From NCBI GenBank assembly GCA_965644315.1, contig CBFFRQ010000018.1, positions 496,001 to 560,000 on the forward strand: DNA of 64,000 nucleotides. Direction: 5' to 3'. Positions within the stretch are counted from its first letter, which is position 1, and each line of letters starts with the position of its first letter. The DNA is from Caecitellus pseudoparvulus. Lineage: Eukaryota; Protista; Bigyra: Bicosoecida. The notes below the pieces were generated by a model. That model was not told where the DNA came from. It saw only the letters and a program-made list of their open reading frames with translations, and did not search any database. Shown piece after piece: positions 1 to 64,000 of this stretch. The position numbers and the translations under genes are program-made.

Positions 1-1141
1 CAGCTGCCGGATGTCTGCCTCTGTGATATCAAAGTATGGCGTGGATGGGAAGAAGATGCGAAGGGGGCTGAAGGGCGGGGAGCAGGTGGTGGAGGGCGGG
101 ATGACGCGACAGTGGTCCTTGAAGCCCTTGATCGCAAAGCGGGATGAGTCCAGGCCCATAAGGCCTTGCTCTATGCGTCAAATGTCCAGCACATGCTCGG
201 GGGTCCAGATCTGTGGAGAGGCAGCGTGAAGACGTCCAGAAGTTTCTGGGAGACGGATTTCAGGGCACGCCACCTCACGTTGCCTGCCTTGGCGCTGAAA
301 AAGACAATCATGGAGGTGAACTCCTCCGAGAGCGGGGGCTGGATGGCAGACTTGTTGACAGATGACTCCTCTTGGGCAACTTGCACCGCGTAGTACCTGG
401 TGGACAGAGGGCACGAAGGACGGCGGCATTGAAGTGGCTGGCGGGCAACATGCCGCAGCCGCGCGCCACGCACTGTTGCACCTCAGGCTCTCCGAGGGCT
501 AGCAGCTGCACAGCGCGGAAAGGAGAAAGGCGTGCATGTTCGTCGCGGGAATTGGGGGCTGTCTTTCTCGTGAAAGCTCAGACTATGCGAGGTGCAGGCT
601 GACTGGTTGCCACTCGACGAAGCCTCGATGAACGGCAGCCGCAGACGCCGCGTCGCAGCACACGGGAGGACATCGGCCGCAGCAAGGGAGCTAACTCACA
701 TTGCCAGCACTAGATCCACTTGTGCTCGATCCTGATACAATGCCGAGTGCCCACTGTGGAGGGGCGTGGGCGGAAGGCGTGACATAGCGGAAAATGCTTG
801 CGGCGGCCGAGGCGAAAGCCACAGACGGGGGCTGCTGCTTACCAGCGAAGCCAGGGCCAGGAGTAAGATACAAATGCCACCACACATGAGAAAGGGGTGT
901 GCCACTATGCATCCTGTGTACTTTTCCGTGCAAACCCTTGCCAGACTTGCGTCCTGCGAGGCGGCGTGCCAAAGGGGCGTTTCCTGGAACTCTCTCGGCG
1001 CAGACTGTCGGCACCGAAACTCACCTCGCTAGAGTCAGAGGGCTTGGACACTCTGCCAGGCGAAGAAGGCTGGGTGCTAGAAGGACCGTCCCCTGGGGCT
1101 GGGGCCACTTGCGGCCGCCTCGAGTCCGGACTCGACGACAT
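1..1141 (-). CDS. Patched/Dispatched-like (RND/sterol-sensing family) membrane protein, 5' part only, multi-exon, with an in-frame TGA at 178-180
   Basis: Manual splicing with consistent phases gives MSSSPDS...SDSSE|DASLARVCTEKYTGCIVAHPFLMCGGICILLLALASL|WALGIVSG...AGN|LLALGEPEVQ|QYYAVQVAQEE...MIVFFSAKAGN|IWTPEHVLDI*RIEQG...FKDHCRVIPPSTTCSPPFSPLRIFF. An N-terminal TM helix followed by a 'GN.WTPEH...IE...C...C.PP.S' luminal segment resembles Dispatched/PTCHD proteins. The gene runs off the left edge. Confidence 0.5.
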
Positions 1142-1501
1142 GATGTCTGATTGGTGCCGATGTGTGGCGTGTGCTGAGTGGAGACACAGCGGTTGGATCT
1201 GTGGCGGCCTGCCAGAGGCTAGACCGTGCCAAGTATGCTCCTGCACAAACAGTGGCAAGCTAGCTGCGGGAGGTGCTACGAAGGCGGGGGAGGAAGAGGC
1301 TTGTGCAGAGTAGTGGAATTGCAAAGTGTGCGTCAGCGTGGGGGGGTCGACGTACGCGCACACCCCCCGCACACCCCGTGCCGCGTCGCCAACCTTCGGG
1401 TGCGGTCGTCTCCACGCCCGTTGCATTGCCAAGGGGGTGGGGAAAGCTATGGTCAAGAGCGTGAGTGGGAGCCCGCTTGCCACGCACTTGGGCAGCTCAG
1501 A

Positions 1502-4500
1502 TTAGCTTGACGGCGGACACAGCACCTGCAGGCCGTCCATGAGAGCCACAGTGTGCATGAGCCTGCCAAACAGAAAGATAGGAACCATGAGGGCAAAATC
1601 AAAGGGTGTGTATCCCTCGGGATCGTCTACTTGCCAGTCTGGCAGGGCATCGGCCTCGTCAGTGGCGGCAGCAGCGCCGTCACGACCGCTGGGTGGAATC
1701 TTCGCGGCAGGGGCTGCTGGGCTGCCTCCCACACGAGGACGCTTCGAGCCTCTACCACTGCGTGGTGGAAGGCTGTCAGAAGACACAATCGTGGGGAACT
1801 GCGGCTCCACCTTGCGGGCGGGGACGAGCTTGACGACGCGACGCCAGGTCGGATACCCTGCCTCAACGCTCATGCTTGCAAGCGTCAGAGACGTCCCAGG
1901 GCTTGGAATAGGGAGGTAGCTCCCCCCTGCTGCCTTGAGCAGCGGCGCGGCAGCAGCTTGCACGCTCGCGCTGTCGCCATACGAGTCAGCTGTTGCATCC
2001 TCCAGGTCGGCGGAGTTGGGACCATCCACGCCTGACGTACTGTCGGCGACAGAGCCCACCACACTGCTGCGTGTGTCATCTGGGCGGGGTGGCCTCATCC
2101 CTTGTTGGCTGCTGCTGTCAGCCTTTGCGGGCTGTGGTGCAGTGGCCGGTCCAGCTCGGTGGGGTGCTGATGGGAACAGCGCAAGGTCAGGCGGGTTCAG
2201 GCCTGACTCGGGGACAGGCTCGCAGCGTTGCTGGTGCAGGGACAGGGAGGGTGGCAGGCGTGTGAAGATGTCTGAGAACTTCTGCGCGACGACGCGGATG
2301 ATGGGGTCCAGGCTGGACGTGTTGTGCTGCGGCACAGAGTGGTCAGTCTCGTCGAACATCTCCAGCAGGTTGGGTAGGCGGGTCGGCACTTCCGGGCCAC
2401 CTTTGTTCACCCGCGACAGTCCAAAGGTTGCCGCCTGCAGGTGGGGCGTCGGGATGCTGGCTGCAACGTCGCCAGGCGTGCAAGTGGGGGGAGCGCCCCG
2501 CATCCAGTGCAGGCGGGCCGGCACCTCTGCTGCCACAGATATCCAAGTGGAGTCCGCCTGGGCTGGGGTGCCACTCTGCAACAAGAGCAGGGAGGGAGTG
2601 AACCGCTGCACATCTACAGGCCACCTCTCCACTGCCTTGTGCATGGCTGTCAGCACGCGGTGCAAGATGAAGTGCAGTGCTGAGGCCTGTGTGCGGGGCG
2701 GGCCTGCTGCCGGCTGAGGCGGAGGCAGCCCCATCAGACGAGCAGTTGCTGCTTTGGCTTCGTCCTCTGCTTCCCAAGCCGCAGCCAGGCGCTCTGCGTG
2801 GTGCTTGATGACAATGGAGCACATCTCCACCGCCAAGTCCCCGGCGAGCAGCTCGTTGTGAGAGTGGCCTGGGTGCCCGATAGTCGGCGGGCAGAATGCA
2901 GGGTGGCTCCAGGTGCTCATCGGCAGGGTTTTATGAAGACTGTCCCCGCCGTGGGCCTTCCATGCCGAGTGCAGGATGAGGGTGGCGCGGTTGGTGAAAA
3001 TGCGTGCGAGAGGCGGCGTGCACGCTGCGGACAGTTGCTGCTGCAGCGACTGGCCGCCGTCAGCCACAGACACAGTGCCCCCCATTCCCGTGTGCTCGGC
3101 ATTGAAGGGCACCCCAAAGGTGGTGTGGGCCAGCGCAGTGTCTGTGGCGGCCAGCTGGCGCAGAATACCCGGTGCCTTCGAAGACGCCGAGCTGGCGCTG
3201 TCCCCAGCAGATGACACAGAGCCGGCCGCCGCATCAGGCTGGCGCTGCGTGCTGGCTGCTAAGAAAGCCTTGGACGGCACACCCTGCGCAGTGGTGAATG
3301 GCAGTAGGTTCTCCGCCTGTGCCAGCGCTGGCTGGGCAAAGCTGCGCAGGCTTGGCAACGTTTGCCCCGCCCCGCGCTGCCCCTGTGAGCTGGGCTGGCT
3401 TCGCGCGCCGCGGCTGGAAGAAGCCTCCGACACATTGCTACCGAGATTGTCTGGAGGGGGCGTGGGTGCTGCTCGGGCGCGCGCCGAGGCAGTGGAGGCG
3501 GCACTGGGTGCGATCGAGCTGGAGGGTGGTGCGGAGCGCAATGCTTGGCTGAACTGCCGATGCCCCGAGGCAGCCTTGGCAAGAGGCTGCACAGGGTGCA
3601 TGACACTCTGAGGCTGCGGCCAGTGGTGGTGCAGCAACCTCGGCTGTGCGTGATGGCGGTTCACAGCCGCCACTGGGGCGGCAGGGTGTGCAGGGTGCCC
3701 CCTGCCTGCCAAGCTCGCCTGTGGCGGCTGCCCCCGCGGCAGGACCCACTGCTGCTGCTGCTGCTGTGGGGCGTGGTGATGGGCCTGGGGCAGACGGGTG
3801 CCAGGCAAGGCCTGGGGCGCGGGGGCTGGTTGCTGTCGCTGTTGCTGCAGGACAGGCACAGGCGGCCCGGCGCCCCCATTGTCGCCCCCGGTCTGGCTGG
3901 ACAGCACGGAGAGAGGGGGGCCTGACAGCACCGACCGCACCTGGTCGCCCTCCCCTGGCCGCCTGCCCACAGTCGTGAAGTGAGGTGAGGCCTGGGGCAT
4001 ACCTCGCTGCGACGGCGGCGCTGCGTGCATCCACCCCGCCTGCGGAGGCTGCCAGATGCCCATGCCAGCGCTGTCGTCAAACGAAGCGAGCCCTGCCACT
4101 CCCATGCGGGGAGGTGCAGGAGCAGGCACGGATTGGAGCAGGTGTGGCTGTGCTAGCATGGGGCTGGCTCCGTGCAGAGCAGGGCCTGCAAGTGGCACAT
4201 GCTGCACTGTTGTGCCTGCGGTGGGGTGCGGAGAAACGCAGGTTGCTGAAGAATGTGTCGGCGTTGCGCCAGTGGCAGGGCCGGAACGCACTGGAAAAGC
4301 CGTGACCTGGGTGAGGTGGAAAGCTGTGGAAGCTTCCTGCCTGAACAAGGTGCGCGTGGCTGGTTGGCACAGCGTGAGCCATGCCCACTTGGGGCTGAGC
4401 TGGCTGGCCTGTCACCGCAGGTGCGGATGCTTGCTTGGCTGCAGCCTGCGCTTCATAGTATCCCTTGGGTTTCCGGCCACGTTTCCGGCGAGTTCGCTCG

Positions 4501-4652
4501 ATGCAGTTGACATCCATCTTGGTGCACCTGGAACAGGGCCGCTGGCCGTCGCACTTGCGCTTGGAGGCGGCGCACGCCTCGCATGCGAGGTTCAGGCTCT
4601 TGCGCTCTGCCTTGATGGCGTGAGCGCCCCCCTGGCCAGCATCAGCAGACAT
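1502..4652 (-). CDS. Zn(II)2Cys6 (GAL4-like) binuclear cluster transcription factor, 2 exons
   Basis: ACEACAASKRKCDGQRPCSRCTKMDVNC matches CX2CX6CX5CX2CX6C and is followed by basic RRKRGRKPK. An intron GTGCGT...CCGCAG (about 4291-4218) joins it to the Q/P/A-rich ORF 1502-4348. Confidence 0.85.
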
Positions 4653-4938
4653 GGTGAGGGAAGCCTTCGCATACACCATTCACCGCGCAGCTCATGGAGG
4701 TGCGACGTTGGCTGGGAGGGAAGGCAGCGACGAGCGAGGCGAGTTGTCGGACAAATGTGAACGGGCGGAATTTGACGAAACCCCGCAAGTGACGTGAGCT
4801 CTCTCGGCAGTTGAGTTTGCATTGAGGAGGGCCCCCTGGGACAAGAGGCAACATGGCGTTCAGTTGTGCACAAAAAGCTTGCTGCCAACGTGTCGGCGAG
4901 CACCCGTGCCCTCAGGCAGCCAAGCACTTACCAGCCGC

Positions 4939-6817
4939 TTACAGGTCCTGGTTGTTGAGGACGCTCTGCAGCATGGCGTAGCCGAACTTGGGCTGGTACT
5001 CGGGCACCAGGTGGCCAGCCGCCTGGATGGTGGTGAAACCAAAGCCCTTGCCCTGGTCCCAGTACACGGCGTGTCCGGCCAGGGTGCCGTCCACGTACCA
5101 GGGGTGCCAGGCAGTCTTGGTGTCGTAGCCCATGCCGTAGGTCCACTCGACGTTGTCAGTCCAGGGGACGCAGTCGTCGAAGGCGCCGTTGTAGATGAGC
5201 ACGCGCATGTTCTCAATGAGGGTGGGGTAGATGTCACGGGGCTCGTTGGGCTCTGTGGAGGTGTAGGAGATCTTGCTGGTGCAGTCCACCCACTCGCCGA
5301 TCTTGCTGGCGGGCTGCATGTGCAGCGCAGCGCGGACCTTGGCGTCGTTGAAGTACTTGGTGTAGGTGTTGCCGGCAACGCAGGGGCCGTCGGTGGGGCC
5401 AGTGCCAGACAGGGCTGCGGCGCCGTGGCCGCTGACGGCCTGCAGAGGCTTGCCGTTGTACATGCCGCGGGCCCAAGCGACGCCCAGGAGCTTCTTCTCC
5501 AGCTCAGTGGCGGGGCGGTGCTTGAAGCGGGCGGCCAGGAAGGCCTCGAAGTCGGTGATCACCTCAGCGGGAGCATCGGCGTTGTTGCCCACGGTCCAGC
5601 CACGAGTGGCCTGGGAGGCAGCTCCGGTGTCGTCATCGCCAGCCAGGGCGCCGCACTCAACGTAGACATCGTAGATGTTGAACTTGCCCTGCTCGGTGTA
5701 GGACGCGGCGAGGGCCTCCTGGCACTGCAGAGAGGGGTTCACCCAGTCGTCGCAGCTGTCCTCGATAGCCTTCACGGTGGGGGGGGACAGGAAACCCTGC
5801 CCGTTCAGGAACTCGAAGTTGTACTTGGAGCCGCCGGCGCCGCAGGTGCCGACCTCGGTGCCGATGCAGCCGTTGCCGACAGCAATGCCCTTGAGGTTGA
5901 TGCTGCCGCCAGCCTTGTTGTGGGCGACCACCTGGGCGGCCAGGGTGGGGATGTAGATGCCGGCGTAGCTCTCGCCGGTGAAGTACAGGTCGTTGCTCTT
6001 CCACTCGGGGAACTTGTTGAAGAACTCTTGGAGTGCGTTGAAGTTGTCCACAGCGGTGGAGGTGTCGTTGTGGACGTACCCTGAGGAGGAGTCCGCGTAA
6101 GAGAAGCCCACGCCAGCGGGGTTCTCCACGTACACAGTGGTGGCCTCCTTGTTCCACCGCTCGGGGCGCTGGCGCAGGGAGAAGCCACCAGAGCTGTCCT
6201 TAGTGATGAAGAAGGGGCCGTTCTCAGTGGCAAAGCCACCCAGGGAGCTGCAGCCAGGGCCTCCGTTGAACCAGAAGACGACCTGAGGGATGGGCAGAGT
6301 GCAAGTGCAGTGCACCGCCATGGGCGATTCCGTCACACAAGGGGACCACGCACTGGGTCGTTGGCAGGGTCACTCTCGGACTCTGCGACGACGTAGCTCA
6401 GGTGCTTGCCGCCTGCAATGTCCAGGTATCCAGCGTACATGTCAGAGGGAAGGTCCCCGGACCAGCCTGAGGGGAGGAGGGAGATGGAGAAGTGCGGCAA
6501 CGTGGAATTCCAGCTCAATCCAAGAGCAGAGCAGGGAGCTTAAGAGGGCAAAAATCACAGCCCAGCATGGTGCATCATGTGGCCAAAGGCCATGAAATGC
6601 GTGCTAGTTGGTGCAGAGCCCTCAGTGCTCTCACGCCATGCAGGCGTGGCGAGGTCGGCCAGCGCCGCCACGCCCTGGCGCGGAGAAGCGACGGCTTGCA
6701 GGGCGCCCCTGGCTGCCGGCACGCACCTGGGAGGGAGGAAACCTTGTCAGGGGCATAGCCTGCCATGGCCGTGGAGGCCAGGGCGGCGGCAGCCAGCACT
6801 GCGGTGATGGTCTTCAT
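4939..6817 (-). CDS. Secreted serine carboxypeptidase (peptidase S10), 3 exons
   Basis: Signal peptide MKTITAVLAAAALASTAMA, then motifs YAGYL, WFNGGPGCSS, PAGVGFSY, catalytic GESYAG, IYNGAFD and AAGHLVP. Strong codon bias. Confidence 0.95.
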
Positions 6818-7237
6818 GGTGGTGTGTCAGTGAGGGAGCGGACACACGTGAAGGGACGTGCGAAGCGTAAGAGTCAGCGCATGGGGAGCATGCACTGTGG
6901 AAAATTTGTTTTGTACAAGTGGGAGGAATGCAGCAACGTCGTTTCACACGAAGCGGAGCGGCAGCTGAGGGGGGTTGAGGGGGGGGTGTTGCACCCGATC
7001 AACCTGCATGGATGCATTTCTAGAATGCCGAACGCGGCTGCGTGGAGACTTGGCTAGGAATTGCCCTAGTGCACCCATATCGCCGTATCTTGCGAGGCGT
7101 GCCTACTTGGCGCACGCCAGCCGTCTTGCCCTGCATGCCTTGCCTCCACAACATCAACCCCTCCCAAGCGAAGGCAAGCTGTGAAGCACGCCCGGGCACT
7201 GCAGGTCACCCAGCTGCTACAAGTGCAGGCGAGCACT

Positions 7238-9237
7238 TCACCGATCCTCTGCAGTCGCGGCGGCGCTGCCAGCTGTGTTGTAGGCGTCCACCATGCTGCT
7301 GGAGGACAGCTCGCCCTTGCTCCGGAACTCGGCCAGCTTCCACTCCAGCACCTGGTCGGCAAGTTCCTGGGTCAGCTTCGCGTCGCCCCGCCCGTACACG
7401 TTGCCCTGCACGCTCAGCATGAGCTTGGCGATGCCGCGCCCAGAGAAGCCCTCCGTGCGCTCGGCCACTCGGTCAAGCCACTCGTCGGAGAAACCGCTGT
7501 CCAGAATGATCTTCGCAGAGCGCTTGAAGCCCATGAGCCCGCCGACACCGCTGCCAGAGGAGCCTGCGTCTGTGATGTACTTCTTGAAGTACTGCCGCAC
7601 GAGGGCCTTGCGTGCCTCTGCGTCGGGCAGGTCAAACAACAGGCTCTCGTCCGTGCGGTCCAGCACGGCGCTGTCCAGGTCGCCAGGTCGGTTGGTGGCC
7701 AGCACCATCATGAATCGGTCCGACGCCTCGCCAGTGCGGAACAGCAACGCGTTCAGCGCGTTGCGCTGCTCCTCGCTCATGGCTGCCTTGCTGCGTGAGG
7801 CGAGGAAGGCATCCGCTTCGTCGATGAACAGCAGCATGCCGCGCTGCGAACGCTCTGCATAGTCAAAGAGCCGGTGCAGTTCCGTCACAGCTTCCTTGCC
7901 CAGGGGCCCCACGTCGCCGCCAGACATAATAGCGTAGTCCATGCCGCTGGACCGCGCCAGGCGCTTGGCCAGCATAGTCTTACCGGTCCCGGGGGGACCG
8001 TAGAACATCATGTGCCGGTAGGGAGCGCCGTTGGCGCGGGTGTTCCGCGTCGCCACTGCCAGGCGCTGCACGCGGTCGGCGATGTCCTTGCGCAGGATGA
8101 CGTCAGTGAGGCTCTCCCCTTCCCGCTGCACACCCCGCATGGAGTCGAACCAGTGCTTGGCCTGGCCACGCAAGGAGAAGCGCCCAGTGCTGGCAGAGGA
8201 CTCCCTCACGAGGGAGGGCGTCAGGAGGCGCTTCTCCAGGATGCGGCCGCCCACCCGCGCACCCTCCCGCATGGAGTAGATGCCCGCTGCCGCCAGGGAG
8301 ACGGCCAGGACGGTGCGGCCCACCCTGTCGCCGTCTGTGATGAAGCTGGACATGGTCGTGCCCAGCTCTGCAAAGAACGTCGTCACACCCGCCTTGATGG
8401 CAGAGACCTGCTGCTCGCCCTTCAGCTTGATCTGCCGCGCAAACACATCCTCGTTTTCGCGCTGCTCCTTGATGCGCCCCTCTGCTTCTGCAAGTGCACG
8501 TGCCTTCATGTTCTCGCGCTCCAGGGCCGCCCTATGCTCGTCTGTGCGCCGGCGCTGCTCCTGGATCTCCATCTCTGTCTTGCGCCGCAGTGCTTCACGC
8601 TGGGCTGCTGCGCGGTTCTGCATCTCAACCTTCGCCGCGTCGCGCTGGCGGGCCTTTGCATCCTCTTCTTGCAGCTTTTGAAGCGACAGGCGGTGGGAGT
8701 GGTCCGCGATTTCCTGCACGGGGCGGAGCGCGTGGAGGCGTGTGAGGGTGGCCCGCTCCCAGGCGTGGCTGCGTTGCCAACGTAACACGCTGCCTTGCGC
8801 CGGAGGCGGCGGCACACTGCCGCCGGCCACTACCCAACAAGGCGGTGCCGCGCCCCCCTGCACACATCACAGACACCACCTGCTTCACAACAACACCCCT
8901 ACACCCGCGCGTGCACAAGCCACGCTTGCTCTGACTCGCACAAAGACGCGGCGCAGGCAGAACATGCCGCAAACCCATTTCCGCGCGCACGCACCATCTG
9001 CTCTTGCTTCTTTTGCTGCATGGTCTTGCGCTGCTCCTCCCAACGCGCACGCTCAGCCTGCACGCCGTACGCAGCTCGCTCCTTCTCGTACTCAGCCTTC
9101 TTCTTCTCCTCCTCGGCAACCTTCAGCTTCTGCTCACGCTTGCTGAGCTCCATGATGGCCGAGACATTGCGGCTCTTCTCCAGCTCACGCGCAAACTTTG
9201 CTGCGCGCTCCAGCGCGTCGGCGTCGAATTGACTCAT
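7238..9237 (-). CDS. ATAD3: ATPase family AAA domain-containing protein 3 (mitochondrial), 2 exons
   Basis: FDADALERAAK N-terminus, coiled coil with AEAEGRIKEQRENED, PSLVRES, Walker A YGPPGTGKT, MSGGDVGPLG, Walker B FIDEADAFL and GFSGR. Confidence 0.95.
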
Positions 9238-9553
9238 GGCGGGCAAGTTGGGTGGAGACTGGGCGCTGTTTCAGCAGCCCTGGGAAAAGTCAGCCGCGCT
9301 CTGTGGCAGCTGGAGGGATCAGGAGGTGTCGCATTGGAAGGGCTTTGGTGGAGGTGAAAAGTGCCTCAATCTCACAGATGCTCATGACAAAGCATGGCCC
9401 TGCAGCCGGTCACCGGGCAAAATTCGGACGGCCAGTACCCTCCTCCATGATTCAAGTCACAAAATTTCCTTTCACGCCCCCGACTCTGCCCCGTGCACAC
9501 CCTGGCACTTGGATTGACCAGCCACCGCAGTCAATTTCCGCCACTGCTGCAGC

Positions 9554-10207
9554 ATGTTTGGCGGGGGCGGTGACAGTGGCAGCTCCGCTGCCAGGCGCAC
9601 CATTGTCTTCGGAGTCTGCATCGGTCTGGCCTTCATCCTGCTCCTCGTTGCCGGACTTGTGTCAAAGAACTGGCTGGGGTGCGTGGAGCGTCAGGCACGC
9701 CACAACGCCAGCGGCTGCAGCCAGACCGCACGTCCACCCCCGCCACCCCCTCACGCAGCATGATTATGCTGCTCCCACTCATCCTCGTCCCGGTACTCAT
9801 TATCATCTTGGAAGCCATGGGAGCAGGGGCTGCGACTGCGAGCTGTGCGTGCCATGGGCGGCGACTCCCGGCGCGGCGTGTTGACTGGAAATCTCGCCGT
9901 TTCCGCTGGTCACGCCCTGCCTCCTCCACACAGCCACCCCCGCAAAAACAGCCATGACCAACTTTGGACAGTGCACGTTTGGCTTCCTTATGTCTTGCCT
10001 CATCGGCCTTCCGGGTGAGTTGCGCAGGGCGCCACAGCTGCGGCTCTGGCCTCGGCACATCGCAGCTCCACCTCACCCCTCTCAGCTGTGCTGTTCCACA
10101 CCAACTCCATTGATGGCCTGAACTTTGGACTGTGGCTCGGTGCCACTGCCATTGCCATGGCGGGCTGTGTGTACTACTGGTCAGGACGCATGGACAAGGA
10201 GTTCTAG
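9554..10207 (+). CDS. VPS55: Vps55/LEPROT (OB-RGRP) family 4-TM endosomal protein, 4 exons
   Basis: The spliced product MFGGG...VCIGLAFILLLVAGLVSKNWLG|MIMLLPLILVPVL...|MTNFGQCTFGFLMSCLIGLP|AVLFHTNSIDGLNFGLWLGATAIAMAGCVYYW...EF* matches the NW and LP.VL.H...I pattern. Confidence 0.7.
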
Positions 10208-10665
10208 GCAGGCCCCAGTGCTTGTCGAGCACTGCCCGATCAGCTTCCTGATGCGGCAAGAATCGCTGCACACTGCCCCACGTGTCTGCCCTTCGCGGTC
10301 CATCATGCAGGGGGTCCCACCTGCCGTCCACATGACCGCAGTAGTCTGTGCCAAGGGCTGCTCAAGCCAGTTGCAGCCTCTTCAATGGGCGACTGGCTCC
10401 AAAGATTCAATTCACGCGCTCGAGATGAAAGCCGTGCGTCTTTTGCAGTTGTGCTGGCTTGCTGCAGAGCGCCATAGCGCCTCAGCACGTCCACGTCGCC
10501 ACAACCTTTCCAAGCGATAAGCCTTGCCACGCCAGCGCCCCTGACGACGGGGCACGTCATCCACCACGGGCACGCACCTGGTTTGTAGGGTGATACACTA
10601 GGCTCATGGCATTGCTTCCCACTTGCTCTCGGGCTCCCTGCTGGGTCCCTTCACTTCAGTCAGCG

Positions 10666-12557
10666 ATGAGCGCCGCCCTGCTGCGCCGTTTCAGCAGAGT
10701 TTCGCCAAGCCTCATTCAAACTTGCAAAGGGAAAAGCCCTGATCAGGTGCGCAAGCGCCAAGATCTGTGTTTTGTCACAAGCTTTGATCGTTGTCGGGCG
10801 TCTCCATGCCCGCCCCTCTATGTACCGCGCAGATCTCAGCTGCAGTGGGAGCGTTGCCAGCACTGGTGCTGAATGACACCCTGTCGCAGCCCAGCGTCGC
10901 CAGCACTGACGGCGCCCCAGGCGCCGTGGAAATGCTCGCCGACACGCGCGCTTCGCGGAAGAACCGAGAGGCACTTCTCAGCGCACTTTCCTCCCGTGCT
11001 GCCGACCTGTCGTGGGAGAACAAGGCAGTGCTGGTGCGCCTTCTGCAAGCCGAGAGCAGCACTCGCACCAGCCGGCGCATGCCCACCAGCAGCTCCAGAG
11101 CGGCCGCTGCTCTGCTGTGCGGCACGCAGCACGCTGAGCTGACCGCCATGAAAGAAGCCCTCAACGCTGGCTCTCTGCAGCATGACCTGGACGCCCTCGT
11201 GTTCCGGCACCTGCGCCGGCTCCCCGAGCAGCAAGCCCAAGTCTTGCAGCACTTCGCAGTGCAGGCTGACAGGACATACTCCGCGCCAGGGGCACCTCCT
11301 CGCCCCCTGCACCTCGTCACGGACTTCGACGACACCATCCAAGCTAACTGGCTGGACCGGCGGGTGCCTCGCGGCACAGTGTACCCAGGTGCACTGCAGT
11401 TCCTACGCGAGCTGCGCCACCGGCCGCACGCTGGCACGTCGCCCACGGCAGCCGCCGTGCACAGGCGCATGGCGGACAAGCCCCCCACTTCTGCTTCCAG
11501 TGGACAGTCTAAGACCGCCAAGCTGCAGGCATGGGTGCAGCGGGCGGCAACTGCGCTGCTCCGGCGTGATGCGGCCACGGGTCCAGAGGCTGAGTGGTCT
11601 GACGAGGCTGACTCATACGACGGCCTCAGTGGCAGTGACTCTGACAGTGACTCGAACACCGGCACACCCCTGCCCAAGGGATTGCCTGCGCCCCTGCCTG
11701 CTCGCAACGTGGACGACGCGGTGGAGGTGGCAGTGGGCTCGTCGGCCACCTCCGACGCCGCTTGGAGTCGACGGGAGGCCCTCTCCCGCGCACTGCATCC
11801 GCCCCACTCTGAGCCAGGCGCGACAGGAGAGACTCTGGGCAGCATCGTCGTCCTCACAGCGCGCCCAGCTGGCGCCCGCAACCTGATCAAGTCCAGGACA
11901 CTGCGGCACATCCGCGGGCTGGGCCTGGAGCCCGTGTCCCTGCTGGCTGGCAGCCTGCTGCACCTGACGTCGCTGTCCGCCATCGGCCAGCGCAAGTTCG
12001 ACAACCTGCAGCGCTTCTTCACGCTGTTCCCCGAGGCAGACGTGGTGCTGCTGGGGGACTCGGGGCAAGCTGACGCGGCGTTCATGGCGGCGGCAGCGAC
12101 GGCACATCCAGACAGGGTCCGGGCATGCTTCCTGCACGACATCGCACACCAGCAGCCCACCACAGGGGATGGAGGGCACAAGGCCCAGTACGCATTGGAC
12201 TGCGGTATGCGGCTGTTCCAGACGTACCCTGCCGCCGCCACGGCAGCGATGGGCGCGGGGCTGCTGTGCCCTGCCGCCGCCTTGCGGGTGGCAGCGGCCG
12301 CCAGCGTGGAGTTTGAGGAGCTGTGCCGAGGCTTGGGCAGGGCCCGCATCACGCAGGGGCTGGAAGGCGCCTTCCCACCGTACTTGCAAGAGCTGCTGCG
12401 CTCCACGGGGGCCGAGGGCGGCCCGCTGGGGCTGTCCAGCAGCCGGCCCGACCTGGGCAGCTCCCAGAAGTGGCAACAGCGCCTGACAGCCATGTGCGAG
12501 ACCTTGACGCAGGACGTGGCGCAGCTTGTCGCGGTATGTGCCGAGGCTAGCAGGTAG
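10666..12557 (+). CDS. APP1-like (DUF2183) HAD-superfamily phosphatidate phosphatase-like protein, 2 exons
   Basis: HAD motif I VTDFDDT, then TVYPGALQF, VLTARP, K in GQRKFDNL and motif IV LGDSGQAD. Probable short exon 1 MSAALLRRF...PDQ|. Confidence 0.75.
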
Positions 12558-12706
12558 GGTGCATTGGGAATGCAAGCGGGCGGCATTGGGCCGCCCGTCT
12601 GACGCCGAGTTTCGCATTTGCGCCGAGGGCGCCAAGGCGAACCCGAGCAGCAGGCGGAAGGTGGGGGGGGGCGCAGCCCAAGCCACACGCACGGCGCGGA
12701 GCCCGC

Positions 12707-15700
12707 TCAGTTGCGGCGGTCCGTGACGAAGGCGCCGAAGGAGCGCAGCATGATCTTCGCGAAGGAGTCAGGGACGACGTGGTCCAGCTCTGCCCAGGCC
12801 ACCTCCACCATGTCCTCCGCCTGGCGCCGGGAGTCCTCGATGGCGTTCACCTTGGTGAGGGTGTCGATGACAGCCTTCACTGCCGCCGCCTCGGACTCGA
12901 TCTTGTCCTTGCCGCCAGGCACGGCGCCAATGCGCTTGATCTCAGTCCACAGCGCCTGCATGGCGGGCTTGTCCAGGGCCTTGATGGCCTTCACCACGGG
13001 GAAGGTGGCCTTGCCGTCGTAGATGTCCTCCCCCACCACCTTCAGCGTCATGCCCTTGGTCTTGTCCGCCTCCGTCGTGGACAGCCCCTCCAAGTTCAGC
13101 ACGTCGTCCATGATCTGGAACGCCACGCCCACCGCCTCGAAGTACCGCCCGACGGCCTCGATCTGCTCCTCGCTGCCGCCCCCCGCCAGGGCGCCCATGC
13201 GGGCGAGGCAGCCAGCAGGCACGGCAGTCTTCAGGCGGTGCACCGCCAGCAGGCGCTTCTCGGGCAACTCAGCGTCCCCCGTCTCAATGCACTCGTCCAT
13301 GATGTAGCCGAGGCCGTGGATGTCCAGGGCCTGGCCGCCGTGCCCGCCGCGCAGGGCGCCGAAGAAGTAATCGTACACCCGGCGCATGGTGGCGTCCGAC
13401 AGCTTCTCGCTCTGCAGCATCTGCTGCGACATGAAGTAGGCGGCCGTGCCGGAGTTGATGGCGACTTCGTTGCCGTACTTCAGGTGCACGCACTCCACGC
13501 CGCGGCGCAGCTGGGACTCGTCCTGGATGTCGTCGATGATGAGGGACCCCACGTGCATGAACTCGGGCATGGACAGCCACTGGCGGTAGTCGCGGCAGTC
13601 GCCGCCGACCACCTCCATGCACGCCAGTGCGCCGTAGCTGCGCCAGGACTTGCCGCCGACGTCGGTGATGTGGCGCACGGGCTTGATGATGCCCTCCTCG
13701 ATGACGGACATGTCCACATCGTCCATGAAGTGCCGGGTGGAGGGGGACGCCAGCAGCATCATGCCCTGCTCGGCGGTGGGGTTGTCAGGGTACACCTCCC
13801 GCACAGCCTGCCGGGTGGCGGCGCCCACGCGCTTGAAGAAGCCAGACAGGTCGCTGAGGGGCGTGAAGCCGTTGCACTCCACGAACCCGAGGCCAGTGGT
13901 GGGCTTGCCGTCGAAGGTGCCTGCGACATCCATGCGCCCCTCCCAGAAGCCGGGCTTGGCGATGAGGGTGACGCACTCCTGGTCGGGGAAGGGGGATGTC
14001 AGCTGCAGGTCGATGCCCATGCTGGGCATGACGATGCGGTACTGTGTGGGGTACTCGTTGAAGGTGCGGACAGAGGTCCACAGGTTCTCGCGCTGGAAGT
14101 GCAGGTCCTTGGGGGTGTGCCGGACACCCTTGGGGTCCACCACGATGGCTCGCAGCTCCATCACCTTCAGGTCAGGGGAGCGCGGGTCCACCAGGGATGC
14201 CACGCTGATGTCCCAGCCGTTGTCCAGCTGCACAGCAGCCCAGTCCCACGCGTACTCCATGGGGATGCTCTCGTCGTCGGGCTTGCGGTAGCCGCCGAAC
14301 TCGTGGTCGTACCAGCCAGACCCAGAGGCGACAGCACGGCGGGTGCCGTCGATGGTGAATGTGCCCGTCAGCTCGCAGCGGGGGATGAGGTAGTAGAACA
14401 TGTCATCTGCGTCGTGGCCCTTGACGACGCCGTTGAGGCCGTGGCGCACAGCGGGCTTGGAGGGCGTCAGGGTGAAGTCGATGCCGGTCTGGCCGTCCAG
14501 GCTGGTGGCCCACAGCTTGTAGCTGCCGCCCGCCTTGCGGACGGAGGCGGCCTGGAAGTCCACGCCGAAGGTCTTGGTGCCCACCTTGGGGTCCGCCTCG
14601 AACATGCGGTCGGGCAGCGGCACGTTGCCGCGGTCCAGGATCTCAATGTACGCCCGTCGCAGACGTGAGTCCTTCATGACGCGCTCGTCTCGCAGCTGCT
14701 GGCGGATCATGGAGGGGGACGCCTTGTCCAGCAGCACTGTGGGGATGTACTTCTTGGCGCCGACGTCTGTGAGGGCCCAGTTCAGGGCATGGGCGTACTG
14801 GCGCTCGCCCGTCTTGGCGTCGAAGCTGCGCAGCACACGGAAGAACGCGACGAAGGCGGAGAACTTGTTGCCGCCGGCGTCCTCGAAGTGCGTGTTGTAG
14901 TACCACCACTCGGTGTATGAGGAGGGGTGGGGCAGGTCGTGCACGGCCAGGTCGATGGCGCCGACGCTGGCGGGCCAGTCAGCGCGCTCTGTGGGCATGC
15001 TGAAGGATTGGAACTCGGTCGTGCCAGCGACGCGGGCGCCGACAGACAGCAGGTCCACCAGGTACGCATCCAGCATGCTGGTGGTCAGCGACACGTAGTC
15101 GGCAACGGAGGGGGAGGCGGCTGCCGCCTCCTGCAGCGCTGCGCGCCCGGGCGCGTCCGTGGCCTCGTGCATGCGGTCTGTGCCTGGGCGCACGATTGGG
15201 TGGTCCTCGGTGGGCCCCACGGCGCCGCCGCCCTGCTTGCTCTCCACTTCCGAGGACGCAGCAACGTCTGCCGCAGCCACCTTAGGCAGCGCCCCCACAG
15301 TGGGGGGGGATGCGCAAGTGAACCAGGCGTGCTTGGGCAAGCTCACAGCATCAGCCGCTGAGAGGGCGCCAATCCGCTCCAGGTCGTTGTGCAGCAGTTC
15401 GAAGTCGGCATGGGAGCGCCAGACAGAGGTGGAAGCTCCACCCTCGCGAGTGGCCGTCACCTTGAACACCTGTGCACGGCGGCCGCGGGGTGTGCAGAGG
15501 CGCGGAGGCGGCGAGACGACAGCTGGCGTGCTTCGCGTTCAGCTGCTGCACTGCACTTGCGCTGGCGTGCCTCGCAAAGGCGCTGCAACGCTGTCAGGGC
15601 GCCCAGCACGCACCACAATGCCGTCACCAGCAATCTTGGCATCATTCACAGACACGGATGTGATTGCCGAGGACAGGGTCTTCTCTTCTTCGGAGTAGTG

Positions 15701-15730
15701 CGTCCTGTGCCAGGCGCGCAAGCGGAACAT
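12707..15730 (-). CDS. Fusion protein: PX-like domain + CrtC/AttH (lipocalin-like) domain + trans-isoprenyl diphosphate synthase (GGPPS-like). The start may lie further upstream (about 16035)
   Basis: PX-like VFKVTAT...VWRSHADFELLHNDL...SLPK...LDAYLVDLL. AttH/CrtC motifs HP...TEWWYYN, GWYDHEFG, WDWAAVQLDNG and FWEG. IPPS motifs GGKSWR, FARM LIIDDIQD, RRG, GQALD, KT, SARM FQIMDDVLN and EDIYDGK. Confidence 0.85.
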
Positions 15731-16296
15731 GAGTGAGACCGCTCAGGGTGTGCTGGGGAAGGGTAGGCACGCCACACGAGACAGTGGAGCAGCTGGGGAG
15801 CACGCGGCCGTGAGGCCACTTCGAAGCGGTGCAGATATGGCCACTAGGCAACGCCAGAAGGCGCTTTGGGCACGGTGAGATGTCTGGTTGGCGGGGCGTG
15901 TCACGCCCCAGCGCATCTTCACACCAGCGCCCCCGCAACCAACCGCGGGTCACTGGCACAGGTGCACAACACGCCGAACAGTGTGCACACGTACTGCTTG
16001 CTTTCCACGGCGCCGGATCCGGTTGCAGCAGCCATGCTGAGCGTGTGAGGCGGTGGCTGCGACGAGTGCGGAAATCGCTTCACTTCAGCCCTGGCGGGGA
16101 GACAGGTCAGGTCGAGCTGCGCGGGGAGATCCCTTGGCAAACCAAGGCATACTCAGCGGGGGATGAGGGTGAGTGGAGCGAGTTGCTGGCACGGCCGCAT
16201 TGCTGCAGGCGCCTGAACCCCCCCCCCTCTGATCATGGCCAACCCCCCCTCTCCACAGCCAGTCGTCGAAGGTGCATTGCGCGGGCAGGCGCTGGC

Positions 16297-19200
16297 TCAC
16301 ACAGCAGAAACCTCAGCATACAGCGTCGCACCACTGGGCGTGGCCTTGACCTGGGCGATGTGGGCCAGGATGTTGCGGAAGTGCGTGGCCACCGCGTCCT
16401 TCTCAGCGCCAGACGGCATGGCAGCCAAGTTCTCCTGCACCAGGGCGATGTTGTGGTTGATGTGCGTCGCGGTGACTGTGGGCACGCGGCGCTCGAAGAA
16501 GTACACGTAGGCGTCGAAGATGCGCACGAAGAGGTCGTTGCTAGCCGGCATGTACTCGTCTGCGATTTTCAGAGCACGCTTGAGGCACTGCAGCACGCCG
16601 GCTGGCGCCTGGTACGCCTCCACCCCAGTCGCCTTGGAGCCGGGCACCCAGAACAGGTGTGCGGCGCGCAGCACGGCCAGGACTTGGTCTGGCTTGCGCA
16701 GCAGCTTGGTGGAGCTCTGCGTGGCCCGCGTGATGAGGCTCTCGTAACTCTCCTGCGCCATGCCAGCCTCCTTGCAAGCGTGCAAGGCGCCGACGATGGT
16801 GCGCAGGCACTGCACCTGCACCCGGGACTCGGCGATGTCCTCGTACAGCACGAAGGACTGGGAGGCGAAGTCGTACGCGAAGCCTGTGCTGGAGGCCACC
16901 ACGGCTGCCTGCATGCTGAGGTACAGAGCTTTGACTGGCTGCCGCGTGGAGCCCAGCGCGTGGCACGTCTGATGCACGAACTTAAACGCGCCCTTGAGAG
17001 ACGCCAGTGCAGCGGCGCCCTCTGCAGACAGATCACCCTCGCCTGCCTCGGCGCGTGCCGCCACCACAGTGGGCTTCAGCCGCTTGCACAGGGCCAAGGC
17101 CGCCATCACGACGGGCGGCAGCGTGAACTGCACCCGCGCCGCTCCTCCGTACCCAAAGTGCTTGCGCATGCAGGACAGGGCGGCGAAGGTAGCTGCCGGC
17201 TCCATGCTCTTCACTGGCATGCAGTGCACCAGGCGAGCCATGTTGGTCTGCTCCGCCACGAAGTCCTCAGACAGCGCAGCCGTACCGGCACCCTCTGCAT
17301 CCCCTGCTGTGGACGGGATACCCTCGGGGTCCCGCACAATAGGCGCCAGGGCAGACAGCAGCTGCTCCACGGCCTCTTCGGAGTCCAGCTGCACGGGCGG
17401 AGCGGCCTGCGCCCCACTGGGCGTCGTCGGGTCCTCCCCCAGCGCCGTCAGCAGCAGCTTGTTCGCGATGGCACGGCGGTGCGTGTAGGCGAGGGGGCGC
17501 ATGAGCGTGCCGTAGGAGGGCAGGGCCAGTGCCTCCCGCAGGGGCAGCGCTGCGTGGATGCTGCCGTACAGCCCCTCCACTGCGAAGGAGGCGTTGGCGT
17601 CAATGGTGGCCTCAGAGGCGGCCAGGGCAGCCCCTGTCCCCGCCAGCACCGCGTCGATGTGCCCTGCGTTGCCCTTGTACGCAGCAGTGGCCAGGCCCAG
17701 CAGGGCCTCGAACAGCTGCACGATGGTGAGCGGCTCCAGGGGGCTCTCAGAGTCGGCCCGGTCCCCCACCAGGCGCTGCAGGTACGCGAAGAAGGTGTTG
17801 AAGACGGGTATGGCTGCCGGGATGACGGCGGGGGCGGAGGAGGGGGCCGTGTTGGAGTACCGCACGCCCTTGCCGTCGATGCCGCCCTCCCCGCGGTCTG
17901 TGTGGGCGGGTTTGGGAGCAGCGTCGTCGGCCGCGGGCGGGGCGGCGGGTGGCGCCACCTCCCCCTCCTCCCCGGACCCTGGCGCCGGGGGTGCCGCAGC
18001 AGCCGTGCCCTCGGAAGGCAGCTTGGCGCCCTCCGGTACTGGTGCCTCAGGGTTGAAGGTGTCCTCGCCCAGGGCCAGCTGGTCGTAGAACCCCAGCCCT
18101 GCCGCCGCCTCGGTGGCAGCTTGCATGTCTGCGGCCTCACGAGCGCCGAGAGCAGGCGCGTCGGACTCCCGGCTAATGGCGTCCGTGATGCGGGAGATGT
18201 GCCCCGAGATGACCTTGTGGCAGTCCACACTCGCCTCGCAGGCCAGGACGGTGCGCAGGTAGGGGATGAGGGTGCACACGGAGAAGGTGGGGGGGAAGCA
18301 CTGTGTGATGGAGTCCAGCAGGAACTCCTGTGCCAGGCGGTCCCCACACGCCTGCACCTGCAGCAGCAGCTCAGGCAGCACGTTGGTGGCGAAGGTGTGC
18401 AGGCTGAGGCCCTGCAAGGAGCCGATGCGGCCGACGGCAGTTGCGACGACGGCGCGGATCTCCCGGCGCTCCTTTTCCCGGCGCTTGGTGCTGCGGTGCT
18501 CCTTGCTGTGCTGCATGCGCACCCACAGCTTGTTCATCTCCACAAAGATGGTCATGACGAACTTCAGGGCGTCGTCGGGGCCCCCCCCCTCTCCGGCGTA
18601 CTCAGACCCCTCCTCCGGCAGCTTGTCCTCGCACTTCTGCAGCATGTAGTACCGCAGGAACAGGCCCCGTGTCGGGTGCTGCACGCCCTTGGCCATCTCC
18701 AGCAAGTCCACCAGAATGTCCTTCACTGGCAGCTCCCGGCTCTTGATGAACACGGACGCCACAGTGACCATGAGGTACAGTCGGGTCAGGACGTTGCCAG
18801 CATGCTGCACCATCTCGTACAGGTCGCGCACGGGCGTGCCGCTCGCTGCCACGGACTCGAAGAAAAGCTCCAGGAACAGCAGGTGGTCGAACACTCGGTG
18901 GTCTGTGCAGGGGCCAGCGGGCCAGAGTGCAGCGCACAGACAGGCAGGCAAGCCCAAGCGCTGGCCACGTACACAGGTCAAAGTAGGTGCGGGGAGACAG
19001 CTTGCTGGCGCGCAGCTCCTGCAACATGGCACTGGCATGCTTCAGGGCGTCCTTCAGGTTGTTCTTGTCCTGTGCAGGCGACAGGAGTCCCGTGCGGCTC
19101 CAGCCAGCTCGGCGCCCCAGCGCAGGCACACCCAGTGCCCCACGCCGCACGCAAGATGCCACGCACCACTGCCACCTTCATGTGGGAGGCTTGAATTTCC

Positions 19201-19433
19201 ACATGCTCCACTGCAGCGGCCTGCGAATCCGGAAAGCGGCACCCGTGCCGCACTGCAAGGCCGCCTTGCCCTCGCAGGGAAAAGCACTGCACCAGCACAC
19301 ACCAGCAGTTGTGCCTGCTCCTCCCTGTACGACAGCTGCGATGGGCGGGGAGAGGCGGGTGCAACAGCATCGCAGCAATGTGCTTCACAGTCCAACACAC
19401 TTTGGGGGCTTGCCCCGCATCTGCGCTTGCCAT
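16297..19433 (-). CDS. VPS35: Retromer subunit VPS35, multi-exon
   Basis: DALKHASAMLQELR.SKLSPRTYFDL, LYEMVQHAGNVLTRLYL, KGVQHPTRGLFLRYY, FVEMNKLWVRMQH, KLLRKPDQ and VLQCLKRALKIA. Confidence 0.95.
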
Positions 19434-19791
19434 GGTGCAGGCCTCTGATGTGAGCCTGCCACCGAACCGCTGCTGCAGAGGAAATGTGCTGGCGAGGAGT
19501 AGCCTGGCGGCCCTGCGCACAGCCAAGAAGACTGTGTGGGCTCCGAAAGGGGCGACACACGGGTGAGTGAAACAGAGACTCGCCAGGTGTGAATTGCTAG
19601 CTCGCCCTGTCTCCCGCCAGCTGCGCCAGGCTGCGCCGCGGATGCAGGCGACGCTGCGCTGAAACAGCACTCACACCCTGCAAGCAGAGAGTGGCTGCGG
19701 GACACTTCCGGACTCGCGCGTTGCACCTTCAACCACAAGGCCTTGCCGCTCCTTGCAGAGCTTGGTCCTGGACTCGTCACAAGAGCCCGCC

Positions 19792-20540
19792 ATGGCTGCC
19801 GAAGAAGCCAGCACGGCAGCAGCCACCGCAGCAGCGGCGGCTGGGAGTGAACAGCCTGTTGTCGTGACTGTGGACAATGTGTCCAAGGTCCCACTGGACG
19901 CCCTGCCCACAAAGGTGAAGGCATGGGATCCCATTGGCCTGGCCATCTTCACAGAGGTGGCTGAAATCCTCATCTCTCGCTGGGGACTGCTGAAGTTCGT
20001 CATGGATGAGCAGGTAGGAACCAATTTCCGCAGGCAGCACTGCGGATAGCAGCCCTGTCCTCGCACTGCGGCACCCCTTCCCGGCCGCTGCCACACTAGA
20101 GTGCCGGAGAGAAGACACAGGAGAAGTACGACTTCATGATGGAAGACTACTTCACGAACATCAAGGAGTTCTGGGAGAAGAAGATGCCGCTGGCTTGGGA
20201 GACGACGGAGGACTACTTCATTTCAGTGCTTTCGTCCGACTTCAACGTGGACTTTGAGGATGGGACGGAAGGTGGCCTGGTGCGCATGTCCAAGCATGTC
20301 TCAGGCATGTATGAGCCCTGCAGCCAGGGTGACTTGTCGGCCGCCGTGCGCCTGTTGAAGGCAGCGGAGGATGCAGAGGTCGCGGCCGAAGAAGCAGAGG
20401 CAGCAGCGGTGCCCACCGCTGCTGCTGCGACAGATGCGCCGGCTGAGGGCGCCAGCACAGCAGCCGCTGCAGCAGACGCCCCGGCGGAGGAGGGCGACGA
20501 CGGGGGCTGGACCACTGTGACCAAGGGGACGGGGCACTAG
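19792..20540 (+). CDS. TSR2: Pre-rRNA-processing protein TSR2-like, 2 exons
   Basis: F.E....LISRWGLL, EDYFISVLSSDFNVDFEDG, MYEPCSQGD and acidic C-terminus ending DDGGWTTV. Intron GTAGGA...CTAG at about 20013-20099. Confidence 0.75.
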
Positions 20541-20594
20541 CCTCGCCCGCAAACCCCACGAAACCCCGTCAACCAATGCATGCCGCTGCGCTGC

Positions 20595-21758
20595 TCACCG
20601 ACGGCGCCTCGTCGCCTTGCGACCTGCTGCCCCACTTGGCGCAGCAGGCCGCTTCGTTCCCCGCCTGCCTCTGACTTTGATGACCTCGTTCGGGTGCCGT
20701 ACCTGCCTCCTGTGCAGCACCAGTGCGCGACGCAGCTCCCAGCCAGCCTGCGCCGCAATGGCCTTCACGCGCTTGTTCAGCGTGCGGTCCGCGGGTGCGC
20801 TGACTGCCATGGCCCGGCACACGGCCTGCACCACTGGGTCTGCCGCCAGGCTCTCTGCGTCCTGGCCAGGAGGTGGCTTCAGCATCAGCCTGCGCACAGT
20901 GTTGTCACAAGCCAGCAGAGGGCACTGGCTCATGGGCCGGAACATGAACGAGAACAGGTGGTGTGCCCGGTAAAACCGGGCTGTGCCGGCGTGGGCAGTG
21001 CGCGTGTCGCTGTAGTCCAGCTCCGGCGTCTCCGCAGCCACCGCCCAGGTGTGGGCTGTGCAGTCAGCCAGTGCGGCCTCCAGCTGCACAGGAACGCCTA
21101 GCCGAGCTGCAGTGCGCACGACGGCAGGGTGGCGGTGAGCGTGCAGCAGGAGCATGTTGTACGCTGCTAAGGCTTGCCTGTCCCGCCGGGCGACGTCCCC
21201 TGGCTCAGCAATAATAAGCCAGTCGAAGTTCATGACAGGTGCGCCAAGCCAGGCGTCTGTGGGAACATACTCTGCGCCCGTGCGACCCAGCCAGAACTGC
21301 ATGAGCTGGGTGGAGCCAAGGGAGTGCATGAAGCAGGGCCTGTGGTCTGGGTGCTGGTACGGCGCGCCCTCCTGCACCAGGCGCCGCACCACCTCGGCAC
21401 AGTGCGCCTTGCAGGCGTTGAGCAACGGCAGCTCTGGCCCGGATGTCTCCAGGCGCACCCCCACCTCCATGAGCCGCAAGGCGGCAGGCTCGTTGTGTTC
21501 GTCGATGGAATGGCGCAGTGCAGCCACTGCACCTGTGCTGGTGGGATCTGCTGCCGCCCCGTGCTCAAGAAGCCAGTCAAACACATGCATGTTTTTCCCT
21601 GACAGAGCCATGGACAGCGGGGCCAACAGCGCCACGCCAATGTCGTGGAAAGGGCCAATAACCTCCGTGTGAGCACCGCTATCCCAGGCTTCCTGTAGCC
21701 CATCCATGTCTCCAGTAAACGCAAGCCCGCCCATGTGAGCCACGATCGCTTTGTCCAT
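20595..21758 (-). CDS. Ankyrin-repeat protein (intronless)
   Basis: Repeats APLSMALSGKNMHVFDWLLEHGA, ALRHSIDEHNEPAALRLMEVGV and LPLLNACKAHCAEVVRRLVQEGA, with a C-terminal W..RR..V motif. Confidence 0.75.
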   Translation of the reverse strand: MDKAIVAHMGGLAFTGDMDGLQEAWDSGAHTEVIGPFHDIGVALLAPLSMALSGKNMHVFDWLLEHGAAADPTSTGAVAALRHSIDEHNEPAALRLMEVGVRLETSGPELPLLNACKAHCAEVVRRLVQEGAPYQHPDHRPCFMHSLGSTQLMQFWLGRTGAEYVPTDAWLGAPVMNFDWLIIAEPGDVARRDRQALAAYNMLLLHAHRHPAVVRTAARLGVPVQLEAALADCTAHTWAVAAETPELDYSDTRTAHAGTARFYRAHHLFSFMFRPMSQCPLLACDNTVRRLMLKPPPGQDAESLAADPVVQAVCRAMAVSAPADRTLNKRVKAIAAQAGWELRRALVLHRRQVRHPNEVIKVRGRRGTKRPAAPSGAAGRKATRRRR

Positions 21759-21924
21759 TCTCGCGGAAATTGATTGCACAGCCCCTTGCACAGGCTACCA
21801 AACACCGTGGTGCTAGCTCACACGACAACGAGGGGGGGGGCAAAGGGCGGCTCAGACACCACGACAGTCGGGTGCTGCAGGTTTGAGAATGCGAGAACGT
21901 GGAATGCGTGGGGGGGGGTATGGG

Positions 21925-23635
21925 TTAGTCACGCGTGGCGTCCCCCCCTCCTCGGCCTACTGCGAAGGCAGCCAGGCGCCTGTGGGCTTCTTGCAGCTGG
22001 GAGTTGTCCTTGGCAAAGCTGAATCTGGCATATGCCTTGCTCGCGTGGGCCGTGGCAGGGGAGTGGAAGGCTGAAGGGGGGATGGCCACGACCCCCGCCT
22101 CGTGCGCGAGGAATCGACAGGCCGCCCAATCCGCGGTCATGCCTCCAGGATTCGCAGGTGACGGGGGGGAGAAGTACGTGTCAGGGGTGCCCAGGCGTGA
22201 GATGTCCCCCATGACGAAAATGCCCCCGTCGGGCAGTACCGGGCAAATGCCGCCTGCACGCAAGGCATCACACAGCAGCTGTCGTTTGAACTCGTACTGT
22301 GCCCGGATGTGGTGCATGTACGTGTACGGGCCCAACGCCGCCTCGTCGTGGGTGAGGTGGGTGGGAGTGCCTCCGCTCCACGTGTCCGGGATGGCGTCGC
22401 CGTCCTCGTCGGGGTCATACGCCTGCCGTGCAGCAGCCAGCGCACTTGCCGCAGCAGCCTGCGCGGGCGTGGAGACGCAGAAGTGGATCCACTGGTTCAG
22501 CGCCTGGATACGGGAGATGAGAGGCGCATCGCCGTAGGCCCAGCCCACCTTCCATCCCGTCGCCACGAGGCTCTTGCCTGCAGAGGACACCGTCAGTGTG
22601 CGCTCCCACATGCCAGGCAGAGCGGCCAGGCGGCAGTGGTGCACTTGGGGGATCCCTGAGGCGTCTGGGACGAAATCAGGCTGTGGAGTTGTCGATAGAG
22701 ACGCCGCACTGGGTGTTGGCGAGTCCGCCGTGGATGCTGCGCAGCCGGGTGCCTGGACACGGTCCCGGCGCAGGATGTGGTGTTCGTACACCTCATCCAC
22801 CACCACCACGGCATGTGGGTGCTCTCGCACCACTGCCGCGATACCCTCCAGTTCAGCCGGGGTGAACATCTTTCCTGTCGGGTTGTGGGGCGTGTTCAGC
22901 ATCACCACGGCTGTGCGTGGGCCCATCGCCGCGCGCAGGTCCGTCGGATCCAGCGTAAACCTGCAAGCAGCTGTCCTGCCTGGGCCTCCTGAGGGATCCA
23001 CTTCGGCGTCTGCCCCGCAGCTGCTGTGGGGCTTCAGAGGCACTGGCACCACGGTCCCGCCCGCCAGCCGCACTTGGGCTGCGTAGATGTCAAATGCCGG
23101 CTCAATCACCACCACTTCGTCGCCTGGGGACACGAAAGCCTGCATCGCCGCGAACAGCGCCTGTGAAGCCCCGACAGTCACCACGACGTTCTTCTCGGCA
23201 TCTAGCTGTGGGGCACTGCCGCGCTGCGCCTTCAGAAGGGTGCTGTATTCCTCAGCCAGGAGCTGCACCAAGGGCATGGAGCCAGCGGACCGAGTGTACT
23301 GATTCGCCCCTCCATCCACTGCAGCCTTCAGCGCGCGGCGAGCAAAGTGCGGCGTGTTCCAGTCAGGAAAGCCTTGGCCCAAATTCACCGCTGCGTGGGT
23401 GTGGAAAATTCCCAGTGTGAGGCCAAGTATGGCTACCTGTGCATGCAGGCTGCGGAAATCACTTCTCACCTCCCAGCGACACGGCCAACGGCGTCATTTC
23501 AGCCCAGACTGTTGGGTGTTGAACACTCGCCACACGTTCATTGGGGAGCAAGTGAAAGGCTCTTCGGGGATTTCTTACGAGAGCGTGCCTTGCGCCGGCC
23601 CCTCTCGCCCACTGCTGCGCCAGGGCGTTTGCCAT
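21925..23635 (-). CDS. Kynurenine/glutamine aminotransferase (class I/II PLP aminotransferase, KYAT/YbdL-like), probable mitochondrial presequence, 2 exons
   Basis: PTVWAEMTPLA|AVNLGQGFPD, NQYTR, EPAFDIY, NTPHNPTGK, DEVYE, PLP lysine in SAGKSLVATGWKVGW and ARFSFAK. Confidence 0.9.
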
Positions 23636-24040
23636 GTGGTCTCCAACCGGAGCCGTGCCCTTCAACGAGCAAACAGGAGGAACTTGGCCGACTTTCGGAG
23701 TTCAAAGCGAAAGATCACCTTCATGTGGGGCTTCTGTGTGAGAGGGGTCGCGTAAATTGCTGAAAATGAGCGTTTTTCCTTGCAGTTCTCGTGAAGTGCG
23801 CCTGGTCTTGAGATCTAGTCTCTCACCCATGAGGTTTTCGGCGGTCACGTCAGCAGATCCCCTTGTGTGGGGCGCCAGGTGCCAAAGTACTCACATTCTA
23901 ACCACCACGAGGTACCCCCCTCCCCCACACGAAATCCCTCATGGCCACTCCTTGGGCGTAGCTTGCGTTCGTGTTGAGAAAAGGCCGGATCAGCGCCCTG
24001 AGCTTGGCGTGCTGGACAGACCAGTGCGGCGAAGTTGGGC

Positions 24041-25720
24041 ATGGGAATGAAAGGGAAGAACTATGGCGGACGCAGTGTGCCAGCGACAGGTAAAGCTGAC
24101 CAAGCTCAGTCATCCATGGACACTGGTAAACTGGTGCAGGTCCTGCTTGGTTGCGTTGTAGGAGTGCTGGTGCTTTACGTGAGGAGGCAATTTCCGCGCC
24201 GGGTCGCCTCGGTTTGACAGCTTGCCGCCTTCCCTGTGACTGCAGGTTGGCGCCACCCTCTTCAAAGGAAACAGCTTGGTTCAGGTGGATCACGCAGATG
24301 CAGGCTCCATGAAGGAGCTGTTCTTTGGAGGCCAGCCACACGTGGTCCTCTGCCACTCCAACCGGGCGGATGAGCAAAGTGTGTGCCGCTGTCCCCGCGA
24401 GCCCGCTGCGCGCACCAGGCAAGTCCCTCCCCTCACGCAGGCATCATCGACCGCCTCGTGCAAGCCAGTGTCGTGCTGGAGTCGCAGGCAGGCGGGGGCG
24501 TGCTGGTGCGGGGCGTGAATTGCTCCGCGCCCATGTCCTCTGGCCGCTCCATTCTGCAGCGCTGGGCAGCAGAGCTGACGCGCGGCGGCCGCAAGCCTCG
24601 CATCCCCTCTCCCCTCGCCTTCACTGTCTCGAACGGAGAAGCCCCAAAGCTCATCCCACCCAAGCTCTTGAAGGGCACCTCGAAGCACGGCGAGGGAAGT
24701 GGAAGCAGCACTCTGCCCACAGATGTGAAGGCGCTCATCCAGCACGTGAGCTCTGCGACCAAGCCCAGGAGCGTGCAGCGCTTGAAGAAGCCTGATGCCC
24801 TGTCCCAGTGCATGGCCAACGCTCGCATCTGTGCCGTGCTCATGTACTCCCTGCCCTTGCCGCCCACAAGCACGAAGAACATCTTCACGAAGGGCTTAGA
24901 CGCTTCCCTGGCGCTGAAGTCCTTCCGAGGGGAGCGCCGAGATGTGCAGCTAGGCATCATGAACTCCACCAAGCACCGTGTTGCAGGGGCGCCCCCAGGC
25001 CTTCAGCAGCTGCTCCCGGCTGGCCTTGGGAAGCGAAGTGTGGCAGCGAGTGACGCTGTTGGCACGTTAGTGGTGCTGCGGTCGATGAGCACGCCAGCCT
25101 GCACAGGCAGCGATCCGCCTGGCAAGGGCGCCGGGCAGGGGCGACACTTGGCCACAGTGGTACCCTTTCAAGGAGAGTTGACGTCGGGGGTGCTGCGGAG
25201 TGCTCTGGCGCAGGCGGAGGACGACGCCAGCGTAGCCAGCAAAGCGTCGTGCACTGACCCAACCGCGGAGAGTCCTGCAGTGGGCTACCCCCCGGCCCTC
25301 ACGAAGGATCAGGGCCCTTTGATGGTCGAGGGCCTCATTGGAGCTGCGTCAGTCCGCGTGCGGCGACAGAGCCTGGTGTTGCAGCCGCAGCGAAGCAAGG
25401 CGCGTGCCCGTCGGAGGCGAAAGGAGCAGCAGGCACAGCAGGAGCGGGCAGGCACGACGCCGCCAACACAACCCACGCAAACACCAGCAGCACCAGTGGA
25501 TGCGACGGCATCGGCGCCCCAGCCGCAGGACAAGGACGCTGAAGAGGCAGCGAGGCGAGAGGCAGCTGTCCGTGCACGCATGGAAGCAGAGGCTGCCGAC
25601 TTCCTGCCCCAGGCCGTGGAGGAGGAAGAGCAAGCGGAAGGCATGGAGGCACTGGACGATGCAGATGCCGAGGAGTTGCTGTTCGAAGACGACGAGGAAG
25701 ACGAAGAAATCGAGTTGTAG
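24041..25720 (+). CDS. Uncharacterised single-pass membrane protein, possible redox-inactive thioredoxin-like folds, acidic C-terminus, 3 exons
   Basis: TM helix LVQVLLGCVVGVLVLY, then MKELFFGGQPHVVLC and GVNCSAPMSSG, then a long ORF ending in EDDEEDEEIEL. Splice sites are consistent. Confidence 0.5.
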
Positions 25721-25735
25721 CGCTCGACACTGCAT

Positions 25736-28700
25736 TCACTCGCTGGGGCGGGTGCCCGCCTGCTCTCCAGCTGCGCTCAGCGTGGACACGGTGGCGAAGG
25801 AAGCCTCCACATCCTGCCCCGCATCCTCGTCCAGCTCCTCCTCCTCCAGATCACTCAATTCATCGCTGAGCTGCGCGACACCACGCATGCGCCGAGTCGG
25901 CTGGGCTGCCCCGGAGCTGCTCTCCGCAGCCGGCCCTGGCGCAGCGGCCTCGCCCCCCACCTCTTCCACAATGTCCTCCTCGCCGCTGCCATCCCCGTCT
26001 TCGTGCAGCCCCCTGGATTGTGCCCGCCGACCCATTGGTTGCACGCTGTCCTCATCTGACGTGCCGCTGGAGGCAGCAGGCGAGCCTGAGCCACCCTCGG
26101 CTGGCTTGCTGCTTGCTGTGGAGGGTCGAGGACTTGCACGCAGCGCGCTGTACTCATCCGCACTGCTCTCTGAGGCGACTCGTGACGCACTGACAGGCTG
26201 GGACGCACCTGGCACCGCAGGTGCAGGCGCGGGCGCGGGCGCGGGCGCGGGGGAGTCTAGCCTCGCCCTCTCGCCCTCCAGTGGGTGCACGCACTCCAGG
26301 GGCAGGCCTGCGTCAAAGTCGCCGTCGTCATACTTGACGTCGATGGCCCAGCCGCCAGGCATGCTTGTATCCCGCGCGACTGCCCCGACCACACCTGCAT
26401 ACCAGTACTCTGCGGGGTCGCCATGAAACTGTGCTTCCACAGGCGCGCCCACAGCCAGCCATGCAGGCGGAGTTGCGACTTGCGCAGGGGGTGGCGCAGG
26501 GGCGGGTGCAGGGGCATCTCCAAAGGAGAACTCATCTCCATGCACGGGATGCTGTGATGCTTCCTCGGGCACTGTCCGAGGCACACTGCCCGAGGCCGCA
26601 GCCGCCGCGCCTGCGGAGCTGGCGATGGGTGGGTGGGTGAAGCTGTCTTCGTCCAAGTCTGAACGAGCCGACGTCCCGCCACCCGCAAAGGAGCCGTCCA
26701 CACTGGGCGGCACGGAGCCCAGAGAGTCCACTGTTGTGTCTGCGCCGATGCCGAAGGGATCGTGCCCGCCATCCAGGGCCGTGCGCCAGACGCTGTCTTG
26801 CCACACGCCACGCCACCAATGCACAACCAAGTCCACACCTCTCGCGTCAAGCAGCAAGCCTGCATCAGGAGAAGGCGTGAGTCCCGCTGCCGCCAAGCGG
26901 GCTCTGACGAGTTTCTCAGCTTCCACCTTTGCCTGCTGGCTGGAGGCGGCGTCTGGGAGGGCTGCCCGGGACACAAACCTTTCCCCTTCACGCCCTGCCC
27001 GGGCGTACTTGCACAGCCGCAAGGGTTTTGGCGCCTGGCTGAGGGAGGCCACCATGCTTTCAAAGTCGCTGGGTGACAACACGTCGGGCTCATCTCGCTG
27101 GCCAGAGAAGACGTCCCGCGCTTTTGCATGGGCCCATGCCCGCCACCACGGGTCCAGGCCGTTCAGGGCAGGGGCAGACTCGGTGGGGTGCGGCAAGCCA
27201 AAGGGGAGAGAGGCAGTGTGGGCGAGCTCGTCCACTGCATCCAGCAAGGCATGGGTCGTGATGTCCAGCTGACTCTGTATCTCCTCCTCTGTGTGTGCAA
27301 AGGCGGCGCCGAGAGGCGGCGCGATGCCCGGTGCCTGCGTCGAGAACGGTGGGTGGGGTGTGTGGACTCCGAGAGCCATCTCAGCGGCAGCCGCCGCTGC
27401 GGCACTCGTGCCCCCCCTTCCCCGTGCAAAACGCTGCACTGTGCCGTGCTCCAGCAGCGCATGCACGTCCTTCGGAGCCGCCCAGCCGGGGGGCACGACG
27501 CCGCTCGCGGCACACCACGCCAGGACGGCGGCCTGGTGTCCAGCGGCATTGCGCAAGGCAAGGCTGGATGCGTCAAGCATGTCATCCTCGATGTCGTCCA
27601 TGGCATCCAGCACCGCCTGCGGCAGCCCAGAGCCGGAGGGGGCTCCCCTGCCACGACCCTGCGACTCTTGGGGTTGTGACTTCGCCCTGGCCAGGGCCCG
27701 GGCGGCGCCTGCCATACCCCCCTCATGCAGGGCAGGGGCCAGGAGAACTACGGGACTCCATTCGAACGCCTTGACCTGCGCCAGCGTGGCGCTGCCGTTC
27801 ACATACAAGCTGGTGGCGGGGTCCACCACGCCTGCATCTGGAGGCATCGTCCAACTAGCTAGCCCACCAGGGTGGTCCAGCCCGGGTGGGGCGTCGGGTC
27901 CCTCCACGAGGCGGGGCCACATCCATGGGCCCAGCGGGCTGGTGCTGTGCGGGGCGTCTGGAATGCCGGCCTGGTTCCCACCCCGGCGACTCTCAGGCAC
28001 CCACATGCCCCACGCTTCCCCCCACACCCCGGCCGCGGCCCTCACATCCCCCACAACGGACACCATAGAGGAGCATGGGGTGGGGGCGGGTGGCTGACCC
28101 TCAGGCACGGCAGCCGCCTCCACTGGCACACCCCCAAGACCAGAGTCTTCCAGGGACAGCAGCGGCGGGACTGGGGCACTCAGCAAGCCGGGCCCTGCTG
28201 CCTGCCTCACAGACGCAGGGGCTCCAGGGCAAGCCATGTCCCACAGTGCCGGCGGCACATCCCCCAGCAGGCCACAGGCAGCCACAGCGTCCTTCAGGTC
28301 CCGCACCCGCCAGGACCGACTGGCACGCAGGGGCACCATGAGCGCTGCACTTGGCAGCAGATCGGGGGCTTGGGCGCCCTGACGCCTCGAACGGGACTGC
28401 CCGTCCCCAGTCCGCACGAGGCAGGTGCTGGCGTGCTCTGACCGGGGCCCCCGCCGGCCTCCCAGAGGCACGGCGACAGCCCACAGGCGATCGAAGACGG
28501 CGTGTTGGTGCAGCAAGGTGCCGGGCGGCAAGGCCACCTCCACCATGACGGTCCACTCGGCGGGGGCTCGCACCCGCACAGCGCCGCCCTCCACCTCCAC
28601 CTGCGTCTCGGCTGGCAACAGGGGTCCCCAAGCTTCGGCAGCCGCGTCCCCCACGTCACCTCGAAGCTGGCGCAGGGTCTGTTGGGCAGTCTGCTGCAAC

Positions 28701-28956
28701 TCTCGCATGGATATGATACGCTTGCGGGCAGCATCCAGGGCTGCACCCGCCGGCGTTCCGACGGGTGGCAGGGAGGAAGCAGGCGCCGCTTCGGCAGCAG
28801 CAGCCACTGCCGCCCACGGGTCAGCGTCTTCCACCCACTGCGCAGCGCGCTGCAGAGACACATAGCCCCAGCCGCCAGCCCACCTGTACGCCTCGTGGGC
28901 TGGCGGCAGTTCTTGCCAGTGCCCGGTGAGCACGAATGGCCCTCCAGGGCCGGCGG

Positions 28957-28987
<31 letters not shown>

Positions 28988-30434
28988 AGCTGGCGCTGGC
29001 GCTGGTGCTGGGGCAGGTGTGGGTGCCCTGATGAGCCCCCGCAGCTCGTCCAGCTGTGCCTGCAAAGCCAGCAGTCGGCTGTCATCCTGCTGTGGCAGCG
29101 GGTCAGTCTGCACCTCTGCAGGGGCTGTGAGCTCATCCCCAAGTATGGCACCTGCACCGGATCCCGGCTCATCGCGCGGCCACCGGCCCTTCAAGGCGGC
29201 GATTTCTGCCCTCGCAGCGGCCAGCTGAGCATTCAGCTCTTGCACAGTCTTGCGCAGGAGGTCCAGGGCGTCCGCGCTTGCCCTGTGCGCTGCCTCGAGC
29301 CGCTCGTCACGCTGGGACAGCAACAGGTCCTGTCGCTGCTGAGCCAAGTCCAGCGCTGCCATCTTCTCCGCCAGCTGCACGGTGAGAGCGTTAACCTGGC
29401 GCTGCAACTCAGCGTTGGCGGCCATGAGCTCTGCTATTCTGACCTGCCAGGCAGATGTGTCTGCGGCAGGCCCGGGAGACGTCACAGACAGCTGGGCATT
29501 TAGGGACGCTACCTGGCCTCGCAGGGCATCCAGCTGGGCACGGAGGTCCCGTATGGTCTCTCTCGCGGCTGCAAGCTCCGCATCATTGTCAGGGCGACTG
29601 TTGCGTGCTTGCTCGGCGGCTGCGAGCGCTGCGGCCAGCTGTGCACGAAGGTCTGCAAGCTGCGCCCGCAGGCTGTCAATCTCGTCCTGCCGCCGCATGG
29701 ACTGATTTCGGTAGGCCTCTGCATCAGCTTGAGCGCGCCTGAGCGCCTCCCGCAAGCGCTCCATGCCGTCCACGTCGGACGGCGGCGCCGGTGCCGGCGC
29801 TGGCTCTGGTGCTGGCGCCGCTGCTTGCAAGTGGGAGATCAAGCGCTCATACCCGGAAATGGTCACGCCCTGCTTTCTTGTCTCCTCTTTCAGTGCGGCA
29901 ATGCGGGCTTTCTCTTTTTCGATGTCACGCCTTGTTCTAGCAATGGCTTCCTTCGATGTCGCCAGCTGCCGGTCAAGCGCCTGCACATGCCTGACCTGCG
30001 TCCCTTGCACGTGCATCATGTACTCCACCGTCAACTGGCTGTACTGAAACAGGTGCACCAGCTGTGGATCAGGTATACCATCGGCATCCTCTGCTCTGAC
30101 CTGTATCGACACGCCAGCACATCGGTGCGGTGGCCATGTGCTTGCTAACGGTAGCGTTGCGTGCGAAACGCCACGACGGCCTGCTCACCTTGCCGAACAC
30201 GATGCTTCTGAGGTGCCCCTGCAGCGCCCCATGGTCGCTTTTCAATATAATGGCTCCCACATCAACTTGCGCCAAGGATCCCAGCGCAAGGCGTCCTTTT
30301 CGGGGCTGAAAACGGTACACTCGAGGAGTGGTCTGTGTCGCTGGCGCTGAGGCTTGCACTGTGAGGGATGCCCGGCCATCCTTCCCGTGCGCAGCCAAAC
30401 TTCGGCGCCCTGCGGACTCCAGCACGTGTGCCAT
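25736..30434 (-). CDS. DZIP1/Iguana-like N-terminal domain protein with coiled coil and C-terminal Tudor-like domain, 2 exons
   Basis: YRFQPRKGRLALGSLAQVDVGAIILKSDHGALQGHLRSIVFGK|VRAED...DPQLVHLFQYSQLTVEYMMHVQ matches Dzip-like_N. A long heptad region follows. Tudor-like segment VGAPVEAQF...YWYAGVV...DVKYDDGD. Confidence 0.8.
28956..29015 (-). repeat. Coding hexamer tandem repeats encoding (PA)n(PE)n
   Basis: CTGGCT repeated about five times, followed by CTGGCG/CTGGTG units, inside the DZIP1-like ORF (PAPAPAPAPAPEPEPEPEPEPA). Confidence 0.8.
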
Positions 30435-30593
30435 GTCGAACAAGGGGTGGTGCAGCCCCGCCCACTTCGCCAGGTAGCTCACCCGGCAACAGGGGCACGT
30501 TGTCCCAATTCGGTTGGTGACGATGAATTGACTGGCGGCAACGCTTGTGCGAGACGGCAAGCAAAGGAAGCCGATCTGGCATGAAAGAATAGG

Positions 30594-33500
30594 TCAGGTG
30601 CAAGCAGGCTCTTTGAACAGTTGTAGGGGTGCTGGGAGGTCGCCCGTTTCGTTCACAGTTGCCACAGCGCCGGTGACTCCTTGCAGCAGCCTTGCTGGCC
30701 CGCAGACAAAGACCCCTGCCTTGTCACTTCGCCTGAGGAGTGGTGTGAATGTGCTGATGAGGAAGCTCTCCAAGCCGGGCCTACCAAGCTGCACGGTGGT
30801 TAGGCCCGGGTTGAAGCCAAGGAGCTGTGAAACCCACCGACGCCCGAACGAAGCACTGGCTGCGAGCTCCGGTACACGCGTGAGGCACAGGGTGATGGAG
30901 AGGGGAAAGTCAGAGGGCAAGTCCCACAGCAAAGCGTTGATGCAGCCTTTGAGCCAGTGCACTTGGTCATGTGAGCGAGTGAGCCAAAGCAAGTGGACGT
31001 GCCGGGTCTTGGGTACGTGCGTATTCCGCCATCGGGTCTGGCTTCGAGGGTGCCTGCCAATGTAGTCCTGGATGACAGCAAGCATAGGCGTGACCCCGAA
31101 CCCCCCTCCGACCAGCAGCACGACATCGCAAGCTTCCCATGCGGCGACTGGGCTTGAGAATGGTCCTCGAGCGACGATTGCCGGGTGTGCACCTGGGCGC
31201 AGAACTCGCCCTCGGAAGGCCTTCGTCCACGACCCCACGGCACAGACCGTGAACACCAAGTCTCGACATGCTGGCGAACTCATTATCGTGAAGGGGTGGA
31301 ACTCCACGTGGCTGATGCTGGGAGCCCCAAGCGACATGTAAGACCCGGCCTTGAACTGCATGCCTGGCGGGCGCCGGATGCGTACCTGCACGGCATTGCC
31401 AGAGACCAAGGTGGCGGACAAAGGAGCTTCAGCACCCCAGTGCATGTCAACAAATCCAATGATCTTGTCTGTAGCCAGCAAGGCGGCAGGCACAGCTAGC
31501 CACCAGGGTGCAGCTGGGGCGCTAATCAGGGCCTGGCATCCATGCAGCAGCAACGCTGGCAGCAGAACAATGTACACGGCATGGGATGATTGGAACGCTC
31601 GTCGAAACTTGGTTTTCACGTTCTCTGCTGCAGGAAGCGTCATGCAGGTGACTAGAGCACACAGCAGCACCCCGGTCAAGCCGACCTGCGTGTTGAGCAG
31701 GTAGGAATGCAGCGAGACGATGTCTGGCCCCACCCACGAGCTGTGCGCACTTGGTCGCATGAGGGCAGCCAAACTTCCGCTTTGAAAAAAGTTCAGCAGG
31801 TGTGCGCCGGCATGCAGCATTGCAGCTACGGCGAACGTGATGCCAAGTGCGACATGGTGTGACTGTAAGCTGTCCATGGTCCTGCTCAGCAAGGGCAAGT
31901 GTATCAACCTGCTGCGGAGAAGCTGGTTGTGGCCGAGAAGCAGCAGGCTCAACGCTTGCAACATGGCGCGAGCGGTGACTGGTGGAACGAGGCGGAGCAC
32001 AATCGTCACCTTGGACAAGCGGGGGTCAACGTCAGAACATAACGACAGCGCGCGTGCAGCTCCAACGACCAAGAATGAAGCGGCGATGCAAAGAGAGTCA
32101 GCGCCCAGCCGGCATCGATAGCAAGCTGGCAGTCGAAGGTCAGCCGGCAGTCGAAGGCATGTTGTTCGTTGAGCTTGCCGCTGGGTCATCTTGTGCTGCC
32201 TTGCCACGGGCCGTGCCAGCCAGCCACCCAAAGTGCAGGCATGGGGCAGGAACGCGCGCCCAAGGGAAGCTTGTAAGTCATAGCCGCTCTTCTCAGTAAT
32301 TGCACGGAAGAAATCCTTGAACTCCGTGGAGTTCAAGCATGCTGTGGTGAGTCCACCGTCCATGCTGCCCAGCTCCGCGGGAGCATCTTTGCAGAACGTG
32401 CTCATGGTAGCGTTGACTACGTGGGCGATGTCAGCTGCTGCAACACCCAGTTTGAGCTGCGACGCAGCACCCGTGAAGGCCGCTGCGAGTTCGTGAGCGC
32501 TGATCCTGCCGTCCTGGTTCGAGTCAAGCACCATAAACATGAGCGCAGCTTTGAGCTCAGGCCTCACTGTGCGCTGGGTGGAGAAACGCAGCAGTGTACA
32601 CCACGCTGCTGGACCTAGACGGGGACAGCCTGTTTTTGCTTGCCACCTGAGGCATACATCAAGCGCCACTTTGTCTGAGGGGACAGGGCGATCAGAGCAG
32701 AAGTCCTCGACAAATGCCGCAAAGTCCTGCTGCTCCGGGTCTGCACGGAGGCGTGAAAGACCTTCTGCATAGATGGGTGTGAAGGTGCCGCTCTGTACCT
32801 GGAGCGCTGCCCATGCCTTCTGCAGCAACGGCGAGTGACCGGCGAGGCCCACGAGCAACGCATGCCCAGCGGCGGACACGGCACTTGATCCCAGTGTGCG
32901 AGCCAAAGACTTGAACGCGTTGATGCCTTCCTCAAGCTCCTCCACTGGCATGTTCGGAAAGAGCACCGGTAGCGTCCGCTTGGCTTGCTGGTGCAGTTGC
33001 AGCGTTGCTCGTTCGACGGCTGCAGCTGCCTGCCTGGCAGCGCTGCGCGAAGGGAATGGCATCTGCGCTGTGCGTCTCATCAGTTGGGCTGCGATGACAG
33101 ACAAGTCTTCGCCTTGCCACATGAACACGCCCCCATTTTCAACTTTCAGCGCAAGGACATCCGTTTCGGGCTGCCAGGCGACTCCCCCCACGTCACTCGG
33201 CCAAGGGCACACCAGGCGAAGATCGCATGTGTTGCTGCCCATCACCAGCAGAGCACCGTGGCAAAGAAAGATGTCCAGTTCCTCTTCTCCTTTCATGCTG
33301 AAGGAGGGTTTGCAGTGCCTAGCCACGGCAAGCACCTTCGCTTGCCGCAAGCCGGGCACTTGGGAACGGATTGCAGATGGTAACGCTGCCATGGCTGAGC
33401 CAGGCGCGCCGTGTGCCAAACGCGGGCACCCAGACTGCTTGTTCTTCCCGCAGGACTTGGTTATAGCTGCCTGTTCGCCCGCTGAAAGCCGGGTTTGCTG

Positions 33501-33731
33501 TGGAAGCAGAGACGGAATGTGCACTTCCACCCAGGTGGACACCCTCGAAAGCAAAGTCAGAGCAGGTCTTGCAATCAAGAACCCGAAACAAGCGATTAAT
33601 ATGCAGAGGAAGACTGGGCCATGCACGCTGAAGCTTTTGAGCTGTCCTGCGCAGGCGTCAGGAGCGTTGGCCTGTCCCGGCCAGGAGCCAGCCGCAGCCG
33701 TTGACAAGTGGCAAGCTCCATGTAGCAGCAT
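30594..33731 (-). CDS. EF-hand-containing NADPH oxidase (NOX5/RBOH/DUOX-like). Start uncertain (33392, 33731 or upstream)
   Basis: EF hand DSNQDGRISAHEL. Heme histidines in H-x13-H (HVALGITFAVAAMLH) and H-x12-H (HAVYIVLLPALLLH). FAD motif EFHPFT. NADPH motifs GPF, GGGFGVTP and VFVCGP. Confidence 0.9.
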   Translation of the reverse strand: MLLHGACHLSTAAAGSWPGQANAPDACAGQLKSFSVHGPVFLCILIACFGFLIARPALTLLSRVSTWVEVHIPSLLPQQTRLSAGEQAAITKSCGKNKQSGCPRLAHGAPGSAMAALPSAIRSQVPGLRQAKVLAVARHCKPSFSMKGEEELDIFLCHGALLVMGSNTCDLRLVCPWPSDVGGVAWQPETDVLALKVENGGVFMWQGEDLSVIAAQLMRRTAQMPFPSRSAARQAAAAVERATLQLHQQAKRTLPVLFPNMPVEELEEGINAFKSLARTLGSSAVSAAGHALLVGLAGHSPLLQKAWAALQVQSGTFTPIYAEGLSRLRADPEQQDFAAFVEDFCSDRPVPSDKVALDVCLRWQAKTGCPRLGPAAWCTLLRFSTQRTVRPELKAALMFMVLDSNQDGRISAHELAAAFTGAASQLKLGVAAADIAHVVNATMSTFCKDAPAELGSMDGGLTTACLNSTEFKDFFRAITEKSGYDLQASLGRAFLPHACTLGGWLARPVARQHKMTQRQAQRTTCLRLPADLRLPACYRCRLGADSLCIAASFLVVGAARALSLCSDVDPRLSKVTIVLRLVPPVTARAMLQALSLLLLGHNQLLRSRLIHLPLLSRTMDSLQSHHVALGITFAVAAMLHAGAHLLNFFQSGSLAALMRPSAHSSWVGPDIVSLHSYLLNTQVGLTGVLLCALVTCMTLPAAENVKTKFRRAFQSSHAVYIVLLPALLLHGCQALISAPAAPWWLAVPAALLATDKIIGFVDMHWGAEAPLSATLVSGNAVQVRIRRPPGMQFKAGSYMSLGAPSISHVEFHPFTIMSSPACRDLVFTVCAVGSWTKAFRGRVLRPGAHPAIVARGPFSSPVAAWEACDVVLLVGGGFGVTPMLAVIQDYIGRHPRSQTRWRNTHVPKTRHVHLLWLTRSHDQVHWLKGCINALLWDLPSDFPLSITLCLTRVPELAASASFGRRWVSQLLGFNPGLTTVQLGRPGLESFLISTFTPLLRRSDKAGVFVCGPARLLQGVTGAVATVNETGDLPAPLQLFKEPACT

Positions 33732-34317
33732 TGCAGCTGAGCTCGCCCGTCTCAGCCCCCCTTCAGACGAAGTAGTGTAGGGGCTAGTAGCTGCATTTAG
33801 CACTGTCTCCCGCGAAGCAGAATTGGTCTTGTCTGCAACACGGAAGCAGCCAAGCAGTCGCAGCGACGCGCTGGCACACGCAGCCAACAATGCTTCTCTT
33901 CACTTGCCCTGGGCATGGTTGGAACTCAAGGCCAACTGGGGGCGAGGAAGCAAGTACTCTTGGATGATTGAACGTGTGGAGCTGTGTTTTGTTCGACGTG
34001 ATGCAGCAACCCTGCAAGGCAGTTGGCAGCAGTGCTCGCTGCGGTATTTGACACTCAACAGCACGCTTGCACACGGCCCCACGTCGCGCCAGTCGTGCTC
34101 GCCCTGCAAATCGCATATGCAGACTACTAGCCAGACTGGGAGCACTACAAATTATACCAGTTCTCATCGGCCTGTGTGTCCCCTCTGCTCGGCACAGGCA
34201 CCAGACCAGCTATCCAGTAGGTGCCTGTATAGCTGCGCGGACTCTGTGCCCACGTTCTGTATGGGCAACGAAGGGGGTGAAGGCGAGCCGTCACTTGCAG
34301 CACCTGGCAGACTGGGA

Positions 34318-37204
34318 ATGGGTCTTTCTAGAGTGGTTGCCGTGTTTTTGGTCTTGGGCTTCTTGAGCACGCGCGCTGCTGCGTGAGTACGGCAACTACA
34401 CAACCTCCAGCTACAGTGGCATGACCGAGGTTGCGTCCACCCACACGCAGTGCGGCACCAGGATACCATGGCTTTGTCCAGACCCCGCACCTCTTCCGCC
34501 CAGCGCCTCGTCGCTTGGACAGTGGCGGTACGTGCCACCATGGCTGCGATCATCGCACTGCGACAGATTGCCCCTTCCTCCCCTCATCTACCCTGCCGCA
34601 CAGCAGCGACCCCTCTCTCGCCCCTGTGCACAGTAAAGCACCCTTATGATGTTCTGACTGACATGTCTTTCCCTTTCACGGCCGCCTTTGACTGTTTCAA
34701 TGCCACAGGGCCGCCGCTGCAGAGTGGTTGCTGTCCGGAGTTGCTGGCTTGGGAGGCTGCTTTCGTGAGTGCGATCCTGCTGCGTAGGCAGTGTTCAATT
34801 GGCAGGATTCACCCACTTTGCCGCTTTGTAGACCCCCGAAGGCTCTTGTCTCCCGAGGCAGGTGACTCAAGCGTTCGATGCTCTGTTCGAGGGCACTGTG
34901 TCTTCGCAAGGCAATGAGGCTCGCTACCGAGCAGTTGCTGCCAACGTGTCCGAGCAGGTCCAGCGGCACATCTGCGGTTCAACGCAGTGTGTGGCCGTGA
35001 AGAACGCTGTTCTGGCTGCTGTTCAGAGGGAGCCCCTCACTGCCCCTGGCTGTGCCAAGGCAGCGATGGTGGCGTCCCCGTTCTGGGACAGCATCGTCTG
35101 CCCAGCACAGGGCAGCTCTTGCATGCTGGCGCAGTTCGGGCCTCTTGGGCCTCGGGTTTTGCCCAGGGCCCTGGAGGTTCGGAGCTTGATCGAGTCCACG
35201 GCATTGGCGTCAGGGGCAGCTTTGTGGGGCTTGGCTCGCACGAACTTCACTGCACCGTCCACCGTCATCGTGCCCTCGCCGCCCTTCGGGATGGGATCCC
35301 TCCCCCCCTTCGCGTCTGCAGGCAAGAACCTGTGCGGCTGCCACCCAGCACTCGCAGCGTTGAATGCGAATCAGTCAGCGTACTTGGCCCATGTAGCTGA
35401 GCAGCACTCGGGCTTGCCTCGGCGCATGGCGGGGGTCATGGCCAACTACTCCATGCTTTTTCACCGAATGGAAGCGCAGCTCAACTTCGCGTTGTGCAGC
35501 CCCTCGGGCAGGCCCTCTGGGAGAAGTTGCCTGGAGGAAATGCTGGCTGCCCCGTTCATGACCAACAATACGCAGCCCAAAGCAGTTGACAGGCTAGTCA
35601 GCATGTGGGCTTGGACGGAAGAAAGCGCTGGGTGCGGGTCATGTTCCAAGCGGCTGTTGACCGCTGCAGCTGGCTCCATTCGACAAGCGGCCGCCCTCGA
35701 AGTCCCGTTAGAGGAGCTCATTACTCCCTTGGAAGCCTCTCCTGACCTGGAGACCCGCTTTGAGGGCTCCACGGAGTGGAGCCCGGCCCCCGAAGAGCTG
35801 GACTACTTCAGAGGCAAGATGCGCAACGCAACCCGCACACTCGCTGACACGCTGGTTGTCCAGGTGGAGCAAGGCTGTGGCCGCGACAGCACTGGCGGCG
35901 TCTGCTTGCTGCCGATTAACACTACCCGTGAGGGCTCGGCGGTTCTGCAAACAGAATTACCCCTCGCTCGAGACTGCCCAGTGATGTCGGTGTATGCGCC
36001 CCAGCCCCAGGTCACGCCGCCCCCAAGGCAGTCGCCAGGCCCATGCACATCGAACTGCGTCGGTGCTTTGCAGCGCACCCTGGCCAGCACGGAGGTTTGC
36101 TGCCTCAGGCACGAGCTGCACGCCGGCTTGGCAGCCCGAGCTCGGAGGGAGGTGCATGTGCACCAGTTCAGAACCTTTGCTTGCCCAGGGGGGTATGTTG
36201 GCTGCACGGAATGGCCTGCTCGCAGCCAGCCCTTGTCAGTTCGGACGGCCTTCCAGCGCCTGCCACCCCGGCAGGCGGACCTGGTGGCGCTGGTGTCAGA
36301 CAGGGTTCAGGCGGCTGCCAACATCACTCGTTCCCTTCAAGTGACAGCAGATGAGTGTGCTGCTGGTGTCGTCCTGCCCAGTGGCCGGGCGCTGCCATGC
36401 CAGCCGCCTTCCTTCAACGTGAGCCGAGTCACCATTTTCCACAGCTTGAGGTGTTCGTGGCTTCTGGCGTCTCCCATCCGTCAAGCCCGATTCACCGCAG
36501 CTTTCATCGAGGACCAATCCCTTCTCCTTGGCATTCCCCAGTCCCAAATTTCCGTGCTGGGCATAAGATGTGGCTCCATTGCAGTGGAATGGACCGCCCG
36601 GCTGCAGCAGGGGGAGGCTGACCCAGGGCCGGCGTACGATGCATCTGCCTGCAGAGGGCAAGCGTCTTTCCCTGCGGTGACCGCCACAGTTTTTGAGTTG
36701 AGCACCGGTTCACCAGGGGACGCTGAACACGGCCTTCTTGCAGGGGAGACTGCCGCGTCTGTGGGATCAGAGGTGACTTGCACCTCGGCAAGCGGGGGGA
36801 ACTCCGACACGGAGCCGGTGGATTTTGTCACAATTGGCATCGTTGGTGGAGCAGTTGTCGCAGCGGCGATTGTTGGCGCGGCGGTCTTCGCCGTGTACAA
36901 GGCCTACACGGCGAAACACACCCTGAAAGGCCCCGGGGGTGTGCAGGTCGGTGTGGGCGCTTCAGGTGTGTCTGTGGGTGACGGCGAGCATGACGTGAGT
37001 ATCAGTCGGCGCCGCAAGGACTCCTCTTCCTCGGAGGAGGAGGATGACGTGGAGTCAGGCCCAGGGAAAGAATCAGCCGTCTCCCCGAAAGAGGCCGGCG
37101 AAGAACGCCTTAGCGGGGGCAAGAAGAAGTTGAAGAGTTCCAAGCTCGCGTGGGTGGAGGAGGACGTGGACATCATTGACGACAGCCGCGCGCCTCGGCA
37201 GTAG
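34318..37204 (+). CDS. Cys-rich type I cell-surface protein with membrane-proximal SEA-like domain, 4 exons
   Basis: Signal peptide MGLSRVVAVFLVLGFLSTRAA and about 26 Cys in the last exon. SEA-like segment LLLGIPQSQISVLGIRCGSIAVEW, TM helix IGIVGGAVVAAAIVGAAVFAVY and a charged cytoplasmic tail. Confidence 0.7.
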
Positions 37205-37235
37205 CTTTGCTCAGCGGTTCGCAATGTATTGTGCT

Positions 37236-39692
37236 TCAGATTTCTTCCGCTGCTGCGCCCAAGCCTGCCGCTTCATCCTCACCAATCATCACCAGCTGGT
37301 CCAGCACGTGGGCTGCTGAAGTGGCGGCTGTGCCGCCGTACACGATCTCGCGGTTGGTGGCAGCGGCGATGGTTTCCAACTGCGACGCTTCGAATGGTGT
37401 GATGCCGCCCAGGAAGAAGACAATGATGCGCGCACCCTTGCGTTGTGGGGGACTGTCAGCCATGAGGCGGTCGATCAAATCGTCCGCGCCAGCCCTGCTG
37501 GTAGGGTCTGCAGCCGCTGCGCCCGACTCACGGTCTTTGAACCGGCGCCCGCGGCGGTCCCTAGAGCGGTGCTTGTACTTGTCCAGCACCTCCCGAACAT
37601 TGCCTGCGTCACGGTCTCCACCGGCAGCGTCTGCTGGAGCCGCTGGCAGCGCCTCGTCGTCGGCTGGCTGCCATGCCGCGCCACCTGCCGAGGGACGGCG
37701 AACGTACGGGAATGCCTCCTCATCCAAGGTTCCCGCCACGAGCTGCTCCACAGCGGTGCGGACCTTTGGGTGGTATCTCACCACTTCTTCTTGCGACTGC
37801 GCCCGCTTCTTCATCAAGGCGTGGTCGAAGGGAGGAGCCATGAACTGCACCGCGCCCCGGTCTGGGCGGGTCGTGGGCAGGCCGAGGTACTGCGCGTTTG
37901 CCAGAGCCGACAGCAGAGGGCGTGGCAAGCCAGCCGAGGCGACCAGGGCATCCCACGTCGCAACATCACACTTGTGCGCGGTGAGGAGCCACATGAGGAG
38001 CAGGCGGGCCTTGGTGGTGGCCAGCACTTCCGGCGCTCGGAGCAGGCTTCGCAAGTTCGCCAGCACCCGGGACGGCTGCGTGGGGGTGCCGTCATCCTCC
38101 ACATCTGTCACCATGTCTTGCTCCACCCTCACCACCTCTGGGAAGGTGTGGTTCACGAGCAAGCGGTTGATCTCCTGCAGCATGGAGTTGTGCACAAGGG
38201 CGCGGTACTGCAGCTTGGACTCCCCGCCCTTGGCCAGGAAGGTGGTGAGCTTGCGGTAGTCGCTGCCAGTGGCAGCCGAGCCCAGGGCCTTGACAGTTTC
38301 GGTCTGCAGTTTCAGCGCGTGCAGGACTTCGCCCAGCTTGTCCGGCATGTCGGGGTATCGGGTGTGACGCAGTGTGCGGAAGATGGGGTCGCTGCGGTCG
38401 TCGAAGGACACGTGCACCTTGGTCATGCCGTCTGTGTCGGGGTTGGGCACACCCATGGGGATGCCTGGCACCCAGTCCAAGATGTCCCCCATCAGGCACT
38501 GGTACCCCAGGTCGTGCATGAGCACGGCTCCCAGGTCGTCCACTCTGTCCAGGACAAGCAGCGTGGCGGGCTTGGTGGGCAGGTTCTTCGCGCCAGACCC
38601 CCGCTTCGATGCAGCAGGGGCTGCACCCTTGCCAACAGGAGTCCACTCGGGGTGTTGCGCGGCATACTGATCCAAGTGGACCTGCAGCTGCGTCGCGAGT
38701 TGAAGTGGGTAGCACCTGCCCTTGCTGGATCCATCTGCGTCCCGTCGTTGGAAGTACCGGATGTGGGGCAATTCGTTCAGCGCGATGCACACCGTTGACA
38801 GACGGAAGGCGATGGTGTCCAGGCGCTCTTGCAGGGCTACCTGAGTGGCCTCGGACCGCACCACCGCTGCTGCAGAGTACAGCTCCTTCAATGCGTCTGG
38901 CATCTCCAACGAGAACATGTTGCTGTCCAGCGGGAAGAACTCCACGGCACACTCAGGCACGACGGGGTCGGGGTTGAAGTAATCTAGGAAACGCTGCTTC
39001 GTGGCATCTCGGCTTGCCTTGCTCTGGAGCTCGGCAGCAGCGAGCCTGGCATTGCTCTCAACCCTGTCCTGCGCCGGCTTTGACGCTGTGATGATGAGGC
39101 TTGCCCTGTTGTACATGGGCGGCGGAACTTCGAGGGTTATGTCAGAGTATATGCAGGGGAACAATCGCTCAAAGCAGTCCGGCTCAGGCATGACTGGCGC
39201 AGAGTAGTCCATCAAAATGCGCTCCACGTTGGCTCGGGTGGGCCTGCAGTAGTACACGACGTTCAGGGGGAAGTAGGCAGCGCGCCCGACGCCACTCAGA
39301 ATCTTCTGCTTGCTCTCAAACTTGTCCACAACTGCGGAGGGTGAGGCAGCGCAGCGGGCAAGCAGGCCGTGGGAGCAGGTACGCCGCAGCCCGGCGTTTG
39401 CGTGGTCGTCTCACCAGCGTAGCCACAGGCCAGGATGTCGGTCATCTCGAGGCAGGACGTCAGCACACGCATGGTAAACGTGTCCACGACCAAGACCACT
39501 TGTTCACCGTTGGCGATGTACTCCAAGGCATTGCTCTTGAGCACGGTGGTGAGGTCTGCGCACAAGCACGGCGAGGCGGGCGTGCTGGCAACTGCACTGC
39601 ACCTTGCTCCTGCTGCCAGCTTGCCACGCACAGTCCGCAGTCAGCAGCTGCAGCGGCAGGCGCTGATCAGGGTCTCTGCGACTTGACGCCAT
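37236..39692 (-). CDS. SEC1: Sec1/Munc18 (SM) family syntaxin-binding protein, 3 exons
   Basis: VLVVDTFTMRVLTSCLEMTDIL, VVYYCRPT, FFPLDSNMFSL, LSTVCIALNELPHIRY, LLVLDRVDD...MHDLGYQ, VEQDMVT and RIIVFFLGGIT. Confidence 0.9.
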
Positions 39693-39884
39693 GTTTGCAC
39701 CTGTGTGCGCCTGGGGGCCGCGGGGCGGAGGTGTCTATCCCCGACTGCGCAGTTGCAGCCCGCGCCGGCGAGAGGGCAGGGTTCGGGTGGGTCTGGAATT
39801 TGTCACGCGCGCCCAGAGCCACCGGCGCCGTGGCTGCATTGCGTGTTGCATTACGTCTGAGCCACTGGTCAACACAGTCCAGGC

Positions 39885-41704
39885 TCACTTCTTGCTCTCC
39901 AGCTTATCAAGGCGAGCTTCCAGCCCTGCCAGCCGCGCATTGACGGTCTTGAACTGCTCCGCCATCGCAGACAGCAGCTGCGACTTCATACCCTCCAGGG
40001 CGCCTGCCAGGGGACCAGCAGACCCGGCAGCCGCTGCAGCAGACTGGCCAATGCCATCCTTGGGTGGGGGGGGCACACTCTTGGGGCCTGCAGACATGCC
40101 GGGGGGCGCCTTGGCTGCAGCATCGGACGCCACCACGGCTGCCTCGGCCGGTGCTGCCGGCTCAGCTGACATGCCGCCTACATCTTGTGTGGTCGCACTG
40201 GCCAGCCCCGCCATGCGAGTGGACACTGGGCGTACACGGGAGGGGTTGAAGTGGGCGGCCTCGCTGAGCATGAAGCCCTGCAGCTCAGGCTTGGTCATGG
40301 CGCCAGTGCCTTCGAAGGCGAAGGACACCCGAGTGGGGCACTCCGGCTCGTCGTCGGGGAAGTGGTAGTCGGCGAGGTAGGGGTGGGCCAGCGCGTCGGT
40401 GACTGTGATGCGCTTGGCGGGGTCAAATGCCAGCATCTTCTGTAGGAGGTCGATGGCCTGGGGGTTGGCATGGGGGAAGAGCTTGTGGAAGGAGACAGGG
40501 GCGCGCTGTCCCATGGCCTGCACCGCCTTGAGCGCAGGGCGCTTGCGGATGAACCAGCAGTCCGCATCTGATGGTGTGCCCAGGATGTCGATGATCACCT
40601 GCAGTTGGTGCAAGTAGTTCCGTCCAGGAAAGAGAGGGCGGCGGCCGAGGATCTCAGCCAGGATGCAGCCGATGCTCCACACGTCGATGGCGGCGTCGTA
40701 GCTATCAGCGCCCGTCAGCAGCTCTGGCGCGCGGTACCAGCGCGTGACAACGTACTGCGTGAGGTCTGCTGCAGAGGCATCGTCCTCGCCTTCGCCCATG
40801 GGGCGAGCCAGCCCGAAGTCACACACGACCAGCTCACAGTTGGCGTTCACAAGGATGTTCTGGGGCTTCAAGTCTCGGTGCAGGACGTTGGCAGAGTGAA
40901 TATACTTCATCGCGCGCAGAATCTGGTACACAAAGTACTTGATGTGGCTGTGACAAGAGGGAGCAAGGCGTCCGGGGTGCTGATGCCGCGACATGCAGCG
41001 TGTGTCCTATCCGCGTGGGGCTCACCTGTCCGACAGTGTCTGGCTGCTTTCAATAATGCGGCTGAGATCCGTCTCCATGAGGTCAGTGACGATGTACACG
41101 TCCTTGAAGTTGCTGCGCTGGGGGGACACCTGCAACGCCAGGCGGAGGAAGGTGTCGACCTTGGCTGGGCGGGTAGCTTGTCTGCGCCGCTTCGCACCAT
41201 GATGTCCAGAATGTACAGCAGGTTCTCGTGGTGGTTGAAGTGCTGCAAGAGGCGCAGCTCCCGCAAGATGCGCTTGGCGTCAAGGAGCTCCCGAAAGGTG
41301 TCTTTGATCTGTGCAACGCGCGGCGCAAGCTGTGCCCCACGCCAGCAGCACACCTCCGCTGGCCCAGCCCGTACCTTCTTGATGGCCACCTTCGTCTTCT
41401 TCTTCTGCAAGGACAGCACAGGTAAGGCGTGGTGCGCTGGGGGTTTGGCTGGTCAGCCAACAGAAAAAGCGCCAAGAAAGCCGCGGCCGATCTTGCAACT
41501 CCCCGCGCAACGCGGGTGAAACGTCAACCTGCCCACAGCTTGACGTACGGTATCATAGGCAGCTGCCACAAAGCCGTAGGCGCCCCCACCAATGTACTTG
41601 AGCTTGGTGTACCGTTCATCTACGTCAAACTCTTGGTCCTTCACCATCACGCGGTGGTAGCGCCGCTTCTCCAGCGGGTACGGCTCAGTCGTGGATGCAG
41701 CCAT
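39885..41704 (-). CDS. Mitogen-activated protein kinase (ERK/plant-type), multi-exon, TQY activation motif
   Basis: [68 protein letters not shown] and common-docking-like [12 protein letters not shown]. Confidence 0.95.
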
Positions 41705-42011
41705 GGCGAATCTGAGAGTGTGGGGGCTCTCAGCACTCAGACAGAAGCCGGTTAGCACTGCACGGAGACCTTAGGATGGTACACTGCAAGGGGTAGTGCA
41801 CACATGCGTTGAGTATGCTGGTGGTGCGCGTTGTATGTCTCGCTGCGCCTGTGCGCCAGCTCACGCAGCACAAACCAAACCTTGTTTGGGGGGGGTGGCG
41901 CACCCTCTGCACTTGTATCAGTGCAGCACTTTCAAAACACCAACATCAACACTGTGCACCGTTTGTGGCCTGTACGCCCCGTTCGATACATTTCACAACC
42001 TCGTGTCAGCC

Positions 42012-44520
42012 ATGGCTGCCGCCGCCGACACCACCACCTGTGAGTGAGCCGCCTGCTGCGGCGGTGCCGCATGTCGCTCACCTCCCGACAATCGCCCCAC
42101 TGCTCTTCCACGCTCCCCTCTGCAGACGCATTCAGCGCTGATATCAGCCAGCTGCTGTCCCTGATCATCAACAGTGCGTGCCGTGTCCCACTTGCCCGCG
42201 TACGGCGTCCACGTTCCATGGCGTGGTGCTGCTGACACGCCAGCGCTCCGCGTTGCTCTTGCCTGGCCGCCGCCACTGCGGTGGCAGTGCTCAAACCAAG
42301 CATCCACTTGGTGTTGAGTGATCATGTTCGCTCTGTGCGCCCGGACGGTGTGCGGTGTGCCTGCGCTGCGCATGGAACTTCAGGCCCTGTTCTCGAAGCT
42401 CGGCGCGTTTTTCCATTGCTCTCCAGCCCGCGTCACTCAAGCGCCACTCGCAACTCCTCGCCTCCTACGCAGCGTTCTACTCCAACAAGGAGATTTTCCT
42501 GCGTGAGCTGATCTCCAACGCCAGCGATGCTCTGGACAAGATCCGCTACCAGTCCCTGACCGACTCCAGCGCTCTGGACGGCCAGCCTGAGATGCGCATC
42601 AACCTCATCCCCGACAAGGAGAACGGCACCCTCACCATCGAGGACACCGGCATTGGCATGACCAAGGACGAGCTGGTGCACAACCTGGGCACCATCGCCA
42701 AGTCTGGCACCAAGTCCTTCATGGAGGCCCTGCAGGCCGGCGCCGACATTTCCATGATCGGCCAGTTCGGTGTGGGGTTCTACTCCGCCTACCTTGTCGC
42801 TGACAAGGTTGTCGTGCACTCCAAGTCCAACGCCGACGGCAACTGGAAGTGGGAGTCCAGCGCAGGTGGCTCTTTCACCGTCACCGCCGACCCCGAGTCC
42901 GAGGGTGAGCTGAAGCGCGGCACCCGCATCGTGCTGTACCTGAAGGAGGACCAGAAGGAGTACCTGGAGGAGCACCGCGTGCGCAACCTGGTGAAGAAGC
43001 ACTCCGAGTTCATCGGCTTCCCCATCCACCTGCGTGTCGAGAAGACCGAGGAGCAGGAGGTCACTGACGACGAGGCTGAGGAGGAGGAGGAGAAGGAGGA
43101 GGGTGACGACGTCAAGGTTGAGGACGTTGAGGACGAGGGCAAGAAGGAGAAGAAGACGAAGAAGATCAAGACCGTCACTCACGAGTGGGAGCAGCTGAAC
43201 ACCCAGAAGCCCCTGTGGATGCGCTCTCCCTCCGACGTCACCGCCGACGAGTACTCCGCCTTCTACAAGGCCGTCACCAACGACTGGGAGGACCACCTCG
43301 CCGTCAAGCACTTCTCCGTGGAGGGCCAGCTGGAGTTCCGCTCCGTGCTGTTCACCCCCAAGCGTGCCCCCTTCGACATGTTCGAGTCCGCCAAGAAGAA
43401 GGCCAACAACATCAAGCTGTACGTGCGCCGTGTCTTCATCATGGATGACTGCCAGGACCTCATGCCCGAGTACCTGTCCTTTGTCAAGGGTGTTGTGGAC
43501 AGCGAGGACCTGCCCCTGAACATCAGCCGCGAGTCCCTGCAGCACAACCGCATCCTGAAGGTCATCCGCAAGAATCTCGTCAAGCGCTGCTTGGAGATGT
43601 TCAACGAGCTCGCCGAGCGCAAGGAGGACTTCGCCAAGTTCTACGAGAACTTCTCCAAGAACTTGAAGCTGGGCATCCACGAGGACTCCACCAACCGCAA
43701 CAAGCTGGCTGAGCTGCTGCGCTACCACTCCACGAAGTCCGGCGAGGAGATGACTTCCCTGAAGGACTACGTCGCCCGCATGAAGGAGGGCCAGGCCGGC
43801 ATCTACTACATCACCGGTGAGAGCAAGCAGGCTGTGCAGCAGGCTCCCTTCATGGAGAAGCTCAAGGCCAAGGGCTACGAGGTCCTGTTCATGGTGGACC
43901 CCATTGACGAGTACGCCGTGCAGCAGCTGAAGGAGTACGACGGCAAGAAGCTCATCTCCGTCACCAAGGAGGGCCTTGCCCTGGACGACGACGAGGAGTC
44001 CAAGAAGGCTTTCGAGGACGCCAAGGCCAAGGCTGAGGGCCTCACCACCCTCATGAAGGAGGTCCTGGGAGACAAGGTCGAGAAGGTCGTTGTCTCCAAC
44101 CGCCTGGAGAAGTCCCCCTGCGTCCTGGTCACCGGCGAGTACGGCTGGTCCGCCAACATGGAGCGCATCATGAAGGCTCAGGCCCTGCGCGACTCCTCCA
44201 TGTCCTCCTACATGTCTTCCAAGAAGACCCTGGAGATCAACCCCTTCCACCCCATCGTCACCTCCCTGATCGCCAAGGCCGATGCTGACAAGGAGGACCG
44301 CACCGTGAAGGACCTGCTGTGGCTGCTGTACGACACCTCCCTGCTGACCTCTGGCTTCTCTCTGGAAGAGCCTGTTGTCTTCGCATCCCGCATCCACCGC
44401 CTCATCTCCATGGGCCTGTCCGTGGACCTGGACGATGACGCCGAGGCCAAGGTCGACGACCTGCCCAAGATGGAGGAGGCTTCTGCCGATGACCTGGACA
44501 CCATGGAGGAGGTCGACTAA
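42012..44520 (+). CDS. HSP90: Cytosolic heat shock protein 90, 3 exons
   Basis: MAAAADTTT|[16 protein letters not shown]|[54 protein letters not shown] and terminal MEEVD. Extreme codon bias. Confidence 0.99.
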
Positions 44521-44836
44521 GCTCCGTAGACCCTCTCACCCGCCACACATGCTGAGTGTCCCGAAATGCAAATGTGAACATCAGATCCGAAAGGTGTAGA
44601 AGGCGGCCTCTGTCTCAGCTTCGAAGCTCGACCACTGCAAGCTGCAGCCCCGGCCAAAATCAGATGCTACACACTCCCCGGCATCCACACACGCCATGCA
44701 CTGGAAGCCTTGTCTGCCTCTGTGCATTGTTTCCCGCTGACTGCGTGCAGCGGCGAGGAGAGTATCTGGGAGCCGGCACCCAGCCACCACAGTGCGCCTG
44801 GGCCGACGCAGCCCCTGCTGAAGCAAGATTACCAGC

Positions 44837-46380
44837 ATGGCCGCATCCTTTGTTAGTAGCGAAGACCCTGCAGAGCTCTTTGAGCTGGTGGAGCGCCTGG
44901 GGGAAGGGTGCGTGTCCAAGCACGTCGGAGTTGCGAGGGCGTTTCGCAGTGTGCCGGCACCTTCGCCGCCCACGTGCTGCTGCAGGTCGTACGGTGAAGT
45001 GTACAGCGCCATTGACAGGCGCACATCAAAGACAGTTGGAATCAAGGTCATCCCTGGTGCGTCAGCTGCCGGGCTGGCCCCTGCAAGCTACCCGAGGCAC
45101 GCAGCCCCCACACCCACTTGTTTGCAGTGGAAGCTGATGCAAGCGAGTTGATGAAGGAGATCCAGATCTTGAAGGACTGCGACAGCACGTACGTCGTGGG
45201 GTACGTCGGGTCTTACATGAAGGATGGTGACCTCTGGATTGTCATGGAGTACTGCGCAGCTGGGAGCCTGACTGACCTCATGACAATCGGCAGCGTGACG
45301 CTCTCTGAGCCTGAGCTGGCGCACGCAATGGCTGCAACACTGCTGGGGCTGAAGTACCTCCACACCATCCCGCTCATTCACCGGGACATGAAGGCCGGGA
45401 ACATACTGCTCACAGACAGTGGTGTCGCCAAGCTGGCTGATTTCGGAGTCAGCACGAAGCTGCAAAACACCCTCTCCAAGCGCAACAGCGTCATCGGCAC
45501 GCCGTTCTGGATGGCCCCTGAGGTCATCCAGCAAAGTGACTACGTCACCAGTGCAGACATCTGGTCTCTGGGCATCACGGCCATTGAGCTGGCCGATGGC
45601 GAGCCCCCCTACGCCAACATCCACCCCATGCGAGCCATCTTCATGATCCCCAACAAGGACCCACCCACCGTGCGAGACCCCACCAAATGGTCCGCCCAGT
45701 TCTCTGACTTCCTGGCGCAGTGCCTGGTGAAGGACCCTGCCTCCCGCCCCTCGGCTGCTACTTTGCTGGAGCACCCCTTCGTGGCGGAGGCGGCTGCGGA
45801 GATCACAGGCAACGACGGGTCCAGCAGTGTTCTCAAGGCCCTGGCTCAGCGCCACATGCCAGCCATCGAACAGGCTCGCCGAGAGGACATGGAGTACTTT
45901 GACGAGGAGGAAGGCGCTCCCGAGGGGGATGGCGAGGCAAACCCCAAGACCAGCACACTGCGGGGCGGCACATTGACCTACAAGAACGGCACCATGATCA
46001 AGCACGGCACGCTGGTGAAGGCCTCCGCCATTGCCTTGGCCACAGCTGAAGCCAAGCAGCCTAGCTACTTGGCAGACATCGCAGCTGCTCCCGCTCCCGC
46101 CCCGGCTCCAGCTGCCGCAGCCGCTGCCGCGTCCGACGCTGCATCAGCTTCAGCACCTGCGGACCAGCCCGCGGCCACAGGCAAGCCCGCTTCAGCTGAG
46201 GCAGGGGGGCGCGACATCTGGAGCACTGATGTGGACTTCCTGTCGGGCCTGACGGCGGCCGAGCTGCGGGTGCGCGTGCAGGAGGTGGACGCAGCCTTCC
46301 GCTCCGCTATGGCTGAGCTGACGACCAAGTACGATGCAGCGAAGGGAGCGGTGAAGAAAGCCCACCGGTCCAAGAAGTGA
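44837..46380 (+). CDS. STE20-family kinase of the Hippo/MST1-2 (STK3/4, KrsA) type with C-terminal SARAH-like helix, 3 exons
   Basis: LGEG|SYGEV, LWIVMEYC, HRDMKAGNIL, KRNSVIGTPFWMAPEVI, ADIWSLGIT and HPMRAIFMIP. C-terminus DFLSGLTAAELRVRVQEVDAAFRSAMAELTTKYD. Confidence 0.9.
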
Positions 46381-46407
46381 GCGCAATGCATGCTCCGCGT
46401 CAGGGCC

Positions 46408-47369
46408 CTATGGGCCGCCAGTGCTCGAGGCAGCAGCAGGAACGGAAGGTGCGGCAGAGCCACCGGGCGTGGCTGGTGCGTGCTCCTGCCCGTCTCCATG
46501 TTGAGCACTTGCTTGGACAGCGTCAAGGATGGCAGGGATGGTGGCCAGGGCGCCGGCACCCGAGTCTCCACATGCCAGCCGCTTGGCGGGCTGAGGGGGC
46601 ACAACCACCCCGCACAGGATGTCCGTAACCACAGCCAAGTGCCGGCTTGTGAGGGGGTGCTCCCACATGGCTGTGTTCATGGCCGGCGCGATAAGCATGG
46701 GCTTCTGCCCGACTTCCCACGCCCGTGCAATGCAGGTCTGCGCAGGGTGGGCGCGTGCTGGAAGTGCGCACTTCGTCTCAGATCGAGCACGCGCAGGGAG
46801 CGCACCAAAAGATTATCAGCGAGCCCGCCGGCGAGTTTTGCCAGCGTGTTGGCAGAGCACGGCGCGATGAGGAGCAGGTCAGCCCACTTGCGAAGCTGTG
46901 TGGTGCGATTCGGCTGGCGGTGGGGATGGGGCACCCGCTCCCAGCAGAATTCGACACGCACCTCAATGTGAAGCACAGGGTCTTTGCCTACTTGCCCGTA
47001 GTATTGCCACTCGTTGGAGTCCCGGTACACGTGGATGGCCTTGCTGTCCGCCGGTGGCGCAGACGGCACCTTAGCTTCTTGGGTCTCCCAAGCAAATACC
47101 ATGTTTGGCAGGAGCGCAGCAGCTCCGTCAGGATCGTATATCTGGGCGGCATCGAAGAAGCCCCACGCTGCCTCCGTGAACACTGCTGCTACCTGCCAAA
47201 GCCAGCGCAGAGAAGGAGGCATCGGTGTCGCAGCGTCTCAGGGCAGGCAGGGAGCATGATGGCAGTGGCCGGCCCGTGGACTCACCGGACCAAGTTTAGA
47301 TAGCTCCCCCAAGAGCTGGAAACACTTCACAGTGGCCACGCTCCCAGAGAAGCCGACGACAGTTTTCAT
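46408..47369 (-). CDS. PPCDC: Phosphopantothenoylcysteine decarboxylase (HAL3/CoaC flavoprotein), 4 exons
   Basis: GFSGSVATVK, PVLHIE|LRKWAD, APCSANTLAKLAGGLADNLL, PAMNTAMW and catalytic LACGDSGAG. Confidence 0.95.
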
Positions 47370-47621
47370 GGCGTGGTGGCAAAACGTGCCTGAAACGGCA
47401 GCCAAAGCGAGGGAGTCTTCGTGCAGAGTCAAGGAGTCAGATGCATGCCCAACGGTCATTGAAGTTGTGCAGACAATACATTTGATGAAACCTCACACGT
47501 GGAGAGTGTTTGGGCCCCTCGTTCAAGCGCAGGGCAAGTTGGCCTTGTTGCTCTCAGGGCAGAAGTCGCCAGGACATGAAGCCAGCCCGGAAAGCGAAAT
47601 ATCGTGACATGCAGTTCCATA

Positions 47622-48679
47622 TCACCTGCCAGCCCCCGAAGATGCCGAGTCACTTGAGAGAGGATCGAGGGTTGCCTTGATCGCCGGCCTCAAGAGCTCG
47701 TACATGGTCAGGGTGATGGCACCTGCCGGCACAACCCGCACGACGTTTGCGGAGAAGCCAGCATAAAACAGCCCCAGCCCACCATCTGCATACGTTCTCT
47801 TCGTGCAGTCCCACAGACCTCGGAAAGGGGCTTCCCCACTCATGCTGCGCTGTTGCATCCGGGCCTTGAGAACTTGGTACGGGTATGTCACGGTCGTCGC
47901 AACCAGCTTGGACACGCTGCCGATGAGGAACGTGGAGCTCATGCCCCCCAGCGTCTGCCGATCTGCAGGAACAAAGCGCTTGAGCTCTTCGTACATGGCA
48001 AACTGAGCAGTGTGGCGGGGGGGGGGGAGTGGATGCGGGAGCGGCCTGGGCTGACCACATCTCTGGCAGCCTCACCTGGATAGCGCCATGGGACGTGAGC
48101 AGAAGCGCTGGGACAACGCCACGATACAGGGCCAGCGCACCCTCCTCACGAACCACGGAAGTCAGAGCGTCTGCGATGGCGGTAGGGGTGGCGTTGGCAC
48201 GCAGCGAAAAGCCAGCAGTGTGCTGGCGACGGACCGAAGACCCCTCTGTAGTGCTTCCTGCCGTGCCCGAGCTCCTTCCCATCTTGCTGAAGCTGCATGC
48301 GCGTTTTGATCATCCACACTGGGTTGGTGAACATGACCACTGCGGAGCCTGCTCCAATAGCTGCCAGCATGTGCTCCCAATAGGACAGCCGTGTTTCGCC
48401 TGGCTCATGGAAATTCCGCAACACGACGCCCTTGGCGTGCTCATAAAACGGCATGTACAGCCCCCAAGCCATGCTAGAACCCAACATCGCGGGAACCACT
48501 CCCTTGTACAGGGCCATGATGCCTTCCGTGCGCACAATGGTGAGCAGGGCATCTGCCAAGCTCTTGTATGCCCGAGAGGACCCGGACCAGACCTGGTACC
48601 GCACCTTCACAACGTCGACAGGCTGCAGCGCAACTGTGCTAATGGCGCCCGCCAAGGCGCCTGCAATGAGGTTGTCCAT
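47622..48679 (-). CDS. Mitochondrial carrier, folate/FAD transporter (SLC25A32/FLX1-like), multi-exon
   Basis: Three carrier signatures QPVDVVKVRYQ, TNPVWMIKTRMQLQ and TYPYQVLKARMQ. SHGAIQF..YEELK is typical of the SLC25A32 clade. Confidence 0.85.
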
Positions 48680-49014
48680 AGCAGGTGCTGCAGAGCCATT
48701 CGCGTTGCTCCTGCACCATAGCTGGCATCCCAACCCCCCCATGCCGTTGCTGCAGTACCTGAGTTGTTTGTCAGGGCTTTCTCTGATGCAGCGAGAGTCG
48801 CTCCCCCCCCCCCCCCCCTTTCACAGCTGCTCCTTCCATCACATCCACTCGCATGGACACATCCGAGTGAACCCTGAATCTTGGTGAGCGGGCTGGGGCT
48901 GGTGCAGTACCCTCCCGCCTCTCCAGCTGCTTGCAAGCTGCAGTGGGCGAGACGCGGAACTGATTTCCGCTCAAGCTTGCCGAGCTGATGCGGAACCGCA
49001 CAGAGAAAGCCGGC

Positions 49015-49777
49015 ATGGCGACAGCCCAGACCCAAGCGGCAGACCCAAGCCCCCTAGTTCCATCTTCAGAGCACCTTGATCGCGAACAGCGTCCAGACAC
49101 TGGTATGTGCCGTCTCGTGTTCACAGGCGGCATACGTCACATTGGCACCGCCACGCCAACTGCCTTTCCCCCCCCTCTGCGCAGAGGAATACGCCGTGAA
49201 GAACGAACGGGTGAGAGAGAAAAGTGACAAGACATGGAGATATGTCAGAGGCACAGTCATGCTCCTTGTGTCGGTGGGCGTGCTGCTGTAGGTGGCGCCG
49301 TACGCTTTGGCTGTGGCTCACACCACATGAAAGACTCCACCCCACCACGCTCAGGGGCTGCTTCCTATCGAATGCCACTCGGTGGTGGAGGGTATGGTTC
49401 TTCCTTCCAGGGCTCCTCATGGTGCACGAGTACCTCACTGGGTACCGTGGCTTGTGAGGCGCAGCTGCGGTACGTGCGGGCTCATGGCAGGTCTGCCCGG
49501 TCTGCACACTTGCAGTTCTCCTGCTCGACGAACCTCGCGCAGGTAGGATACTGGAACCCTGATGGCAAAGGGTACCGCCCTGTTCCTGCGAAGTATAAGG
49601 AGTTCGCAGCCAAGATGCAGGTGTGTACAAGTGCCGTTGCTTGCAACCCAGCTGGCCGCAACGCATTGGCCTCCTCGCGACCTGGCACAGGCACGATATT
49701 ACCAACACTTGGGCATTGTGACTGCTATTACTCTGGTCCTCACGGCCGCCGTGGTGGCCATCCCGGAGGATTTGTAG
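49015..49777 (+). CDS. Putative membrane selenoprotein (MSP-like), 5 exons, UGA-Sec at 49455-49457
   Basis: Exons 49015-49102, 49185-49287, 49355-49469, 49543-49620 and 49691-49777 (all GT-AG) give ...RYVRGTVMLLVSVGVLLGCFLSNATRWWRVWFFLPGLLMVHEYLTGYRGL[TGA]GAAAVGYWNPDGKGYRPVP...MQARYYQHLGIVTAITLVLTAAVVAIPEDL*. A SECIS-like hairpin lies about 60 nt downstream. Confidence 0.75.
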
Positions 49778-49831
49778 CTCACCTGTCCTGCAAGCCGGCG
49801 TGCAGGCTCCACGCCCCCGAGAGCTGACCCC

Positions 49832-49888
49832 GCACAGACGACGGGGCTTGCTGCAACTGCTTCATGCAGATGCAAGCCCCCGATATGC
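49832..49888 (+). promoter_or_regulatory. Candidate type II SECIS element with non-canonical ACGA core
   Basis: ACGAC (49838-42), GGGGCTTGC (49843-51), TGC, AA (49855-56), mini-stem CTGC/TTCAT/GCAG, AT, GCAAGCCCC (49872-80), CGAT (49881-84). This gives a perfect 9-bp helix II, tandem GA/GA quartet geometry and apical AA 13 nt after the core. Confidence 0.7.
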
Positions 49889-50288
49889 CTTGCCAGGCAA
49901 GCGGTGCGCTCCGGGTCTTTGTGGAGAATGCATGGTGTGTCATGGATGCAGTCAGTGCTTTGGTGCCCCGAGCTACAGGCTGCCACGAGTAGCCAACGAG
50001 CATGGGAACTTCGCTGATGTAGTGGTTGGGTAACCTACACGGGCGCCATGAGAGGGGAGCTCTCCAGGGCTTGCTGGGGGCAGCACGTGAGGGCAGGCTG
50101 CGCTCGCCTGAGCAGGCCACGACGGCTCATCGACGCATTGCCCAAGAGGAGACAAAAACACTGCCACCCTGGAGGCAAGAGTCCAGTGGGGATGGCGCCA
50201 CTTTGGAAGGCGCATTCGAGCTGTCAGTTTGTGCGTGGGGCTGCCCCGCCCACGCCGGGTGCCTGCCTCGCACACACCACTCGCAGCC

Positions 50289-52742
50289 ATGCTTCCCACG
50301 ACGACGGAGGGCTACAAAGGCGACAAGGCGCGGCGATGGCAGGTGGCATGCAGCTCAGTGACGAAGAAGCAGGCTGCTGTCGTCGTGGCATGCCTCGTGG
50401 CCGTGTACATGGTGCTGGCCATGATGTCTGGCTCGGCGGCAGACGTTCCCGGCGAAAGGCGGGGAGCGTCGTCGGCAGCTATTGGCTCTGTGCCTTCGCC
50501 GGAAGGGGAACAGCAGGGCCTCGCGGGGGATTCAAGAGGCCCAGAAGGTGGTGATGCAGTGCTCAAGCCAGATGGGGGACTCCCCCCTGGCCCGCAGGCT
50601 CCCCCGGCGGCAGGCGGGGTGGCTGGTGCGGAAATTGAGCCGCCACAGCCACCAGCCCAAATTGAAGGTGGGGAGCACATGCCCTTCCAGAAGAAGGTTG
50701 TTCTGGAAGACCCCGCGCCAACTCCACCCGCTCCGCCCAGCAAGCTAACTGCAAGCTTGTCTGAAGGCAAAGGAACGTCTCACCCCGGGCAAGGAAGCGC
50801 CGGGGAGCAGGCGTCCACTTCCAGTGCCTTGCCACCGCCGTCGCTGACAGGCAAGGCCAAGGGCTCCTCTGAAGAAGAGCCTCAGGTAGCAATGCCACCT
50901 TCCTTGGAAACACAGCGACCCAGGAGTGGGCATGACGAAGCCAAGCCCGAGGCTCCCCCGCCGAAGCCAGCGGCCACCCACTCAAGCAGGCTGGGGTCCC
51001 TGCCGAAGCTGCCTGCCGACAAAGCCAAGCAGGCCGCCGTGCGGGACATGTTCAAGCATGCGTGGCAGGGGTACAGGGACTTTGCATGGGGGAAAGATGC
51101 CCTGCGGCCGGTCTCCAAGTCGGCGGATGACAACTTCCTCGGCATGGGGGCGACAGCCGTGGATGCCATGGACACCCTGCTGATCATGGGGCTGGTGGAG
51201 GAGTACGAAGCTGCAGAGGACTGGGTACTGCACAACCTGCACTTCACTGCACAGCGCGGGGTGAGCGTGTTCGAGACGACCATCCGCGTTCTGGGGGGCC
51301 TCCTCTCAGCGTATGACCTGACCGACACCCTGCAAAGCTATTTCAAGGTGGACGCGCCCCTGTCCACACACAGGAAGGCCCTGCTGGAGCGAGCAGCCGA
51401 ATGTGCAGATGCATTGAAGTTCGCCTTCGACACTGCGACAGGCATCCCGTACGGGACAGTGTCGCTGGGGCCGGGGCGCCGGGCGTACAACCCGTCTTGG
51501 GCAGGCCGCGCGTCCTCCACCGCCGAGGCAATGACACTGCAACTGGAGTGGGAGTACTTGGCCAAGGCCACTGGGCGGCAGGAGTACGCCACGCTCGTGA
51601 GGCGGACGATGGCTGCCTTCCACAAGGCAGACCCAGAGGATCACCTGCTGCGCACTCGCATCGACCCATCCACGGGGCGGTGGGCAAACCAAGAAATCAA
51701 GCTCGGGGCGAATGGGGACTCGGCTTTTGAGTACTTGGTGAAGCAGTGGGTGTGGAGCGGTGGATGGCGGCGGGATGCGGCGCGGCAGCCTTGGACAGGC
51801 TCCCTGCAAGACATGCCGAACGGGCAGGCTGCCGAGGAGCGTGCATGGGATGGCGCGCTGCGAGGCGGCGCCAGGGCACCTGCCAAGGAGCCCACGCCCG
51901 CTGGCCCTATTAACCAGCAAGTCGCCAGCCAAGTGGAAGGCGACTACTTTGACGCAGTCCGGAGCCTGTATGACAAGACCGTGCACGGTATAAAGAGCCA
52001 CTTGGTGCACTTGACAGATGCGCCGATGCACGACCCACCGCTGGCTTTCATCTCAGAGCGCCAAGGGCAGCGCATCAGCCACAAGATGGACCACTTGGTA
52101 TGTTTTGCAGGGGGCATGCTGGCACTTGGTGCCGAGTCTGCGTGGGGGGCAGCCCCAAAGCCTGGCTGGGATCGGGCAGCGTACGAGGGCTTGCACCAAC
52201 AAGCTGCCGGCGGGGAGTTTGGGGCGAGCGGCGCACCGCCGTCGAGGGAGGAACTCTTGGCCCTGCAAGACGAGGATGACATGCGTCTGGCCGCTGAGTT
52301 GACGCGCACGTGCCATGAGATGTACACCTTCACAGCCAGCGGCCTTGCCCCGGAGATCGTGAAGTTTACAGGCGGTGAGGGTGGCCTGCGCATGATTGTG
52401 GACCCTGGTGCCAAGCACTGCTTGCTCAGGCCTGAGGCAGTGGAGTCCTTCTATGTCATGTACCGCTTGACTGGGGATGAAAAGTACCGCGACTGGGGCT
52501 GGGACGTGGTGCAGGCCATCGAGAAGCACGCTCGCATCGAGAGTGGCGGGTATTCCTCCATCCGGGATGTCACACACATCCCCGTGCAATACCGTGACCA
52601 CCAGGAAAGCTTCTTCCTCGCAGAAACGCTAAAGTACCTGTACTTGCTTTTTTCAGACAGCGACTTGATTCCTCTGGACAAGTACGTGTTCAACACAGAG
52701 GCACACCCGTTGAGCATCCTGGGATCTGCTGCGCCAGCCTGA
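50289..52742 (+). CDS. Class I alpha-1,2-mannosidase (GH47; MNS1/MAN1-like), type II membrane protein
   Basis: N-terminal TM helix and Pro-rich stem, then FKHAWQGY, DAMDTL, SVFETTIRVLGGLLSAY, LGANGDSAFEYLVK, MDHLVCF, LLRPEAVES, ESFFLAETLKYLYLLF and FNTEAHP. Confidence 0.95.
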   Translation: MLPTTTEGYKGDKARRWQVACSSVTKKQAAVVVACLVAVYMVLAMMSGSAADVPGERRGASSAAIGSVPSPEGEQQGLAGDSRGPEGGDAVLKPDGGLPPGPQAPPAAGGVAGAEIEPPQPPAQIEGGEHMPFQKKVVLEDPAPTPPAPPSKLTASLSEGKGTSHPGQGSAGEQASTSSALPPPSLTGKAKGSSEEEPQVAMPPSLETQRPRSGHDEAKPEAPPPKPAATHSSRLGSLPKLPADKAKQAAVRDMFKHAWQGYRDFAWGKDALRPVSKSADDNFLGMGATAVDAMDTLLIMGLVEEYEAAEDWVLHNLHFTAQRGVSVFETTIRVLGGLLSAYDLTDTLQSYFKVDAPLSTHRKALLERAAECADALKFAFDTATGIPYGTVSLGPGRRAYNPSWAGRASSTAEAMTLQLEWEYLAKATGRQEYATLVRRTMAAFHKADPEDHLLRTRIDPSTGRWANQEIKLGANGDSAFEYLVKQWVWSGGWRRDAARQPWTGSLQDMPNGQAAEERAWDGALRGGARAPAKEPTPAGPINQQVASQVEGDYFDAVRSLYDKTVHGIKSHLVHLTDAPMHDPPLAFISERQGQRISHKMDHLVCFAGGMLALGAESAWGAAPKPGWDRAAYEGLHQQAAGGEFGASGAPPSREELLALQDEDDMRLAAELTRTCHEMYTFTASGLAPEIVKFTGGEGGLRMIVDPGAKHCLLRPEAVESFYVMYRLTGDEKYRDWGWDVVQAIEKHARIESGGYSSIRDVTHIPVQYRDHQESFFLAETLKYLYLLFSDSDLIPLDKYVFNTEAHPLSILGSAAPA

Positions 52743-52775
52743 CAGCGCTCCCAGCCAATGCAACCGTGCAGTCGT

Positions 52776-55700
52776 TCAAACCTCATCATCGCTGCTGTCC
52801 AACAGGTCCACAACTTCACTGCTTTCAGCCTGACCCCCCGTTCGTGGCGGTGGTGTCGCCCGGCGCAGCCGTGGCCTCCTCCTCCTCTGTTGCAGCGGCT
52901 TCACCTCGCTTGCTGCCGCCGCCTCCACGGTCCCATGCGCAGAGCGGTCCCCCCAAACGCCAGCACGTGCACCAAAGACACGCTTCATCCGGTCAGAGTT
53001 CATGGCCACCATTGACTGCAGCTGAGAGACAATGGAGTCCAGCAATTCGTGCGAGCTGCTGCCCTGTCGAAGCTGCACTGAAGGTGACTCCGCCAGGTCC
53101 AGTGCGAACGCTGCTGCACCCAGCTTTTTCTGCTGCGCTTCCAAGATGTGCTCATCCAAGGTATCATTGCACATGATCCTGTACACCCGAACTTGTTCGG
53201 GCTGATTCATGCGGTGCACACGGTCCACTGCTTGGGCCTCCACTTGGGCGTTGTACCAGAGGTCCAGGAGAATCACGCGCGAGCAGAGGCGAGCCCAGGA
53301 CGGCTTGGCCGATGGAAATGCCTGAGGCCTCTTAACGGCAGCCAGGTCCAACCCCACCCCACCTGCTGGATATGTCATGAGCAAGACGTGCACTTCTTGC
53401 GACAGGTCCTTGAATGTGTCGATCACAGTGCTGCGCTCCTTCAGCGGCACGCTGCCATCGAAGCGCAGGACCCGAAGGCCCAGGTCCGCACATACGCCTT
53501 CCGCCAAGTCTAGCGTGCTGCTCCACATGGAAAATACGACGACGCGGTGTCCCTCGGGATTCTGCACCCCTTCCTCTGCTGACACATGCAGAATCTGAGC
53601 AAGCGTCTGCCGGAGCAGCGCAAGCTTCGTGCTTTCTCGGCCAACACCCTGCCCATTCCAACCAATTGAGAGTCGGCAGTAGGGGCATGGCTGAGGAAAA
53701 GTCGCTTGGGGGTTGAAGTGGGTGAACCACGTCGGAGGTCGGCTGTTGTAGCTGCAGTCTGCCAGCACGCGGAAGCGTCGCCGCCGCTGCGCCTCTGCCG
53801 CTCCGAGCAGCGCTTCCTCCACCCCCACTTGCCACTCCTCTCTGCTTGAGCAAGGGATCACCCAATCCCACCCTTCCTTCAGCTCCTGTCGCGCCAAGCC
53901 TCCGACGCTAGTCTCACTTGATGCCCGCGCATGGGCGTTCAAGGGGTGTTGAGCCTCCTCGGACTCCCACGTGCTTCCAGTTCTCGGGTCAGTGACAGTG
54001 TGCAGGGTCACTCGCCCCTCACCCACGGCCTGGGCACTGAGCATTTGGTAGCAGCCATCCCCACCGACGATCCATGCTGCCGTCGAGCTAACGTCTGGGC
54101 GGCAGGTTGGAAGCCGCAAGCGAAAGTACCCCTGTGGCCACTGCATGACCAGGCAGGCGACGGTGGCAAAGGAGTCACTCATGAAGGGCACAGGAGCAGG
54201 CACAGCGGCCGTGCAGTCCCAGCTCCCGACAGATACTGTCCCGTCGTCACGAATCGCAGACTTCGGGAGTAGGGGAAGGGATGGCGCGGGCTGTGCCTGC
54301 TCTGCCCCTGGCGTGGCATCCTGTGGCCCAGTGAAGTGCTCCAGTGCTGGCGCCCCAGGGAGCCCAAGCACAGACCCAACCTGCGCTTGGTCAAGGGCCC
54401 CGACAAACTTGTGACCGGCGGGTACGAACTCCACTGCAATGTCGGCGCATTGCGAAACCGGAGCCCCGCAAGCAGCCGCAGCGGTTGGCAAAGGCAGCCT
54501 TCGCACGATCCCACCCTCCGATTGACCCAGAACTTCCATCGGAATACTCGCCTTCATTCGATCTGAAGGGTTCAACATGTTGTCCAGGAAAGCCAACAGG
54601 CGGCGGGCAGCAATGCGCCAGGTTTCTAGCACTGCCGTTGCCGCCACAGGGCTGTGGCGGGCTGCGTGCAGTGTTGTCCGTGTCATGGTTGCAACGTGCC
54701 GGTTCAGAACGGAATGGCCGCACGAAAAGGACTGCTTTGCCCCCGCATTGCTGCCCGCTATTTCGCCGGATTCGTCGTCTTGCGCGTCCAGTAGGTTTGC
54801 CGAAAGCGTGGGTGGCAGGTCAGTACCTGGCAGGGTATCCCACTCCTCGTCGCCTCGCAGCGTTCCTCCGGCGGCAGGCAGGTCGCCGGAGCTGCCCAAG
54901 CATTGCACTCCTTCCGGGGTGAGGCGCATGGTTTGGAGCACGTGCTGGATGCCAACGTCATCGTCGCTCGTCGCCGTTGAGTAGCTTGTGAACATGCAAC
55001 CGCTCATGCAAGGTTCGATGCCGCCCGTGACAAGGCGGGTGCGCCGCAGGCCCTGCCACCACGAGCCTGCCGCACCCCCTTCCTCTGCTCGAGTCGGATC
55101 CACTGGGGTTGACTGAGGGGCCATGCTTGCGCTCCATGTGCCACAGGGGCGACGCCGCATGCTACTAGCGACGAGAAGCCGTGCCCTGCTCTCCAGCGGG
55201 GTGGCATGCAGGGTGTGCCCGCGAGTCAGGGTAGCCATGCAGTGAACCGTTATTTGGCGCTGCCTGATGAGGGACAGCAGGAAGTCTACCAGCGCAAGAT
55301 TCCTCACATTCACCTTGGCAACTGAAAAGCCCAGCTCCTCTCGCACACGGGACGCGTGCGATTGAGCGCCATCCCTGGTGCGTTTGCCGCGTCTGCGACT
55401 GGACCCTGGGACTGGTGCCTGGGAAGAGTGGGCAGCCTCAGCTTCTTCATACAGCTCCCCTGCCCGGGTCCAAGCAGTCACTTGGTCTGAATCAAGCACC
55501 TTGCCGTGCCGGGCGAGGATGATGAAATACAGCACTTGGGTGGCCACATTCTGCATCACCCCAAGCCGATGCTCGCCTTCGAGCGGGTGGGCAGGCTTAA
55601 ACTTCGACATCTTCGTCAACGCAGCGCTCACCTTCGAAGCATCGACCACCATTGTGGCCCAGAGTGCGTATGTTGACGTCTCCTCCACGCTGGACAGCTT

Positions 55701-58511
55701 TGCACGGACGTCATGGTAGCATTTCGGAACCAAGGGAGGGTCGAGCAACGCAGGTTGGAGCTTGTGGCGCCTGAGAACGTAGGACTCTTGCCACTTGCGA
55801 ATGCTGTCCGCATCGCTGTTAAACCGAGTTGCAGACCACCAAGCAGGCACGCTAGGCACGGCAGCAGCTTCATCGCTGGTGTCTCCCACTGCTTGAAGTT
55901 GCTCTCTGGCTTGTGCAGTTGACGCAGCTGGCGTGCCCGCAGCGTCCACATTCCTGACTGCTTCCTCCTCTGCTGGCTGACCATTTCCAGACCGTTCATC
56001 CGGGGGGGCTACCACACCCCCAGGCAGGACACACTGTGGCTGCATAGCTTTGCCTGTACTGTGGGATGTGGAAGGCGGTATCTGCTTGCGGGGGGAGATC
56101 CACGTGCTCTTGTTTCCGACGTGCACTGGTTCCAGGTCCAAGCCGGCACCACCTGGAGGGACGTGCGGTGCAGCCGCTTCCGCCAGGCACTCCATCCTGT
56201 CAAGTTCGTCTAACAAGGTTTGGGGGTCTCCATTCAGCTTCTCGTCTTTTTCGTCTGTCAGCCCAGACACACGCATGAGCGCCGCCAGGTCCCGGAAGGA
56301 GTTGTTGAAGGGAGTGCCTGTGACACACCACTTGTACGCAGCGCGCAAGCTGGAGAGGGCGGCATTGCACTCGCTGGCGATATTACGCGCAGGGATGTGG
56401 GCTTCATCCATAACCACCCGCAGCCATGGAAGTACCAAAAGAGGGCATGCATGCAGAAGCGGATGCCGGGGGTGCACAAGGTCGACACTGGGAGTGTACC
56501 CTTCAGCCGGGTCAGGAGGTGCGGGTCCACGAGAACCGACAGGGTGACTTGGGCTGCAATCAGCATCAGAATTCTGCAAAGGCGCCCCACTTGACGGAGA
56601 CAAATGCAAATCGCTCAGATCTGACGCGTCGGTTTCCTCTGAGTCAGAAAGGAGATCGATGACCTCTGTGCCGCTGGACTCACCTGCACTTGCATCAGAA
56701 TCTGAGACAAGGTGGCGAACAGCCTGTGCTAGCTCCTGCTGCCGTTCTCTGGACAAGGGGGGATCACTGGCTCCAACAGCGGGTCCAGCCACAGGTGGTG
56801 ACGGCCGCGGAGCCGCCGCAGGCTCGACAGTTCCAGCCGGCTCGGCCCTGCTACCCGGGCGCGTGCCAAGAGGCTCCACAGCCGGCTTGTAGGATTCAAA
56901 CTTAGAAGCATGCCACGCAGCACCATGTTTTATTGCTGCTTCCATTTCAAGACGGTGAAATACTTGCACAACGTTGCGCTGCAGAGTGCGGGCTGGCGGC
57001 TGGCGGGGCAGTTCCAACCGCTGGCGTTCTGCGCGACCCCAGCCCAGCAAATGGGGCATGCGCCAAGTCGTCTCACGTTGACGATCCACCGCAATAGGTT
57101 CCCCGCCATCCATCGAATCACCACGTTTTCGCTTCGCTCGCGCCCTTGACCGCTCCCTCGTCCGGTACTCCTGAACGCTATGGACGAGGCGACGGTACTG
57201 AGATGCAAGGGTTCCGTACGTAGTGACGACAATTCGTTTCCTGGCAAGGTCGTTCAAGGTCGCTTGGTGTGTCTTTCGGGACCTGTGGTACACGAAGACC
57301 TCCTCTGGCCGCAACATTGTGAAATCTGCGGCTTTCTCAGCCCAGTGGCTCAGCAGCGCCAGCGGGACGAGAATGAGGGTCCTCGGGAAGTCAGGTTGGC
57401 ACAGGTGCTGTGGGCCCACGCAAGGAAGGCGAGGAGGAATGTAGGAATTGCACAGAATACCAGCCAGGACGCTCACTGTCTTCCCGAGACCCATGTCGTC
57501 ACAAATCCACCCGCCGCCGACAGGGCTCGTCACATTGAAGGGGTCGCACCAGCGAACGCCGCCGCCGGGTGCCCCTCCACGTGCAGGGATGGGCACGTGC
57601 TCCCCAAACTCCTTTAGCTCCCTTGATAACCAAAACAGCACTGCGTCGTGTTGGTGTGAGCGAAGTTGCCCCTTGAAGCCCGCCTGGCGCAGAAGGGCAT
57701 CGATGGCCTTGACTTGTGCAGCGCTGCACGCTCGAACATACCGCTCCAGAGCCCTGGGAGCCTGCTCAATCGATACTGCTTCTTGCATCTTGAGGGCTGA
57801 TCCTAAATCTGCAACAGCACCTTCTGGTGGCGCGGAGGGTTCTGGGTCAGCGGCCTCGTGGGTCAGTGACGCACGAGTAGATGGACGAGCCTGGCTTTCA
57901 AGGCTGCCTTGGGAGGCGCCGACAGCGCGTGCTACGCTGTGGTAGATCGAGTCCCGGAAAGACTGAAACCACTGACCAACCGCATCTCCAAGGGACGCGG
58001 CCGTGCTCTGCTGTGCACGAGCATGCGCCTGGTTCTCTGCTTCGCCAGCGGCAACGCTGGCCGCCGCTGCCTGGCTTGTGCGCCAACCGCCTGATGCCAC
58101 TCCTGGCAGGCCGGATGACAAGGGAAAGCTCACTGTTTGTTGACCTTGCTCGTGCTGGTGACTGGCAGCCAATGAGCCCGGGCTCAGGACCGTGTCCTCC
58201 GCAAGCATGAGTTGGGCTGCTTGCTGCGGCAGGATTTGACGCAGAGTGACATGTGGCGCCTTTGCCGAGCCCCCCAAGGAAGACATGAAGGACAGCTTCT
58301 CTTGGCTAAGTGCTGGAACGTAGAATGCCCCTTCCTTGGTGCACTTCAAGTACCCGCCTTCGGCGAGGATCCGCATGTGGTGCTGCACAACGGGCGCTGG
58401 GCAGCCGATTCGTGCTAGGCACCGTGCCAAGGGGCGGGCTGGAACAGGCTGTTGAAGCACGCTGTTCAACGACTTAAGCCAAAAGAACATGAACACTGTC
58501 CCAGGCTCCAT
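52776..58511 (-). CDS. SNF2-family helicase/ATPase, RAD5/RAD16-like, with large insertions. Start uncertain (ORF open to 58634)
   Basis: LRSHQ, GGWICDDMGLGKT, TLILVP, VVTTY, RVVMDEAH, WCVTGTP, RING remnant CPYCR, VVFSMWSSTLD, GGVGLDL and QAVDRVHRMNQ. Confidence 0.9.
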   Translation of the reverse strand: MEPGTVFMFFWLKSLNSVLQQPVPARPLARCLARIGCPAPVVQHHMRILAEGGYLKCTKEGAFYVPALSQEKLSFMSSLGGSAKAPHVTLRQILPQQAAQLMLAEDTVLSPGSLAASHQHEQGQQTVSFPLSSGLPGVASGGWRTSQAAAASVAAGEAENQAHARAQQSTAASLGDAVGQWFQSFRDSIYHSVARAVGASQGSLESQARPSTRASLTHEAADPEPSAPPEGAVADLGSALKMQEAVSIEQAPRALERYVRACSAAQVKAIDALLRQAGFKGQLRSHQHDAVLFWLSRELKEFGEHVPIPARGGAPGGGVRWCDPFNVTSPVGGGWICDDMGLGKTVSVLAGILCNSYIPPRLPCVGPQHLCQPDFPRTLILVPLALLSHWAEKAADFTMLRPEEVFVYHRSRKTHQATLNDLARKRIVVTTYGTLASQYRRLVHSVQEYRTRERSRARAKRKRGDSMDGGEPIAVDRQRETTWRMPHLLGWGRAERQRLELPRQPPARTLQRNVVQVFHRLEMEAAIKHGAAWHASKFESYKPAVEPLGTRPGSRAEPAGTVEPAAAPRPSPPVAGPAVGASDPPLSRERQQELAQAVRHLVSDSDASAGESSGTEVIDLLSDSEETDASDLSDLHLSPSSGAPLQNSDADCSPSHPVGSRGPAPPDPAEGYTPSVDLVHPRHPLLHACPLLVLPWLRVVMDEAHIPARNIASECNAALSSLRAAYKWCVTGTPFNNSFRDLAALMRVSGLTDEKDEKLNGDPQTLLDELDRMECLAEAAAPHVPPGGAGLDLEPVHVGNKSTWISPRKQIPPSTSHSTGKAMQPQCVLPGGVVAPPDERSGNGQPAEEEAVRNVDAAGTPAASTAQAREQLQAVGDTSDEAAAVPSVPAWWSATRFNSDADSIRKWQESYVLRRHKLQPALLDPPLVPKCYHDVRAKLSSVEETSTYALWATMVVDASKVSAALTKMSKFKPAHPLEGEHRLGVMQNVATQVLYFIILARHGKVLDSDQVTAWTRAGELYEEAEAAHSSQAPVPGSSRRRGKRTRDGAQSHASRVREELGFSVAKVNVRNLALVDFLLSLIRQRQITVHCMATLTRGHTLHATPLESRARLLVASSMRRRPCGTWSASMAPQSTPVDPTRAEEGGAAGSWWQGLRRTRLVTGGIEPCMSGCMFTSYSTATSDDDVGIQHVLQTMRLTPEGVQCLGSSGDLPAAGGTLRGDEEWDTLPGTDLPPTLSANLLDAQDDESGEIAGSNAGAKQSFSCGHSVLNRHVATMTRTTLHAARHSPVAATAVLETWRIAARRLLAFLDNMLNPSDRMKASIPMEVLGQSEGGIVRRLPLPTAAAACGAPVSQCADIAVEFVPAGHKFVGALDQAQVGSVLGLPGAPALEHFTGPQDATPGAEQAQPAPSLPLLPKSAIRDDGTVSVGSWDCTAAVPAPVPFMSDSFATVACLVMQWPQGYFRLRLPTCRPDVSSTAAWIVGGDGCYQMLSAQAVGEGRVTLHTVTDPRTGSTWESEEAQHPLNAHARASSETSVGGLARQELKEGWDWVIPCSSREEWQVGVEEALLGAAEAQRRRRFRVLADCSYNSRPPTWFTHFNPQATFPQPCPYCRLSIGWNGQGVGRESTKLALLRQTLAQILHVSAEEGVQNPEGHRVVVFSMWSSTLDLAEGVCADLGLRVLRFDGSVPLKERSTVIDTFKDLSQEVHVLLMTYPAGGVGLDLAAVKRPQAFPSAKPSWARLCSRVILLDLWYNAQVEAQAVDRVHRMNQPEQVRVYRIMCNDTLDEHILEAQQKKLGAAAFALDLAESPSVQLRQGSSSHELLDSIVSQLQSMVAMNSDRMKRVFGARAGVWGDRSAHGTVEAAAASEVKPLQQRRRRPRLRRATPPPRTGGQAESSEVVDLLDSSDDEV

Positions 58512-58883
58512 GCTTCTAGCGTTGTTGCCGTGCCCAGCGTGGGTGTCTCGACCTCTCAAAAGTGCCGTCCAATTTCCGCAACCACCGCGAGGTCTTGGTC
58601 GGCCGGGCTGCGCTTGCGGGGGCACAGGCCTCACCGAAGCAGCTGGACACAGTGCCAGTCACCCTTGTGTATTGTTTTGGAGAGTTGGTCCCGCGTGGAA
58701 GCCCTGGATGGTTGCCCTGGGCAGCTCTCACCCCGCTGGCCCAGGAAAAAGCCCAAGCAAGGATCCCAGTTGTGAGCAAGTGGCAACAGGCTCCGCGCAT
58801 TGCTCTTCACGAATAGCGGGCCAGTGAAACCTCCCAAACTGAGTGTTGGATTTAAATTGCTCCTCCCCGTGGCCGTGCGCGTG

Positions 58884-61800
58884 ATGCGCGCAGCCCTCCT
58901 GCATCGTACGCGACTGAGGCGTGGCGTGCAGAATCTACTGTACGCCAAACCAACGAAACAAGAGCTGCGAGGGCCCTGCTGGCCCATGCCGCGCCAGAGC
59001 ATACTATCTCCACCCGCTTGTGCACGCTGCGGCCAGATTAGTTCTTGCCTGAGCATCTCTTTCTTGTTAGGGACCAGGTGGCAGGGAGCGGGTGAATGGT
59101 GGGGAGTGCTGCTGTGGGTTGTCACCATGATGCCCCGGCTGGTGGACATAGTGAAGCCGCTCCTCGGCGGCTCGTACATCCCCACCCGGATACTGTGGCT
59201 ATTCATGTTCGGCATGTCCATTCAGTCGTTGACAGTTGCCCTCAGTGTCATGAGTTCAGCGCTGCCGGCAAATGAAGCTCGAGATACCTTCGCGAAATCG
59301 GCCTCCTGGCTTGCACTCATTCGAGCGGACGTTGAGCAAGGGCCCAGGTCGTTTTACTTAGCCTCGCTCGCAGCCTTTGCGTGGACTGGCTTTGTTGGCA
59401 GCCTCGTTGCTGGGTCAGTGGTCTTCAAGTGAGTGGTGTGCCCCGGCTCGCGCAATGCTCTCGGCGTGGCTGCGGCTTTGGCGGAGGCAACTCGTTGCAG
59501 CTTGCTGTCGCCTGACGCAAGACGCCGGGCTGCACCCACCCAGGGCAGCTGCTTTTCCAGCTTAGGTTTTCCTATGTCGGGTGTTGCACGGCGCTGGCCA
59601 CTACTTCGGCGCGCGCCTTGCGGGGCGCAATGTGCGAGTGTCGCTTGCGCCCTGCAGAAACGCAAGTGCCTCCGAAGCCAGGCTTGTTGCCCACGCCGAA
59701 TCCCTGCGCCTGCCCCTGACAAGCTGACTGCGAGACATACTACTTTGTCACGTCTGTGCCTGCACGCCCCCTTGCCCTGGCTCGCAGGCAAGCCACTGCC
59801 CTGCACAAGTTGACTCGATCCGTGCTTCACGTGCACAAGTGGCTCCTTGCATACCCTACACTCGGCCTCTGCGTGCGGTACCTCGTGTGCTGGGAGTCCA
59901 TCGACGCAAGCACAGTGCTGGGCACTCCGGTCCTCAGCCAGAATGCCATTTGGGATCCCGACCACGCGCTGGATTCGCCCGTGGGGCTACAGGGTGCCGT
60001 GAAGCCGCAGTTCGGGGTGTCCTTCGTCCCCTCGCTCTTTGGGGGAGGGGCACAGTGCTACACAGGGTGGCACCTCCTGCACGTGCTGGTGGCAGTGAAT
60101 ATCATGGGTGCATCCAATGCCTTGTGGGCTCTGGCGTACATGACTTCGCCAGAGCAGTACAGCGGCAGCTCCGTGCACTTGCCATCCAGCCAACTTGCAG
60201 CCCCTGGTGCCCACTTGCTCACTGAGACGGCGATGATGGTCGAGTTCTTCACCTTTGTGAACATCATCATGGCAACAGGTGTCGCCATGGATATCATGCC
60301 GCTGGCGCTTGCCTTGCCTTTGGGCGTCTGCATCACAGTGGCTATCGTGACTGTGATCAGCGTGCTGCTTCCCACGCGCCACACCTCAAACATGCTGCTG
60401 CTCCTGGCCCTTGCATTGGCTAACTTCATGATCATGCTCCTTGCTATAATTGCGAACCTGCTGGGGGATGGGGCGGCTGACTTCACCTTCACCATCTTCC
60501 TCTTGGTGCTCGTTACGTTCGTTGGTGGGGTTGCTCTGGGCACCGGGCTGCAGGAGCGCATGCTCTTGCGGGAAGGGCGGGACACTGTCCTGCCCACGCA
60601 TGTGCTTTTGTGGGTCAACCACCGCATCTCACGTGCTGTTCAGGTACAGCTGTGGCTGCTGGGCTCAGCGGATGCAAGCGCATCCCTCGAGCGGTTGCAG
60701 CACCATGAGCAAACCTCGGCAGCTTCTGCCGTGGAAGTCCGCCAGTTGGCCATGTGGGAGCCACACTTGTCATCGTCGAGTCTCAGCTATCAACAGCTGC
60801 TCGGTGTTAGCCGCAGTGTCGCATCTGAGGTGTCCAAGTGTACCATCGTAGTGGAACGCATGCTCACCCAGCGACCTGGGTCCTCTGCAGCACACCTCGT
60901 CGCGGCAGAGTACTTCTCCAGCTCCATGGTCTGCACAAATCGCCACAGGGAGCTCTTTCACATTGCAAAGGCGCTGAAAGCTGGCGGGGCCTTGCCGTGG
61001 GTCCGCATTCAGTGCTGGCAGCGGCTGTTCCTTGTCCGCCGGTCCATGTTCTCCAACATCGCAGCGGGCTTCACCACACGCAACAGGGCACTGGCAGGGC
61101 TGGCCCTTGCACTCACTGACACAGTGTCCCGCATGCACGAGATGAGGGACCGCCTGGGGGAAAGGCTGCTGCTGCACCAGCGCAAGGCGCAAGGGACGAC
61201 CACCTTCGCAAACCTGCAGGGCGTGATGTTGCCAGTTTGGTCGCTTGCGCGGGACGTGAGTGGGATCTTGCTGTCCAAAGATGCACACGGGAGTCTAGTG
61301 TTTCCGGGAGCCATGCAGGCGTTTTGCAGCATGCTAGTGTCAGACTCGGACACCAGTCGCGGTGAAGAGGTGCAGGGAAACCCAAGCTCGCCGTCAGCAC
61401 CGAGTGACCCGTCGTCTCCTGCGACACAGCCAGCCTCTCCCCACAGCAGCGCCCTCGCCAAGGACTCGAAGCTGTGGCTCAGATGCCCAGCAAGCCTGCT
61501 GTGTCCGTACCAGGCAGGCACGCTGTCTGGAAATTCGCACCTGCCAGCAAGGGTCATGCGCATGATTCGCCGTGAGCGAGCGGCAGCGAACGGATCCCGC
61601 CTTGTCTCACTCGAGGCTCAGGCAAGGGCCAGTCGCTCAAACCAAGACACTGATGCACGGGCGTACTTTCTGTGCACAGCATGGGAGCCAAGCGCGAGCT
61701 CCTTTCTTTTGCGTGGGGTCTCAAGCGACCTAGCCAAGCTGCTGCAGCTTCAGACAAGCAGACTTCGACACACGCCTCTCTCAAAGATTCTCCTGCCTAG

Positions 61801-64000
61801 GCGGAAGGGCGAAGCAATCGGGGGCTCCGAGCTTCAAGAAAAGGATATGGATGCTCTGCAGCAAGGGATGACGATGCAGCTGCGCACGTCTCCTTCCTCA
61901 ACAGTGTGGGCAAACGTGCTCGCGATCGCGACGTGGGACACTACTGTGCACACGGTGGACAGCTCAAGGGGTGCCAACAAGTCCACCACAGTATCAGAGT
62001 CCCTCTTGTCATCCTTGCGGCAAGATGGGACCAGCCTCCGCGAAACCGAGACCGAGTGGGCCGGCGTTCCCGAGGCTCAGTGGATGCTGCTGTTGGAACC
62101 AGTGCGCACTGTGACAACAGACACAGAGGGTCGTGTCAAGGGGGTTGTGTCCCCACCTTCCACACCAGCCCAAGTTGCTACCGTTGTTACTGATGCCAAA
62201 CACCGGGAAGCTGCATGGGTGCGGCACTGGCTGAGTTTCCCTCTGTCCTCCGCGGATGTGGTGCGGAGCTTCACAGCTCTGGTGCTTGCCTTGGTTGTTG
62301 CTACCACGCTGTACTGTGTGTACATCGGCTCCTCCGTCTTCGGAACGCTCTCTAGCACTCCATTTGTCGTGCGATTCGCGCTTCCATCTGTCTTCGGTCA
62401 GCTGACGTCAGCTCCGTTTCACTCGCAGCTGTTACTGGCAGGCGCTGGGTCTGCGGCGGCCGGGGCCAACACCACGGAGCCATCGGCGCTTCTGGCCGCA
62501 GCTAGTGGATCTCTGCGGGAGTGGGCTGATGCTATTTCTGAAGCCCCTCCCCAAGCGCTTCTGTTGCAGCAAGTGGTGGAGCAAGGCGAATTCTGTGCGC
62601 GCTGTGAGCTGCTGGAGGCAGCATCCGGCGCCTCAAGCACGCTGCCGGACGGGATCCAAGCTGTACATTCTACCCTACACCAAGAGGCTTTGGCTAGTAG
62701 CGAAGGCGGTGCTGTCTTCAGATTCACGCAGGTGCCCTCCTTACTCCAGGCGCTCGTGTCGGCGACCTTGGACGCTAGTACGTTGGCAGCATCGAAAATG
62801 TCTGCGTCATTCGCTGCCACTTTGGCTGCGCGCAATTACCTTGCTGGTGTGACAATCGTTTTCTTGACCGCCTCAGCTTCCTTTTCAGCAGCAATGTTTA
62901 CCCGAGCCAGTAACCGCAAGGGAGCGAACATCCTTTCGAGGACTCTGCAAGACCTGTCGGGTAGCCAATCGTCAAGGGACCTGGCCAAGTCAGCACGAGT
63001 GAAGGCTGGTGTCTCTTGTGCAACCGACCAACTCATTCCCGGGATCACTCTGGGGTCCCTGTTAGTGGCGGGTTTTGCCGCTTTCATGACAGTCTCCCGG
63101 AACGAACCGGAGGGATTGTACCCCACCACTGTAAACGCGCTGCATGCATCTTTTGCGTTTCATGCTGCCGCAGGCAACGCCACGCTTGCGTTTCATCAGT
63201 TTCTAGCCGCTGCGGCGAGTGGTGGTGCGCTTGCTCTTGACGAGGCCATGTCGGGCTTGTCCGCAGCACAAGCAGAGGAAGAACGGTGGCGGAAAGTGCT
63301 TTTCTCCCAAGGCGAGGAGGATACAGGATACATGGTGGCAGGCACACCTCAGGGTCAGCGAGGAGCTGGGGTTACACCTCATGGCACCGCGTGGACGATG
63401 TTTTTCTTCGATGCCTGCTCCCAGCAGGTGACCGCAGCTGAAGACCCACAGGCAGCCAGCCTACTGCCGGGTGGAGGGGTTGCTCGCGACGACAGTCGTG
63501 TGTTGAGCAAGGCTCACCAGCACCTTTGCAGGACGACAGGGAATGGTGTCTTGAGTGAAGGCTGGCTAGCTGCTGCTCTTATGATGCGAAAACATCGAAC
63601 AGTGGCTGCCAGGGCGCTGCTGAGTTGGGGGGGGGCTGGCCGCCAGGTTAGCCAATCCTGCGCACGAGCCCTCCAGCAGGAGCACTGGCAGCAAATGGAG
63701 GCCCTGCTTTCGTTGGAAACAGCAACGGTTCGGCGTATTGCAAACGCCTCGCAGTCCCTCAGACTGCACTGCGCTAACTCCACGGAAGAAGAGCTTGAGC
63801 ACTGGCTGGAGATGGCAGTTGACTCATCCCTGCTTGCCATCGTGCACGGTGAGACGCTGTCCAAGGAAGTCCACCTGCTGCTGGCGAGGCAGTACCTTGA
63901 AGCGGCAGCTCTGTATGCCAGAGTGACAATGATTCCCCTGTCTTGCATCCCTGTCCTCATCGTCCTCATGTACTCTGTGATGATGCCAGTCGCGCTCGTC
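58884..64000 (+). CDS. Large multi-pass membrane protein, TmcB/TmcC (tiny macrocysts)-like, partial (runs off the right edge)
   Basis: Exon ORF 58800-59432 has TM segments. A long frame from about 59789 stays open at every point checked up to 64000; it is absent from the ORF track, consistent with having no stop. It encodes QCYTGWHLLHV, several TM helices, a helical region (RPGSSAAHLVAAEYF) and further TM segments. Confidence 0.55.

Follow-up and report, generated by a model that had tools for sequence, protein, structure and literature searches.

A hidden five-exon gene of Caecitellus pseudoparvulus that very probably encodes a membrane selenoprotein with likely prokaryotic relatives

The window analysed here is a stretch of 64,000 nucleotides from the marine protist Caecitellus pseudoparvulus (assembly GCA_965644315.1, contig CBFFRQ010000018.1, positions 496,001 to 560,000 of the forward strand), and all positions below are counted within it. 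On its plus strand lies a gene of five exons and 156 codons with a single internal stop, a TGA at codon 98 (49455-57). A preliminary description had pieced together this hidden gene by GT-AG splicing, as a protein of about 155 residues; RNA splice joints and an orthologue bear out the five-exon structure. Translation of the joined frame likewise bears out that the one in-frame TGA is followed by four codons and then by the GTACGT donor of intron 3. The features of the locus are as follows.

49015 to 49102, plus strand: exon 1, starting with ATG; residues 1-29, a poorly conserved N-terminal tail; joint to exon 2 present in three RNA runs; ATG and donor kept in the orthologue.
49103 to 49184, plus strand: intron 1, 82 nt, GT-AG; spliced in RNA contigs X5, X11 and X18.
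49185 to 49287, plus strand: exon 2, a basic stretch, then predicted transmembrane helix 1 (TM1); best diagonal -29 on the prokaryotic family profile.
49288 to 49354, plus strand: intron 2, 67 nt, GT-AG; spliced in RNA contig X15.
49355 to 49469, plus strand: exon 3, the WR-x4-LP helix, predicted TM2, the selenocysteine (Sec) codon and four more codons; spliced RNA contig through 49471; best diagonal -29.
49455 to 49457, plus strand: in-frame TGA, codon 98, very probably Sec; present in spliced RNA, kept in the orthologue, on Cys column 69 of the profile (scored as X); TGA at the same column in 14 Gemmatimonadota.
49470 to 49542, plus strand: intron 3, 73 nt, GT-AG; orthologue with GTGAGT donor and an acceptor in the same register; one RNA-library contig spans it unspliced.
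49543 to 49620, plus strand: exon 4, predicted cytosolic loop and hairpin; 88% identical in the orthologue.
49621 to 49690, plus strand: intron 4, 70 nt, GT-AG; a 13-nt loose end before 49688 in RNA contig X15 equals the end of exon 4.
49691 to 49777, plus strand: coding part of exon 5, predicted TM3 and TAG stop; matched in the orthologue.
49838 to 49884, plus strand: type II SECIS-like element with ACGA core; quartet CGAC/CGAU, 9-bp helix II, unpaired AA, 4-bp mini-stem; z -3.7.

A mitochondrial carrier gene (PF00153; 47622-48742, minus strand) stands head-to-head with the selenoprotein gene, the two start codons being 272 nt apart, and one RNA contig of the selenoprotein gene starts at 48887. 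Directly downstream is an intronless open reading frame for a glycoside hydrolase of family 47 (PF01532; 50229-52742, plus strand) with a long Pro/Ala-rich stalk.

The gene was covered by contigs from four independent RNA runs. Intron 1 was spliced out in three of these runs and intron 2 in one, and intron 4 was represented by the loose end only. Contig X15, from which intron 2 has been removed, spans 49355-49471 with the TGA unchanged and one other difference. Retention of the TGA in spliced RNA, which the preliminary description had named as a check, was thus observed; it excludes the use of upstream donors in that molecule, and the presence of the TGA in an RNA contig argues against an assembly error. 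The splice joint of intron 3 was absent from the RNA contigs of the four runs, the contig at this place being unspliced. The boundaries assigned to intron 3 are those suggested by the orthologous sequence L003, in which donor and acceptor stand at the same places.

This orthologue was the one relative found with exon 3 among 1.8 billion representatives, the other matches being two repeat-rich chance matches. It sits on two metagenome contigs and keeps the TGA and all four introns, with a consensus GTGAGT donor four codons past the TGA. Exons 2-5 are equal in length in the two genes, and 111 of 127 positions are identical; exon 3 up to the TGA is 88% identical. The two genes differ at 15, 8 and 64 sites in codon positions 1, 2 and 3 respectively. 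Among the codons after the TGA, 24 are identical, 28 differ synonymously and six non-synonymously, which indicates that the downstream part is translated; on these sequence comparisons the region past the TGA is under strong purifying selection. The contig of this sole eukaryotic orthologue found ends upstream of where a SECIS would lie. Its protein record (P0001), used as a query in a homologue search, returned itself only. The exon pieces had no match in Pfam or NCBIfam, and none was found in metagenome scans with exons 3 and 4 or in a tblastn search of plasmids. Only chance or out-of-frame matches came up when exon 3 was run against GTDB and in three further searches that each covered a phylum.

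These data bear on the reading that the TGA is a true stop or is spliced out, leaving a two-helix protein of 97 residues or a TGA-free isoform. The gene caller's record of the orthologue, P0001, does end at the TGA, intron 3 is seen in RNA only in unspliced form, and open splice combinations that skip the TGA exist on paper. One of these corrects the preliminary description, according to which splicing from the donor at 49442 always runs into a stop: joining it to the acceptor at 49490 removes 49 nt and leaves an open frame. The orthologue has neither the GT at 49442 nor the AG at 49490, so the conclusion against TGA-skipping splicing stands. With the TGA kept in spliced RNA, the 28 synonymous against six non-synonymous changes past it, the SECIS, and Cys or TGA at this position in bacterial homologues, we regard termination or removal of the TGA as very improbable.

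The SECIS-like hairpin starts 60 nt past the TAG stop. RNA coverage ends at 49825, and the element would be carried in the 3′ untranslated region (UTR) of the mRNA. Like eukaryotic type II SECIS elements, it has a tandem GA/GA quartet and a helix II, an AA left unpaired 12-13 nt above the core and a mini-stem at its apex, and it would lie in the 3′ UTR. It differs from them in the core, which reads CGAC (CGAN) and so departs from the published UGAN consensus (PMC3753652). According to the search patterns described in PMC2375036, the core demanded by standard searches is NTGA. Rfam model RF00031 gave no SECIS match in this genome.

An ACGA core was found in all four selenoprotein genes of this organism whose SECIS was checked, the others being a SelT-like gene with CxxU (L005, G000:C53, minus strand), a SelK/S-like gene (L023, G000:C28) and the gene for SPS2, in whose SECIS CC replaces AA in the apical loop. 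Between the element described here and the SelT-like one, all 13 base pairs hold, five of them with both sides changed. Within 21 kb, the SelK/S-like and SPS2 elements were the top matches of a model built from these two elements, with weak E values (0.035 and 0.28); genome-wide the model recovered only its two training elements, the third match being noise. When the 500 nt that follow the stop were shuffled 3000 times, a rule fitted to the ACGA elements fired once; over the 64-kb window this rule gave no other SECIS on the plus strand. A loose ACGA pattern was uninformative over the genome. The second match of the rule in the window (40311-40354, minus strand) was rejected, as it has no SECIS fold and lies inside a coding exon of a MAP-kinase-like sequence with a TQY activation-loop motif (about 40100-40900, minus strand). 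Two glutathione peroxidase genes and one Sep15/SelM-like gene of the genome (L006, L007 and L010; G000) had no SECIS by the ACGA rule; as L007 has Cys in its active-site motif, these genes may be Cys forms.

The machinery for Sec, listed in the preliminary description as a further check, was present in the same 30.6-Mb genome. We found a tRNA-Sec (72.6 bits, anticodon TCA), an intact SepSecS at most 59% identical to the closest sequences found, a match to domain 4 of eEFSec, and an SPS2 gene (L024, G000:C56) whose UGCK motif is itself encoded with an in-frame TGA. By its SepSecS the organism is a divergent eukaryote, which a tree of this protein did not place; its 18S sequence, 1697 nt long, would be of bicosoecid stramenopile type. 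Taken together, we are highly confident that the gene encodes a selenoprotein in which UGA98 is read as Sec.

The preliminary description had likened the protein to MSP, a membrane selenoprotein of Ostreococcus, Chlamydomonas and Dictyostelium. Both are small multi-pass membrane selenoproteins of unicellular eukaryotes without known function, and this is what speaks for a divergent MSP. We compared the two by eye with the published alignment (PMC2375036, supplement 2). MSP proteins have about 175-230 residues and, in that alignment, a PALVG-S/A-U-C-WPLL motif close to where the membrane region begins, with LCADP.RH.LQD and CLS..GW further downstream; the text of the paper gives the number of Sec as two (Lobanov et al. 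2007, PMC2375036). The first motif with its two Sec is absent from our model, which has one TGA, and neither downstream motif was seen on inspection of all five exons; the single Sec follows helix 2 in the context Y-R-G-L-U-G. The assignment to MSP was not sustained, and given these differences in Sec context, Sec number and conserved motifs we consider such membership highly improbable. Hypothetical selenoproteins 1 and 2, as given in the same supplement, differ from the protist protein too. SELENOK and SELENOS are likewise small selenoproteins of membranes, in which Sec faces the cytosol and a thioredoxin fold is absent; unlike the protein described here they are single-pass, with Sec near the C-terminus in a disordered tail, and a gene of that type lies elsewhere in the genome (L023).

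A second suggestion, that the pattern 'RWWR..FLP...GL-U-G' recalls a related bacterial membrane family with Cys at the TGA position, fared better: the pattern matches a prokaryotic family of this kind and not MSP. We entered this family by searching Actinomycetota for the pattern PGxCNIG. Most matches were MurA and SucD, and the remainder gave three usable membrane proteins of 124-136 residues with no Pfam or NCBIfam match, to which at least 2462 clusters are related. The family profile matched in 14 of 121 Gemmatimonadota, one of 151 Acidobacteriota and three of 81 Halobacteriota genomes, and a Pseudomonadota-type sample gave one weak match in 401 genomes. A weak match (E 1.6e-4) lies in an 865-residue open frame and is a possible fusion (L102; G1116:C10:885750-885974, minus strand). 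No conserved gene neighbours of the prokaryotic members were found.

In Gemmatimonadota (L084-L097, for example L085:1477-1845:+) all 14 homologues have one in-frame TGA at the conserved Cys of the family. Directly after it follows a stem, CGCGC/GCGCG, whose loop begins with GG; this hairpin does not vary at all, third codon positions included. A tRNA-Sec was present in each of the five Gemmatimonadota genomes tested. The TGA at the Cys position, the invariant hairpin and the tRNA-Sec together indicate that this is also a bacterial selenoprotein family. The Actinomycetota, Acidobacteriota and Halobacteriota members have Cys at the equivalent position. These Cys forms keep a second, N-terminal Cys in the CNIG motif (120 of 120 Actinomycetota-like matches and 4 of 4 others), and in the 13 complete bacterial Sec forms it is replaced by P or A; as all of these come from one phylum, the N-terminal Cys was probably lost in a single event. 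New selenoprotein families are rare. Among the entries compared in the table of a 2026 review, which lists bacterial selenoprotein families by Pfam, NCBIfam or CDD model, none fits (PMC13188914), nor does any of the deep-Sep additions when compared by name. The family thus appears to be undescribed as far as these published lists go, and may be listed elsewhere.

Similarity between the protist protein and the family was tested exon by exon, with the TGA scored as X. Single-exon HMM scores were weak (best 7.5 bits), and the family profile, searched genome-wide, had no match in the protist. One and the same diagonal, -29, came first of about 145 for exon 2 and for exon 3 (shuffle p 0.002 and <0.002), and on this diagonal the TGA lands on the Cys column of the profile. 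Exon 4 ranked a neighbouring diagonal second and exon 5 ranked diagonal -29 fifth, neither being significant alone. The colinear exon-wise score was 52.3 bits for the protist gene and 47.6 for the orthologue. In the controls, shuffled exons scored 25.7 ± 2.7 (maximum 38.2), reversed exons 26, and 191 natural hydrophobic decoys 25.2 ± 3.4 (maximum 37.7).

Both share a basic stretch, helix 1, WR-x4-LP, helix 2, Cys or Sec 23 residues after the Trp, a loop and helix 3, and Sec forms occur in Gemmatimonadota as in the protist. They differ in that identity is low, in a 30-residue N-terminal extension of the protist protein, and in the recoding signal, a hairpin right after UGA in bacteria and a SECIS in the 3′ UTR in the protist. 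The (C/P/A)-N-I-G motif, present in all complete prokaryotic members examined, is absent from exon 2 of the protist gene. On the exon-wise evidence, remote homology of the protist protein to the prokaryotic family is likely, with Cys or TGA in the homologues at the column of the protist TGA, as the preliminary description had expected.

The number of helices proposed for the protein was upheld in part. Hydropathy gave two clear hydrophobic stretches, residues 46-74 and 131-156; the third helix would come from splitting the first of these, on the strength of homology to the bacterial family as modelled. An AlphaFold model of an Acidobacteriota Cys form (L098:1459-1830:-; med09923ee198; pLDDT 90) has helices at residues 16-42, 47-69 and 93-123; the Cys is followed by a short helix and a beta-hairpin. 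Searches of the PDB by sequence and by fold gave nothing above background (best Z 7.1). In the ESM Atlas the model matched five clusters, three of them prokaryotic and unnamed and two made up of fungal RGS-domain proteins. One of the fungal clusters is annotated RAX1_C, and both match over all 124 residues, with TM scores of 0.89 and 0.84; for the Rax1 membrane domain the rmsd is 1.6. Rax1 has an RGS domain, three putative C-terminal transmembrane segments and a role in bipolar budding (PMC9506272). Its C-terminal domain (PF27892, RAX1_C) is like the bacterial Cys form in predicted fold and in having three C-terminal transmembrane segments; unlike it, Rax1 is fungal, fused to an RGS domain and not known as a selenoprotein. 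No RAX1_C match came up when family members were scanned with Pfam, in a copy whose inclusion of PF27892 is unconfirmed. The link from Rax1 to the protist protein would run indirectly, through the bacterial family, with the fold predicted on both sides. We find it rather probable that one undescribed family spans the domains of life and has the fold of the Rax1 membrane domain: its Sec forms would belong to Gemmatimonadota, with a bacterial SECIS, and to a lineage of marine protists, with an ACGA-core SECIS, and its Cys forms would number thousands of proteins of bacteria and archaea.

The placement of the Sec residue was considered from the distribution of charge. Lys and Arg number 6, 2, 7 and 0 in the successive segments of the protist protein. 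The basic residues in the N-terminal segment and in the loop after helix 2 suggest that both are cytosolic, which would put Sec at the cytosolic membrane surface. The spliced protein has a single Cys, at residue 66, none on the Sec-bearing cytosolic face, and no CxxU or UxxC motif. To our knowledge, Sec serves redox chemistry in nearly all characterised selenoproteins. In the mechanism that we propose, tRNA-Sec and eEFSec would decode UGA98 under the ACGA-core SECIS of the 3′ UTR, and Sec, at the cytosolic end of helix 2 by the positive-inside rule, would act at the membrane surface as the one nucleophile of a redox site. After oxidation, or after forming a mixed selenosulfide with a substrate or partner, it would be reduced again by cytosolic thiols. 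In the prokaryotic Cys forms the second Cys, in CNIG, would lie on the same face and could resolve a disulfide. The residues found in the family would fit a redox site that works either with two paired Cys or with a single Sec. We give even odds to a redox role of the Sec site in the protist, and judge the explanation as a whole, a three-helix membrane selenoprotein of an undescribed family with a lone-Sec redox site at the cytosolic membrane surface, to be evenly balanced as well.

Two other functions were weighed against the redox site. The protein could be mainly a membrane adaptor or landmark, like the Rax1 domain, with Sec or Cys as a regulatory switch or a site of acylation or partner linking and not as a catalyst. 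This would agree with the absence of a classical redox motif, with the match of the family model to Rax1-type RGS proteins over 124 residues (TM 0.89 and 0.84), and with the action in bipolar budding of Rax1 and its three C-terminal transmembrane segments (PMC9506272). Yet that fold match is a prediction on both sides, the domain stands alone in prokaryotes, and the cost of Sec is hard to justify in a passive scaffold; we think an adaptor unlikely. Alternatively, the protein may use Sec or Cys to bind a soft metal ion (Cu or Hg) at the membrane or to pass it on. Small membrane proteins of the MerT/MerF type with cytosol-side Cys handle metal ions, and in the Cys forms of the family both Cys lie on one face. 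Among the bacterial selenoproteins tabulated in PMC13188914 is a putative mercuric transport protein that contains Sec. Against metal handling, the Sec forms offer a single ligand, and none of 20 neighbours scanned was a metal-resistance gene; we regard it as improbable.

Sec points to the functional residue in a family that has thousands of members and no Pfam or NCBIfam match or known function. As Sec marks this residue, the family becomes testable, at one residue and one membrane face, in small Cys and Sec forms that can be expressed. Because of the ACGA core, no selenoprotein of this lineage would be picked up by the usual NTGA-based searches; the core also poses the question how the lineage's SBP2 recognises a quartet that begins with C. 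Rax1 has long been studied in yeast as a polarity protein, and the predicted likeness in fold offers a test for it; if the link is true, the Rax1 polarity landmark would have an ancient origin in thiol/selenol redox chemistry.

Follow-up and report, generated by a model that had tools for sequence, protein, structure and literature searches.

We propose that the hairpin found at 49837-49884 on the forward (+) strand of the analysed window (the whole 64-kb stretch of DNA, G000:C18:496001-560000) serves, very likely, as the signal for reading an internal UGA of the gene upstream of it as selenocysteine (Sec), with SBP2 binding and Sec insertion themselves being inferred. The canonical UGA core of a SECIS element is altered in this hairpin at the U position alone, which is C at 49839. 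According to our analysis, there is little doubt that this C is a fixed trait of the clade to which the protist belongs and not a lesion of a single gene.

The hairpin, its fold and its core

The whole SECIS-like element (49837-49884, +) has the type II form, is the span matched by the covariance model R3 described below, and its ACGA is separated by 60 nt from the TAG stop of the upstream gene (49775-49777). On the 5' side of this element, the core ACGA together with the following C occupies 49838-49842 (A49838, C49839, G49840, A49841, then C49842), and on the 3' side the core CGAU lies at 49881-49884 (C49881, G49882, A49883, U49884), with its GA opposite the 5' GA. Compared with the consensus KGAW, the W of the 3' core is met by U, while the K (G or U) is not met by C49881. 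GA dinucleotides adjoin helix II on both strands (G49840-A49841 and G49882-A49883) in the register of a sheared tandem, a pairing geometry which we infer from the sequence.

Helix II is composed of nine perfect base pairs, formed in the RNAfold structure by the 5' strand GGGGCUUGC (49843-49851, +) and the 3' strand GCAAGCCCC (49872-49880, +). The internal loop UGCAA carries the unpaired AA of a GCAA at 49855-49856, and the apical mini-stem at 49857-49869, equivalent to helix III of a type II SECIS, has four base pairs (CUGC at 49857-49860 with GCAG at 49866-49869) closed by the loop UUCAU. Both helices satisfy the SECIS rule of about 9-12 bp for helix II and of an apical helix III. The SECISearch pattern NTGA__AA__GA (PMC2375036) places the AA, or alternatively CC, 10-13 nt past the core and the GA 15-39 nt past the AA; the hairpin has 13 nt and 25 nt, respectively, both within these limits, and satisfies all the SECIS geometry rules except the T/U.

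The structure as such is shown: the hairpin is both the minimum free energy (MFE) and the centroid structure, with -30.4 kcal/mol over 81 nt. In a shuffle test its z value was -2.35 and 4 of 200 shuffles were equally stable, so that the fold by itself is just modestly unusual. Helix I is weak, its best pairing being 5 bp between 49831-49835 and 49904-49908, and this pairing encloses a second small hairpin and gives a Y-shaped junction, a kind of fold that is filtered out by SECISearch (PMC2375036). The second small hairpin (49886-49900, UGCCU UGCC AGGCA) lies directly 3' of the SECIS-like element and repeats its GCTTGC/GCAAGC motif. A geometric scanner that accepts any base before the 5' GA (NNGA...NGA, at least 9 pairs) returned 25 hairpins in 128 kb, counting both strands of the window, which is a low background, and two of the 25 had ACGA.

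An earlier note, made from the sequence alone, had described this hairpin by its ACGA, the 60-nt distance, the 9-bp helix, the AA, the mini-stem and the GA on both strands, and had named RNAfold as a check; all of these claims held, and the hairpin is the MFE fold. Its statement that the rest of the untranslated region has no canonical SECIS held as well, since no canonical UGA-core candidate was found in 49778-50290. The note would also have been refuted by a T at 49839, and the base is C, not T, in the DNA contigs X7 and X13, which come from two further samples labelled as different organisms. Neither X7 (a single 15-kb piece) nor X13 differs anywhere within 49832-49888; 10 differences occur elsewhere in the approximately 450 nt from the stop to the next gene, and the hairpin is variant-free. 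Presence of C at 49839 in two independent DNA assemblies excludes a sequencing error, and conservation of this C in DNA is therefore shown. The hairpin of the SPS2 gene discussed below is, likewise, identical in an independent assembly (L048).

The selenoprotein gene upstream

The upstream gene is modelled as five exons at 49015-49777 (+), with 156 codons encoding a membrane protein, the TGA as codon 98 and TAG as the stop. Exon 1 begins with the ATG at 49015 and ends at 49102, a boundary supported by two separate studies of marine metatranscriptomes, whose RNA contigs join 49102 to 49185 with the first intron spliced out (GT..AG). Exon 2 (49185-49287) encodes the first hydrophobic helix and rests on this splice joint, on the reading frame and on an ortholog found on contig L049. 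The in-frame TGA at 49455-49457 (..GYRGL-U-GAAA) belongs to exon 3 (49355-49469), and both the TGA and its flanks are identical in L049. The start of exon 4 (VGYWNPDGKGYR..., 49543-49620) was revised from 49516 to 49543 on the basis of the similarity to L049, which resumes at about 49540, where the exon of L049 begins IGYWNPDG; intron 3 therefore ends at 49542 and not at 49515. Exon 5 (49691-49777), supported by the frame and by comparison with L049, encodes the C-terminal hydrophobic helix and ends in the TAG. All the exons are on the + strand.

The ortholog (P0121) was the sole relative obtained by a word search with the exon 3 ORF, and it lies on a pair of short contigs from ENA metagenomes (L049 and L050); no further relative was found in the JGI metagenome contigs scanned with conserved peptides. 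On L049 its exon layout matches that of our gene and the TGA is kept, between GYRGL and GAAA. Codon differences between the two genes are mostly silent: 15 synonymous and 3 non-synonymous in exon 5, 26 and 6 in exons 4 and 5 together, and 28 and 6 over the 60 codons past the TGA. The last of these counts shows that the frame is translated past the UGA. We conclude that the upstream gene is, very likely, a real selenoprotein gene under purifying selection beyond a conserved UGA, where the insertion of Sec is inferred, and for the annotation of the window it means that 49015-49777 is supported as a selenoprotein gene and not as a truncated ORF. Pfam gave no family for any exon when four exon translations were searched singly, and no joined or read-through protein was included in this search.

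A metatranscriptome contig, X15 (49450-49600), is unspliced across intron 3 (49470-49542), and the frame in it then ends at a TGA at about 49560. We read X15 as pre-mRNA or as DNA carried over into an RNA library, and intron retention is also possible. Downstream, the nearest gene on this strand begins beyond about 50229. The 3' UTR is not covered by any RNA contig, and it is accordingly inferred that the mature mRNA contains the hairpin. An orthologous hairpin could not be seen in L049 or L050, as these contigs end just short of its expected start (L049 at 58 nt past the stop). Upstream of the gene, a run of about 19 C (48801-48819) is located in the intergenic region between the selenoprotein gene and a mitochondrial-carrier-like gene oriented divergently from it.

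The ACGA hairpin class in the genome and in related species

The genome (30.6 Mb, about 62% G+C, intron-containing) possesses a tRNA-Sec (72.6 bits), and we searched it for known selenoprotein families, seeking members in which a TGA in frame occupies the known Sec position. Three families had such a TGA, SelT (..U-GYRNEF..), SPS2 (..KG-U-GCKVP..) and SelK (..RGGG-U-G, then stop); a fourth gene, an MsrA with TGA at the catalytic position (..ALS-U-FWGP..), emerged from the model R3 described below, and every one of these four genes carries an ACGA hairpin past its stop, at 37, 181, 88 and 67 nt, respectively. The 3' regions of SelT, SPS2 and SelK each contain, according to the geometric scanner, one hairpin with at least 9 helix pairs, which is the ACGA one, and no UGA-core candidate.

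The redox motif of SelT (L005, minus strand) reads ..ICAGTA-U-GY.., with four residues from Cys to Sec as against the usual CxxU, and its relatives have ..GTS-U-GY..; a small intron at this site is possible. MsrA-like copies, near-identical and with a long C-terminal extension, lie on the minus strand of two contigs (L018, G000:C10:34078-37275, and L019, G000:C5:45904-49098), and these may represent either a recent duplication or uncollapsed haplotypes.

Membership of the window hairpin in this class was assessed with a leave-one-out covariance model, R3, built from the SelT, SPS2 and SelK hairpins alone, with the window hairpin excluded. Because MAFFT misaligned the helices, the model was seeded from one hairpin and the sequences were realigned to it. 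R3 matched the window hairpin over the full model length with 35.2 bits (E 6.7e-8), its sole significant match in the 64-kb window, and the next best match, on both strands and with filters off, had 12.0 bits; even when the SelT hairpin was the only source of the model, the window hairpin was the top non-self match in the window (20.1 bits). The window hairpin therefore meets the criteria by which we define the ACGA class, namely a significant R3 match lying within about 200 nt downstream of a UGA gene's stop. Over 76 kb of other loci, R3 returned its three training members and a new pair at 24.3 bits, and it was this pair that led, unprompted, to the Sec-MsrA gene in its two copies. We take it as shown that the window hairpin belongs to a class of hairpins tied to UGA genes.

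Several families of the genome are Cys forms and hence could not serve as test cases: two GPx, the MsrA on C18, SelO (CVTCSS, then stop) and two TrxR-like genes. At the Cys-form loci (GPx, MsrA on C18, SelO, TrxR) R3 found nothing significant, the best E being 0.13, nor did the remainder of the approximately 280 kb of strand searched yield a significant match. The earlier note had proposed to examine the 3' UTRs of GPx and TrxR for the recurrence of the CGA core, which these two families could not inform, both being Cys forms without a significant R3 match at their loci. A weak Sep15/SelM match (L007) was also rejected, being a long ORF without a stop whose nearby 17-bit R3 match has no 5' GA. 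The two TrxR-like genes (L011, G000:C87, and L012, G000:C92) end in ..KQLCCG and a stop, not in the usual GCUG and a stop, and have a Cys-Cys C-terminal redox centre, although the organism employs Sec in other proteins.

A further model, R2, was applied genome-wide and returned only its three training sequences, with 150 of about 5,400 first-look candidates scored. Rfam SECIS_1 (RF00031, gathering score 35 bits) had no match genome-wide, and Rfam cmscan with E up to 10 found no SECIS family in 47000-52000 or in the 4-7 selenoprotein loci, so that Rfam detected none of the seven ACGA elements scanned. It is very likely that these negatives mean that the curated model misses the ACGA elements and do not imply that SECIS elements are absent.

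SelT orthologs of two related species, found on ENA metagenome contigs, have 65% and 48% amino-acid identity, keep the TGA, and are followed 44 and 48 nt past the stop by ACGA hairpins, which R3 scored at 38.8 and 21.2 bits. Together with the hairpins of the studied genome they make an alignment of seven, representing five gene families and three species, in which ACGA and the 3' GA are invariant (7/7). Pairing is found in 93% of the cells of this alignment, compared with 32-51% when the partners are slid, and compensatory change is seen in 14 of 15 pairs, being found in 9 of 10 columns of helix II and in all 5 pairs of the apical helix; these pairing counts are inflated by the fitting of the alignment to the model. 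GCAA is present at the internal loop in four of the seven hairpins, and the 3' cores of the six hairpins other than the window one are UGAC, UGAU, UGAA or CGAG. The partner of the core C varies among the seven elements, being C, U, A or G; no fixed RNA pair therefore holds the core C, which is more likely read by the protein.

These data support the suggestion of the earlier note that the variant is lineage-wide, as the CGA core recurs in SelT, SPS2, SelK and Sec-MsrA and in the SelT of two related species. They also bear out its expectation that such selenoproteins would be missed by strict patterns, Rfam SECIS_1 detecting none of the elements.

Known systems, rival explanations and the proposed mechanism

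The consensus of the SECIS core is given as UGAN/KGAW in SECISearch3 (PMC3753652), and the U of UGA is treated as invariable by SECISaln (PMC2647825, PMC3753652). The window hairpin resembles the canonical type II SECIS (RF00031) in its position after a UGA ORF in the 3' UTR region, in the GA/GA register, in the pyrimidine-pyrimidine mismatch above the tandem, in a helix II that starts with G-C, in the AA and in the mini-stem; it differs in C for the core U, in C for the 3' K and in its weak helix I. We regard the hairpin, with high confidence, as a SECIS variant that fails the sequence definition at the core U and the 3' K, meets the structural and contextual features, and is part of a coherent class tied to UGA genes. 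No description of a CGA-core SECIS was found in the literature that we searched (SECIS with ACGA; SECIS in stramenopiles).

The sole published exception that we found is the GGA/GA SECIS of SelT in Toxoplasma gondii and Neospora (Novoselov et al. 2007, cited in PMC2647825), which is also a natural SECIS without U before the 5' GA. In that case the base is G and the variant is reported for one gene, SelT, in two apicomplexans, whereas the ACGA class has C in five gene families and three species. The very change seen here, at the identical position (the U on the 5' side of the non-Watson-Crick quartet), is known in human: with the substitution 17195T>C in the SEPN1 SECIS, both the binding of SBP2 and the expression of selenoprotein N are impaired, and myopathy results (Allamand et al. 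2006, cited in PMC3541580). The human C is a loss-of-function lesion, whereas the protist C is a conserved wild-type state.

SBP2 binds through an L7Ae-type domain, and in the work of Cléry et al. both SBP2 and Snu13p selected U at loop position 3 (PMC1874613); SELEX with SBP2 of the rat/human type selects UGAU (PMC1874613). From the requirement for U in mammals, evident in SEPN1 and SELEX, it follows that function here would need an SBP2 with a different or looser specificity. The core also resembles kink-turn RNAs, such as U4 snRNA with 15.5K-Snu13 and box C/D RNA with L7Ae, in its tandem G.A/A.G and in a non-Watson-Crick pair above it. Archaeal L7Ae tolerates other bases at loop position 3, and by this analogy a looser L7Ae-like pocket is one possible way in which SBP2 could accept C. 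SBP2 itself was not recovered by a genome search with the Pfam L7Ae family (PF01248), which returned solely RPL7A, RPL30, SNU13, NHP2 and RPS12, and the suggestion made beforehand that a co-adapted SBP2 accompanies the variant is neither supported nor refuted.

Three other explanations of these data can be considered, and we find each of them very unlikely. The C in DNA might become U in the mRNA by C-to-U editing, in which case an ordinary AUGA SECIS would be at work. Such editing would square our findings with the need of mammalian SBP2 for U. Nothing speaks for it directly, and none of the hairpins is covered by an RNA contig. Against it, a site-specific edit of one base would be needed in every selenoprotein mRNA of three species, where a genomic T would suffice, and all seven hairpins have C in DNA. 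It might be supposed, alternatively, that the hairpin is a 3'-UTR element of another role (stability, localisation or 3'-end formation) which merely resembles a SECIS, while the UGA is recoded in some other way or read through. The absence of an Rfam SECIS match, the weak helix I and the missing key U could be cited in its favour. The class, however, follows every UGA gene found, in five families, with no significant match in the Cys-form loci searched or elsewhere in the approximately 280 kb of strand; all but one base reproduce the type II core, the spacings, the AA and the mini-stem; and the Sec machinery is present in the form of tRNA-Sec and a Sec-containing SPS2.

The remaining alternative denies the selenoprotein itself: the UGA would be a true stop, or the gene model wrong, and the hairpin would either be a relic in decay or belong to a neighbouring gene that is not annotated. 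In favour of this reading one may point to X15, which runs unspliced through intron 3 into the TGA at about 49560, and to the lack of a Pfam family. It is opposed by the ortholog, which keeps the exon structure, the TGA and the frame, with 26 synonymous versus 6 non-synonymous differences in exons 4-5, and by the hairpin, which is intact and invariant among strains and has no same-strand gene beginning after it before about 50229.

The preferred reading remains that the five-exon gene at 49015-49777, which codes for a membrane selenoprotein, has its SECIS at 49837-49884, and we propose the following mechanism for this element. G49840.A49883 and A49841.G49882 would form tandem sheared pairs in a kink-turn-like core, flanked by C49839.U49884 and C49842.C49881. 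SBP2 is predicted to bind this core and to recruit eEFSec with Sec-tRNA(Sec), and the UGA at 49455-49457 (codon 98), situated 380 nt upstream in genomic distance and about 240 nt in the spliced model, would then be read as Sec.

A bolder reading can be suggested, which we would at present neither defend nor dismiss: a clade of marine protists (stramenopiles, judging by the named SPS2 relatives) may have re-specified the SECIS-SBP2 contact in such a way that its SBP2 prefers C at the core position for which every other eukaryote studied requires U. All seven elements have C and none has U, and the outside relatives have U, which favours preference over mere tolerance, an inference that concerns only the elements examined. 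If it is true, the whole selenoproteome of this clade would be invisible to SECIS searches anchored on UGA, and a natural, possibly orthogonal, SECIS/SBP2 pair would be at hand. A lineage with C as the wild type would indicate that the U rule belongs to the SBP2 partner and not to the RNA fold, and the ACGA class may be taken as a natural experiment in how L7Ae-type domains recognise kink-turns. The selenoproteomes of such protists would be under-counted by scans of the SECISearch and Rfam types.

The range of the variant can be judged from SPS2. Three SPS2 relatives with 61-67% identity (L041, L042, L046) have well-formed candidates whose cores are UUGA or GUGA, and since UGA-core candidates are thus found in the nearest outside relatives that were fetched, the C was likely derived within a limited clade. 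In the SPS2 tree the studied genome stands alone on a long branch. The cores of L041 (67% identity, candidate at +490 past the SPS2 stop) and L042 (63%, at +246) are UUGA, with U, and not A or G, before the UGA. One more Sec-SPS2, on a JGI metagenome contig (L043, 63% identity), does not group with the SPS2 of the studied genome in the tree, and is followed 731 nt past its stop by a 13-bit ACGA hairpin (3389-3425), type-I-like with a good helix I, the sole SECIS-like structure within 1 kb past that stop. This hairpin may be a chance match, or it may represent a second origin of the C variant.
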